Below, piece after piece: positions 1 through 31,308 of a DNA stretch of 31,308 bases. The notes beneath the pieces were generated by a model. It saw nothing but the letters and a program-made list of their open reading frames with translations. It was not told the DNA's origin and made no database searches. The translations under genes and the position numbers were made by a program. The stretch lies in the IMG/VR virus record IMGVR_UViG_2690316224_000023. The stretch is one strand, 5' to 3'. Each line of letters begins with the position of its first letter. Within the stretch, counting starts at the first letter, position 1. Source of the stretch: a virus. Lineage: Duplodnaviria; Heunggongvirae; Uroviricota; Caudoviricetes.

Positions 1-1011
1 TTATAACGTCACTCCGCCTTTTAGTGGATTCAGAGCGACGGCATTTTGCAGATAGTCAGGCGCAAGGTGCGCATAGGCCATCGTCTGCTGAATGCTCGCA
101 TGTCCCAGAATCTGTTGCAGTGCGATTATATTGCCCCCATTCATCATGAAATGGCTTGCGAATGTATGCCGCAGGATGTGGGTTGCCTGATTGGGTGGTA
201 TATCAGGTTTCACTCTGCGTAAAATCCCGCAAAATTTCTCATAATCAACTTTGAATAATTTGGCGCTGGCCTCCTCTTTAACTTTTTTCTCCAGTTCCTC
301 AGAAATCGGCACGGTTCGCTTTTTACCGTTTTTGGTTTTCAGGAAGGTAACCCTGCAATTTGTAATCTGTGCTGGTTTTAGCGTGGCAACTTCCGTCCAT
401 CTTCCTCCAGTGCTCAGACATAAAAGCGCGACAAGTAAGTCATCACCAGCCAAAACATTTAACAGTTTTTCGATTTCTGCTTTTTCCAGGAACGTCATTT
501 CAGGGTTGGCCTCCGCCAGTGGCGGCAGTCCGTGAATTGGGTGTTGCCCGGAAAATTCATCCAATTGAATTAATTTTGTGAACATGCCGGATAATCGGTA
601 CATGTCACGGTTTATCGTTGCGGCACTGATACCATCACGTAGTCGCATGGAACGATAATCCATCAAAGCCCTTTTGCTCATCCTGCTCACTGGTATATCA
701 CCTATGCCGCTGATGGTTTTGAGTAGATGATTAAACTCTTTAGTTCCATGCTCGTGGTTTTGCCCGTGATATTTCCACCAGATGTCCAGCAACTCACTCA
801 AAGTCCGGCGGTCTGCTCGCTGGCCTCCCCATTCTTTCTGACTGGCATTGGCGATTGTGTATCGCTCAAATGCTAGTGCTTCAGCTTTTCTTTCGAATTT
901 CCTGCGGATGCGTTTTCCGTCGCGACCGCGAGGTCTAATGTCCACTTCATAGCGACCATCATCGAGCTTCTTAATTGCCATAAGAAAGCCCTCCGGCGCT
1001 GTATTCACCAT
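1..1011 (-). CDS. int: Tyrosine integrase, P2 Int-like; complete, with stop codon at window positions 1-3
   Basis: 336-aa ORF; C-terminal tyrosine-recombinase box (HILRHTFASH ... GHASIQQTMAYAHL with the catalytic Tyr); sits at the prophage end co-transcribed downstream of the repressor, as in P2 (Int remembered as 337 aa). Confidence 0.9.
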   Translation of the reverse strand: MVNTAPEGFLMAIKKLDDGRYEVDIRPRGRDGKRIRRKFERKAEALAFERYTIANASQKEWGGQRADRRTLSELLDIWWKYHGQNHEHGTKEFNHLLKTISGIGDIPVSRMSKRALMDYRSMRLRDGISAATINRDMYRLSGMFTKLIQLDEFSGQHPIHGLPPLAEANPEMTFLEKAEIEKLLNVLAGDDLLVALLCLSTGGRWTEVATLKPAQITNCRVTFLKTKNGKKRTVPISEELEKKVKEEASAKLFKVDYEKFCGILRRVKPDIPPNQATHILRHTFASHFMMNGGNIIALQQILGHASIQQTMAYAHLAPDYLQNAVALNPLKGGVTL

Positions 1012-1050
1012 CTTGGTAGCAAATGGTGAAAATGTAATCTTTATATAGAG

Positions 1051-1344
1051 TTAGCCAATCCTTTTCGCGGAGTGGTTGGACTCTGTTGACTCTGGCCCAA
1101 TGTGCGCGAGAGCCGGTGCGATTTGTCCTGCGTCCGGCGCGGTTTTATCTGTCATAAGCCATAGAGCATATTTTTGGAATGTGGGATGCATAGTGATTTT
1201 TAGCAAAGCTGTGCCACCGGGTTCAAAGTTTCCTCCTTCATATTTTTTAAGTGTGCTTAGCGGTAACTCTATGATTTCACAGAATTTTGATTGGCTTAGC
1301 CCTTCAGCCTCACGCAAGGCCTTAATCTTTTCGCTTAATTTCAT
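1051..1344 (-). CDS. C: Immunity repressor, P2 C-like HTH protein
   Basis: 97-aa ORF immediately upstream of int on the same strand; N-terminal helix-turn-helix-like segment (LSQSKFCEIIELPLSTLKKYE); divergent from the early operon. Confidence 0.75.
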   Translation of the reverse strand: MKLSEKIKALREAEGLSQSKFCEIIELPLSTLKKYEGGNFEPGGTALLKITMHPTFQKYALWLMTDKTAPDAGQIAPALAHIGPESTESNHSAKRIG

Positions 1345-1405
1345 TTGACATGGTTCCTATATAGGGACTAAATTCCCTCAAAACTGGAACCTATATAGGT
1401 TCCAT
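1345..1405. promoter_or_regulatory. Lysis/lysogeny switch region with operator-like repeats between C and cox
   Basis: Two copies of the 10-bp palindrome CCTATATAGG (1356-1365, 1390-1399), the second inside a perfect 18-bp palindrome GGAACCTATATAGGTTCC (1386-1403); TTGACA hexamer at 1345-1350 right after the C start codon; AT-rich TATATA cores could double as -10 elements. Confidence 0.5.
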
Positions 1406-1480
1406 TGATTTGAGAATAAACCAGCGTCTAAACGGTTTTGAGTGGTTTAGAAAGGGCTGGATCCTATGAGGGTACCATAT

Positions 1481-1753
1481 ATGGACGCTGAAAATTATGT
1501 GATTCAGTATCCGCTTGATGCGGTTCATGTGGATAAATTTGCTGATTTATTAGGGAAGCCAAAGACAGCTGTCAGTGAAATGGTGAAGGCAAATAAATTA
1601 CCAATTATTGAATTGCGTGATCCTTGCAAACCGAAGGCTCGTGCCGGTGAAAAATGGGTTTTCATTCCTGAGTTTAATCGCGCTGTACGTGAGGCGTTTT
1701 ATAACCGACCGGTTGAACAGCGTGATGCATGGCTTTTGTGGATGGGGTTGTGA
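1481..1753 (+). CDS. cox: Cox-like early regulator/excisionase (ORF track starts at 1466; GAGGG Shine-Dalgarno favours ATG 1481)
   Basis: First gene of the rightward early operon, divergent from C, about 90 aa, as P2 cox; assignment by position and size only. Confidence 0.5.
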   Translation: MDAENYVIQYPLDAVHVDKFADLLGKPKTAVSEMVKANKLPIIELRDPCKPKARAGEKWVFIPEFNRAVREAFYNRPVEQRDAWLLWMGL

Positions 1754-1755
1754 TT

Positions 1756-1926
1756 ATGAATGAGCCGCGTTGTATTGCTCAGTTACTGCGTAACGAAAGC
1801 CCCAGGGCGATTGACTTCACAATCACCCACGGGAAGGGACGCAAGGGAATCATTATCCGCACCAAAAAACAGAGTCCGTTAAAAAAGGCTCTGACCTTTC
1901 TGAAAAGCCGGAGGGTCTGGAAATGA
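1756..1926 (+). CDS. Small early protein of unknown function (P2 orf78 position)
   Basis: ORF 1729..1926 with internal ATG at 1756 preceded by a GGGG-rich RBS; lies between cox and B. Confidence 0.35.
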   Translation: MNEPRCIAQLLRNESPRAIDFTITHGKGRKGIIIRTKKQSPLKKALTFLKSRRVWK

Positions 1927-2423
1927 CAGTGATGACGCTCAATCTCGTTGAAAAACAGCCAGCAGCTATGCGCCGGATAATTGGCAAGCATCTTGCTGTC
2001 CCTCGCTGGCAGGATACATGTGATTATTATAATCAGATGATGGAACGCGAACGGCTAACGGTTTGCTTCCATGCGCAGTTAAAACAGCGTCACGCAACGA
2101 TGCGTTTTGAAGAAATGAACGACGTCGAACGTGAACGGCTGGTTTGTGCAATTGATGAATTGCGTGGGGCATTCTCAAAACGCCGTCAGGTTGGCGCAAG
2201 TGAGTATGCATATATTAGTTTTTTAACAGTCAGTCAGCGTCGTACTTTATTTATGCATGCCGGATTGACTGAAAAAGAATTCAACCAGCCATACTGGCGA
2301 ATTAATGAAGAATCATGTTACTGGCGTGATGCTTTATTCCGTGCATTACGTGAATTATTCAGCCTGTTTGAGTATGCACCGACAATTCTGACGTCGGTAA
2401 AACCAGAGCAATATCTGCATTAA
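1923..2423 (+). CDS. B: Replication protein B-like (helicase-loader accessory)
   Basis: 166 aa, the same length I recall for P2 gpB, at the same position between cox and A; start overlaps the preceding stop (ATGA). Confidence 0.6.
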   Translation: MTVMTLNLVEKQPAAMRRIIGKHLAVPRWQDTCDYYNQMMERERLTVCFHAQLKQRHATMRFEEMNDVERERLVCAIDELRGAFSKRRQVGASEYAYISFLTVSQRRTLFMHAGLTEKEFNQPYWRINEESCYWRDALFRALRELFSLFEYAPTILTSVKPEQYLH

Positions 2424-2486
2424 ATAATTAACCAGAGTTTTTAACGCACTTAATCGTGCGGGGCTTCTTTTTGCCTGGAGAAAGTC

Positions 2487-2711
2487 ATGCATACAGTTTC
2501 TGAAAACAAGTGCGGTAAATACGCATTACTGCTGCAACAGGCCAGAGCCGAAGCACAGGCCGACGCAGCGACACGCTTTTCTTCTCATCTTGACGCCATG
2601 ATTCGCCATATCACAAAGGCGGAGTTATCCCGCGTGGAGATAGTCGAGCTGCTCAGTCAGGAGTCGGAAAAATTTCACAATATCGGATTGTCTCGCGGGG
2701 AGGTGCTTTGA
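2487..2711 (+). CDS. Small early protein (P2 orf80 position)
   Basis: 74-aa ORF in the early operon; start ATG preceded by GGAGAAAG. Confidence 0.5.
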
Positions 2712-3013
2712 TGTCCTGTTCTCATTCAGTTGTATTACTGAATAACGCCTTAAAAATCGCCGTTATGAAAAATGGCGATTTGTCTCTTATTCAACTTTGC
2801 CTTGATAAAGAAAAGCGCGACATAACTGAATCTGTTATCGCGATTTATCAGAGCGAATTAAACCTCCTGTCTGATGTGATCAATTTACTTGTGAAACGCG
2901 CTGTATTTCACAAGCAAATTTCCTCAGTGGATGAACTGACAAAATTAACGACAGAACTCGCCAGCTATTGCGCTGATGAATTTAAGAAACTGAACGACAA
3001 AAGGAACTGGTAA
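2708..3013 (+). CDS. Small early protein (P2 orf81 position)
   Basis: 101-aa ORF, start overlaps the previous stop (ATGA), consistent with translational coupling. Confidence 0.5.
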
Positions 3014-3237
3014 TGCCGGACAACGTAGATTTCATTCAGGAACAACAGGCTGAATTACTGGAGCGCCAGATTAACGCGGCAAGGGTAAAACATTGCGGTG
3101 CTTCTGCGCTGGTTTGCGAAGAGTGTGACGCGCCAATACCTGCTGCCCGTCGTGCGGCTTATCCGTCAGCCACGCGTTGTGTTTCCTGCCAGTCAGTCTT
3201 TGAAGCAAAAAACAAACATTACCGGAGAACGGCATGA
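3013..3237 (+). CDS. TraR/DksA-family C4 zinc-finger protein (P2 orf82 position)
   Basis: 74 aa with two CxxC pairs (CEECDAP ... CVSCQS) in the spacing typical of DksA/TraR zinc fingers. Confidence 0.65.
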   Translation: MPDNVDFIQEQQAELLERQINAARVKHCGASALVCEECDAPIPAARRAAYPSATRCVSCQSVFEAKNKHYRRTA

Positions 3238-3509
3238 GTATTCGTATTGAAATTGGCGAACGTTATGTCGTTACCAGTGACAGCTTTCAGTTTATTCTCC
3301 ACGAGAAAAAGAGAGCGGAAAGCGGTAAAAACGCCGGTCAGGAATGGCTGGCGGTGGTTGGTTATTACCCGAAATTAAGCCAGCTCGTTTCCGGCCTGAT
3401 GCATCACGATATTCTGACCGGAAGCGCAAAGTCTTTTGCTGATTTAAACGCGCAGGTTGAGCAACTCAGCAAGCGTTGTTCAGAGGCTTTTGGCTCATAT
3501 GGCCGTTAA
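3234..3509 (+). CDS. Small early protein (P2 orf83 position)
   Basis: 91-aa ORF; start overlaps the previous stop; ends at TAA 3507-3509, overlapping the probable A start. Confidence 0.5.
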   Translation: MSIRIEIGERYVVTSDSFQFILHEKKRAESGKNAGQEWLAVVGYYPKLSQLVSGLMHHDILTGSAKSFADLNAQVEQLSKRCSEAFGSYGR

Positions 3510-5787
3510 AGCCTCCGGGCGTTTTGTCCCTCCGTCAGCATTTGCCGCAGGCACCGGTAAGACGTTTACCGGTGCTTATGCATGGAACGCGCCACGCGAG
3601 GCTGTCGGGCGCGAAAGACCCCTTACACGTGACGAGATGCGTCAGGTGCAAGGTGTTTTATCCACGATTAATCGCCTGCCTTACTTTTTGCGCTCGCTGT
3701 TTACTTCACGCTATGACTACATCCGGCGCAATAAAAGCCCGGTGCACGGGTTTTATTTCCTCACATCCACTTTTCAGCGTCGTTTATGGCCGCGCATTGA
3801 GCGTGTGAATCAGCGCCATGAAATGAACACCGACGCGTCGTTGCTGTTTCTGGCAGAGCGTGACCACTATGCGCGCCTGCCTGGAATGAATGACAAGGAG
3901 CTGAAAAAGTTTGCCGCCCGTATCTCATCGCAGCTTTTCATAATGTATGAGGAACTCTGCGATGCCTGGGTGGATGCGCATGGCGAGAAAGAATCACTGT
4001 TTACGGATGAGGCGCAGGCTCACCTGTATGGTCATGTTGCTGGCGCTGCACGTGCTTTCAATATTTCCCCGCTCTACTGGAAAAAATACCGTAAAGGGCA
4101 GATGACCACGAGGCAGGCATATTCTTCCATTGCCCGTCTGTTTAACGATGAGTGGTGGACTCATCAGCTTAAAGGCCAGCGTATGCGCTGGCATGAGGCG
4201 TTACTGATTGCTGTCGGGGAGGTGAATAAAGACCGTTCTCCTTATGCCAGCAAACATGCCATTCGTGATGTACGTGCACGCCGCCAGGCAAATCTGGAAT
4301 TTCTTAAATCGTGTGACCTTGAAAACAGGGAAACCGGCGAGCGCATCGACCTTATCAGTAAGGTGATGGGCAGTATTTCTAATCCTGAAATTCGCCGGAT
4401 GGAGCTGATGAACACCATTGCTGGCATTGAGCGTTACGCCGCCGCAGAGGGTGATGTGGGGATGTTTATCACGCTGACCGCGCCGTCAAAGTATCACCCG
4501 ACACGTCAGGTCGGAAAAGGCGAAAGTAAAACCGTCCAGCTAAATCACGGCTGGAACGATGAGGCATTTAATCCAAAGGATGCGCAGCGTTATCTCTGCC
4601 ATATCTGGAGCCTGATGCGCACGGCATTCAAGGATAATGATTTACAGGTCTACGGTTTGCGTGTCGTCGAGCCACACCACGACGGAACGCCGCACTGGCA
4701 TATGATGCTTTTTTGTAATCCACGCCAGCGTAACCAGATTATTGAAATCATGCGTCGCTACGCGCTCAAAGAGGATGGCGACGAAAGAGGAGCTGCGCGA
4801 AACCGTTTTCAGGCAAAACACCTTAACCGGGGCGGTGCTGCGGGGTATATCGCGAAATACATCTCAAAAAACATCGATGGCTATGCACTGGATGGTCAGC
4901 TCGATAACGATACCGGCAGGCCGCTGAAAGACACTGCCGCGGCTGTTACCGCATGGGCGTCAACGTGGCGCATTCCGCAATTTAAAACGGTTGGCCTGCC
5001 GACAATGGGGGCTTACCGTGAACTACGCAAATTGCCGCGCGGCGTCAGCATTGCTGATGAGTTTGACGAGCGCGTCGAGGCTGCACGCGCCGCCGCAGAC
5101 AGTGGTGATTTTGCGTTGTATATCAGCGCGCAGGGTGGGGCAAATGTCCCGCGCGATCGTCAGACTGTCAGGGTCGCCCGTAGCCCGTCGGATGACGTTA
5201 ACGAGTACGAGGAAGAAGTCGAGAGAGTGGTCGGCATTTACGCGCCGCATCTCGGCGCGCGTCATATTCATATCACCAGAACGACGGACTGGCGCATTGT
5301 GCCGAAAGTTCCGGTCGTTGAGCCTTTGACTTTAAAAAGCGGCATCGCCGCGCCTCGGAGTCCTGTCAATAACTGTGGAAAGCTCACCGGTGGTGATACT
5401 TCGTTATCGGCTCCCACACCGACTGAGCACGCCGCAGCAGTGCTTAATCTGGTTGATGAGGGTGTCATCGAATGGAGTGACCCGGAGGTCGTGAAGGCGC
5501 TCAGGGGCGCATTAAAACACAACCTGAGAACACCAAATCGTCAGCAAAGAAACGGAAGCCCGTTAAAACCATATGAAATGGCACCATCGGCCAGACTGAC
5601 CAGGTCGGAACGAATGCAAATTACCCGTATCCGTGTTGACCTTGCTCAAAAGGGTATCAGGCCGCAGCGATGGGAGCTCGAAGTGTTGGCACGAGGCGCT
5701 ACTGTTAGTTATGAGGGACAAAATTTTGCATTCACGGATAGCCATGACTGGAGTGGTTTTGCTGAACACTTTGATCTTTTTGAGTAA
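3499..5787 (+). CDS. A: Rolling-circle replication initiator, P2 gpA-like (ORF track start 3457; ATG 3499 gives 762 aa, close to the 761 aa I recall for P2 A)
   Basis: HUH motif (GTPHWHMMLF) and paired catalytic tyrosines (GYIAKYISKN) typical of rolling-circle Rep endonucleases; position after the early small ORFs. Confidence 0.9.
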   Translation: MAVKASGRFVPPSAFAAGTGKTFTGAYAWNAPREAVGRERPLTRDEMRQVQGVLSTINRLPYFLRSLFTSRYDYIRRNKSPVHGFYFLTSTFQRRLWPRIERVNQRHEMNTDASLLFLAERDHYARLPGMNDKELKKFAARISSQLFIMYEELCDAWVDAHGEKESLFTDEAQAHLYGHVAGAARAFNISPLYWKKYRKGQMTTRQAYSSIARLFNDEWWTHQLKGQRMRWHEALLIAVGEVNKDRSPYASKHAIRDVRARRQANLEFLKSCDLENRETGERIDLISKVMGSISNPEIRRMELMNTIAGIERYAAAEGDVGMFITLTAPSKYHPTRQVGKGESKTVQLNHGWNDEAFNPKDAQRYLCHIWSLMRTAFKDNDLQVYGLRVVEPHHDGTPHWHMMLFCNPRQRNQIIEIMRRYALKEDGDERGAARNRFQAKHLNRGGAAGYIAKYISKNIDGYALDGQLDNDTGRPLKDTAAAVTAWASTWRIPQFKTVGLPTMGAYRELRKLPRGVSIADEFDERVEAARAAADSGDFALYISAQGGANVPRDRQTVRVARSPSDDVNEYEEEVERVVGIYAPHLGARHIHITRTTDWRIVPKVPVVEPLTLKSGIAAPRSPVNNCGKLTGGDTSLSAPTPTEHAAAVLNLVDEGVIEWSDPEVVKALRGALKHNLRTPNRQQRNGSPLKPYEMAPSARLTRSERMQITRIRVDLAQKGIRPQRWELEVLARGATVSYEGQNFAFTDSHDWSGFAEHFDLFE

Positions 5788-6017
5788 TTACCATAAAATG
5801 CTCAGGCTACCGCTTGGGATATCCCATGGAATGCTCAGTGTATACGCTTTATGCATAGGGTATAAAGGCTGCAATTGGCAACAATTGTGCTGACATGGAG
5901 ATAAACTCATGTTGAAACTAGTGAGAGTACGTCAGTACAACCGCTATCGTTTCGGACGTTGGGAGACGGTGCGTAAACACCGCCGTTCTTACCCAACACG
6001 ATGAGATGATATGCGGC

Positions 6018-8225
6018 CTAAGCGGTAGTGTCTTCTATATTCTTTTTCTCTTCATACATTTTATTAAAATGTGAAATATCTCCCATAAGTCTAAATATCT
6101 CTTTAAATTGTGTGATGTATATGTCGGGTGTTATTTCACCCATATCTGTTATGTTTATCGAATCTGAGTGTGAACCTCTATTTATATATCTATAGAAAGC
6201 CTTGAAATTACTATTGCTTTCATTTTGTGCAAGCCTGTTCAATTCATCTTGTAACTCGTTAGTTTTATGAACAAATGCAAAGTAATATTCTAAGATGTTT
6301 CTCATTGTATTAGGGATAACTACATTGTGAACTTTTCCATCTCTGGCATCCTTGAGTATTTGCCATAAAGATTGATATTCATTTTGCAAACTATCTCTGC
6401 TGATGTTAGAAAAAGAACTATGTAGGTTTTTTGTTATTCTAAAAAGCTGATAGGTGCTATTGAATTTCCTTTCTGAAATTGGAGCTAACTTTATTAGCTC
6501 ATGAAAAAAATATAGATTATGAGTGAGGATTATCACTTTATTAGCAGAAGTGAAAATGTCATAGTGAATCATCGATGCTATATCATAGATATAGTTCTGA
6601 GAGAGACTTGAAATAGGATCGTCAATGACGATTAAACTGTCTCGGTTGTCGAATTCATCTGTGTTTGTTTGTCCCTTACAATATTCAATAAAATAGAGAA
6701 ATGTAATGAGAGTTTTTTCACCTTCGCTAAGAGATCTATATACATTTTTACTTGGTGTATTATCTGAGCGAACTATAACGAAACTATTTTTTATGGTTGG
6801 ATGTTTATCAATGTAGAAACAGGTAATGCCAAGGTTTTTTAATTTTGAGTTTATCGAGGAGATTGTTGTGTCGATATCGGATGTTTTATTTCTTAATTCC
6901 TTTATTTCATCATCAGTGTGTTTGATTTCTTTGTTAATAGAATCAATGCTTTCTTCGAGACTCTTGATAATGATGTCGTTTTCGGCTTGAATTTTCTCTA
7001 AAACCTCAAAGTCTGTATTGCGGTAGTTTCTCAATGCTCCCCAAAACTGATTTTTTATTTTATCTTGAGTAAGGTTAAATTGTTTTACCTTTTCATTAAG
7101 GTCATTAATTCTAGAGTTATATTGTTTTATGTCTTTTAGAAGAGATTCCTCAATATCTTTATCTTTATCAAGAGTTACGCTGAGTGACGGGTTTTGTATC
7201 TTGTTATTAATTAACTCAATGTTACTTTTTAGCATTTTCTCAAGGGAAGAAATGTGAGCAAGACTAGTTTTTCTTTCTTCAATTGAGATTGCTGTACAGT
7301 CATTTAACTGTGTTTTTAGTAATTGAAGTTGTTCTTGAGTAGTTAATTCATAAATATATTTTAATTTTTCAATTGATGTTATTTTCTGAGCGTAGCTCTC
7401 ATCAAAAATTTGCTCGAGCGCCTCTGTGAATTTATCATCAATGGTTTCTTTTTGACAAAAAGGGCAAATGTCGCCAACTAAATAATTTTCTTTACCTTTT
7501 TTAACCCAATCGAGATTCTGAAGCTTTTTGATTGTTTCTGATAGATAGCTATTGCTAGAATCAATGACAGGAGTCTTTAATAAATTTTCATCATCAAAAG
7601 AAATAGGGTAAGGATTATATGGAGATATTGTTTGTATGGTGGTGTTTTTATGATTCAATAACTCTCTGTAGTCAGTTAATAATTGATTTAAATCTATATC
7701 AGGTAATCTAATAGAAGACTTTACCTTTGTGAAAAGGTTTCTTTTATTCTTAAGGTACCCTGCCATTAATGAGTTGACATCAGAGTTTCTTATGTATTCG
7801 GTATTTAACCATATTGATTCAGTACAACTTGTTTCTGCATCATGATTGCGGTCTTTAATTTTTTGATAATTTGTTTTTGTTGCCTCTAGTTTTATTTTTA
7901 ATGTTTTAACTATTTCTCTTTTCTTACTTATCTCTTTTTCGATCTCGGTATTTTCTTTGCTTAATGTAAAAATCCCTTTTTGAACATCTTTATCAAAGAA
8001 GTTGTCTTCAATGAACTTTGTATTATAAACCAATGGACGATAGTTATTAATGTTTGTGCAGCGGCAGTCCCTATAGTCATCGTCTGCTGGATTATAGAAA
8101 AAATTTGATATGGTAGATTTCCCAGCTCCGTTTTGCCCGTAAAGGATATTTATTCTTTTTTCGAGGGATATTTTCGTATATTTATTTTTGTCGTAGCTTG
8201 TTACATTTTTTAGACTAAGTTCCAT
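6018..8225 (-). CDS. Cargo gene: 735-aa ABC/SMC-like ATPase with coiled-coil/CxxC insert and C-terminal putative nuclease domain; candidate anti-phage defence protein (RloC/PrrC-like architecture)
   Basis: Walker A GQNGAGKST (nt 8112-8138), CPFC (7455-7466), ABC signature-like LSEGEK (6714-6731), Walker B LIVIDD (6618-6635), H-loop ILTHN (6516-6530), C-terminal R642-x3-E646 ... H653/H686; strongly AT-rich against GC-rich phage flanks; sits where P2 has old/tin. Confidence 0.8.
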   Translation of the reverse strand: MELSLKNVTSYDKNKYTKISLEKRINILYGQNGAGKSTISNFFYNPADDDYRDCRCTNINNYRPLVYNTKFIEDNFFDKDVQKGIFTLSKENTEIEKEISKKREIVKTLKIKLEATKTNYQKIKDRNHDAETSCTESIWLNTEYIRNSDVNSLMAGYLKNKRNLFTKVKSSIRLPDIDLNQLLTDYRELLNHKNTTIQTISPYNPYPISFDDENLLKTPVIDSSNSYLSETIKKLQNLDWVKKGKENYLVGDICPFCQKETIDDKFTEALEQIFDESYAQKITSIEKLKYIYELTTQEQLQLLKTQLNDCTAISIEERKTSLAHISSLEKMLKSNIELINNKIQNPSLSVTLDKDKDIEESLLKDIKQYNSRINDLNEKVKQFNLTQDKIKNQFWGALRNYRNTDFEVLEKIQAENDIIIKSLEESIDSINKEIKHTDDEIKELRNKTSDIDTTISSINSKLKNLGITCFYIDKHPTIKNSFVIVRSDNTPSKNVYRSLSEGEKTLITFLYFIEYCKGQTNTDEFDNRDSLIVIDDPISSLSQNYIYDIASMIHYDIFTSANKVIILTHNLYFFHELIKLAPISERKFNSTYQLFRITKNLHSSFSNISRDSLQNEYQSLWQILKDARDGKVHNVVIPNTMRNILEYYFAFVHKTNELQDELNRLAQNESNSNFKAFYRYINRGSHSDSINITDMGEITPDIYITQFKEIFRLMGDISHFNKMYEEKKNIEDTTA

Positions 8226-8467
8226 TTTTATTTTTCTCTATTGTTTGTGTGTGTATATATGAAAACTGGTCAAAAATTGCTCTGGAAAAGACATGGCAAT
8301 TACAAAAGATCTACCTTAGATGAGTAACATTTTCAAGCCACAGCTAAGCTTTCAGTTGCATGATTTTGCATTTGATTTTGTGGTCTAAAACCTAAGATGA
8401 ACACTTTGTTGGGTAAGGTGTGTGTATACGAATGCAACTGCATTAAAACCGCCCCGTGAAGCGGGCG

Positions 8468-8486
8468 GGCGAGGCGGGGAAAGCAC
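8468..8486. other. cos site (19-nt cohesive end) of a P2-type phage
   Basis: GGCGAGGCGGGGAAAGCAC matches the P2 cohesive-end sequence as I remember it; located between the A-side cargo and portal gene Q, where P2 cos lies. Confidence 0.65.
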
Positions 8487-8628
8487 TGCGCGCTGGCGGT
8501 GGTGCTGATTTTATTTTTTCAGCGCCTGAGCGCGTCGTGATGGCGTTTAGATTGTTCGCCGGGGCGTTGGTGTGTCTGTGGGATGTTTTGTGCGGTGGTG
8601 AGCGTGTGAGGGCGTGATGGCGGGTTGT

Positions 8629-8650
8629 AAAAAAGCCGCCCGCAGGCGGC
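8629..8650 (-). terminator. Intrinsic terminator downstream of Q on the minus strand
   Basis: GC hairpin GCCGCC-CGCA-GGCGGC (8635-8650) with the adjacent plus-strand A6 run (8629-8634) giving a U-tract on the minus-strand transcript just after the Q stop. Confidence 0.55.
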
Positions 8651-8655
8651 GATAT

Positions 8656-9690
8656 TCAGCCGTTGTCAGTGTCCAGTGAGTAGTTTTTAAAGCGGATGAC
8701 CTCCTGACCGAGCCAGCCGTTTATCTCGCGGATCCTGTCCTGTAGCGGGATAAGCTCATTGCGGACAAAGACCTTTGCCACTTTCTCAATATCACCCAGC
8801 GACCCGACGTTCTCCGGCTTGCCGCCCATCAACTGAAAGGGGATGCGGTGCGCGTCCAGCAGGTCAGCGGCGCTGGCTTTTTTGATATTAAAAAAATCGT
8901 CCTTCGTCGCCACTTCACTGAGCGGGATAATTTTAATGCCGTCGGCTTTCCCCTGCGGGGCATAGAGAAACAGGTTTTTAAAGTTGTTGCGGCCTTTCGA
9001 CTTCACCATGTTTTCGCGAAGCATTTCGATATCGTTGCGGTCCTGCACGGCATCGGTGACGTACATGATGTATCCGGCATGTGCGCCGTTTTCGTAATAC
9101 TTGCGGCGGAACAGCGTGGCTGACTCATTCAGCCAGGCAGAGTTAAGGGCGCTGAGATATTCCGGCAGGCCGTACAGCTCCTGATTAATATCGGGCTCCA
9201 GCAGGTGAAACACGGAACCGGGCGCGAAGGCTGTCGGCTCGTTGAAGGACGGCACCCACCAGTAAACATCCTCCTCCACGCCACGGCGGGTATATTTTGC
9301 CGGTGAGGTTTCCAGTCTGATGACCTTACCGGTGGTGCTGTAACGCTTTTCCAGAAACGCATTACCGAAAACCAGAAAATCCAGCACAAAGCGGCTGAAA
9401 TCCTGCTGGGAAAGCCACGGGTGCGGGATAAACGTTGAAGCCAGAATATTACGTTTGACGTAAATCGGTGAGCTGTGATGCACGGCAGCACGCAGACTTT
9501 TTGCCAGACCGGTAAAGCTGACCGGTGGCTCATACCATCTGCCGTTACTGATGCATTCGACGTAATCCAGAATGTCACGGCGGTCGAGTACCGGCACCGG
9601 TTCGCCAAAGGTGAATGCCTCCATTTTCGGGGCGCTGGCGGTCATTTTTTTTGCCGCAGGTTGCAGTGTTTTCCCTTTTTTCTTGCTCAT
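8656..9690 (-). CDS. Q: Portal protein, P2 gpQ-like
   Basis: 344 aa, matching the P2 gpQ length I recall; first gene after cos, co-oriented and overlapping with the large terminase gene. Confidence 0.9.
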   Translation of the reverse strand: MSKKKGKTLQPAAKKMTASAPKMEAFTFGEPVPVLDRRDILDYVECISNGRWYEPPVSFTGLAKSLRAAVHHSSPIYVKRNILASTFIPHPWLSQQDFSRFVLDFLVFGNAFLEKRYSTTGKVIRLETSPAKYTRRGVEEDVYWWVPSFNEPTAFAPGSVFHLLEPDINQELYGLPEYLSALNSAWLNESATLFRRKYYENGAHAGYIMYVTDAVQDRNDIEMLRENMVKSKGRNNFKNLFLYAPQGKADGIKIIPLSEVATKDDFFNIKKASAADLLDAHRIPFQLMGGKPENVGSLGDIEKVAKVFVRNELIPLQDRIREINGWLGQEVIRFKNYSLDTDNG

Positions 9691-11462
9691 CAGTAAAACT
9701 CCAGAATGGTGGATGTCAGCGGGGTGCTGATACCGGCGGTGAGTGGCTCATTTAACAGGGCGTGCATGGTCGCCCAGGCGAGGTCGGCGTGGCTGGCTTC
9801 CTCGCTGCGGCTGGCCTCATAAGTGGCGCTGCGTCCGCTGCTGGTCATGGTCTTGCGGATAGCCATAAACGAGCTGGTGATGTCGGTGGCGCTGACGTCA
9901 TATTCCAGACAGCCACGGCGGATGACGTCTTTTGCCTTGAGCACCATTGCGGTTTTCATTTCCGGCGTGTAGCGGATATCGCGCGCGGCGGGATAGAACG
10001 AGCGCACGAGCTGGAACACGCCGACACCGAGGCCGGTGGCATCAATACCGATGTATTCGACGTTGTATTTTTCGGTGAGTTTGCGGATGGATTCCGCCTG
10101 AGTGGCAAAGTCCATGCCTTTCCACTGGTGACGCTCAAGTATTCTGAATTTGCCACCGGCCACCACCGGCGGTGCCAGTACCACGCATCCGGCGCTGTCG
10201 CCACGGTGTGACGGGTCGTAACCAATCCAGACCGGGCGGGAGCCGAACGGATTGGCGGCAAACGGCGCATAGTCTTCCCATTCTTCCAGCGTGTCGACCA
10301 TGCAGCGTTGCAGCTCCTCGAACGGGAACACCGACGCCTTGTCGTCAACAAATTCACACATGAACAGGTTTTTAAAATCGTCGGCGCTGTTTTCACGTTT
10401 GAGCTGCTCAATGTCGAACAGCGTGCAGCCGCCTTTCAGGGCGTCCTCAATGGTGACAATCTGCCGCCACTGGCCGTCCGCACAGAGAAGACCTCCGGCA
10501 AGGGCGTTATGACTGACGTCGATTTCCACGCGTTCGGCGGCGCTGGCGCGTCCCCGGTTAAACAGTTCACCCGACCAGAACGGGTAGGCGTCGTGCGCCA
10601 GCGTGGACGGGGTGGAGAAATAGGTCGAGCGCAGGTGGCTCTGTGAGGCCATACCTGATGCCACCTTACGCAGTACCTGAAAATTCGGGATCCAGAAAAT
10701 CTCGTCGACGTACAGGTCGCCGTTATGGCTCTGCGCGGTGTTGGAGTTGGTGCCAAGAAAAATCAGTTTTGCGCCGTTATTGCCCAGGACAATCGGGTCA
10801 CCGGTCAGGTCAACGTCAACCAGCCGGGCAAAGGCGATGATGTATTCGCGGAACACATACGCCTGCGTTTTACTGGCCGACAGAAAAATCTGGTTATGAC
10901 CGGTTTTCAGGGCGCGCAGCAGCGCCTCGCGGGAAAAATAAAACGTCGCGCCAATCTGGCGGGATTTCAGGATATCGCGGATGCGGTGCTCAAGCCCGGC
11001 GCGATACCAGTGCAACTGATAGTCGAAAGACTGCTCAAAGAAAATCTGCTCCAGCTTTTCGATGGCCTCGTCACTGAAAAAATTCTTTTTCGGTTTGCGA
11101 CGCCCGCCTTTGTTGCGGTTAGCGACGTTCGGATTAAGGTCTGCCTCGTTGCCGGTCTGACTGTAGCGGTTTACCCGTGCCAGTCGTTCAATCTGGCGTC
11201 CCAGCAGGTCAATTTCCTTGAAGTCACCGCCGGTTTTCTGCGGTTTGATGATGAGCTGGGTCAGCCGCGCTTCCAGACTCATTTCGACACGGCTGATGGG
11301 GGCAACGCTGTCCCAGCCGTCGCGCTGTTTCCAGCTCTGCACCGTCGGGCGTTTCATCTGCAACATGGCGGCAATCTGCGGCACGGAAAACCCCTGCCAG
11401 TACAGCAGCGCCGACTGACGACGCGGGTCGTGTAAAAGAGTGGTGTCTGTGGTGATGGTCAT
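9690..11462 (-). CDS. P: Terminase large (ATPase) subunit, P2 gpP-like (ORF track start 11492; ATG 11462 with GAGGT RBS gives 590 aa)
   Basis: Size and position match P2 gpP; stop overlaps the Q start; divergent from the O-N-M-L operon. Confidence 0.9.
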   Translation of the reverse strand: MTITTDTTLLHDPRRQSALLYWQGFSVPQIAAMLQMKRPTVQSWKQRDGWDSVAPISRVEMSLEARLTQLIIKPQKTGGDFKEIDLLGRQIERLARVNRYSQTGNEADLNPNVANRNKGGRRKPKKNFFSDEAIEKLEQIFFEQSFDYQLHWYRAGLEHRIRDILKSRQIGATFYFSREALLRALKTGHNQIFLSASKTQAYVFREYIIAFARLVDVDLTGDPIVLGNNGAKLIFLGTNSNTAQSHNGDLYVDEIFWIPNFQVLRKVASGMASQSHLRSTYFSTPSTLAHDAYPFWSGELFNRGRASAAERVEIDVSHNALAGGLLCADGQWRQIVTIEDALKGGCTLFDIEQLKRENSADDFKNLFMCEFVDDKASVFPFEELQRCMVDTLEEWEDYAPFAANPFGSRPVWIGYDPSHRGDSAGCVVLAPPVVAGGKFRILERHQWKGMDFATQAESIRKLTEKYNVEYIGIDATGLGVGVFQLVRSFYPAARDIRYTPEMKTAMVLKAKDVIRRGCLEYDVSATDITSSFMAIRKTMTSSGRSATYEASRSEEASHADLAWATMHALLNEPLTAGISTPLTSTILEFY

Positions 11463-11635
11463 GAATACCTCGCCGTGATGAATACACGGCAAGGCTACTG
11501 AGTCGCGCCCTGCGATTCGCTAAGGTGCTGTTGTGTCAGTGATAAGCCATCCGGGACTGATGGCGGAGGATGCGCATCGTCGGGAAACTGATGCCGACAT
11601 GTGACTCCTCTAATCACTATTCAGGACTCCTGACA

Positions 11636-12490
11636 ATGGCAAAAAAAGTCTCAAAATTCTTTCGTATCGGCGTTGAGGGTGACACCTGTGACGGGCGTGT
11701 CATCAGTGCGCAGGATATTCAGGAAATGGCCGAAACCTTTGACCCGCGTGTCTATGGTTGCCGTATTAACCTGGAACATCTGCGCGGCATCCTGCCTGAC
11801 GGTATTTTTAAACGTTATGGTGATGTGGCCGAACTGAAGGCCGAAAAGATTGACGATGATTCGGCGCTGAAAGGCAAATGGGCGCTGTTTGCGAAAATCA
11901 CCCCGACCGATGACCTTATCGCGATGAACAAGGCCGCGCAGAAGGTCTATACCTCAATGGAAATTCAGCCGAACTTTGCCAATACCGGCAAATGTTATCT
12001 GGTGGGTCTGGCCGTCACCGATGACCCGGCAAGCCTCGGCACGGAATACCTGGAATTCTGCCGCACGGCAAAACACAACCCCCTGAACCGCTTCAAATTA
12101 AGCCCTGAAAACCTGATTTCAGTGGCAACGCCTGTTGAGCTGGAATTTGAAGACCTGCCTGAAACCGTGTTCACCGCCCTGACCGAAAAGGTGAAATCCA
12201 TTTTTGGCCGCAAACAGGCCAGCGATGACGCCCGTCTGAATGACGTACATGAAGCGGTGACCGCTGTTGCTGAACATGTGCAGGAAAAACTGAGCGCCAC
12301 TGAGCAGCGCCTCGCTGAGATGGAAACCGCCTTTTCCGCACTTAAGCAGGAGGTGACTGACAGGGCGGATGAAACCAGCCAGGCATTCACCCGCCTGAAA
12401 AACAGTCTCGACCACACCGAAAGTCTGACCCAGCAGCGCCGCAGCAAGGCCACCGGTGGTGGCGGTGACGCCCTGATGACGAACTGCTGA
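11636..12490 (+). CDS. O: Capsid scaffold protein, P2 gpO-like (ORF track start 11570; ATG 11636 gives 284 aa)
   Basis: Begins MAKKVSKFFRIGVEG...; coiled-coil-rich C-terminus; AGGA RBS upstream; first gene of the rightward head operon. Confidence 0.85.
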   Translation: MAKKVSKFFRIGVEGDTCDGRVISAQDIQEMAETFDPRVYGCRINLEHLRGILPDGIFKRYGDVAELKAEKIDDDSALKGKWALFAKITPTDDLIAMNKAAQKVYTSMEIQPNFANTGKCYLVGLAVTDDPASLGTEYLEFCRTAKHNPLNRFKLSPENLISVATPVELEFEDLPETVFTALTEKVKSIFGRKQASDDARLNDVHEAVTAVAEHVQEKLSATEQRLAEMETAFSALKQEVTDRADETSQAFTRLKNSLDHTESLTQQRRSKATGGGGDALMTNC

Positions 12491-12548
12491 CCGGCGTCAG
12501 TCAGTCCGGGAAAACCTTCACGATTAACCCTTAATTTCAGGAAAAACT

Positions 12549-13622
12549 ATGCGCCAGGAAACCCGCTTTAAATTTAATGCCTACCTGTCCCGTGTTGCCG
12601 AACTGAACGGCATCGACGCCGGTGATGTGTCGAAAAAATTCACCGTTGAACCGTCGGTCACCCAGACCCTGATGAACACCATGCAGGAGTCCTCTGACTT
12701 TCTGACCCGCATCAATATTGTGCCGGTCAGCGAAATGAAAGGGGAAAAAATTGGTATCGGTGTCACCGGCTCCATCGCCAGCACCACCGACACCGCCGGT
12801 GGCACCGAGCGTCAGCCGAAGGACTTCTCGAAGCTGGCGTCCAGTAAGTACGAATGCGACCAGATTAACTTCGATTTTTATATCCGCTACAAAACGCTTG
12901 ACCTGTGGGCGCGTTATCAGGATTTCCAGCTCCGTGTCCGTAACGCCATTATCAAACGCCAGTCCCTTGATTTCATCATGGCCGGTTTTAACGGCGTGAA
13001 GCGTGCCGAAACCTCTGACCGCAGCAGTAACCCGATGCTGCAGGATGTGGCAGTCGGCTGGCTGCAGAAATACCGCAATGAAGCCCCGGCGCGCGTGATG
13101 AGCAAGGTTACTGACGAGGAAGGTCACACGACCTCTGAGGTCATCCGCGTGGGTAAGGGCGGTGATTATGCCAGCCTCGATGCACTGGTGATGGATGCGA
13201 CCAACAACCTGATTGAACCGTGGTATCAGGAAGACCCTGACCTTGTGGTGATTGTGGGTCGTCAGCTACTGGCGGACAAGTATTTCCCCATCGTCAACAA
13301 GGAGCAGGACAACAGCGAAATGCTGGCCGCTGACGTCATCATCAGCCAGAAACGCATCGGTAACCTGCCGGCGGTACGCGTCCCGTACTTCCCGGCGGAT
13401 GCGATGCTCATCACGAAGCTGGAAAACCTGTCCATCTACTACATGGATGACAGCCATCGCCGCGTGATTGTGGAAACCCCGAAACTCGACCGCGTGGAGA
13501 ACTACGAGTCAATGAACATTGATTACGTGGTGGAAGACTACGCCGCCGGTTGTCTGGTGGAAAAAATTAAGGTCGGTGACTTCTCCACACCGGCTAAAGT
13601 GACCGCAGAGCCGGGAGCGTAA
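12549..13622 (+). CDS. N: Major capsid protein, P2 gpN-like
   Basis: 357 aa, the same length I recall for P2 gpN; follows the scaffold gene. Confidence 0.9.
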   Translation: MRQETRFKFNAYLSRVAELNGIDAGDVSKKFTVEPSVTQTLMNTMQESSDFLTRINIVPVSEMKGEKIGIGVTGSIASTTDTAGGTERQPKDFSKLASSKYECDQINFDFYIRYKTLDLWARYQDFQLRVRNAIIKRQSLDFIMAGFNGVKRAETSDRSSNPMLQDVAVGWLQKYRNEAPARVMSKVTDEEGHTTSEVIRVGKGGDYASLDALVMDATNNLIEPWYQEDPDLVVIVGRQLLADKYFPIVNKEQDNSEMLAADVIISQKRIGNLPAVRVPYFPADAMLITKLENLSIYYMDDSHRRVIVETPKLDRVENYESMNIDYVVEDYAAGCLVEKIKVGDFSTPAKVTAEPGA

Positions 13623-13625
13623 CCG

Positions 13626-14369
13626 ATGACGAGTCCCGCACAGCGCCACATGATGCGGGTCTCGGCAGCGATGACCGCGCAGCGGGACGCCGCCCCGCTG
13701 CGACATGCAACTGTCTATGAGCAGATGCTGGTCAAGCTGGCCGCAGACCAGCGCACACTGAAAGCGATTTATTCAAAAGAGCTGAAGGCCGCGAAAAAAC
13801 GCGAACTGCTGCCGTTCTGGTTGCCGTGGGTGAACGGCGTGCTGGAGCAGGGCAAAGGCGCACAGGATGACATTCTGATGACGGTCATGCTGTGGCGTCT
13901 GGATACCGGCGATATTGCTGGTGCGCTGGAGATTGCCCGTTATGCCCTGAAGTACGGTCTGACCATGCCGGGTAAACACCGCCGCACCCCGCCGTACATG
14001 TTCACCGAGGAGGTGGCGCTCGCGGCCATGCGCGCTCACGCTGCCGGTGAATCCGTGGATATCCGCCTGCTGACGGAGACCCTTGAACTGACCGCCACGG
14101 CTGACATGCCTGATGAAGTGCGCGCAAAGCTGCACAAAATCACCGGTCTGTTTCTGCGTGACGGTGGTGATGCCGCCGGTGCGCTGGCTCACCTGCAACG
14201 TGCGACACAGCTCGACTGTCAGGCAGGCGTCAAAAAAGAGATTGAACGACTGGAGCGGGAGCTGAAACCGAAGCCGGAGCCGCAGCCCAAAGCGGCCACC
14301 CGCGCCCCGCGTAAGACCCGGAGTGCGACACCGGCAAAACGTGGACGCCCGAAAAAGAAAGCCAGTTAA
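13626..14369 (+). CDS. M: Terminase small/endonuclease subunit, P2 gpM-like
   Basis: 247 aa as P2 gpM; basic Lys/Arg/Pro-rich C-terminal tail (KPKPEPQPKAATRAPRKTRSATPAKRGRPKKKAS). Confidence 0.85.
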   Translation: MTSPAQRHMMRVSAAMTAQRDAAPLRHATVYEQMLVKLAADQRTLKAIYSKELKAAKKRELLPFWLPWVNGVLEQGKGAQDDILMTVMLWRLDTGDIAGALEIARYALKYGLTMPGKHRRTPPYMFTEEVALAAMRAHAAGESVDIRLLTETLELTATADMPDEVRAKLHKITGLFLRDGGDAAGALAHLQRATQLDCQAGVKKEIERLERELKPKPEPQPKAATRAPRKTRSATPAKRGRPKKKAS

Positions 14370-14468
14370 CAACCGAATGCGCCCCGCGCCAGGGCGGCAC
14401 GCCGGTCAGTGAGGGTGAATCACCTGACACTGCACCGGCGTCCACCGCCCGACTTTTCAGAGGTAGTC

Positions 14469-14978
14469 ATGATGACGCTGATTATTCCGCGAAAGGAGGC
14501 TCCCGTGTCCGGTGAGGGTACGGTGGTCATCCCGCAACCGGCAGGCGACGAGCCGGTGATTAAAAACACGTTCTTTTTTCCCGATATCGACCCGAAGCGC
14601 GTCCGGGAACGTATGCGCCTTGAGCAGACCGTCGCCCCCGCCCGTCTGCGTGAGGCCATCAAGTCAGGCATGGCGGAGACGAATGCGGAGCTGTACGAGT
14701 ACCGCGAACAGAAAATTGCCGCCGGTTTTACGCGTCTGGCGGACGTCCCGGCGGACGACATCGACGGTGAAAGCATCAAAGTTTTTTACTACGAGCGCGC
14801 CGTGTGTGCGATGGCGACCGCGTCGCTTTATGAACGTTATCGCGGTGTGGATGCCAGTGCGAAAGGCGACAAGAAGGCCGACAGCATTGACAGCACCATT
14901 GATGAGCTGTGGCGGGATATGCGCTGGGCAGTGGCGCGCATCCAGGGCAAGCCGCGCTGCATCGTGAGTCAAATCTGA
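14469..14978 (+). CDS. L: Head completion protein, P2 gpL-like (ORF track start 14409; ATG 14469 gives 169 aa)
   Basis: Size and position match P2 gpL; stop overlaps the X start (ATGA at 14976-14980). Confidence 0.8.
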   Translation: MMTLIIPRKEAPVSGEGTVVIPQPAGDEPVIKNTFFFPDIDPKRVRERMRLEQTVAPARLREAIKSGMAETNAELYEYREQKIAAGFTRLADVPADDIDGESIKVFYYERAVCAMATASLYERYRGVDASAKGDKKADSIDSTIDELWRDMRWAVARIQGKPRCIVSQI

Positions 14979-15181
14979 TGAAGACCTTTGCGCTACAGGG
15001 CGACACGCTCGACGCCATTTGTGTCCGGTATTACGGGCGCACTGAGGGCGTGGTTGAGACCGTGCTCGCCGCAAATCCGGGACTGGCTGAACTGGGTGCG
15101 GTGCTGCCACACGGCACCGCCGTCGAACTGCCCGACGTTCAGACCGCGCCCGTGGCTGAAACTGTCAATCTGTGGGAGTAA
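14978..15181 (+). CDS. X: Small tail protein, P2 gpX-like
   Basis: 67 aa from the internal ATG of ORF 14909..15181; same size and position as P2 gpX. Confidence 0.8.
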   Translation: MKTFALQGDTLDAICVRYYGRTEGVVETVLAANPGLAELGAVLPHGTAVELPDVQTAPVAETVNLWE

Positions 15182-15184
15182 CGC

Positions 15185-15466
15185 ATGACAGCAGAAGAAA
15201 AAAGCGTCCTGTCGCTTTTCATGATTGGGGTGCTGATTGTTGTCGGCAAGGTGCTTGCCGGTGGTGAACCCATCACCCCGCGTCTGTTTATCGGGCGCAT
15301 GTTGCTCGGTGGTTTTGTCTCGATGGTTGCCGGTGTTGTTCTGGTGCAGTTTCCTGACCTGTCACTGCCTGCGGTGTGCGGTATCGGCTCCATGCTGGGT
15401 ATCGCCGGTTATCAGGTGATTGAGATTGCCATTCAGCGCCGCTTTAAGGGCAGGGGGAAACCGTAA
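15185..15466 (+). CDS. Y: Holin, P2 gpY-like
   Basis: 93 aa with hydrophobic membrane segments (LSLFMIGVLIVVGKVLAGG ... FVSMVAGVVLVQF); immediately upstream of the endolysin. Confidence 0.8.
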   Translation: MTAEEKSVLSLFMIGVLIVVGKVLAGGEPITPRLFIGRMLLGGFVSMVAGVVLVQFPDLSLPAVCGIGSMLGIAGYQVIEIAIQRRFKGRGKP

Positions 15467-15963
15467 TGCCGGTTATTAACACGCATCAGAATATCGCCGC
15501 CTTTCTCGACATGCTGGCCGTGTCCGAAGGGACGGCAAACCATCCGCTGACGAAAAACCGGGGCTATGACGTGATAGTCACCGGACTGGACGGAAAGCCG
15601 GAAATTTTCACCGACTACAGTGACCACCCGTTCGCACATGGTCGACCGGCGAAGGTGTTTAACCGTCGCGGTGAAAAATCCACGGCCTCCGGTCGCTATC
15701 AGCAGCTTTACCTGTTCTGGCCGCATTACCGCAAACAGCTTGCCCTGCCGGATTTCAGTCCGTTGTCACAGGACAGACTCGCCATTCAGTTGATCCGCGA
15801 ACGCGGTGCACTGGATGACATCCGGGCGGGACGCATTGAGCGCGCCATTTCACGCTGTCGCAATATCTGGGCGTCCCTGCCGGGTGCCGGTTACGGTCAG
15901 CGTGAGCATTCACTGGAAAAACTGGTCACTGTCTGGCGTACCGCTGGCGGCGTACCGGCTTAA
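15466..15963 (+). CDS. K: Endolysin (lysozyme, T4-lysozyme-like fold), P2 gpK-like
   Basis: 165 aa; catalytic E...D...T motif (LAVSEGTANHPLTKNRGYDVIVTG); start overlaps the holin stop. Confidence 0.85.
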   Translation: MPVINTHQNIAAFLDMLAVSEGTANHPLTKNRGYDVIVTGLDGKPEIFTDYSDHPFAHGRPAKVFNRRGEKSTASGRYQQLYLFWPHYRKQLALPDFSPLSQDRLAIQLIRERGALDDIRAGRIERAISRCRNIWASLPGAGYGQREHSLEKLVTVWRTAGGVPA

Positions 15964-15977
15964 ACGGAGTAAACACC

Positions 15978-16280
15978 ATGAAGAAATTATCCCTTTCACT
16001 GATGCTGAACGTGTCGCTGGCGCTGATGCCGGCACTGTCCCTGATTTACCCGCAGAGCGTGGCCGTCAATTTTGTCGCTGCCTGGGCGATTCTGGCGACG
16101 GTTATCTGTGTGGTTGCCGGTGGTGTCGGCGTGTATGCCACTGAGTATGTGCTGGAACGCTACGGGCGGGAGCTGCCGCCGGAATCGCTGGCCGTGAAGA
16201 TTGTCACGTCGCTGTTTTTCCGGCTGATACGTACGGCCTGTCGTCAGCGTCTTGAGGGGCGGGAACCATGTCAAAGCTGA
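15978..16280 (+). CDS. lysA: LysA-like small membrane protein (lysis timing)
   Basis: 100-aa hydrophobic ORF after the endolysin gene; assigned by position. Confidence 0.55.
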   Translation: MKKLSLSLMLNVSLALMPALSLIYPQSVAVNFVAAWAILATVICVVAGGVGVYATEYVLERYGRELPPESLAVKIVTSLFFRLIRTACRQRLEGREPCQS

Positions 16281-16711
16281 TGATTGTGCTGGTCGTATTG
16301 TTATCACTGGCGGTGGCGGGGCTGTTTCTGGCGAAGCATGAAAACGCCAGCCTGCGCGCCTCGCTGGACAGGGCGAACAACGTCGCCAGCGGGCAGCAGA
16401 CGACCATCACCATGCTGAAAAATCAGCTTCATGTTGCCCTCACCAGGGCAGACAAAAACGAGCTGGCGCAGGTGGCACTGCGTCAGGAACTGGAGAACGC
16501 CGCGAAGCGTGAAGCACAGCGCGAGAAAACCATCACGAGGTTACTTAATGAAAACGAAGATTTTCGCCGCTGGTACGGCGCTGACCTGCCTGATGCTGTG
16601 CGCCGGTTGCACCAGCGCCCCGCCTGCACCGACGCCAGTGATTGTCCACAACGCCTGCCCGAAAGTGAGCCTTTGCCCGATGCCGGGCAGCGACCCGGAG
16701 ACGAACGGTGA
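16268..16711 (+). CDS. lysB: LysB-like i-spanin (Rz equivalent)
   Basis: N-terminal transmembrane helix (MIVLVVLLSLAVAGLFLA) followed by a charged coiled-coil-like region; carries lysC in an alternate frame. Confidence 0.7.
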   Translation: MSKLMIVLVVLLSLAVAGLFLAKHENASLRASLDRANNVASGQQTTITMLKNQLHVALTRADKNELAQVALRQELENAAKREAQREKTITRLLNENEDFRRWYGADLPDAVRRLHQRPACTDASDCPQRLPESEPLPDAGQRPGDER

Positions 16712-16838
16712 TTTAAGTGCCGATATCCGGCAGCTTGAGAACGCGCTGGCGCGCTGTGCCAGCCAGGTAAAAATGATTAAACACTGTCAGGACGAAAACG
16801 ATGCTCAAACCCGACAGCCTGCGCAGGGCGCTGACTGA
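16548..16838 (+). CDS. lysC: LysC-like o-spanin lipoprotein (Rz1 equivalent), embedded in and extending beyond lysB in the +1 frame
   Basis: 96 aa from ATG 16548; signal peptide plus lipobox LCAGC; Pro-rich mature region. Confidence 0.7.
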   Translation: MKTKIFAAGTALTCLMLCAGCTSAPPAPTPVIVHNACPKVSLCPMPGSDPETNGDLSADIRQLENALARCASQVKMIKHCQDENDAQTRQPAQGAD

Positions 16839-17268
16839 TGCCGTCACGGTGCTGAAAACTAACCCCGATATGCTGCGGATATTCGTGGATCACGGGAGTA
16901 TTGCCTCCACGCTGGCGGCGTCGTTGTCATTCGAAAAGCGTTACACGCTCAATGTCATTGTGACCGACTTTACCGGTGATTTTGACCTGCTCATCGTGCC
17001 GGTGCTGGCGTGGCTGCGGGAAAATCAGCCCGACATCATGACCACCGACGCAGGCCAGAAAAAGGGCTTCACGTTTTATGCAGACATCAACAATGACAGC
17101 AGCTTTGATATCAGTATCAGCCTGATGCTGACCGAGCGCACGCTGGTCAGTGAGGTTGACGGTGCGCTGCATGTGAAGAATATCCCGGAACCTCCGCCGC
17201 CGGAGCCGGTCACCCGCCCGATGGAGCTTTATATCAATGGCGAACTGGTGAGCAAGTGGGATGAATGA
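16801..17268 (+). CDS. R: Tail completion protein, P2 gpR-like
   Basis: 155 aa as P2 gpR; position after the lysis cassette. Confidence 0.8.
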   Translation: MLKPDSLRRALTDAVTVLKTNPDMLRIFVDHGSIASTLAASLSFEKRYTLNVIVTDFTGDFDLLIVPVLAWLRENQPDIMTTDAGQKKGFTFYADINNDSSFDISISLMLTERTLVSEVDGALHVKNIPEPPPPEPVTRPMELYINGELVSKWDE

Positions 17269-17713
17269 GTTTAAGCGTTTTGAAGACCGGCTGACCGGAC
17301 TGATTGAGTCGCTGTCACCGTCAGGGCGTCGGCGACTGAGTGCCGAACTGGCGAAACGTCTGCGGCAGAGTCAGCAGCGTCGGGTGATGGCTCAGAAAGC
17401 CCCGGACGGCACACCCTACGCGCCACGCCAGCAGCAGAGCGCCAGAAAAAAGACTGGTCGTGTTAAGCGAAAAATGTTTGCGAAACTTATCACCAGTCGT
17501 TTTTTGCATATCCGCGCCAGCCCGGAACAGGCATCAATGGAGTTTTACGGCGGGAAGTCACCGAAAATCGCCAGCGTGCATCAGTTCGGTCTGTCGGAAG
17601 AAACCCGGAAAGACGGTAAGAAAATTGATTATCCGGCGCGTCCTCTGCTCGGCTTTACCGGTGAGGATGTGCAGATGATTGAAGAGATTATTCTGGCTCA
17701 CCTCGACCGTTAG
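17261..17713 (+). CDS. S: Tail completion protein, P2 gpS-like
   Basis: 150 aa as P2 gpS; start overlaps the R stop. Confidence 0.8.
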   Translation: MNEFKRFEDRLTGLIESLSPSGRRRLSAELAKRLRQSQQRRVMAQKAPDGTPYAPRQQQSARKKTGRVKRKMFAKLITSRFLHIRASPEQASMEFYGGKSPKIASVHQFGLSEETRKDGKKIDYPARPLLGFTGEDVQMIEEIILAHLDR

Positions 17714-17779
17714 TTGTGCCATTCCTGACACCTCATCGTCACATTGCCGCCGGTATGACCCGGCGGCATCCTTCCCGTT

Positions 17780-18415
17780 ATGAACACTCTCGCAAATATT
17801 CAGGAACTCGCGCGCGCACTGCGCAACATGATCCGCACCGGCATTATCGTCGAAACCGACCTTAACGCCGGTCGCTGCCGTGTGCAGACCGGCGGCATGT
17901 GCACCGACTGGCTTCAGTGGCTGACCCATCGCGCCGGGCGTTCGCGCACATGGTGGGCACCTTCCGTGGGGGAACAGGTGCTGATTCTGGCCGTGGGCGG
18001 TGAACTTGACACGGCGTTTGTTCTGCCGGGGATTTATTCCGGTGATAACCCCGCGCCGTCTGCGTCGGCGGATGCCCTGCATATCCGTTTCCCTGACGGG
18101 GCGGTGATTGAGTATGAACCCGAAACCAGTGCACTCACGGTAAGCGGAATTAAAACGGCCAGCGTGACGGCTTCTGATTCTGTTACCGCCACGGTGCCGG
18201 TGGTCATGGTGAAAGCATCAACCCGCGTCACCCTGGACACCCCGGAGGTGGTCTGCACCAACAGACTGATTACCGGCACGCTGGAAGTACAGAAGGGCGG
18301 GACGATGCGCGGCAACATTGAACACACCGGCGGTGAACTCTCATCAAACGGTAAGGTACTGCATACCCATAAACACCCCGGCGACAGCGGCGGCACAACC
18401 GGGGGACCTCTATGA
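17780..18415 (+). CDS. V: Baseplate spike/assembly protein, P2 gpV-like
   Basis: 211 aa as P2 gpV; first gene of the baseplate operon V-W-J-I-H. Confidence 0.85.
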   Translation: MNTLANIQELARALRNMIRTGIIVETDLNAGRCRVQTGGMCTDWLQWLTHRAGRSRTWWAPSVGEQVLILAVGGELDTAFVLPGIYSGDNPAPSASADALHIRFPDGAVIEYEPETSALTVSGIKTASVTASDSVTATVPVVMVKASTRVTLDTPEVVCTNRLITGTLEVQKGGTMRGNIEHTGGELSSNGKVLHTHKHPGDSGGTTGGPL

Positions 18416-18759
18416 CTGCGCGTTATCTCGGAATGAATCGCAGTGATGGCCTGACTGTCACTGACCTTGAGCATATCAGCCAGAGTATCGGCGATATCCT
18501 GCGCACGCCGGTCGGCTCACGGGTGATGCGTCGTGATTACGGTTCGTTGCTGGCGTCAATGATTGACCAGCCGCAGACCCCGGCGCTTGAGTTGCAGATT
18601 AAGGTCGCCTGTTACATGGCGGTACTGAAATGGGAACCCCGCGTCACCCTGTCATCCGTCACCACGGCGCGCAGTTTTGACGGGCGAATGACGGTCACGT
18701 TAACAGGTCAGCACAACGACACCGGCCAGCCACTTTCGTTAACCATCCCTGTGAGTTGA
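18412..18759 (+). CDS. W: Baseplate protein, P2 gpW-like
   Basis: 115 aa as P2 gpW; start overlaps the V stop. Confidence 0.85.
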   Translation: MTARYLGMNRSDGLTVTDLEHISQSIGDILRTPVGSRVMRRDYGSLLASMIDQPQTPALELQIKVACYMAVLKWEPRVTLSSVTTARSFDGRMTVTLTGQHNDTGQPLSLTIPVS

Positions 18760-18763
18760 AACC

Positions 18764-19672
18764 ATGCCGATTATCGACCTGAATCAGCTACCCGCACCGG
18801 ATGTGGTCGAGGAGCTGGACTTTGAAACCATTCTTGCCGAACGCAAGGCGACACTGATTTCCCTTTACCCGGAAGACCAGCAGGAGGCGGTCGCCCGTAC
18901 CCTGACGCTGGAATCCGAGCCTCTCGTCAAACTGCTGGAGGAAAATGCTTATCGCGAGCTTATCTGGCGTCAGCGTGTGAATGAGGCCGCACGGGCGGTG
19001 ATGCTGGCCTGCGCCGCCGGTAATGACCTTGATGTGATTGGTGCCAATTACAACACCACGCGCCTGATTATCACCCCGGCAGATGATTCGACCCTCCCGC
19101 CGACACCGGCAGTGATGGAGTCTGACACCGATTATCGTCTGCGTATTCAGCAGGCGTTTGAGGGCTTAAGCGTCGCCGGGTCGGTGGGAGCCTATCAGTA
19201 TCATGGTCGCAGTGCCGACGGGCGTGTCGCGGATATCTCTGTCACCAGTCCGTCTCCGGCCTGCGTCACCATCTCCGTGCTGTCACGTGAAAATAACGGT
19301 GTCGCATCCGAAGACCTGCTGGCCGTGGTGCGTAACGCCCTGAATGGCGAGGACGTCAGGCCGGTGGCCGACCGCGTGACCGTGCAGTCTGCCGCCATTG
19401 TTGAATACCAGATAAACGCCACGCTTTACCTTTACCCTGGTCCCGAAAGCGAACCCATTCGCGCTGCCGCCGTGAAAAAACTGGAAACGTATATCACGGC
19501 ACAGCACCGGCTGGGGCGCGACATCCGTCTGTCTGCCATTTATGCCGCTTTGCATGTGGAAGGTGTGCAGCGTGTCGAACTGGCTGCACCACTGGCCGAC
19601 ATCGTGCTTAACAGCACGCAGGCGTCTTTCTGTACCGAATACCGCGTCGTGACCGGAGGCTCGGATGAGTGA
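18764..19672 (+). CDS. J: Baseplate protein, P2 gpJ-like
   Basis: 302 aa as P2 gpJ; position. Confidence 0.85.
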   Translation: MPIIDLNQLPAPDVVEELDFETILAERKATLISLYPEDQQEAVARTLTLESEPLVKLLEENAYRELIWRQRVNEAARAVMLACAAGNDLDVIGANYNTTRLIITPADDSTLPPTPAVMESDTDYRLRIQQAFEGLSVAGSVGAYQYHGRSADGRVADISVTSPSPACVTISVLSRENNGVASEDLLAVVRNALNGEDVRPVADRVTVQSAAIVEYQINATLYLYPGPESEPIRAAAVKKLETYITAQHRLGRDIRLSAIYAALHVEGVQRVELAAPLADIVLNSTQASFCTEYRVVTGGSDE

Positions 19673-20276
19673 TTCGCGCCTGCTGCCGACCGGCTCATCA
19701 CCACTTGAAGTCGCCGCCGCAAAAGCCTGTGCGGAAATTGAAAAAACGCCGGTCAGTATTCGTGAGCTGTGGAACCCGGATACCTGTCCGGCAAATCTGC
19801 TGCCGTGGCTGGCGTGGTCATTTTCTGTTGACCGCTGGGATGATAAGTGGCCGGAAGCGACAAAACGCGCTGTTATCCGCGATGCGTATTTCATTCACTG
19901 CCATAAGGGCACTATAGGCGCAATCCGGCGTGTGGTGGAGCCGCTCGGCTATCTGATTGAGGTGAGGGAGTGGTGGCAACTCAACGAGGAGCCGGGGACG
20001 TTCCGTATCGTTGTTGGTGTGCTTGAGCAGGGTATTACCGAGGAAATGTATCAGGAGCTGGAGCGCCTCGTTGCTGATGCAAAACCGGCAAGCCGCCATC
20101 TGACGGGACTGGCTATCAGTTTAAGTACAACCGGCAACATTTTTGCCGGTGCGGGATGCTATCACGGTGACGCCCTGACGGTTTATCCCTACACCCCGGA
20201 GGCCATTATTGTCGGAGGGGATTATTTCCCGGCCTCGGCCATTCATTTAATTGATAACCTGAGAGTAAACGCATGA
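19665..20276 (+). CDS. I: Baseplate protein, P2 gpI-like
   Basis: 203-aa ORF; start overlaps the J stop and stop overlaps the H start (ATGA); position. Confidence 0.8.
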   Translation: MSDSRLLPTGSSPLEVAAAKACAEIEKTPVSIRELWNPDTCPANLLPWLAWSFSVDRWDDKWPEATKRAVIRDAYFIHCHKGTIGAIRRVVEPLGYLIEVREWWQLNEEPGTFRIVVGVLEQGITEEMYQELERLVADAKPASRHLTGLAISLSTTGNIFAGAGCYHGDALTVYPYTPEAIIVGGDYFPASAIHLIDNLRVNA

Positions 20277-21394
20277 CAGTGAAATACTACGCCATTCTGA
20301 CTAATCAGGGCGCAGCACGGCTGGCTAACGCGACGATGCTCGGCAGTAAGCTGAATCTGACGCAAATGGCCGTTGGTGATGCGAATGGTGTCTTGCCGAC
20401 ACCAGACCCGGCACAGACAAAACTGATTAACCAGAAACGCATTGCACCGCTGAATCTTCTGAGTGTTGACCCGAACAACCAGAGCCAGATTATTGCGGAG
20501 CAAATCATCCCTGAGAACGAGGGCGGATTCTGGATCCGTGAGATTGGGCTTTATGATGATGAAGGCGTACTCATTGCGGTGGCGAACTGCCCGGAAACGT
20601 ACAAACCGCAGTTGCAGGAAGGCAGTGGTCGTACCCAGACTATCCGCATGATTCTGGTTGTCACGAATACCGAAGCTATCACGCTGAAAATCGACCCGTC
20701 GGTGGTACTGGCGACCCGTAAATACGTGGATGATGAAGTCCTGGAATTAAGGCTGTATGTGGATGACCAGATGAGAAACCACATTGCCGCACAGGATCCT
20801 CATACCCAGTATGCGCAGAAACATAATCCGACATTTACCGGAGAACCAAAAGCGCCGACGCCTGCCGCAGGAAATAACACCACGCGGATTGCGACCACTG
20901 AGTTTGTTCAGGCCGCTATTACCGCTCTGATTAACGGTGCGCCTGACACGCTGGACACACTGAAAGAAATTGCCGCAGCCATTAACAATGACCCGAAATT
21001 CAGCACCACCATTAACAATGCGCTGTCAGGTAAGCAGCCACTGGATGAGACGCTGACTCATTTGAGTGGAAAGGATGTTGCCGGTCTTCTCGCATACCTT
21101 GGTTTTGGAGAAGGTGCTAACTGGGTTATGTTACCTGGAGGAATGATAATTCAGCGTGTTTATCTTGGATTTCCTGTTGGCACCAATGTAAGACACATAA
21201 CTTTCCCCCGGTCGTTTACAACAACGAACTATTCCATCTCAATTAACTGGAATGATATCGGTACTGTAACAACTGAAACACAATCACCAGCAAATGTGGC
21301 GGTTGTTCATCAAACAAAATCATTAACAGGGGCCAGCATCTGGCAGGCAGGTCCCGGGGGATTTAATGTGGACATTATAGCGGTGGGGTATTGA
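20273..21394 (+). CDS. H: Tail fibre protein H in its current orientation (373 aa): constant N-terminal part plus a switchable C-terminal part beginning inside the invertible segment
   Basis: N-terminal phage tail-fibre domain; the left recombination site falls at codons about 276-282 (GFGEG); the 3' part shares that junction motif with the inverted cassette. Confidence 0.85.
   Translation: MTVKYYAILTNQGAARLANATMLGSKLNLTQMAVGDANGVLPTPDPAQTKLINQKRIAPLNLLSVDPNNQSQIIAEQIIPENEGGFWIREIGLYDDEGVLIAVANCPETYKPQLQEGSGRTQTIRMILVVTNTEAITLKIDPSVVLATRKYVDDEVLELRLYVDDQMRNHIAAQDPHTQYAQKHNPTFTGEPKAPTPAAGNNTTRIATTEFVQAAITALINGAPDTLDTLKEIAAAINNDPKFSTTINNALSGKQPLDETLTHLSGKDVAGLLAYLGFGEGANWVMLPGGMIIQRVYLGFPVGTNVRHITFPRSFTTTNYSISINWNDIGTVTTETQSPANVAVVHQTKSLTGASIWQAGPGGFNVDIIAVGY
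21099..21117. repeat. Left inverted repeat / recombination site of the invertible tail-fibre segment (gix/hix-like)
   Basis: TTGGTTTTGGAGAAGGTGC matches the reverse complement of 22828-22846 at 18 of 19 positions; resembles the right half of the Gin/Hin site consensus (CCGAGGTTTTGGATAA). Confidence 0.6.
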
Positions 21395-21395
21395 T

Positions 21396-21824
21396 ATGTA
21401 CGTATGGAGCGCTAAAGCAAATGGCTTTTTCCCCATATCGGAGAAAGAAAAATTTGAGGCATCAGGCCTGTGGCCTGATGATGGTGTAATAGTCAGTGAG
21501 GAAGAACATAAAAAGTTATTTATGGATATTCCACCAGGAAAACAGATTGGAACACTGAATGGAAAACCAGCACTGATAGATATTCCTCAGCCGACCAAAA
21601 AGGAATTAATAGCTATTGCTGAAGTTAAAAAATCCCAATTACGGGAAAAAGCTGACAGTGAAATATCCTGGCGTCAGGATGCTGTTGATGCTGATATCGC
21701 AACTGATGAAGAAGCTACAACTCTCACCCAATGGAAGAAATACCGTGTGCTGCTGATGCGTGTTGATACGTCAACAGCACCCGATATTGAATGGCCTACG
21801 CCTCCGGCAGTTCAGGCCAGATGA
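21396..21824 (+). CDS. G: Tail fibre assembly protein (P2 gpG / Mu U-like), active orientation
   Basis: 142 aa; conserved Tfa C-terminal motif (TAPDIEWPTPP); convergent with and overlapping the alternative tfa'. Confidence 0.8.
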   Translation: MYVWSAKANGFFPISEKEKFEASGLWPDDGVIVSEEEHKKLFMDIPPGKQIGTLNGKPALIDIPQPTKKELIAIAEVKKSQLREKADSEISWRQDAVDADIATDEEATTLTQWKKYRVLLMRVDTSTAPDIEWPTPPAVQAR

Positions 21825-22389
21825 CATCCGGCGCGGTGCTGGTATCTGTTGCCGTCACCGCGTCAATGTAATCCAGCACGGCGTTAAGTCGGGTTGTTTC
21901 TGCCTGAGTCAGTTTCCGTCCGGCCTGTAATTTCAGCTGAATCAGACTGATGGAAGCCATTGCAGCATCAATCAGTGACTGGCGCTGTGCTTCTGCCGCT
22001 TCTACTGCGGCACCGTGTTGTGCCTCAGTATCTGTCACCCATTTCTCACCATCCCATTTATCATATGGCGTTAACGGTGAAAGCGTGACATAACCGTTTT
22101 TGATGGCACCGATATAATCCACTGTAACAGCAGCACCATTTTCGATTGAGTAAACAGTCTCATTGCGATGATCTTCTTCATGGCTCCATCCCTTACCTGT
22201 AAATACTGCCACTCTTCCCAGAATGTTTTCGCCAGGGTCAATTCCAGTGGAACAGGCGGGCATACTTACGCCAGTATTAATATATTCATCAGACCAGCCC
22301 GTATACTCAGATGTTTCAGCATCATAATAAAAACAACGCATATCGCCCGGCACTGTAGCCAGCCCATTTTTATCAAAAACAGGTTTCAT
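21796..22389 (-). CDS. Alternative tail fibre assembly protein (tfa', Mu U'-like), currently in the inverted orientation
   Basis: 197 aa; same C-terminal Tfa motif (TAPDVIWPELPEA); 3' end overlaps the 3' end of G. Confidence 0.75.
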   Translation of the reverse strand: MKPVFDKNGLATVPGDMRCFYYDAETSEYTGWSDEYINTGVSMPACSTGIDPGENILGRVAVFTGKGWSHEEDHRNETVYSIENGAAVTVDYIGAIKNGYVTLSPLTPYDKWDGEKWVTDTEAQHGAAVEAAEAQRQSLIDAAMASISLIQLKLQAGRKLTQAETTRLNAVLDYIDAVTATDTSTAPDVIWPELPEA

Positions 22390-22846
22390 TATTTAGCCCT
22401 CACCAGAAAGTTAAATGCAATATTTCGCGGTCTGACAGCAACAAAATTCACACCATCACCCGCAGAGTTACTGGTGAAATTAAATCGTGAAAATCCTGGC
22501 TGATTTCCGGTGATGCCATCATGAAAGTTAATTGCGTGTCCCGCACCTCCGCCTATATTCCCGGCAAACTGAGAAAAGTTTGTAGCTTCCTGCCAGCTTA
22601 ATAATTCGCGACCACCATCTGCACCTCGCCCGTCATCCCAGATACGAATGAAATCACCGCGGGCTTCAGGTAATACCAGCGAAGGAAACACTTTCGCCAG
22701 CACAGGGTAATCAGAGGCAGAAAATTTCGCCCCGTTGAACTTCAAAAACACCATACCGGACCAGCTGTCGATTACAGTATTTGGCATTGCCGCGGAGGGC
22801 CAGAAGAACGGAACGCCAATAGCTGGGGCACCTTCTCCCAAACCAA
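22389..22846 (-). CDS. Alternative tail-fibre C-terminal cassette (H-variable'), promoterless; would fuse to H codons 1 to about 281 after inversion
   Basis: Minus-strand ORF 22389..22886; the GLGEGAP junction at codons 15-21 is encoded by the right inverted repeat; Gly-rich fibre-tip-like sequence. Confidence 0.65.
22828..22846. repeat. Right inverted repeat / recombination site of the invertible segment
   Basis: GCACCTTCTCCCAAACCAA is the reverse complement of 21099-21117 with one mismatch. Confidence 0.6.
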
Positions 22847-22913
22847 CGTTTAAGAAAATGCAGAGATAGCGGCTAACTGGCATCATCTCCGGTTTTTATT
22901 CAGGGGATCCGTC

Positions 22914-23507
22914 ATGCTTATTGGCTATGTCCGCGTATCAACAAATGACCAGAACACGGAATTGCAGCGTAACGCACTGGAGTGTGCAGGATGTGAGCTG
23001 ATTTTTGAGGACAAAATCAGCGGCACGAAGTCCGACAGACCGGGGCTGAAAAAACTGCTCAGAACATTATCGGAAGGTGACACTCTGGTTGTCTGGAAGC
23101 TGGACAGGCTGGGGCGTAGTATGCGGCATCTGGTCATTCTGGTTGAGGAACTGCGCGAACGCGGCGTTAATTTTCGCAGCCTGACGGATGCTATTGATAC
23201 CAGCACGCCGATGGGGCGTTTTTTCTTTCATGTGATGGGTGCTCTGGCTGAAATGGAGCGAGAACTCATTGTCGAGCGGACACGCGCCGGACTGGAAGCG
23301 GCCAGAGCCAAAGGTCGTATTGGTGGCAGACGACCGAAACTCACCACGAGTGAGTGGGAGCAGGCCGGACGGTTGCTGGCTGCAGGGGAGTCACGTCAAC
23401 GCGTGGCACTGATTTTTGATATTGGTCTGTCCACGCTCTATAAAAAATTTCCCTCATCAGCGACAAAGAATAAATTGTGTCATCCCTTAGCCAACCGGGA
23501 CAAATAG
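22914..23507 (+). CDS. Serine site-specific DNA invertase (Hin/Gin/Pin/Cin family)
   Basis: 197 aa; N-terminal resolvase catalytic domain with the active-site serine (MLIGYVRVSTNDQN), conserved DRLGRS region, C-terminal HTH; lies directly next to the invertible segment. Confidence 0.9.
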   Translation: MLIGYVRVSTNDQNTELQRNALECAGCELIFEDKISGTKSDRPGLKKLLRTLSEGDTLVVWKLDRLGRSMRHLVILVEELRERGVNFRSLTDAIDTSTPMGRFFFHVMGALAEMERELIVERTRAGLEAARAKGRIGGRRPKLTTSEWEQAGRLLAAGESRQRVALIFDIGLSTLYKKFPSSATKNKLCHPLANRDK

Positions 23508-23566
23508 CCTGACATCTCCGGCACAACTGAAAATATCACTCACCCATTAACCACGGAGTTAAACGG

Positions 23567-24757
23567 ATGAGTGACTATCATCACGGCGTGCAGGTGCTGG
23601 AGATTAACGACGGCACCCGCGTCATTTCCACCGTATCCACTGCCATTGTCGGCATGGTCTGCACGGCCAGCGATGCGGATGCGGAAACCTTCCCCCTCAA
23701 TAAACCTGTGCTGATTACCAATGTGCAGAGCGCAATTGCAAAGGCCGGTAAAAAAGGCACGCTGGCGGCATCGTTGCAGGCCATCGCTGACCAGTCAAAA
23801 CCGGTCACCGTTGTCGTGCGTGTGGAAGACGGCACCGGCGACGACGAAGAAACGAAACTCGCGCAGACTGTTTCCAATATCATCGGCACCACCGACGAAA
23901 ACGGTCAGTACACCGGACTGAAAGCCCTGCTGGCGGCGGAGTCGGTTACCGGTGTTAAACCGCGTATTCTCGGTGTGCCGGGACTGGACACCAAAGAGGT
24001 GGCGGTTGCACTGGCATCAGTCTGTCAGAAGCTGCGCGCTTTCGGGTATATCAGCGCATGGGGCTGTAAAACCATTTCCGAGGTGAAAGCCTACCGCCAG
24101 AATTTCAGCCAGCGTGAGCTGATGGTCATCTGGCCGGATTTCCTCGCATGGGATACGGTCGCCAGTACCACCGCCACCGCGTATGCCACCGCCCGTGCGC
24201 TGGGCCTGCGCGCTAAAATCGACCAGGAGCAGGGCTGGCATAAAACGCTGTCCAACGTCGGGGTAAACGGTGTTACCGGCATCAGTGCCTCTGTATTCTG
24301 GGATTTGCAGGAGTCTGGCACCGATGCTGACCTGTTGAACGAGTCAGGTGTCACAACGCTGATTCGCCGTGACGGTTTCCGCTTCTGGGGTAACCGTACC
24401 TGCTCTGATGACCCGCTGTTCCTCTTTGAAAACTACACCCGCACCGCGCAGGTGCTGGCCGACACGATGGCTGAGGCGCACATGTGGGCGGTGGACAAGC
24501 CCATCACTGCAACGCTGATTCGCGACATCGTTGACGGCATCAATGCCAAATTCCGTGAGCTGAAAACAAACGGCTATATCGTGGATGCGACCTGCTGGTT
24601 CAGCGAAGAATCCAACGATGCGGAAACCCTCAAGGCCGGAAAACTGTATATCGACTACGACTATACACCGGTGCCTCCTCTTGAAAACCTGACCCTGCGC
24701 CAGCGTATTACCGATAAATACCTGGCAAATCTGGTCACCTCGGTTAACAGCAATTAA
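23567..24757 (+). CDS. FI: Contractile tail sheath protein, P2 gpFI-like
   Basis: 396 aa as P2 FI; followed by the tube gene. Confidence 0.9.
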   Translation: MSDYHHGVQVLEINDGTRVISTVSTAIVGMVCTASDADAETFPLNKPVLITNVQSAIAKAGKKGTLAASLQAIADQSKPVTVVVRVEDGTGDDEETKLAQTVSNIIGTTDENGQYTGLKALLAAESVTGVKPRILGVPGLDTKEVAVALASVCQKLRAFGYISAWGCKTISEVKAYRQNFSQRELMVIWPDFLAWDTVASTTATAYATARALGLRAKIDQEQGWHKTLSNVGVNGVTGISASVFWDLQESGTDADLLNESGVTTLIRRDGFRFWGNRTCSDDPLFLFENYTRTAQVLADTMAEAHMWAVDKPITATLIRDIVDGINAKFRELKTNGYIVDATCWFSEESNDAETLKAGKLYIDYDYTPVPPLENLTLRQRITDKYLANLVTSVNSN

Positions 24758-24769
24758 GGAGCCTGACCG

Positions 24770-25288
24770 ATGGCAATGCCGCGCAAACTCAAGTTAATGA
24801 ACGTCTTTCTGAACGGCTACAGCTATCAGGGCGTCGCGAAGTCCGTCACGCTGCCAAAACTGACCCGTAAGCTCGAAAACTATCGCGGTGCGGGGATGAA
24901 CGGCAGCGCACCGGTAGACCTCGGCCTTGATGACGATGCGCTGTCAATGGAGTGGTCGCTCGGTGGCTTCCCGGATTCGGTTATCTGGGAGCTTTACGCC
25001 GCAACCGGTGTGGATGCCGTACCGATTCGTTTTGCCGGCTCTTACCAGCGCGACGATACCGGCGAAACGGTGGCCGTCGAGGTGGTCATGCGTGGACGTC
25101 AGAAAGAAATCGACACCGGCGAGGGCAAACAGGGAGAAGACACCGAGTCGAAAATCTCCGTGGCCTGCACCTATTTCCGGCTGACGATGGACGGTAAGGA
25201 GCTGGTCGAAATCGACACCATCAACATGATTGAGAAGGTGAACGGCGTCGACCGGCTGGAGCAACACCGCCGCAATATCGGCCTGTGA
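24770..25288 (+). CDS. FII: Tail tube protein, P2 gpFII-like
   Basis: 172 aa as P2 FII; position between sheath and E/E'. Confidence 0.9.
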   Translation: MAMPRKLKLMNVFLNGYSYQGVAKSVTLPKLTRKLENYRGAGMNGSAPVDLGLDDDALSMEWSLGGFPDSVIWELYAATGVDAVPIRFAGSYQRDDTGETVAVEVVMRGRQKEIDTGEGKQGEDTESKISVACTYFRLTMDGKELVEIDTINMIEKVNGVDRLEQHRRNIGL

Positions 25289-25344
25289 TTTTCATCCGGT
25301 CAGCCTGGCTGACCGGTTAACCCCGATTCAGAAGTGAGAAAACC

Positions 25345-25620
25345 ATGAACAAAGAAAACGTCATTACCCTGGACAATCCGGTCAAACGTGGTGAGCAGGT
25401 TATCGAACAGGTCACGCTGATGAAACCCAATGCCGGGACGCTGCGCGGTGTCAGTCTGGCTGCAGTCGCGAACTCCGAAGTCGATGCACTGATTAAAGTG
25501 CTGCCGCGCATGACGGCACCGATGCTGACCGAGCAGGAAGTCGCCGCGCTGGAACTGCCTGACCTTGTGGCGCTGGCCGGTAAGGTGGTCGGTTTTTTGT
25601 CGCCGAACTCGGTGCAGTGA
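25345..25620 (+). CDS. E: Tail assembly chaperone, P2 gpE-like (zero-frame product)
   Basis: 91 aa as P2 gpE; contains the slippery heptamer T-TTT-TTG at 25593-25599 near its 3' end. Confidence 0.85.
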   Translation: MNKENVITLDNPVKRGEQVIEQVTLMKPNAGTLRGVSLAAVANSEVDALIKVLPRMTAPMLTEQEVAALELPDLVALAGKVVGFLSPNSVQ

Positions 25621-25772
25621 CGTTTCCGAAAAATCTCTCGGTCGATGACCTGATGGCGGATGTGGCAGTGATATTTCACTGGCCGCCATCAGAACTGTAT
25701 CCCATGAGCCTGACCGAACTCATCACATGGCGCGAAAAGGCGCTCCGGCGAAGCGGAAACACGAATGAGTAA
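25345..25772 (+). CDS. Tail assembly chaperone E+E' fusion made by programmed -1 ribosomal frameshift at 25593-25599 (predicted 142 aa)
   Basis: After a -1 slip at GGT-TTT-TTG the frame stays open to TAA 25770-25772, adding 57 aa; the total of 142 aa equals P2 E+E' as I recall it; lies just upstream of the tape-measure gene as in other long-tailed phages. Confidence 0.7.
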
Positions 25773-28212
25773 CAATGTAAAATTACAGGTATTGCTCAGG
25801 GCTGTTGACCAGGCATCCCGCCCGTTTAAATCCATCCGCACAGCGAGCAAATCGCTGTCGGGGGATATCCGGGAAACACAAAAATCACTGCGCGAGCTGA
25901 ACGGTCAGGCATCCCGTATTGAGGGATTTCGCAAGACCAGTGCACAGCTCGCCGTGACTGGTCATGCACTTGAAAAGGCACGGCAGGAGGCCGAAGCCCT
26001 TGCCACACAGTTTAAAAACACCGAACGACCGACCCGTGCTCAGGCGAAAGTGCTGGAATCCGCAAAGCGTGCGGCGGAGGACTTACAGGCGAAATATAAC
26101 CGCCTGACGGATTCCGTTAAACGCCAGCAGCGGGAGCTGGCCGCTGTGGGAATTAATACCCGCAATCTTGCACATGATGAGCAGGGACTGAAAAACCGTA
26201 TCAGTGAAACCACCGCACAGCTTAACCGTCAGCGTGACGCGCTGGCGCGTGTCAGTGCGCAACAGGCAAAACTTAACGCAGTAAAACAGCGTTATCAGGC
26301 AGGCAAGGAACTGGCCGGAAATATGGCCTCGGTGGGCGCTGCCGGTGTGGGGATTGCGGCGGCGGGAACGATGGCCGGAGTTAAGTTGCTGATGCCCGGT
26401 TATGAGTTTGCGCAGAAAAACTCAGAATTACAGGCTGTGCTCGGAGTGGCAAAAGACTCCGCCGAAATGGCCGCGCTACGCAAACAGGCGCGCCAGCTTG
26501 GCGACAACACCGCCGCCTCGGCGGATGATGCAGCCGGTGCGCAGATTATCATTGCGAAAGCCGGCGGGGATGTTGATGCCATTCAGGCGGCAACGCCGGT
26601 CACGCTGAATATGGCGCTGGCGAACCGTCGCACGATGGAAGAAAACGCCGCCCTGTTGATGGGGATGAAATCCGCCTTTCAGCTTTCAAACGATAAGGTC
26701 GCTCATATCGGGGATGTTCTCTCCATGACGATGAACAAAACCGCCGCCGATTTTGACGGCATGAGCGATGCGCTGACCTATGCCGCACCAGTGGCAAAAA
26801 ATGCCGGTGTCAGCATTGAAGAAACCGCCGCAATGGTCGGGGCGCTGCATGATGCAAAAATCACAGGCTCAATGGCGGGGACGGGAAGCCGTGCCGTGTT
26901 AAGTCGCCTGCAGGCACCAACGGGAAAAGCATGGGATGCACTCAAAGAGCTTGGCGTGAAAACCTCAGACAGTAAAGGGAATACCCGACCAGTATTTACC
27001 ATTCTGAAAGAAATGCAGGCCAGTTTTGAGAAAAACCGGCTCGGTACTGCCCAGCAGGCTGAATACATGAAAACCATTTTCGGGGAGGAGGCCAGCTCAG
27101 CCGCCGCCGTGCTGATGACTGCCGCCTCAACCGGAAAGCTGGACAAACTGACCGCTGCGTTTAAAGCCTCAGACGGGAAGACCGCAGAGCTGGTAAATAT
27201 CATGCAGGACAATCTCGGTGGTGACTTTAAGGAGTTTCAGTCCGCTTATGAGGCGGTGGGGACTGACCTGTTTGACCAGCAGGAAGGCGCACTGCGTAAG
27301 CTCATGCAGACGGCCACAAAGTATGTGTTAAAACTCGACGGCTGGATACAGAAAAACAAATCACTGGCGTCAACCATTGGTCTCATTGCCGGTGGCGCAC
27401 TGGCGCTTACTGGCATCATCGGTGCCATTGGCCTCGTGGCCTGGCCGGTTATCACCGGCATCAATGCCATCATCGCGGCAGCAGGCGCAATGGGGGCAAT
27501 CTTCACGACGGTTGGTAGTGCCGTTATGACGGCCATCGGGGCGATTAGCTGGCCGGTTGTGGCCGTGGTGGCTGCCATTGTCGCCGGGGCGTTGCTTATC
27601 CGTAAATACTGGGAGCCTGTCAGCGCATTCTTTGGCGGTGTGGTTGAAGGGCTGAAAGCGGCATTTGCGCCGGTGGGGGAACTGTTTACGCCACTGAAGC
27701 CGGTGTTTGACTGGCTGGGCGAAAAGTTACAGGCCGCGTGGCAGCGGTTTAAAAACCTGATTGCCCCGGTCAAAGCCACCCAGGACGCGCTGAACCGTTG
27801 CCGTGACACGGGCGTCATGTTCGGGCAGGCACTGGCTGACGCGCTGATGCTGCCGCTTAATGCGTTCAACAAACTGTGCAGCGGTATTGACTGGGTACTG
27901 GAAAAACTCGGTGTTATCAACAAAGAGTCAGACACACTTGACCAGACCGCCGCCAGAGCTCATGCCGCCACGTATGGCACCGGTGGTTATATTCCGGCGT
28001 CCAGCTCTTATGCAGGCTATCAGGCTTATCAGCCGGTTACGGCACCGGCTGGCCGCTCTTATGTGGACCAGAGTAAAAACGAATATCACATCAGCCTGAC
28101 GGGTGGTACTGCGCCGGGGACACAGCTTGACCGCCAGTTACAGGATGCGCTCGAAAAATACGAGCGGGATAAACGCGCGCGTGCCCGTGCCAGCATGATG
28201 CATGACGGTTAA
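25765..28212 (+). CDS. T: Tail tape measure protein, P2 gpT-like
   Basis: 815 aa as P2 gpT; coiled-coil N-terminal half, Gly/Ala-rich hydrophobic segment (GLIAGGALALTGIIGAIGLVAWPVITGINAIIAAAGAMGAIF). Confidence 0.9.
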   Translation: MSNNVKLQVLLRAVDQASRPFKSIRTASKSLSGDIRETQKSLRELNGQASRIEGFRKTSAQLAVTGHALEKARQEAEALATQFKNTERPTRAQAKVLESAKRAAEDLQAKYNRLTDSVKRQQRELAAVGINTRNLAHDEQGLKNRISETTAQLNRQRDALARVSAQQAKLNAVKQRYQAGKELAGNMASVGAAGVGIAAAGTMAGVKLLMPGYEFAQKNSELQAVLGVAKDSAEMAALRKQARQLGDNTAASADDAAGAQIIIAKAGGDVDAIQAATPVTLNMALANRRTMEENAALLMGMKSAFQLSNDKVAHIGDVLSMTMNKTAADFDGMSDALTYAAPVAKNAGVSIEETAAMVGALHDAKITGSMAGTGSRAVLSRLQAPTGKAWDALKELGVKTSDSKGNTRPVFTILKEMQASFEKNRLGTAQQAEYMKTIFGEEASSAAAVLMTAASTGKLDKLTAAFKASDGKTAELVNIMQDNLGGDFKEFQSAYEAVGTDLFDQQEGALRKLMQTATKYVLKLDGWIQKNKSLASTIGLIAGGALALTGIIGAIGLVAWPVITGINAIIAAAGAMGAIFTTVGSAVMTAIGAISWPVVAVVAAIVAGALLIRKYWEPVSAFFGGVVEGLKAAFAPVGELFTPLKPVFDWLGEKLQAAWQRFKNLIAPVKATQDALNRCRDTGVMFGQALADALMLPLNAFNKLCSGIDWVLEKLGVINKESDTLDQTAARAHAATYGTGGYIPASSSYAGYQAYQPVTAPAGRSYVDQSKNEYHISLTGGTAPGTQLDRQLQDALEKYERDKRARARASMMHDG

Positions 28213-28226
28213 GGAGGTGACGAAAA

Positions 28227-28706
28227 ATGATGCTCGCGTTAGGTATGTTTGTTTTTATGCGCCAGACGCTGCCACACCAGACCATGCAGCGTGAATCAGA
28301 TTATCGCTGGCCGTCAAATTCCCGTATCGGTAAACGGGATGCCTACCAGTTTCTCGGTGTTGGCGAGGAAAACATGACGCTTGCCGGTGTGCTTTATCCC
28401 GAACTGACCGGCGGAAAGCTGACGATGACCACGCTCAGGCTGATGGCAGAGGAAGGCCGGGCGTGGCCGTTGCTGGATGGCACCGGCATGATTTACGGCA
28501 TGTATGTCATCAGCAAGGTGAGTGAAACAGGGAGTATTTTCTTTGCAGACGGCACACCACGGAAAATTGATTTTACGCTGTCGCTCACCCGCGTTGATGA
28601 GTCACTGGCCGCGCTTTATGGCGATATCGGTAAACAGGCGGAATCGCTCATCGGTAAGGCTGGCAGTATGGCGACTAAATTCACGGGTATGACGGGGGCG
28701 GGATAA
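28227..28706 (+). CDS. U: Tail protein, P2 gpU-like
   Basis: 159 aa as P2 gpU; position after T. Confidence 0.85.
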   Translation: MMLALGMFVFMRQTLPHQTMQRESDYRWPSNSRIGKRDAYQFLGVGEENMTLAGVLYPELTGGKLTMTTLRLMAEEGRAWPLLDGTGMIYGMYVISKVSETGSIFFADGTPRKIDFTLSLTRVDESLAALYGDIGKQAESLIGKAGSMATKFTGMTGAG

Positions 28707-29869
28707 TGCTGGATGCGCTGACATTTGATGCAGGCAGTACGCTGACGCCGGATTACATGCTGATGCTCGACAGCAGGGATATTACCGGCAATATCAGCGA
28801 CCGTCTGATGAGCATGACCCTGACGGATAACCGGGGCTTTGAGGCTGACCAGCTTGATATTGAACTGAACGATGCCGACGGGCAGGTCGGGCTGCCGGTT
28901 CGTGGCGCTGTCCTGACGGTGTATATCGGCTGGAAAGGTTTTGCCCTGGTATGCAAAGGGAAATTTACCGTTGATGAGGTTGAACACCGGGGCGCGCCGG
29001 ATGTGGTCACCATCCGCGCCCGGAGTGCAGATTTTCGCGGGACGCTCAATTCCCGCCGTGAAGGCTCATGGCATGACATTACGCTCGGTGCGATTGTTGA
29101 GGCGATAGCCTCCCGTAACAGGCTGGAAGCCAGTGTCGCTCCGTCACTGGCCGGAATAAAAATTCCACACATCGACCAGTCGCAGGAGTCTGATGCGAAA
29201 TTCCTGACCCGTCTTGCAGAACGCAACGGCGGTGAGGTGTCGGTAAAAATGGGAAAACTGTTGTTTCTCAAAGCGGGGCAGGGGGTGACGGCCAGCGGTA
29301 AAAAAATCCCGCAGGTCACCATCACCCGCAGCGACGGCGACCGCCATCATTTTGCGATTGCTGACCGTGGAGCCTATACCGGCGTAACGGCAAAGTGGTT
29401 ACACACCAAAGACCCGAAACCACAAAAGCAGAAGGTAAAACTGAAACGCAAAAAGAAAGAAAAACACCTGCGCGCACTGGAGCACCCGAAAGCGAAACCG
29501 GTCACGCAGAAGAAAGCGCCAAAAGTACCGGAAGCGCGCGAAGGTGAATACATGGCCGGTGAGGCTGACAACGTTTTTGCCCTGACTACGGTATATGCCA
29601 CGAAAGCGCAGGCCATGCGCGCCGCTCAGGCGAAGTGGGATAAACTGCAACGGGGTGTGGCGGAGTTCTCCATCAGCCTGGCTACCGGTCGGGCAGATAT
29701 TTACACGGAAACACCGGTTAAAGTGTCAGGCTTTAAGCGCGTCATAGACGAGCAGGACTGGACAATCACTAAGGTGACACATTTTCTGAATAATAGCGGC
29801 TTCACGACGTCCTTGGAACTTGAGGTCAGGCTTTCTGATGTGGAGTACGAAACAGAAGATGATGAGTGA
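28706..29869 (+). CDS. D: Tail/late protein, P2 gpD-like
   Basis: 387 aa as P2 gpD; start overlaps the U stop; Lys-rich low-complexity linker (KPQKQKVKLKRKKKEKH). Confidence 0.85.
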   Translation: MLDALTFDAGSTLTPDYMLMLDSRDITGNISDRLMSMTLTDNRGFEADQLDIELNDADGQVGLPVRGAVLTVYIGWKGFALVCKGKFTVDEVEHRGAPDVVTIRARSADFRGTLNSRREGSWHDITLGAIVEAIASRNRLEASVAPSLAGIKIPHIDQSQESDAKFLTRLAERNGGEVSVKMGKLLFLKAGQGVTASGKKIPQVTITRSDGDRHHFAIADRGAYTGVTAKWLHTKDPKPQKQKVKLKRKKKEKHLRALEHPKAKPVTQKKAPKVPEAREGEYMAGEADNVFALTTVYATKAQAMRAAQAKWDKLQRGVAEFSISLATGRADIYTETPVKVSGFKRVIDEQDWTITKVTHFLNNSGFTTSLELEVRLSDVEYETEDDE

Positions 29870-29950
29870 TGTTTTTGTTTTATCTGTTTGTTTTATAAGG
29901 ATAAATTAACTAAAATGGCACCATCAACAAAACCGGAAGAGGTGCTCGCG

Positions 29951-30169
29951 ATGTTTCATTGTCCTTTATGCCAGCATGCCGCACATGCGCGTACAAGCCG
30001 CTATATCACTGACACGACAAAAGAGCGTTATCACCAGTGTCAGAACGTGAATTGCAGCGCCACGTTCATCACTTATGAGTCGGTACAGCGATACATCGTA
30101 AAGCCGGGAGAAGTCCACGCCGTAAGGCCGCACCCGTTACCGTCAGGGCAGCAAATTATGTGGATGTGA
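29951..30169 (+). CDS. ogr: Late-gene transcription activator Ogr (zinc-finger), from the internal ATG of ORF 29888..30169
   Basis: 72 aa; zinc-binding CPLC ... CQNVNC arrangement; last phage gene before the host junction, as in P2. Confidence 0.85.
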   Translation: MFHCPLCQHAAHARTSRYITDTTKERYHQCQNVNCSATFITYESVQRYIVKPGEVHAVRPHPLPSGQQIMWM

Positions 30170-30179
30170 TCACAAAAAT

Positions 30180-30205
30180 AGCCCCTCAGTTGAGGGGCTT
30201 TATTT
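30180..30205 (+). terminator. Intrinsic terminator after ogr; probably overlaps the attR core region
   Basis: Hairpin GCCCCTC-AGTT-GAGGGGC (30181-30198) followed by TTTATTT; preceded by an A-rich run so it could act in both directions. Confidence 0.6.
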
Positions 30206-30297
30206 ATGGTCGATGTGGACGCTATGTGGACAGTGTTTGATATAAATCCATTTATATCATCAGGTTAGGTGCTTTTTTGTGACACCATCCCTGTCTT

Positions 30298-30324
30298 CCC
30301 CCACATGATGTGGGGTTTTTTTTT
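30298..30324 (+). terminator. Strong intrinsic terminator in the host flank upstream of fieF; possibly the 3' end of an upstream host transcript or a 3'-UTR-derived sRNA
   Basis: Stem CCCCAC / GTGGGG with a 5-nt loop, followed by a 9-nt T run (30316-30324). Confidence 0.65.
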
Positions 30325-30405
30325 ATCCTCAATTTGCCTGCTGCTTAATGCATTGCAGATGATTTGCTTCCGTTATACTAGCGTCAGTTGATAGCGGGAG
30401 TATTT

Positions 30406-31308
30406 ATGAATCAATCTTATGGACGGCTGGTCAGTCGGGCGGCGATTGCTGCGACGGCGATGGCTTCGTTGCTATTGCTGATTAAAATTTTTGCATGGTG
30501 GTATACCGGGTCGGTGAGTATTCTCGCCGCGCTGGTGGATTCGCTGGTGGATATCGGCGCGTCGTTGACGAATTTATTGGTGGTGCGATATTCCCTGCAA
30601 CCTGCCGACGATAATCACTCGTTTGGTCACGGTAAAGCTGAGTCCCTCGCGGCGCTGGCGCAAAGTATGTTTATCTCCGGTTCGGCACTATTCCTGTTTT
30701 TGACGGGTATTCAACATCTGATATCTCCAACACCGATGACAGATCCAGGCGTCGGGGTTATCGTGACAATTGTGGCGCTAATTTGTACGATTATCCTTGT
30801 CTCGTTTCAGCGTTGGGTGGTGCGGCGGACGCAAAGCCAGGCGGTGCGGGCTGATATGCTACATTACCAGTCTGATGTTATGATGAACGGCGCAATTCTG
30901 CTGGCGCTGGGGTTGTCCTGGTACGGCTGGCATCGCGCCGATGCTCTGTTTGCATTGGGAATCGGCATCTATATTTTATATAGCGCGTTACGCATGGGAT
31001 ATGAGGCGGTACAGTCATTACTGGATCGCGCATTGCCTGATGAGGAACGGCAAGAAATTATTGATATCGTGACTTCCTGGCCGGGTGTTAGCGGCGCTCA
31101 CGATCTTCGCACGCGGCAGTCAGGGCCGACCCGCTTTATTCAGATTCATTTGGAAATGGAAGACTCTCTGCCTTTGGTTCAGGCACATATGGTGGCGGAT
31201 CAGGTAGAGCAGGCTATTTTACGGCGTTTTCCGGGATCGGATGTAATTATCCATCAGGACCCCTGTTCCGTCGTACCCAGGGAGGGTAAACGGTCTATGC
31301 TTTCATAA
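30406..31308 (+). CDS. fieF: Host cation-diffusion-facilitator ferrous-iron/zinc efflux transporter FieF (YiiP); 300 aa from ATG 30406 (ORF track begins at 30388)
   Basis: Sequence matches E. coli FieF/YiiP as I remember it, including metal-site residues at D45/D49 (LVDSLVD) and H153/D157 (LHYQSD); GC content and codon style differ from the adjacent prophage. Confidence 0.9.

What the first reader, a model, noticed from the sequence alone, without database searches (positions are those of the whole stretch)
6018..8225. AT-rich single-gene cargo at the P2 old/tin hotspot: 735-aa split ABC ATPase with coiled-coil CxxC insert and a C-terminal effector domain
Seen directly: an ORF on the minus strand that is far more AT-rich (my visual estimate about 30% GC) than the GC-rich phage genes on both sides, so it looks horizontally acquired. 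The protein has Walker A (GQNGAGKST, residues 30-38), then a roughly 450-residue Lys/Glu/Leu/Ile/Asn-rich coiled-coil-like insert with CPFC at 254-257, then an ABC signature-like LSEGEK (499-504), Walker B LIVIDD (531-536) and H-loop ILTHN (565-569), then about 165 further residues. Established: in P2 the interval between replication gene A and cos/Q holds the old and tin exclusion genes and is a known variable slot for anti-phage systems in P2-like prophages. Inference: an ATPase head interrupted by a Rad50-like coiled-coil/zinc-hook and followed by a small nuclease-like domain is the layout of RloC (and, without the insert, PrrC) anticodon nucleases, so this may be a tRNA-targeting abortive-infection or exclusion protein. 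The exact family is open; it could equally be an unclassified ATPase-effector fusion.
Basis: partly seen in the sequence, partly recalled or inferred. Interest (0 to 1): 0.85.

Follow-up and report, generated by a model that had tools for sequence, protein, structure and literature searches.

The report
RloC-like tRNA nuclease in P2 prophage

Summary
A 735-aa ORF at 6018-8225 (minus strand) has 30.6% GC against 53.8% for the rest of the window. It lies alone between P2 replication gene A and cos/portal gene Q.

The protein matches Pfam AAA_13 end to end (1.7e-110) and PADLOC candidate PDC-S06 (5e-249). It meets every published sequence criterion for RloC:
- a size inside the 658-897 aa range;
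- a split ABC ATPase;
- a helical insert with an invariant CPFC hook;
- a C-terminal R642-X3-E646-X39-S685-H686 triad, invariant in 47 homologs down to 18% identity.

The most likely function is a self-contained abortive-infection anticodon nuclease. In that scheme, DNA-end sensing and ATP hydrolysis by the Rad50-like part release the tRNase.

It is not new. Rousset et al. 2022 list this accession (WP_021038201), and they label the system "RloC-like". It is their fifth most common system at the hotspot, with 420 of 18,150 loci. I found no experimental test of this subfamily. Interest is low.

The parts
6018..8225 (-). RloC-like ORF, 735 aa (identical DNA encodes WP_021038201 in E. coli PMV-1); stop codon at 6018-6020
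   Evidence: ORF listed. Pfam AAA_13 covers residues 10-711 at 1.7e-110. PADLOC PDC-S06 at 5.2e-249. 100% DNA identity to NC_022370.1.
7959..8225 (-). N-terminal lobe of the ABC ATPase head (residues 1-89); Walker A GQNGAGKST is at nt 8112-8138
   Evidence: G30, N32, G35 and K36 are invariant in 47 homologs. The model has beta strands and a P-loop helix here, with pLDDT around 90.
6831..7958 (-). Helical (coiled-coil-like) insert, residues 90-465. The arms are unequal in length: about 164 residues before the hook and about 208 after it
   Evidence: Predicted helices 90-141 and 264-464, with shorter helices and loops in 143-247. The arms diverge fastest among homologs. The top structural matches are Rad50 and SMC heads with coiled coil.
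7455..7466 (-). CPFC, residues 254-257: putative zinc hook
   Evidence: C254, F256 and C257 are invariant and P255 is at least 90% conserved. The motif lies in a non-helical stretch (residues 248-263) between helices.
6456..6830 (-). C-terminal lobe of the ABC head (residues 466-590): signature LSEGE at nt 6717-6731, Walker B LIVIDD at nt 6618-6635, H-loop H569 at nt 6519-6521
   Evidence: L499, S500, G502, E503, D535, D536, P537, S540 and H569 are invariant.
6021..6455 (-). C-terminal all-alpha nuclease-type domain (residues 591-735) carrying the triad R642 (nt 6300-6302), E646 (6288-6290) and S685-H686 (6168-6173)
8226..8431 (-). AT-rich upstream leader that travels with the gene. It holds only weak sigma-70-like matches and a weak Shine-Dalgarno sequence
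   Evidence: Homology to P2-like phages resumes only at about 8422-8432. Sequence read. No promoter passed the scan threshold in this stretch.
5788..6017 (.). Spacer between the gpA stop codon and the ORF stop codon; no credible extra ORF and no terminator-like site found
   Evidence: GC is 46.5%. No deposited phage matches it at megablast level.
8468..8486 (+). P2 cos cohesive-end sequence; it marks the right edge of the hotspot
   Evidence: Exact single match with 0 expected by chance.
3457..5787 (+). gpA replication endonuclease; the left border of the hotspot
   Evidence: annotated 'replication endonuclease'; Phage_GPA in a related locus.
8656..9690 (-). gpQ portal protein; the right border of the hotspot

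Best explanation
This is a single-gene, horizontally acquired defence cargo of a P2-like prophage. It encodes a member of the RloC branch of the PrrC/RloC family of ABC-ATPase-HEPN anticodon nucleases.

The mechanism below is inferred from biochemically characterised RloCs. It has not been shown for this protein.
1. The protein dimerises through its Rad50-like ABC head.
2. In the resting state, the helical arms and their CPFC zinc hook hold the C-terminal RNase off.
3. Binding of DNA ends or breaks, such as those produced during a superinfecting phage's attack or replication, drives ATP hydrolysis at the Walker A (K36), signature, Walker B and H569 site.
4. That step releases the C-terminal nuclease, whose catalytic residues are R642, E646 and H686.
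5. The nuclease cuts tRNA anticodon loops. Characterised RloCs excise the wobble nucleotide, a lesion that phage tRNA repair enzymes cannot simply religate.
6. Translation stops and the infected lysogen aborts the infection, which protects sibling cells and the prophage they carry.

Because the switch is internal, the gene works alone and can move as a one-gene cassette into the A-cos-Q hotspot.
For: Shown here:
- Full-length AAA_13 match and PDC-S06 match.
- All published RloC sequence criteria are met.
- K36, C254/C257, LSxGE, DD535-536, H569, R642, E646 and H686 are invariant in 47 homologs down to 18% identity.
- The C-terminal half hits the PADLOC PrrC HMM over residues 483-732 at 2.1e-12, and 43 of 47 family members hit PrrC.
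- The AF2 model (mean pLDDT 83.7) has Rad50 and SMC heads with coiled coil as its best PDB matches.
- Relatives at 23-28% identity are named 'wobble nucleotide-excising tRNase' or 'translation-disabling ACNase' by their sources.
- It is a lone gene between gpA and cos, with no partner ORF.
- It is patchily distributed cargo: 17 of 2153 E. coli genomes that match the flanks hold it.
- Alleles at 51% protein identity (P0026) and 68% DNA identity occupy the same slot in other P2-like prophages.

From the literature:
- RloC ACNase activity, abolished by triad mutants, and zinc-hook control (PMC2610378).
- DNA-dependent ATPase switch (PMC3458546).
- Activation by DNA double-strand breaks in vivo (PMC3874168).
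- HEPN assignment, and the note that prophages carry ABC-HEPN proteins (PMC3710099).
- The hotspot is a reservoir of defence systems, and this system is labelled 'RloC-like' there (PMC9122126).
Against: - No experiment on this protein or its roughly 735-aa subfamily was found. Rousset et al. did not include it among their tested systems, and PADLOC lists it only as a candidate.
- I could not compare it directly with the characterised G. kaustophilus or A. baylyi proteins.
- Identity to the clade that sources name RloC is only 23%.
- The full-length protein did not report the PrrC hit. Only the C-terminal half did.
- The insert is not a clean long antiparallel coiled coil. Arm 1 contains prolines and short helices, so hook geometry and the Rad50-like switch are assumptions.
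- The trigger and the tRNA targets are unknown.
- A direct anti-phage phenotype is thinly documented even for RloC itself in the papers I could read.
Confidence: 0.8

Rival explanations
1. It has the same architecture but different biochemistry. It would be an ABC-HEPN abortive-infection RNase that answers to a different trigger, such as a phage protein or anti-restriction factor rather than DNA ends. It might also cut different RNAs, such as other tRNAs, mRNA or rRNA, without excising the wobble nucleotide.
For: It is only about 23% identical to the clade that sources name RloC. The arms and the C-domain outside the triad diverge strongly. The arms are unequal and interrupted. Anantharaman et al. 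separate a prophage-borne ABC-HEPN group (APECO1_4465) from RloC proper, and an APEC O1:K1:H7 strain carries an allele in this same slot. PrrC and RloC themselves differ in trigger and cleavage pattern (PMC3458546).
Against: The hook cysteines and all ATPase motifs that form the RloC switch are invariant. The gene stands alone, as expected for an internal switch. No evidence points to another trigger. I could not confirm that APECO1_4465 belongs to this family.
Confidence: 0.13
2. It is a sensor ATPase of a multi-component system of the Lamassu LmuB, PARIS AriA, MADS or Septu/Ptu type. Its effector would be encoded elsewhere, and the C-domain would be non-catalytic.
For: There are weak PADLOC hits to LmuB (4.9e-12), mad3 (1.1e-9), AriA (4.8e-5) and PtuA. 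AriA appears among the PDB hits.
Against: Those hits are confined to the ABC head or the coiled coil and are hundreds of bits below PDC-S06. There is no partner gene anywhere between gpA and cos. The invariant R/E/H triad argues for a catalytic C-domain.
Confidence: 0.03
3. It is a Rad50/SbcC/SMC-like DNA repair or DNA maintenance protein serving the prophage, not a defence nuclease.
For: The best structural and PDB-profile matches are Rad50 and SMC heads. There are weak NCBIfam and Pfam hits to SMC and Rad50.
Against: All NCBIfam hits are far below their cut-offs, for example 25 bits against a 300-bit cut-off. There is no Mre11/SbcD partner. The arms are far shorter than in Rad50 or SMC. The extra C-domain carries the PrrC-type triad and a PrrC HMM hit. 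The gene is variable, AT-rich cargo in a defence hotspot, not a core gene.
Confidence: 0.02
4. It is a toxin-type addiction or lysogenic-conversion gene that stabilises the prophage or benefits the host in another way, with no role against phages.
For: The hotspot also carries non-defence cargo such as partition systems and a cytolethal distending toxin. RloC is toxic when overexpressed (PMC2610378). Related copies are occasionally interrupted by IS elements.
Against: No antitoxin or partner gene is present. The family occurs widely outside prophages as a lone gene, sometimes near R-M genes. PADLOC and the hotspot survey both place it with defence candidates.
Confidence: 0.02

Closest known systems
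RloC (Geobacillus kaustophilus and Acinetobacter baylyi RloC; COG4694 'wobble nucleotide-excising tRNase'; Pfam AAA_13)
   Same: It has the same domain order: ABC head, helical insert with a CX2C hook, the second half of the ABC head, then a C-terminal ACNase domain. Its size is within the published range. The R-X3-E-X39-SH triad fits the published spacing. It is a lone gene with no linked silencer. It matches AAA_13 over its full length.
   Different: It is shorter than G. kaustophilus RloC (735 against 804 aa). It is only about 23% identical to the 798-aa clade that sources name RloC. Arm 1 is interrupted by prolines and short helices. It is prophage-borne at the P2 hotspot. Activity, trigger and tRNA targets are untested.
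PrrC anticodon nuclease (E. coli prr locus)
   Same: It has the same ABC motifs and the same R/E/H nuclease triad. The PADLOC PrrC HMM aligns to residues 483-732 at 2.1e-12.
   Different: PrrC is 341-416 aa with no coiled-coil or hook insert. It is always embedded in a type Ic R-M locus that silences it (PMC2610378, PMC3458546). Here there is a roughly 375-residue insert and no R-M genes.
System #5 'AAA_13, RloC-like' of the P2 gpA-gpQ hotspot (Rousset et al. 2022, Table S5) and PADLOC candidate PDC-S06
   Same: This is the same gene family at the same locus. The accession WP_021038201 is listed in Table S5A. The Table S5B representative is near-identical at the N-terminus. PDC-S06 model PDLC04886 matches residues 2-727 at 827 bits.
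   Different: Nothing structural differs. This window holds the allele that is about 93% DNA-identical to some other E. coli copies. The survey did not test this system.
P2 Old (OLD-family ABC ATPase + TOPRIM nuclease)
   Same: It occupies the same slot in P2. It is a single protein with an ABC ATPase sensor fused to a nuclease. A 2026 preprint reports Old as a DNA-triggered abortive tRNase (10.64898/2026.07.10.737580), so the two appear functionally analogous.
   Different: The effector fold differs: Old has a TOPRIM domain, whereas here the C-domain is an all-alpha HEPN-type domain. Old has no long helical insert or CxxC hook. No OLD or TOPRIM family hit was found here.
Rad50 / SbcC
   Same: It shares the split ABC head with protruding helical arms and a CxxC hook. 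Rad50 structures are the best structural matches.
   Different: The arms are much shorter. There is no Mre11/SbcD partner. It has an added C-terminal RNase-type domain. Sequence scores are far below the family cut-offs.

Membership tests
RloC | Size 658-897 aa, about twice that of PrrC | tested here: met
   735 aa; range taken from PMC2610378.
RloC | [quoted passage not shown] | tested here: met
   GQNGAGKS 30-37, LSEGE 499-503, LIVIDD 531-536 and H569 are present and invariant in 47 homologs.
RloC | ATPase domain split by a largely alpha-helical insert with a central loop carrying CX2C (the zinc hook) | tested here: met
   Helices span about 90-247 and 264-465. CPFC 254-257 lies in the non-helical stretch between them. 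C254 and C257 are invariant. Rad50 and SMC are the top fold matches. Caveat: arm 1 is interrupted, and zinc binding was not tested.
RloC | C-terminal Arg-X3-Glu-X36-52-His triad, with Ser often preceding His | tested here: met
   R642-X3-E646-X39-S685-H686. R, E and H are invariant and S is at least 90% conserved.
RloC | Homology of the C-region to the PrrC nuclease domain | tested here: met
   The PADLOC PrrC HMM matches residues 483-732 to profile positions 130-358 of 372 at 2.1e-12. 43 of 47 family members hit PrrC. The full-length query did not list the hit.
RloC | C-domain adopts a HEPN-type fold | tested here: inconclusive
RloC | Self-contained gene, usually without a linked R-M silencer | tested here: met
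   It is the only credible ORF between gpA and cos. Distant homologs are lone genes in varied contexts.
RloC | Significant direct similarity to a biochemically characterised RloC (G. kaustophilus YP_146738 or A. baylyi ADP1) | not tested
   Neither sequence surfaced in the two homolog searches. The only links are through Pfam AAA_13 and source names such as 'wobble nucleotide-excising tRNase'.
RloC | Anticodon nuclease activity with wobble-nucleotide excision; DNA-dependent ATPase switch; zinc responsiveness | not testable with these tools
   These are biochemical properties, known only for the G. kaustophilus and A. baylyi proteins (PMC2610378, PMC3458546, PMC3874168).
PrrC | 341-416 aa, with an uninterrupted ABC domain (no coiled-coil or hook insert) | tested here: not met
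   735 aa with an insert of about 375 residues and a CPFC motif.
PrrC | Embedded in a type Ic R-M (hsd/prr) locus that silences it | tested here: not met
   The neighbours are gpA and cos/gpQ. There are no hsd genes in the window.
OLD family (P2 Old, GajA) | ABC ATPase fused to a C-terminal TOPRIM nuclease | tested here: not met
   No TOPRIM or OLD model hit in Pfam, NCBIfam or PADLOC. The C-domain is all-alpha.
Rad50/SbcC | Scores above family thresholds, and an Mre11/SbcD nuclease partner | tested here: not met
   The NCBIfam Rad50 and SMC hits score 12-25 bits against cut-offs of 300-1000. There is no partner gene.
PADLOC PDC-S06 (candidate single-gene defence system) | Match to a PDC-S06 HMM over the full length | tested here: met
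   PDLC04886 at 5.2e-249, covering residues 2-727 of the protein and positions 4-725 of the 727-position profile.
P2 gpA-gpQ hotspot cargo (Rousset 2022) | Located between gpA and gpQ, next to cos, and variable among P2-like prophages | tested here: met
   The accession is listed in Table S5A and the system is noted 'RloC-like' in Table S5B.

The most novel reading that the evidence does not exclude
The compact, roughly 735-aa clade at the P2 hotspot may be a functionally distinct branch of the RloC family. Its unequal, interrupted arms could sense a different cue than the Rad50-like DSB bridging proposed for G. kaustophilus RloC. Examples would be phage replication intermediates or a phage protein. 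It might also target its own set of tRNAs.

Together with the report that P2 Old is a DNA-triggered tRNase, this would mean that P2-like phages swap non-homologous but interchangeable 'ABC ATPase DNA sensor plus tRNase' cassettes at one locus. P2's own way of replicating and packaging could be what makes the carrier phage immune to them.
Probability: 0.25. Interest if true: 0.45.

Novelty: already known. Interest (0 to 1): 0.2.

Why it matters
As a discovery it matters little. The family (PrrC/RloC ABC-HEPN anticodon nucleases), the locus (the P2 gpA-cos-gpQ defence hotspot) and this very protein's presence there with the label 'RloC-like' are all published.

Its remaining value is practical. 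This subfamily ranks fifth in abundance at the hotspot, with 420 of 18,150 loci. It is carried by E. coli, and its 90%-identity cluster includes Salmonella. Public records annotate it only as 'AAA family ATPase', and it has apparently never been tested.

It would be a convenient native E. coli model for several open questions about RloC: the trigger, the tRNA targets, the role of the zinc hook, and whether it resists phage tRNA repair. It could also be compared with P2 Old, which sits in the same slot and is now reported to be a DNA-triggered tRNase.

Tried and rejected
- DNA search of deposited phages. Only the flanks match, so no sequenced phage isolate in that collection carries this allele. 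The tblastn search found one 52%-identical copy in Enterobacter phage ENT4 and distant copies at about 25% identity.
- PDB sequence searches, with the single sequence and with two profiles. No solved RloC or PrrC relative was found. The hits are to the P-loop or coiled-coil regions only.
- NCBIfam. Only sub-threshold SMC and Rad50 hits, so a housekeeping SMC, RecF or RecN identity is rejected.
- PHROGs. A family exists (phrog_2801, 1210 bits) but has unknown function, which adds nothing.
- Reaching the characterised G. kaustophilus or A. baylyi RloC through a profile of distant members. The search found a different, highly conserved 798-809-aa clade instead.
- The HEPN paper's supplement, to place APECO1_4465. 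The alignments are not held, so whether this clade is that 'prophage ABC-HEPN' group stays unresolved.
- The 'Rx4-6H' reading around H686 (R679 or R683). Rejected as the conserved element, because those arginines are not conserved, whereas R642 is invariant.
- Promoter and terminator scans. There is no convincing promoter in the 8226-8431 leader and no terminator downstream. Counts are near the shuffle expectation, so the scans are uninformative.
- Bitton et al. 2015 (PMID 26031711), on activation of RloC by T4, is not held in the library.
Full report
**Observation**

It is 30.6% GC, against 53.8% for the rest of the window and 53% for both neighbouring genes. All the stated motifs are present at the stated residues. 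The one exception is ILTHN, which is 566-570 rather than 565-569.

The left neighbour is the P2-type replication endonuclease gpA (3457-5787). The right neighbours are portal gpQ and terminase gpP. The 19-nt P2 cohesive-end sequence, which I recalled from memory, occurs exactly once at 8468-8486. So the gene sits in the gpA-cos-gpQ interval.

The whole window is a P2-like prophage. It runs from the integrase gene (1-1011) to ogr (29888-30169) and is followed by a host cation-efflux gene.

**Cargo, not core**

Of 5426 complete E. coli genomes, 2153 match the flanks of this interval, but only 17 carry this gene. A further set carry diverged alleles, giving 133 genomes in all at DNA level. No deposited phage matches window 5788 to about 8421.

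Alleles at 51% protein identity (P0026) and 68% DNA identity occupy the identical slot in other P2-like prophages. More distant relatives are lone chromosomal genes:
- in Helicobacter pylori;
- in a gut-metagenome bacterium, a few kilobases from a type IIS R-M pair;
- in an IS-rich E. coli island.

No second ORF accompanies the gene here.

**What the protein is**

Pfam AAA_13 matches residues 10-711 against profile positions 4-712 of 713, at 1.7e-110. The PADLOC candidate system PDC-S06 matches at 5.2e-249. PHROGs has the family, but with unknown function. NCBIfam gives only far sub-threshold SMC and Rad50 hits.

Davidov & Kaufmann 2008 (PMC2610378) define RloC by four features:
- a size of 658-897 aa;
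- PrrC-like ABC motifs;
- an alpha-helical insert with a central CX2C zinc hook that splits the ATPase;
- a C-terminal Arg-X3-Glu-X36-52-His triad, often with Ser before the His.

This protein has all four. The triad reads R642-X3-E646-X39-S685-H686.

In an alignment of 47 homologs reaching 18% identity, the invariant residues include exactly the ones that define the family:
- Walker A: G30, N32, G35, K36;
- hook: C254, F256, C257;
- signature: L499, S500, G502, E503;
- Walker B: D535, D536;
- H-loop: H569;
- triad: R642, E646, H686.

The arginines next to H686 (R679 and R683) are not conserved. The catalytic arginine is therefore the PrrC-type one in the R-x3-E helix.

Conservation is highest in the two head lobes, the hook and the C-domain, and lowest in the arms.

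Given alone, the C-terminal half hits the PADLOC PrrC model over residues 483-732, at 2.1e-12. Of the 47 family members, 43 hit that model.

Relatives at 23-28% identity are named 'wobble nucleotide-excising tRNase' by JGI or 'translation-disabling ACNase' in Streptococcus prophage records. The alignment to one of them is collinear from the P-loop through the hook to the H-loop.

**Structure**

The AlphaFold model has mean pLDDT 83.7 and pTM 0.46. It shows a beta-rich ABC head formed by residues 1-89 and 466-590, with a helical insert between them. A hairpin plus an all-alpha domain follows from about residue 592.

The best Foldseek matches in the PDB are Rad50 in Mre11-Rad50 complexes and SMC heads with coiled coil. 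AriA, retron PtuA and Lamassu LmuB rank lower. No RloC or PrrC structure exists in the PDB by sequence.

Two cautions apply. The loop carrying H686 has low confidence. Arm 1 of the insert is broken by prolines and short helices and is shorter than arm 2, so the insert is not a textbook antiparallel coiled coil.

**Mechanism (inferred by homology)**

For G. kaustophilus RloC, three findings are published:
- triad mutants abolish anticodon nuclease activity and toxicity;
- hook mutants activate the nuclease;
- Zn2+ inhibits it (PMC2610378).

The ATPase needs DNA and switches the nuclease on. Hook mutations bypass that requirement (PMC3458546). Linear DNA and the hydrolysed nucleotide sustain the activity, and agents that induce double-strand breaks activate RloC in its natural host (PMC3874168).

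On that basis I expect this protein to be a latent tRNase of the lysogen. It would fire when its Rad50-like part detects DNA ends or damage associated with a superinfecting phage. It would stop translation and abort the infection. Its wobble-excising chemistry would resist phage tRNA repair. None of this has been shown for this protein.

A 2026 preprint reports that P2 Old, the classic occupant of this very slot, is an ABC-ATPase-TOPRIM tRNase triggered by DNA substrates. If so, the two cargos look functionally analogous although their nuclease domains are unrelated.

**Comparison with what is known, and novelty**

Rousset et al. 2022 (PMC9122126) defined the gpA-gpQ interval as a hotspot of anti-phage systems. 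Its representative sequence is near-identical to this one.

Their Table S5A lists WP_021038201. That is the protein annotated on the E. coli PMV-1 record, whose DNA is 100% identical to this ORF. The system was not among those they tested.

PADLOC carries the family as a candidate. A 2025 preprint mentions an E. coli PDC-S06 ATPase as a probable true positive. Anantharaman et al. had already noted prophage-borne ABC-HEPN proteins in 2013.

The finding is therefore correct but already catalogued. What is missing in the literature I could search is any experimental test of this subfamily. Public annotation is still 'AAA family ATPase' or 'hypothetical protein'.

**Verdict**

Novelty is 'already known' and interest is low, about 0.2.

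Confidence is about 0.8 that this is an RloC-family ABC-HEPN anticodon-nuclease defence gene. Confidence is lower, roughly even odds, that the trigger and the cleavage chemistry match those of the characterised RloCs.

Noticed in passing
window 20273-23507: This looks like a Gin/Cin/Pin-type invertible tail-fibre host-range switch. It comprises a tail-fibre gene (20273-21394, +) and a tail-fibre assembly gene (21396-21824, +). Opposing them are a second assembly gene (21796-22389, -) and a 165-aa ORF with no Pfam hit (22389-22886, -). A serine invertase (Resolvase + HTH_7, 22914-23507, +) follows. A 31-nt inverted repeat (21087-21117 and 22828-22858, 81% complementary) brackets a segment of about 1.7 kb, and its left arm lies inside the fibre gene. 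GC dips to 44-47% here.
   Followed up: partly
proteins P0099-P0218 (not in the window): There is a second, different RloC clade of 798-809 aa, named 'wobble nucleotide-excising tRNase' by JGI. It is 75-92% identical across very distant Proteobacteria (E. coli, Serratia, Ralstonia, Burkholderia, Xanthomonas, Geomesophilobacter), which suggests recent wide horizontal spread. It is only 23% identical to the window protein.
   Followed up: no
window 1-1011 and 30388-31308; L001: The window spans a complete P2-like prophage. In E. coli PMV-1 the integrase end abuts cpxP/cpxR. The other end of the window is a host CDF cation-efflux gene (Cation_efflux + ZT_dimer), which looks fieF-like from my memory of the K-12 map. 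The prophage therefore appears to be inserted between cpxP and that gene.
   Followed up: no
hits H35 (NZ_CP148363.1) and H102 (NZ_CP146687.1): In a few genomes the RloC-like gene or a related allele is interrupted by an insertion sequence. H35 has an 'integrase core domain-containing protein' under a two-piece match that is about 1.1 kb longer than the query. H102 has an IS5 transposase between two 'AAA family ATPase' fragments. This hints at occasional inactivation, perhaps because of a cost to the host.
   Followed up: no
window 8226-8431 and the start codon at 8223-8225: The leader that travels with the gene has only weak promoter-like matches and a weak Shine-Dalgarno sequence (AGAGAA about 9 nt upstream). 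This fits the low expression that Davidov & Kaufmann predicted for rloC genes.
   Followed up: partly
literature: bioRxiv 10.64898/2026.07.10.737580: P2 Old, the canonical gene of this slot, is reported to be an abortive tRNase that DNA substrates activate and that cuts out the anticodon arm. The hotspot may therefore exchange analogous cassettes that pair a DNA-sensing ABC ATPase with a tRNase.
   Followed up: partly
residues 617, 639, 641, 644, 682, 719, 723 of the ORF (window about 6057-6377): Beyond the R/E/H triad, the C-domain has further residues conserved in at least 90% of homologs (Y617, N639, M641, I644, N682, H719, M723). These include a C-terminal 'HYxxMM' motif that is not mentioned in the RloC papers I read. 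They could contribute to the active site or to tRNA recognition.
   Followed up: no

Follow-up and report, generated by a model that had tools for sequence, protein, structure and literature searches.

The window, meaning the whole 31,308-nucleotide stretch of DNA that was analysed, comprises nearly all of a P2-like prophage. An integrase gene (1-1011) is followed by a gene for a gpA-type replication endonuclease, by portal and terminase genes from 8656 onwards, and then by tail genes. The integrase at the left end belongs to the tyrosine type, and the right end (30388-31308) is occupied by a host cation-efflux gene resembling FieF/YiiP. No tRNA genes were found in the window. Further along the prophage, an invertible tail-fibre segment of the Gin/Cin/Pin type occupies positions 20273-23507, and its components are listed in Table 1.

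The gpA-type gene and the portal gene Q form the two borders of a cargo hotspot, which here holds one gene encoding a protein of 735 amino acids. A 19-nucleotide cos-type sequence, GGCGAGGCGGGGAAAGCAC, has a single exact match between the terminator of the portal gene and the cargo gene, with none expected by chance. We take this sequence, at 8468-8486, to be the P2 cohesive-end (cos) sequence. The cargo gene stands alone: no other credible open reading frame was found between gpA and GGCGAGGCGGGGAAAGCAC, and the cargo includes no partner open reading frame. Its GC content is 0.29-0.31, compared with 0.52-0.58 in the flanks. The gpA-cos-Q position of the cargo matches the cos-proximal hotspot described in PMC9122126, at which P2 itself carries old and tin (PMC9122126).

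Table 1. Positions of the cargo gene, its motifs, and surrounding prophage features in the window.
Feature	Position	Strand	Basis or remark
P2 gpA-type replication endonuclease, left border of hotspot	3457..5787	+	ORF; homologous position annotated 'replication endonuclease' in APEC loci
rloC-like gene, 735 aa, single-gene cargo	6018..8225	-	ORF; ABC ATPase, coiled-coil/zinc-hook insert, predicted C-terminal ACNase domain
Predicted C-terminal ACNase (HEPN-type) domain, residues 578-725	6051..6494	-	modelled as beta-hairpin then helical bundle
R679-Y-I-N-R-G-S-H686, predicted catalytic His preceded by Ser	6168..6191	-	H686 invariant, S685 at least 90% conserved
R642-N-I-L-E646, Arg and Glu of predicted catalytic triad	6288..6302	-	invariant; motif counterpart GkaRloC R692/E696, EcoPrrC R320/E324 (PMC2610378)
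H-loop (switch) histidine H569	6519..6521	-	invariant in 64 homologues; 93/94 in another alignment
Walker B / D-loop L531-I-V-I-D-D-P537	6615..6635	-	D535, D536, P537 invariant (64 homologues)
ABC signature motif L499-S-E-G-E-K504	6714..6731	-	L499, S500, G502, E503 invariant (64 homologues)
CXXC zinc-hook motif C254-P-F-C257, apex of coiled-coil insert	7455..7466	-	C254, F256, C257 invariant
Walker A / P-loop G29-Q-N-G-A-G-K-S-T37	8115..8141	-	G30, N32, G35, K36 invariant (64 homologues)
19-nt cos-type sequence	8468..8486	+	one exact match, between portal-gene terminator and cargo gene
P2 portal protein Q, right border of hotspot	8656..9690	-	ORF; 94-97% nt identity to P2-like phage portal genes
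Tail-fibre gene with Phage_tail_fib N-terminus	20273-21394	+	part of invertible segment
31-nt inverted repeats	21087-21117 and 22828-22858		in invertible tail-fibre segment
Two opposed Caudo_TAP assembly genes	21396-21824 and 21796-22389	+ and -	part of invertible segment
Alternative fibre C-terminal ORF	22389-22886	-	part of invertible segment
Serine invertase (Resolvase + HTH_7)	22914-23507	+	adjoins tail-fibre segment

Residues 1 to about 575 of the cargo protein constitute a Rad50-like ABC ATPase, the head of which is split by a coiled coil of about 350 residues with a CPFC zinc hook at its tip. In the full-length AlphaFold2 model (mean pLDDT 84), long helices at residues 90-141 and 276-448 divide the ABC head and lie on either side of the CXXC motif, with the CPFC loop between them. 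A Foldseek comparison of this model with the PDB returned Rad50 as the best match (E 1e-7), followed by SMC heads, AriA, and PtuA. Since H569 is the H-loop histidine, the interval 6018-6515, consisting of the stop codon and residues 571-735, does lie downstream of the H-loop, as the preliminary description of this DNA had proposed. The residues that it had singled out in this interval were all recovered from the minus-strand reading frame, namely R642 (6300-6302), E646 (6288-6290), H653 (6267-6269), S685 (6171-6173), and H686 (6168-6170). In the model of the C-terminal domain (pLDDT 79, pTM 0.71), R642 and E646 are placed on one helix, and S685-H686 follow a helix that ends at residue 682, in the least confident region. 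The predicted HEPN fold of this domain is weakly supported by structure comparison.

An Arg-x3-Glu pair with a downstream His is a short motif, and the preliminary description had regarded it as weak evidence when taken alone, an assessment with which the chance expectation agrees. When the C-terminal 165 amino acids are shuffled, 20% of the resulting sequences contain the pattern R-x3-E-x36-52-H, and 2.3% contain the version with Ser before His; the motif by itself is not significant against chance. R-x3-E occurs only twice in the whole 735-residue protein, at position 497, inside the ABC signature region, and at position 642. What lifts the triad above chance is the conservation of R642, E646, and H686 across homologues. 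A search of a collection of 5.8 billion proteins yielded 99 homologues, with identities of 24-99%, all of which carry Pfam PF13166. [quoted passage not shown] A lack of conservation among homologues, which would have spoken against the catalytic reading of these three residues, was thus not what the alignment revealed.

The same picture emerges when the C-terminal domain is aligned separately. Among 37 sequences, down to 15% identity, the domain has no invariant columns other than R642, E646, and H686, and S685 and N639 are conserved in at least 90%. An independent sample of 76 species-representative genomes (29-43% identity) retains R642 in 74, E646 in 71 (with Asp in four more), and both S685 and H686 in 73 each, while the two zinc-hook cysteines are kept together in 75/76. 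R679 is kept in 74 of the 76 close-clade species representatives and gives way to Ser in the more remote sequences of the C-terminal-domain alignment. This pattern identifies R642-x3-E646-x39-S685-H686 as the conserved set. The spacing R679-x6-H686 fits the HEPN Rx4-6H pattern.

RloC proteins were defined by Davidov and Kaufmann (2008) on the basis of three features: ABC ATPase motifs, a CXXC zinc hook within a coiled coil, and an anticodon nuclease (ACNase) triad (PMC2610378). The triad takes the form of a C-proximal Arg-X3-Glu-X36-52-His, often with Ser before the His (PMC2610378). All three features are present in the cargo protein, which bears out the kinship with PrrC/RloC ACNases that had been suggested for it. 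The ATPase motifs are GQNGAGKST (29-37), LSEGEK (499-504), VIDDP (533-537), and H569. The putative zinc hook is the invariant C254-P-F-C257, flanked by long helices in a protein whose top structural match is Rad50. The C-terminal R642-x3-E646-x39-S685-H686 has a Glu-His spacing of 39, inside the range of 36-52. In size, the protein falls within the 658-897 amino acids of the family, and it is encoded by a single-gene cargo between gpA and cos/Q that has no restriction-modification (R-M) silencer. It is also 52% identical, over its full length, to a 738-residue RloC orthologue from Escherichia coli APEC O1.

Database models agree with this assignment. Pfam AAA_13 matches the protein from end to end (residues 10-711 aligned to positions 4-712 of the 713-position model, E 1.7e-110). 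Taken by themselves, the last 158 residues reach 67.5 bits against model positions 589-712, so the family model extends over the nuclease domain. In PADLOC the protein is assigned to PDC-S06 (E 5e-249), and its full-length PHROGs family is phrog_2801, labelled as of unknown function. More distant homologues bear the source name "wobble nucleotide-excising tRNase" (JGI), and identity to these JGI-labelled RloCs is 24-28%. Distant homologues in the Streptococcus phages Javan102/105/108/112 are named "translation-disabling ACNase" by their source. A degenerate DNA pattern for the zinc-hook peptide CAFCGNKID of the Geobacillus kaustophilus protein GkaRloC (read by OCR from Fig. S1, PMC2610378) had no match in the genome contigs. 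A profile search seeded by the most distant homologues recovered only a Burkholderia/Enterobacteria RloC clade of 798-809 amino acids, and no Geobacillus member.

The gene at this position has been encountered before. The APEC O1 protein, YP_852004, is RloC orthologue #51 in Table S1 of the original description, where it is given as 738 amino acids long and flanked by "Phage replication initiation, Capsid" (PMC2610378). The only such gene in the APEC O1 genome stands between a P2 replication endonuclease gene and a portal gene. Anantharaman et al. (2013) grouped PrrC, RloC, and the prophage-borne "APECO1_4465" ABC-HEPN proteins together in the HEPN superfamily, and YP_852004 is probably the APECO1_4465 prototype of that group. 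Table S5B of Rousset et al. (2022) lists, for the P2 gpA-Q hotspot, a system #5 named "AAA_13", with 420 occurrences and annotated as "RloC-like". The sequence of system #5 is 92.7% identical to the cargo protein over the 399 amino acids listed. Both proteins share the gpA-cos-Q hotspot, the architecture, and the motifs of the cargo protein, although relative to APEC O1 the window holds another allele or sub-clade. The gene is therefore not new, because its family, its motif, and the exact P2-hotspot gene were already described in 2008, 2013, and 2022.

Comparison with characterised systems places the cargo protein closest to RloC in overall design. With GkaRloC and AbaRloC (the Acinetobacter baylyi protein), it shares the domain order of ABC ATPase, coiled-coil/CXXC insert, and C-terminal R-x3-E-x36-52-(S)H, and like them it is encoded by one gene with no silencer linked to it. 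Its zinc-hook block resembles, at the level of motif, the WVxxG...CxFC form of GkaRloC (Fig. S1, PMC2610378). It is shorter, however, at 735 vs 804/826 amino acids, and is carried by a P2-like prophage, whereas the characterised RloCs are found on a chromosomal island. PrrC likewise combines an ABC-type NTPase N-domain with a C-terminal ACNase domain and has, by motif, the same Arg-x3-Glu...His triad; its residues R320, E324, and H356, named in the preliminary description, are those given in PMC2610378. Unlike the cargo protein, with its helical insert of about 350 residues bearing CPFC, PrrC has no coiled-coil/zinc-hook insert. PrrC is always found within a silencing type Ic hsd locus (EcoprrI), while the neighbours of the cargo gene are P2 gpA, cos, and the portal gene. 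PrrC is also activated by T4 Stp and nicks the anticodon loop without excising the wobble base, and the Glu-His spacing is 31 in EcoPrrC vs 39 in the cargo protein. Given the coiled-coil/zinc-hook insert and the location outside an hsd locus, the cargo protein is not a PrrC. To the kinship originally suggested it can thus be added that the protein is RloC-like rather than PrrC-like, having a Rad50-like coiled coil with a zinc hook and no R-M partner.

Two further groups of ATPases are related in part. Rad50 and SbcC have in common with the cargo protein an ABC head that is interrupted by an antiparallel coiled coil bearing a CXXC zinc hook, but Rad50 has no C-terminal RNase domain, works with the partner Mre11/SbcD, and acts on DNA. 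P2 Old and PARIS AriA/AriB, from P2/P4 hotspots, are abortive-infection systems that, like the cargo, are built on an ABC ATPase and located at similar phage or satellite hotspots, and the outcome of AriB action is the cutting of tRNA, as predicted for the cargo protein. In both systems a Toprim nuclease serves as effector, as part of a fusion in Old and as the separate protein AriB, whereas the cargo protein has no Toprim domain.

Taken together, the cargo gene probably encodes an anticodon nuclease of the RloC family, carried as the single-gene cargo of the cos-proximal hotspot of a P2-like prophage, with R642, E646, and H686 as its predicted catalytic residues. Four other readings need to be weighed against this one. 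The C-terminal domain could be a HEPN-type RNase with a target other than tRNA, such as mRNA or rRNA, so that 'anticodon nuclease' would be the wrong label for the short prophage clade. The low identity (24-28%) to the JGI-labelled RloCs points this way, as do the wide variation in the substrates of HEPN RNases and the decision of Anantharaman et al. (2013) to set the prophage APECO1_4465 group apart from RloC proper. Nevertheless, the cargo protein has kept in common with RloC the triad, its spacing, the Ser ahead of the His, and the entire regulatory architecture, and PrrC and RloC, both of them characterised relatives, cut anticodon loops (PMC2610378). A non-tRNA target is accordingly considered unlikely.

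The C-terminal domain might instead be a non-catalytic module for regulation, RNA binding, or oligomerisation, with the nuclease encoded elsewhere, as in Rad50-Mre11 and AriA-AriB. The top structural matches of the ATPase (Rad50, AriA, and PtuA) are all partner-dependent machines, and the domain has no significant match to solved structures or HEPN profiles. Specifically, Foldseek of the C-terminal domain model against the PDB found nothing significant, a sequence search of the PDB with the protein and the C-domain profile gave chance matches only (ribosomal S3, RhoGAP, and RGS17), and a search of the 37 C-terminal-domain sequences against Pfam at E<=10 detected no HEPN family. Against such a module stands the fact that invariance within the domain is confined to an Arg, a Glu, and a His, a combination of the catalytic type. 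The cargo also has no partner open reading frame. Furthermore, GkaRloC requires every one of the same three residues (R692, E696, and H737) for its ACNase activity and for its toxicity, and the activity co-purifies with the protein (PMC2610378). A purely structural or regulatory role for the domain therefore appears improbable.

The identity of the catalytic histidine is a narrower question. The preliminary description named H653 first, and this residue is located 7 positions past E646 on the same predicted helix, so that a triad R642-E646-H653 would be contained within one helix. Only 50 of 90 homologues and 18 of 76 species representatives have His at this position, with G, E, Y, R, or Q in the others, and H653 was rejected as the catalytic His on these grounds. 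H686 is the candidate instead, because it is invariant in both alignments and follows a Ser, in keeping with the RloC motif, while H653 is variable. A triad with H653 is thus very improbable; of the PrrC/RloC-type triad first put forward, R642, E646, and H686 stand, with a spacing that fits the RloC motif, and H653 does not. Finally, an OLD or PARIS AriB Toprim-type DNA nuclease, which could be imagined because P2 carries old at the same hotspot and weak ATPase-level matches to AriA were seen, can be dismissed as hardly credible, since the AriA similarity is limited to ATPase motifs and Pfam searches of the whole protein and the C-terminal domain revealed no Toprim, as had been noted at the outset, and no other nuclease domain.

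Among 5,426 complete E. coli genomes, the RloC-like gene is present at 93% identity or more in 17, and the 738-residue allele in 44. All of the E. coli copies are annotated in RefSeq only as "AAA family ATPase". The 90% cluster also takes in Salmonella, and relatives at 30-40% identity are spread over many phyla of bacteria; among species representatives, at least 563 loci were confirmed. Of 50,697 deposited phage records, a single one gave a match of more than about 27% identity: the unannotated 31-kb Enterobacter phage ENT4, with a homologue at 52% identity (PV844615.1, 3413-5593). IS elements break up the gene in some genomes of E. coli (NZ_CP148363.1 and NZ_CP146687.1), and many of the Salmonella sequences in the 90% cluster are fragmentary. 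Such interrupted or fragmentary copies could reflect counter-selection of a toxic gene, or simply places where the assembly of an AT-rich gene broke off.

More distant RloC-like AAA_13 paralogues of 726-731 amino acids occur in other E. coli strains (L002, 5524-7719; L003, 5479-7659; L004, 5448-7643). Those of L002 and L004 are situated in an integrase-bearing island at tRNA-Phe, adjoining an AbiEii/DUF6088 pair, and that of L003 is found among IS elements, a truncated integrase, and an N-6 DNA methylase. Weak E. coli matches that had been considered as prrC were rejected, as they proved to be RloC-like paralogues in tRNA-Phe islands adjoining AbiEii.

By analogy with the characterised members of the family, we infer that the cargo protein is an RNase with a tRNA target, and we likewise derive its trigger and its anti-phage role from them. 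Mutating the zinc hook of GkaRloC de-represses its nuclease, which is activated by DNA, linear DNA in particular, together with ATP hydrolysis and excises the wobble nucleotide (PMC2610378; Klaiman et al., 2012). In Acinetobacter baylyi, inducers of double-strand breaks switch on the native RloC against tRNA-Glu and tRNA-Gln. On the basis of homology with these two proteins, a zinc-hook/ATPase switch would hold the cargo nuclease silent. During infection, a signal from DNA ends or DNA damage, through the binding of DNA ends and ATP hydrolysis, may then turn it on. The active nuclease would cut tRNA anticodon loops, possibly with excision of the wobble nucleotide, and the resulting arrest of translation could lead to abortive infection, protecting the population of P2 lysogens and excluding competing phages.

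The nuclease chemistry of RloC is known, and its biological role has been inferred. Klaiman et al. (2012) called for the natural hosts and cognate phages of RloC to be found, and a 2025 study indicates that the defence role is still only inferred. An RloC-like gene with 420 listed occurrences at the P2 hotspot of E. coli would offer a convenient system in which to test for an anti-phage role. Annotation could also be improved, given that RefSeq labels the gene only as 'AAA family ATPase' and PHROGs as 'unknown function'. A more tentative suggestion is that the short, cos-adjacent clade of about 735 amino acids differs in function from the long RloCs, for example by responding to the linear ends of incoming or packaging phage DNA rather than to host damage, and by having tRNA targets of its own. 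If true, an RloC could here for the first time display a clear anti-phage phenotype in a natural host that is amenable to genetics, namely E. coli lysogens.

Follow-up and report, generated by a model that had tools for sequence, protein, structure and literature searches.

A P2-like prophage (IMG/VR virus record IMGVR_UViG_2690316224_000023; the whole 31,308-nt stretch analysed is hereafter the window) very probably carries a two-state, site-specific inversion switch of the Gin/Hin type that acts on the tip of its tail fibre. The parts of the locus, in window coordinates, are as follows.

20273–21098, plus strand: 5′ portion of the tail-fibre gene H that stays constant (about 275 codons), an ORF on the late V operon transcript
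21087–21112, plus strand: left crossover site (26 bp), inside H, reading TTCTCGCATACC TT GGTTTTGGAGAA, with the TT core at 21099–21100
21101–22844, no strand: core-to-core invertible segment of 1744 bp
21101–21394, plus strand: tip A, the variable H 3′ end (about 97 aa), predicted to be the currently expressed cassette
21396–21824, plus strand: tfa, the chaperone for tip A (142 aa; Pfam Caudo_TAP, E = 7e-33)
21796–22389, minus strand: tfa′, the silent chaperone for tip B (197 aa; Pfam Caudo_TAP, E = 4e-27)
22389–22844, minus strand: silent H 3′ end (tip B, about 151 aa), without a start context of its own
22833–22858, minus strand: right crossover site (26 bp), reading TTTTCTTAAACG TT GGTTTGGGAGAA on the minus strand, with the core at 22845–22846
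22914–23507, plus strand: Gin/Hin/Cin/Pin-family serine DNA invertase (197 aa; Pfam Resolvase and HTH_7)
22935–22998, plus strand: putative recombinational (Fis) enhancer within the 5′ end of the invertase gene
23470–23566, plus strand: late promoter pF region, kept along with its activator-binding site and aligned to the P2 activator site (P2 17555–17583)

The complete H ORF (20273–21394, 373 aa) has a Phage_tail_fib N-terminal domain (Pfam; residues 1–150, E = 1e-62), and its N-terminal part is 41% identical to that of P2 H. ORFs and Pfam matches agree on the convergent layout described in the initial annotation, with the H 3′ end and tfa on the plus strand and a promoterless alternative with tfa′ on the minus strand; the silent H 3′ end lies in an ORF at 22389–22886 (minus strand), and the 3′ ends of tfa′ and tfa overlap by 29 nt on opposite strands. 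Tips A and B are unrelated in sequence and have differing weak Pfam matches (Gp53-like_C for tip A, with an E value of 1.7e-4 that is under the curated cut-off, and Collar for tip B), and the lambdoid phage mEp213 has tip B in its side tail fibre. In flipped relatives, where tip A is the silent copy, PGAP names it ‘gp53-like domain-containing protein’. The two fibre tips and their chaperones are the entire content of the segment. The junction peptide that the repeat had been said to encode in both orientations is LGFGEG in the expressed copy, with LGLGEG in its silent counterpart, and flipping the segment in silico bore out the proposal of an in-frame inversion, giving a 427-aa H that replaces the 373-aa H. 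The locus has the make-up of an invertible tail-fibre host-range switch of the Mu G, P1 C, e14 P or p15B Min type: a constant fibre 5′ end outside the segment and oppositely oriented, in-frame 3′ ends within it, each with a chaperone.

The segment is bounded by an inverted pair of sites (21087–21112 and 22833–22858) that have a TT core in both copies and share a 19-nt block with one mismatch. This block corresponds to the inverted repeats of about 19 bp first noted at the locus: TTGGTTTTGGAGAAGGTGC (21099–21117) pairs with 22828–22846 with exactly one mismatch, a T at 21106 for which the partner has G. The longer arms (21087–21117 and 22828–22858, 31 nt) are 81% complementary. By chance, a 19-nt inverted repeat with at most one mismatch is expected 0.003 times per 5 kb and 0.10 times per whole window. 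The functional unit, which refines the 19-nt block and starts 12 nt to the left of it, is the 26-bp site, made up of a 12-nt half-site, a 2-nt core and a second 12-nt half-site; 26 bp is also the size of recombination sites that Johnson & Simon 1985 (cited in PMC3798978) give in their title. The two sites are imperfectly palindromic, inverted and identical in their 2-bp cores, as in invertase systems, and alignment with gix, which had been suggested as a check, showed that the half-sites resemble those of Mu (TTATCCAAAACC / TTCCTGTAAACC). Within the window, the 14-nt core motif is confined to the left and right sites; because there are only these two matches, we dropped a third crossover site, and with it a multi-state shufflon of the kind present at one EPEC locus.

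The gene just past the right repeat, earlier assigned to a 197-aa Hin/Gin-family invertase, is an intact ORF that starts 55 nt beyond the right site. Its product matches Pfam Resolvase (residues 3–135, E = 2e-52) and HTH_7 (residues 138–181, E = 9e-13) and, over residues 1–182, the Mu Gin structures 3uj3 (E = 1.6e-94, 317.8 bits) and 4m6f (E = 4.2e-93, 313.2 bits), with approximately 80% identity to Mu Gin by our own count; its best match to γδ resolvase has an E value of 6e-33, against 1.6e-94 for Gin. The catalytic Ser9 is present within a YVRVSTNDQ motif; R7, S9, R42, K46, K47 and R50 were checked by position, and D64, R65 and R68 were read off the KLDRLGR motif. Residues specific to Fis-dependent invertases are, in Hin, K47, K/R48 and K/R51 of helix B and Q151, R154 and L155 of helix 1 of the DNA-binding domain (PMC3798978). 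With an offset of one residue relative to Hin, this enhancer-activated set is present here as K46, K47 and R50 together with Q150, R153 and L154, the last three within a Q-x-x-R-L motif at 150–154 (Q150-A-G-R153-L154). In NCBIfam, neither the invertase nor H nor the chaperones had a specific equivalog, the only matches being sub-threshold ones to other serine recombinases, and the best protein identity of the invertase among GTDB species representatives was 89%.

Two blocks near the start of the invertase gene (gene nt 22–41 and 70–83, with starts 48 nt apart) are identical to Mu gin, compared with an overall identity of 71%. Among 17 diverged invertase genes, conservation at third codon positions peaks at codons 5–16 and 25–32, on an uneven synonymous background with fewer synonymous differences across the whole N-terminal two-thirds of the gene than in the C-terminal third. 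The conserved blocks lie at what we take, with the title of Kahmann 1985, to be the position of the Fis enhancer of gin. These synonymous blocks are suggestive of a putative recombinational enhancer, and the switch probably depends on Fis and on this element. A scan between the right site and the invertase ATG returned no convincing sigma-70-like promoter, a result that carries little weight because the scan was a simple consensus match.

Both orientations occur among relatives, as shown by blastn comparison of the loci. The in-silico flipped sequence found a contiguous end-to-end match (96.7–97.8% identity, 100% coverage) in at least 5 complete Escherichia coli genomes, and the unflipped form found the same kind of contiguous match in at least 5 others; at least 10 complete E. 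coli genomes carry the exact cassette pair of the window (95.7–97.8% identity), none of the complete E. coli genomes matching the full region at ≥99%. In two matched pairs of loci (L002/L003 and L004/L005), the flanks are collinear at 98.3–100% identity and a middle part of 1.75–1.84 kb is reverse-complemented at 99.9%. The breakpoints fall at the sites—the outer half-sites stay fixed and everything inward of the shared block TTGGTTTGGGAGAA swaps—and the constant part of H is the same in relatives of either orientation. The real genomes L003 and L005, both flipped, each encode an intact H of 427 aa, and that of L003 is identical to the in-silico product at 419 of 427 residues. Inversion of the segment is thus seen between close relatives in two matched pairs, and this molecule itself is seen in one orientation. 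E. coli W and B-766 have identical left flanks, inverted segments and 7 mismatches in the right flank; because of these mismatches and their differing genome sizes, they cannot be called the same strain, and we did not uphold them as one strain in two orientations. More widely, 53 of the 79 related IMG/VR viral contigs carry two copies of the site, which in most of the 53 loci are inverted, 1.5–2.5 kb apart and alike in their TT core, with the right site approximately 80 nt before the invertase (starting at about 3920 in loci with the invertase at locus position 4001). The left site recurs with the same core in many related viral loci, and the tip cassettes are shuffled, the same cassettes being found on either side in different IMG/VR loci.

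Could this copy be a fossil, descended from a working system and now locked, with the minus-strand cassette as dead cargo? Whether caused by the T/G mismatch of the left site, by silence of the invertase gene or by an enhancer defect, such locking is unlikely. The left and right sites do differ at 21106, where the left site has T and most relatives have G; however, the Mu gix half-site GGTTTTGGATAA also has T at the equivalent position, and the T variant recurs with the same cassette in two relatives (L018 and L050); it accompanies three different outer half-sites (those of the window, L018 and L050). Locking would also fit the lack of a promoter-like site for the invertase in the simple consensus scan and the single orientation shown by a single sequence, but the invertase ORF is full length with all checked catalytic and Fis-contact residues intact, the ORFs of the silent tip B and tfa′ are intact, and the flipped H of a real genome closely matches the in-silico product (the 419 of 427 residues noted above). 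We consider this particular invertase copy to be probably active.

In the two-state switch that we favour, the late V-operon transcript would contain the constant 5′ part of H followed by whichever variable cassette faces it; in the sequenced orientation, the 373-aa H with tip A and tfa would be expressed. By homology with the characterized family, invertase dimers would bind both 26-bp sites, host Fis on the putative enhancer within the invertase gene’s own 5′ end would lead to a synaptic tetramer, and Ser9 would cleave the 2-nt TT core of both sites, with strands exchanged by subunit rotation. The 1744-bp segment would then flip, giving the 427-aa H with tip B, co-expressed with tfa′. Because the invertase gene lies just beyond the segment, it would be untouched by inversion. 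We propose that, as a consequence of flipping, a lysogen population would release particles of both receptor specificities side by side, and a change of orientation would be expected to alter host range.

The likeness to the Mu G segment drawn in the initial annotation extends to the annotated gene order of Mu (S-U / U′-S′, with gin next on the same side and strand). In both systems, the fibre 5′ end is constant and is followed by a variable 3′ end with a chaperone, the alternative 3′ end and chaperone in inverted orientation, and then an invertase outside the segment on the plus strand, and in both the sites are 26 bp long, have similar half-sites and lie in frame within the fibre gene. They differ in that Mu is a transposable phage whereas the host phage here is a P2-like myovirus, in segment length (1.74 kb here; approximately 3.06 kb in Mu between the annotated G-segment boundaries), in the core dinucleotide (TT here and TC in Mu) and in the site-encoded peptide (YLGFGEG here and NLGLQE in Mu). 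Mu has unrelated tip cassettes, and tip B is common to lambdoid side tail fibres.

The novelty implied for this arrangement does not hold. Escherichia phage pro483 (Peduovirus pro483, NC_028943, a record of the pro383 family) has the same annotated series of H, tfa, minus-strand tfa and tail collar fibre protein, DNA invertase and tail sheath; across 76% of the window’s first 25 kb, its backbone shows 97.5% identity, and its left site is identical, whereas only 57% of the 3.2-kb region is common because pro483 carries another expressed tip cassette. Many P2-like prophages of E. coli also carry this module. In Fels-2, the gene is named fin (STM2702), and the tail-fibre 3′ end beside this pin/gin homologue is inverted between LT2 and LT7 (PMC7953296). 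In the P2-like prophages of EPEC E2348/69, which include a simple two-state version, orientations coexist in clonal cultures, as found by sequencing and PCR (PMC4272514). Going by these published descriptions, Fels-2 and EPEC E2348/69 share with this prophage a P2-like identity and an invertible fibre 3′ end next to a pin/gin homologue; one EPEC locus is shufflon-like, with three repeats and four variants, in contrast to the two sites of the window. A 2024 preprint on hotspots of P2-like phages also describes a DNA invertase as often present at the tail-fibre swapping locus, with adjacent genes inverted. The switch type is already known in P2-like phages, and its mechanism is that of the textbook Gin/Hin system.

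It is highly unlikely that the invertase acts mainly elsewhere—in trans on host segments, or in phase variation or defence—with the fibre flip incidental. The name fin of the Fels-2 gene (PMC7953296) is in keeping with such a role, as are the presence of several related switches in some E. coli genomes (up to 11 matching places per genome) and the inversion in a cryptic prophage driven by PinQ, which is reported to block T2 adsorption (PMC12529663). Nevertheless, the gene is coupled to its own site pair in most related viral loci, the segment encodes solely fibre tips and their chaperones, and any action in trans would supplement the local switch, not supplant it.

The repeat might instead be a by-product of modular fibre evolution, an LGLGEG-coding motif at a module boundary with rearrangement by homologous recombination, although we regard this as extremely improbable. 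The fibre gene of mEp213 has the same motif, with no invertase annotated in the 5.6 kb examined, and its homology to tip B ends inside the site. Here, however, a dedicated Gin-like invertase (E = 1.6e-94) lies 55 nt from the right site, related loci retain the 26-bp site with its two half-sites and TT core, and the inversions between relatives are reciprocal and end within the shared block, which at only 19 nt is too short for efficient RecA-dependent exchange.

Besides serving the inversion switch, the 26-bp site may also be a portable junction for the exchange of fibre-tip cassettes among P2-like, lambdoid and Mu-like phages, an idea that we put forward tentatively and hold to be rather doubtful. 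Exchange would be catalysed by the invertase between molecules or aided by the short conserved site. The constant site joined to many different cassettes in the 53 viral loci would fit such a role, as would the homology between tip B and the mEp213 side tail fibre that stops inside the site. The portable junction was reportedly proposed in the 1990s by Sandmeier (cited in PMC8986868); if it is true, only a direct demonstration would be new.

With such a switch, the prophage could release particles with two different fibre tips, and both cassettes need to be considered in host-range prediction and in phage or tailocin engineering on this backbone. At this locus, assemblies of such lysogens can come out mixed or mis-joined. 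The parts of the switch are also mislabelled by automatic pipelines: PGAP treats the silent tip as a partial pseudogene and breaks the flipped H, an intact 427-aa protein, into two pieces marked ‘incomplete’. The main value of the finding lies in correct annotation and practical phage work, and it opens no new biological question.

The surrounding genome is that of a P2-like phage (Peduovirus), judging from its collinear gene order and high backbone identity: local blastn against P2 (NC_001895) gave 95–98% identity across most of the genome in the prophage order int to ogr, and the best phage matches of the window are Peduovirus records. A cation-efflux gene that flanks the prophage, together with the predominance of E. 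coli among the matches, suggests an Escherichia or Shigella host. Most of the structural, replication and lysis genes are collinear with those of P2 at 95–98% and the pF promoter region is kept, whereas P2 has a fixed H, the single chaperone G and then fun(Z) on the minus strand. The P2 record gives H a length of 669 aa (12734–14743), the value given in the initial annotation against the 373 aa here, and places fun(Z) between G and FI, which is the slot before FI that had been attributed to the invertase; it contains no annotated invertase, in agreement with the absence of the switch from the prototype. Homology to P2 resumes at window position 23487 (P2 17572), and FI, the tail sheath gene, starts at 23567, downstream of pF. 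Judged by this alignment, the pF region marks the right edge of the replaced block.

The region between P2 gene I and the tail sheath gene FI very probably constitutes a two-state tail-fibre switch of the Gin/Hin type. An ORF scan of the window identified five ORFs within 20273–23507, and Pfam searches placed this module directly downstream of gene I (Tail_P2_I) and upstream of FI.

Features of the switch region.
20273–21394, plus strand: H, tail fibre (373 aa; Pfam Phage_tail_fib N-terminal domain, E 1e-62)
21087–21112, inside H: left 26-bp crossover site, TTCTCGCATACC-TT-GGTTTTGGAGAA
21396–21824, plus strand: tfa, tail-fibre assembly (142 aa; Pfam Caudo_TAP, E 7e-33)
21796–22389, minus strand: tfa′, second assembly gene (197 aa; Pfam Caudo_TAP, E 4e-27)
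22389–22886, minus strand: ORF, alternative fibre 3′ end
22833–22858: right 26-bp crossover site, minus-strand sequence TTTTCTTAAACG-TT-GGTTTGGGAGAA
22914–23507, plus strand: recombinase (invertase) gene (197 aa; Pfam Resolvase, E 2e-52; HTH_7, E 9e-13)

The ORFs and Pfam domains agree with the initial annotation, which had placed the expressed H 3′ end and tfa on the plus strand and an alternative pair on the minus strand. The two assembly genes are convergent, with 3′ ends that overlap by 29 nt (21796–21824) and similar terminal peptides (TSTAPDIEWPTPP and TSTAPDVIWPELP).

The longest inverted repeat in 19500–24500 has arms at 21087–21117 and 22828–22858 and contains a 19-nt block (21099–21117 versus 22828–22846) with a sole mismatch at 21106, exactly as first described (inverted repeats of about 19 bp with one mismatch). 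The computed chance expectation for such a repeat is about 0.003 per 5 kb, and the 14-nt core motif occurs at only these two places across the 31-kb window. Each 26-bp site comprises two 12-nt half-sites flanking an identical 2-nt core (TT). Comparison of the repeats with gix, a check proposed with the annotation, revealed that the Mu sites share this half-site/core/half-site construction, with TC rather than TT as the core (TTATCCAAAACC-TC-GGTTTACAGGAA). The mismatch at 21106 is probably of no consequence, because the Mu gix half-site GGTTTTGGATAA also has T at this position and because the T variant recurs with the same cassette in two other contigs that have different outer half-sites.

The proposed in-frame alternative fibre tip was reproduced by cutting at the cores and reverse-complementing 21101–22844 in silico. 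The 275 constant codons of H were joined in frame to the minus-strand cassette to yield an H of 427 aa followed by tfa′, with the junction peptide changing from LGFGEG to LGLGEG. The segment thus holds two complete tip-plus-chaperone sets, one of which at a time is joined to the start of H and the late operon; the exchange would presumably alter host range.

Both orientations occur naturally. Complete E. coli genomes were searched with both the sequenced orientation of the region and its in-silico flipped counterpart. The unflipped form gave a single contiguous match with 100% coverage in at least five genomes (matches H26–H30), and the flipped form did so in at least five others (H56–H60), with an equal range of identity. 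In two matched pairs (O39:H21 strain PEB08-01 versus NH-21, and strain B-766 versus E. coli W), the flanks were collinear at 98.3–100% and the middle 1.75–1.84 kb was reverse-complemented at 99.9%. Junction alignments showed that the outer half-sites had not moved and that the sequence inward from the shared block was swapped, indicating that the exchange point lies within the 19-nt block containing the core. The flipped genomes encode H as an intact ORF of 427 aa, and the NH-21 product is identical to that predicted from the window at 419 of 427 positions. RefSeq splits the flipped-state H of NH-21 and W (1501–2784 in both extracted loci, L003 and L005) into two 'incomplete' pseudogene pieces despite this intact ORF, and labels the silent tip of unflipped genomes a partial pseudogene. 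In E. coli E308 (NZ_CP030281.1; matches H31 and H60), two related P2-like switches occupy separate places on the chromosome; one best matches the unflipped query and the other the flipped one.

The invertase aligned with Mu Gin structures 3uj3 and 4m6f over residues 1–182 (E 1.6e-94 and 4.2e-93, respectively; approximately 80% identity to Gin, counted in the alignment), and resolvases reached best scores only near E 1e-30. The nucleophilic S9 is in place together with R7 and R42 (checked by position), and D64, R65 and R68 can be read off the KLDRLGR motif. The initial reading was right in both observation and interpretation. The analysis demonstrates the sites, the frame, the intact enzyme and natural inversion among near-identical relatives, and the window's own copy of the switch is likely to be active. 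McLean et al. (PMC3798978) reported residues specific to Fis/enhancer-dependent invertases; the window enzyme has these, namely basic helix-B K46, K47 and R50, corresponding to Hin 47, 48 and 51, and the helix-1 motif Q-x-x-R-L at 150–154. Inversion is presumably Fis dependent. According to its title, Johnson & Simon 1985 (listed in PMC3798978) found that Hin needs two 26-bp sites and a 60-bp enhancer. Overall identity of the window gene to gin is 71%, with two blocks of perfect identity at nt 22–41 and nt 70–83 (window 22935–22954 and 22983–22996; starts 48 nt apart), and among 17 invertase genes (<95% identical pairwise) third-codon-position conservation was highest at codons 5–16 and 25–32, against an uneven background. 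These patterns are suggestive of a conserved DNA element at 22935–22998, a putative Fis enhancer. A simple consensus scan detected no promoter for the invertase gene, which we presume to be expressed.

An IMG/VR scan that used the window invertase as query identified 79 loci, 53 of which have two site copies, mostly inverted and 1.5–2.5 kb apart, with the core TT in nearly all and the right copy preceding the invertase by approximately 80 nt. Several types of cassette adjoin the sites, and the same type can be expressed in some contigs but silent in others, as expected of a module that flips and swaps cassettes. Some loci depart from the simple two-site layout: in L018, L033 and L056 both sites bear an outer half-site of the 'invertase-proximal' type, and L087 carries three sites and L014 two, all of them on a single strand. 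Such loci may be shufflon-like variants with multiple cassettes, or they may reflect assembly artefacts. Related invertases (72–89% identity) are present in many Enterobacterales species representatives. The silent tip is shared with the side tail fibre of the lambdoid siphovirus mEp213 (91.6% DNA identity; approximately 2501–3095 of the extracted locus, L169, versus 22257–22851). This homology stops inside the crossover site, where TTCTCCCAAACC-AA-GGTTT, encoding NLGLGEGSPAIG, is kept; the 5.6 kb of mEp213 examined contain no annotated invertase.

The arrangement is not new, and belongs to a thoroughly characterised class already reported in the P2-like phage group. Phage pro483 has the same annotated gene order, an inversion adjoining fin has been described in Fels-2 (PMC7953296), and Goldberg et al. 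(PMC4272514) confirmed coexisting orientations by PCR in two EPEC P2-like prophages. A preprint from 2024 on hotspots in P2-like phages reported that the tail-fibre swapping locus often encodes a DNA invertase, with adjacent genes inverted.

Prototype P2 differs in having a 669-aa H followed by G and a minus-strand fun(Z) that precedes FI, with no annotated invertase; the P2 record thereby bears out the stated length of H and the location of fun/Z in the invertase slot. P2 homology is lost within gene I at approximately 20101 and returns at 23487, a position within the activator-binding site of late promoter pF, so the right module edge adjoins the left half of this site and replaces part of it. 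The final ~36 nt of the invertase ORF (23470–23507) enter sequence homologous to the annotated site, which accounts for the slightly longer C terminus (197 aa versus 193 in Gin). The constant part of H (20273–21098) has only 41% protein identity to prototype P2 H, and its first 753 nt have 98% DNA identity to the 'P2' prophage carried by E. coli O157:H43 T22, indicating that the fibre shaft is a different allele from that of prototype P2, not merely a truncated one. Identity to P2 is 95–98% over most of the window. The genes run int ... A, cos, Q ... ogr, and beyond them lies a host cation-efflux gene. Given the integrase gene at the left end (1–1011) and the Cation_efflux and ZT_dimer gene truncated by the right end (30388–31308), the window represents an integrated prophage together with flanking host DNA. 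Its immunity region (1–1755) has diverged from P2, and P2 orf30 lacks a counterpart (gap at approximately 17715–17780). A 735-aa AAA_13 ATPase (6018–8225, minus strand; Pfam E 2e-110), with a match at E 5e-249 to the PADLOC candidate defence family PDC-S06, sits in a stretch without P2 homology (5725–8439), where P2 carries tin and old.

Follow-up and report, generated by a model that had tools for sequence, protein, structure and literature searches.

Recombination in the P2 family uses Int, which binds to both arm sites and core sites, IHF, which bends the P arm, and Cox, which directs attL and attR to recombine in excision. [quoted passage not shown] In the annotation of the P2 reference genome (NC_001895) the order is ogr, rho-independent terminator, Int P arm, IHF, attP core, Cox, P' arm and int, with the core about 70 bp beyond the terminator and past the Int P-arm and IHF sites. 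Known integrators into RNA-gene 3' ends are 186 in tRNA-Ile and Fels-2/SopEPhi in ssrA (PMC3448106), and P2-type elements have also been listed at the cyaR and rybB loci (PMC3032704). The phage WPhi (Peduovirus Wphi) integrates at MG1655 coordinate 4104392 (PMC3448106, Table 1), and 'Wphi1 (P2)' has been described at cpxP-fieF in E. coli W (PMC3032704). CpxQ itself is 58 nt long, with the seed for nhaB and cfa at its 5' end (PMC6755755), and it begins with U and carries another U at position 7 (PMC10250213). Our literature search also showed that prophages or insertions of P2 size had already been reported from the cpxP-fieF interval of O157 and Salmonella Infantis.

Here we analyzed a stretch of DNA of 31,308 nt (in the following the window), whose left edge is exactly the stop codon of int and whose right edge is the stop codon of fieF. 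We are highly confident that positions 30170-30405 are the attR of a WPhi-type P2-like (Peduovirus) prophage, which was integrated by its Int into the 3' part of cpxQ with CpxQ being rebuilt at attL. The closest described system is indeed WPhi, which occupies the same chromosomal position, has a 99% identical Int and shares the ogr-side arm and the core except for one base, a host-lineage G-to-T difference at 30316 in the window, whereas the remainder of this prophage is a mosaic identical to neither WPhi nor any complete E. coli genome, the best of which reaches 93% coverage and 98.5% identity. The modular order is the same as in P2 attP, including Cox sites and P' arm, and the terminator and P arm can be aligned; in contrast, the P2 core is another sequence of 27 bp with other host sites, and the WPhi-type core has 47 bp and corresponds to CpxQ. 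The features of the junction, together with both terminal genes, are as follows.

1-981, minus strand: int, WPhi-type tyrosine integrase (322 of 326 amino acids identical to WPhi Int)

29951-30169, plus strand: ogr (annotated ogrK), late-gene activator and last phage gene (annotation in homologous E. coli prophages and WPhi; ORF list)

30178-30205, plus strand: predicted intrinsic terminator of ogr and the late F operon, stem 30180-30199 with T-rich tail (scan, fold, P2 alignment)

30210-30237, no strand: P-arm region with arm-type binding sites for Int (repeats, P2 alignment)

30238-30280, no strand: A/T-rich P-arm spacer with putative IHF-binding region (aligned with the 'IHF' protein_bind feature of P2)

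30281-30327, no strand: attR common core, 47 bp (overlap of phage homology and host homology)

30281-30324, plus strand: orphan cpxQ 3' fragment corresponding to CpxQ nt 15-58 (43 of 44 positions identical to the CpxQ of empty-site locus L001, 1501-1544)

30316, plus strand: T instead of G, host-lineage allele at the boundary of stem and U-tract (core comparison)

30328-30405, plus strand: unaltered host spacer upstream of fieF, presumed fieF promoter/leader (identical to empty-site genomes)

30406-31308, plus strand: fieF (yiiP), host CDF metal-efflux transporter (annotation of homologous records)

A 40-aa open reading frame at 30269-30391, which spans core, terminator and host spacer, was rejected as spurious.

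The limits of the phage DNA were determined by alignment of free phages and empty sites. A 271-bp query over the junction gave matches in all 5426 complete E. coli genomes, end to end in only 599 of them, and in the remaining genomes the alignment begins at query base 132, which is window position 30281, and continues rightwards. The empty site of strain 14EC033 has cpxP and fieF as direct neighbours, in this order, and aligns with the window from GACACC at 30281; such empty-site genomes also bear out the statement in the first-pass annotation that cpxP is the normal upstream neighbour of fieF. In free phages (WPhi, fiAA91-ss, L-413C relatives and others) the match to the window runs from inside ogr to 30327, past which they diverge towards their own int. 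Phage-only DNA reaches 30280 and DNA common to phage and host reaches 30327, and as phage homology extends to 30327 and host homology starts at 30281, the overlap 30281-30327 is the att core. It reads GACACCATCCCTGTCTTCCCCCACATGATGTGGGGGTTTTTTTTATC, or written around the variable base 30316, GACACCATCCCTGTCTTCCCCCACATGATGTGGGG(T)TTTTTTTTATC. The identical 47 bp are present in attB of the empty site, in attP of WPhi and in both attL and attR of the lysogen RM8385, the empty sites agree exactly with an attL query through the final core base, and the window core matches the WPhi attP core in 46 of 47 bases with 30316 as sole mismatch. Strand exchange takes place somewhere within these 47 bp. Besides the WPhi-type Int, the common core flanked by phage and host DNA and the arm repeats, the location between cpxP and fieF also identifies the junction as attR, as fieF starts at 30406 and cpxP adjoins int in all related lysogens as well as in all eight assemblies with an identical Int.

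The ogr stop codon (30167-30169), the fieF start codon and both hairpins between them are present as first annotated. The first hairpin, AGCCCCTC-AGTT-GAGGGGCT at 30180-30199, has a GC-rich stem of eight pairs, is terminator-like on both strands and folds with an MFE of -16.7 kcal/mol (z -3.6). The second, CCCCACAT-G-ATGTGGGG at 30299-30315, has a GC-rich stem of 7 bp, with nine T behind it at 30316-30324. A terminator scan of 29800-30500 found three terminator-like sites compared to 0.7 expected from shuffles, and a simple consensus scan of the same region, the spacer upstream of fieF included, found no sigma-70-like promoter. In order to carry the P2 features over to the window we aligned P2, the WPhi attP, the window and one attL, which places the terminator at 30178-30201, the P arm at 30210-30237 and the IHF-type spacer at about 30241-30280. 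The first hairpin aligns with the P2 feature annotated as 'rho-independent terminator for ogr transcript and F operon', and because of this homology we assign it as the predicted terminator of ogr and the late F operon and not as att core. Behind it the direct repeat ATGTGGAC is found twice (30213-30220 and 30224-30231, repeat family D4), aligned with the P2 protein_bind feature 'Int, P arm' and fitting the published P2-type arm consensus tgTGGaCa (PMC3448106). A perfect 10-bp palindrome TGATATAAAT/ATTTATATCA at 30238-30259 lies inside the stretch aligned with the P2 IHF site, and an IHF-consensus-like TATCATCAGGTTA is located at 30255-30267; IHF would thus be expected to bind in the P-arm spacer 30238-30280.

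To the right of the arm, the core itself belongs to an sRNA. In the empty site, 9 nt after the cpxP stop codon, a 58-nt stretch TTTTCCTTGCCATAGACACC...GTGGGGGTTTTTTTT ends in the hairpin and U8. As this stretch fits CpxQ in its published length, 5' U and U7, the core 30281-30327 can be assigned to CpxQ nt 15-58 plus ATC, with the CpxQ terminator included. The earlier suggestion of a CpxQ-type terminator at 30298-30324 was therefore correct, since the 58-nt CpxQ of the empty site ends in that very hairpin and U-tract, and so was the proposed insertion into an envelope-stress locus, as the core lies within cpxQ. The window copy at 30281-30324 keeps the conserved nt 15-30, the terminator stem 30299-30315 and the U-tract 30316-30324, that is the complete hairpin followed by nine U, and is preceded by phage DNA: the seed nt 1-14 (UUUUCCUUGCCAUA) are absent and the 14 nt preceding the core are the phage sequence AGGTGCTTTTTTGT. 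Upstream of it are ogr, the ogr terminator and the phage arm instead of a cpxP 3' UTR, and the copy has neither the RNase E processing context nor the CpxR-dependent cpxP promoter; in related lysogens cpxP is found at attL, at a distance of about 31 kb. The fragment beside fieF is an orphan 3' fragment, a displaced piece of cpxQ and not a copy of the gene, and the functional copy is expected at attL.

An Rfam search of the window copy and of full-length E. coli CpxQ gave no match named CpxQ. The family RF02628 'Hrs1' matched on the minus strand with 28.8 bits at window 30258-30323 and with 44.5 bits on the full-length E. coli CpxQ (L001 1472-1544), both below the gathering score of 56.4. As the consensus of this model opens with A7, Hrs1 gives the impression of a homologue of CpxQ whose model was built on the wrong strand. 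Other Rfam matches were discarded as terminator-driven noise.

Because the window starts at the int stop codon, attL lies just left of it. In RM8385 the core ends 116 bp past the int stop, and in RM8385, 504237 and 0-4 attL consists of the cpxP stop, the full 58-nt CpxQ, ATC, the phage P' arm with two GTGTGGACA-type repeats, and int. A look-up of the exact Int protein gave eight assemblies, in all of which int is followed by the complete CpxQ and cpxP-cpxR-cpxA; three of the eight have a Salmonella-type cpxP end. The WPhi attP holds CpxQ nt 15-58, and the core is found in at least 40 phage records. Thus, as in other RNA-gene 3'-end integrators, attP carries a copy of the 3' part, here with a dyad-symmetric hairpin, the gene is rebuilt at the int-proximal junction, where it is intact in the relatives, and a partial copy is left at the other junction. 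Unlike the listed examples the target is a 3'-UTR-derived sRNA without its own promoter, so reconstitution must preserve both the mRNA terminator and the sRNA body.

From these data we propose that a WPhi-type phage would integrate by Int-mediated site-specific recombination inside the 3' part of cpxQ. As attP carries the last 44 nt of CpxQ, integration would restore the full CpxQ and with it the cpxP-CpxQ unit at attL beside int, in the expected order cpxP stop, 9 nt, TTTTCCTTGCCATA, 47-bp core, about 116 bp and int stop, and would leave attR with a promoter-less and seed-less 3' fragment. The attL of this prophage lies outside of the window and its genome outside of the complete set, and so we infer from the relatives that the full CpxQ has been rebuilt here. 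The 3' part of CpxQ that is expressed in lysogens would then probably be supplied by the phage. For the orphan fragment two roles appear most likely from its position and sequence: it may be one half of the excision substrate for Int, Cox and IHF, and it may act as a second intrinsic terminator which insulates fieF from read-through out of ogr and the late operon. Since no promoter was found and a strong terminator is located upstream, the orphan copy is expected to be silent otherwise. Two genomes, H86 (NZ_AP019189.1) and H87 (NZ_CP133854.1), show a full attL junction with a single detected copy of the core and may be prophage remnants without attR.

Three other explanations for the junction have to be considered. 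The first-pass annotation had proposed that the phage ends after ogr with the att core in the hairpin at 30181-30198, and that host DNA takes up the whole stretch between about 30206 and fieF, as a cpxP/CpxQ 3' region whose upstream part was lost or altered. In favour of this, the hairpin is real, lies directly behind ogr and has the dyad symmetry seen in many core sites. However, the free phages are collinear far beyond it through 30327, the empty sites share nothing with 30170-30280 and align with the window only from 30281, and the homology to the ogr/F-operon terminator of P2, whose core is downstream of P arm and IHF site, accounts for the hairpin, so that we give this explanation practically no credence and place the true attR core at 30281-30327. 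The accompanying observation that no cpxP coding end is visible in 30206-30290 does hold, as this stretch aligns with phage attP and not with the cpxP-fieF spacer. The idea of a CpxQ altered in its 3' end was right in so far as the insertion point is inside cpxQ and failed in so far as all the related lysogens that we examined have the full CpxQ at attL; the changes left to its 3' end are sequence-neutral or concern a single base at the boundary of G-run and T-run. A stronger form of this idea would be that CpxQ is inactivated in this particular genome, with attL not reconstituted or degraded and the fragment on the fieF side as its only remnant. The location of attL beyond the window and the attL of H86 and H87 without a detected second core, which hints at rearranged variants, would allow for it, but all 5426 complete E. 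coli genomes keep the cpxP end and CpxQ to the last core base, the full 58 nt are found at attL in all lysogens inspected and in the eight assemblies with an identical Int, and the window starts at an intact int stop codon as in related lysogens, which makes such a loss very improbable.

It might also be that the CpxQ 3' module in attR and in free attP is transcribed as a chimeric Hfq-binding RNA with a phage 5' end, either by the proposed read-through from ogr and the late operon or from a weak promoter in the arm, and that this RNA mimics, competes with or retargets CpxQ. The module is oriented like ogr, it retains the conserved CpxQ nt 15-30 together with the terminator and U-tract typical of Hfq sRNAs, and the phage sequence 5' of the core, GC followed by UUUUUUGU, resembles the U-rich 5' end of CpxQ. 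In lambda infection the level of CpxQ goes up and chimeras of it with phage RNAs are formed on Hfq (bioRxiv 10.1101/2024.10.31.621285), which also speaks for it. Against it, the strong terminator at 30180-30199 separates ogr from the module, the scan of 29800-30500 gave no sigma-70-like promoter, the 5' seed nt 1-14 for nhaB and cfa is absent, and other Peduoviridae have the core and not the ogr-side arm, so that the 5' part does not show the conservation expected of an RNA. Were it true, a chimeric sRNA made from attR in lysogens or from attP in lytic growth would mean that the locus is more than a landing pad. That such an sRNA titrates Hfq or mimics or retargets CpxQ, that P2-family phages in this way tune the Cpx response and that lysogeny overwrites the host CpxQ terminator allele we consider unlikely, as we do the chimeric RNA itself, and we keep to the attR of a WPhi-type prophage with an orphan CpxQ fragment.

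The single mismatch at 30316 allows a look at the crossover. The window has T (G4T9), and most E. coli as well as all full-length attP copies of free phages have G (G5T8). In the empty-site strains with the nearest fieF flank (L008-L010, with 1 mismatch to the window in 1028 nt) the native CpxQ has T, and an O111:H8 strain has it too. In the lysogen 504237 attL has G and attR has T, which together suggests that the T at 30316 is a host allele, that the 3'-terminal part of the attR core comes from the host and that strand exchange occurred 5' of core position 36. The reverse pattern, T at attL and G at attR, is seen in lysogen 0-4, which with GCEC19 is one of two genomes matching an attL query with T, and the boundary of G-run and T-run in the CpxQ terminator varies among assemblies (G6T7, G5T7, G5T8 and G4T9). 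Because of this hypervariable run and the two genomes with T at attL the mapping of the crossover is suggestive only. If it is true, lysogeny would in T-allele lineages swap the expressed CpxQ terminator for the G5U8 version of the phage.

To get an overview of the distribution of this site we searched for its junctions and for CpxQ in other species. Of the 5426 complete E. coli genomes, 785 have the attR junction and 803 have the attL junction, about 15%. For the species survey, with one genome per species, loci were selected by an exact match to CpxQ nt 1-24, which gave at least 120 loci chosen by this pattern. Among the 120 matches listed, from Escherichia to Xenorhabdus, Morganella and Providencia, CpxQ nt 25-30 are invariant and the terminator stem varies with compensatory changes, and nt 15-58 of E. 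coli CpxQ are found exactly in at least 21 of the species listed. A P2-type integrase or a fragment of one is located within about 200 nt behind CpxQ in 16 of these 120, seven of the 16 being at least 250 aa long with 64-88% identity and most having arm-type repeats. The genera among the listed integrase matches include Salmonella, Kosakonia, Yokenella, Pseudocitrobacter, Rosenbergiella, Serratia, Yersinia (Y. pestis), Morganella and Xenorhabdus, and a weak partial match (40% over 109 aa) was obtained in Photorhabdus. What lies behind CpxQ in the Yersinia pestis genome of the survey (L118) is an int remnant of 99 aa, accompanied by two arm repeats. Several Salmonella and Enterobacter phages (Peduoviridae) have the core in common and not the ogr-side arm. 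The cpxQ site is a hotspot for P2-family integrases across Enterobacterales.

Two further loci inside of the prophage were noted. A 735-aa AAA_13 ATPase is encoded on the minus strand at 6018-8225 (Pfam E = 1.7e-110) between the replication gene and the portal gene, a position that is the accessory slot of P2 and the usual place of defence-type cargo. At 22914-23507 on the plus strand there is a resolvase/HTH_7 DNA-invertase gene, adjoining a gene for tail-fibre assembly (21796-22389) which is encoded on the other strand. Together with the unassigned open reading frame 22389-22886, and with the tail-fibre gene 20273-21394 upstream, the segment 21796-23507 has the look of an invertible host-range segment of the Gin/Cin type, here within a P2-like prophage.

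In summary, the WPhi site and CpxQ were each already known and only their coincidence seems to be unremarked in the literature searched: our search, whose coverage was incomplete, found no paper linking CpxQ to a phage att site. Our addition is a modest one at the level of annotation, namely that the core is CpxQ nt 15-58 and that this site is an Enterobacterales hotspot. It is a further example of a phage attachment site in the 3' end of an RNA gene and does not establish a new principle. For the annotation of this prophage the boundary is now fixed, with phage DNA to 30280 and the core to 30327, and the terminator beside fieF should not be taken as a gene. Moreover, in about one of seven E. 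coli genomes it is probably a phage that has supplied the expressed 3' portion of an envelope-stress sRNA, and the architecture of CpxQ, an invariant stretch plus a hairpin, serves as a landing site for P2-family integrases across Enterobacterales.
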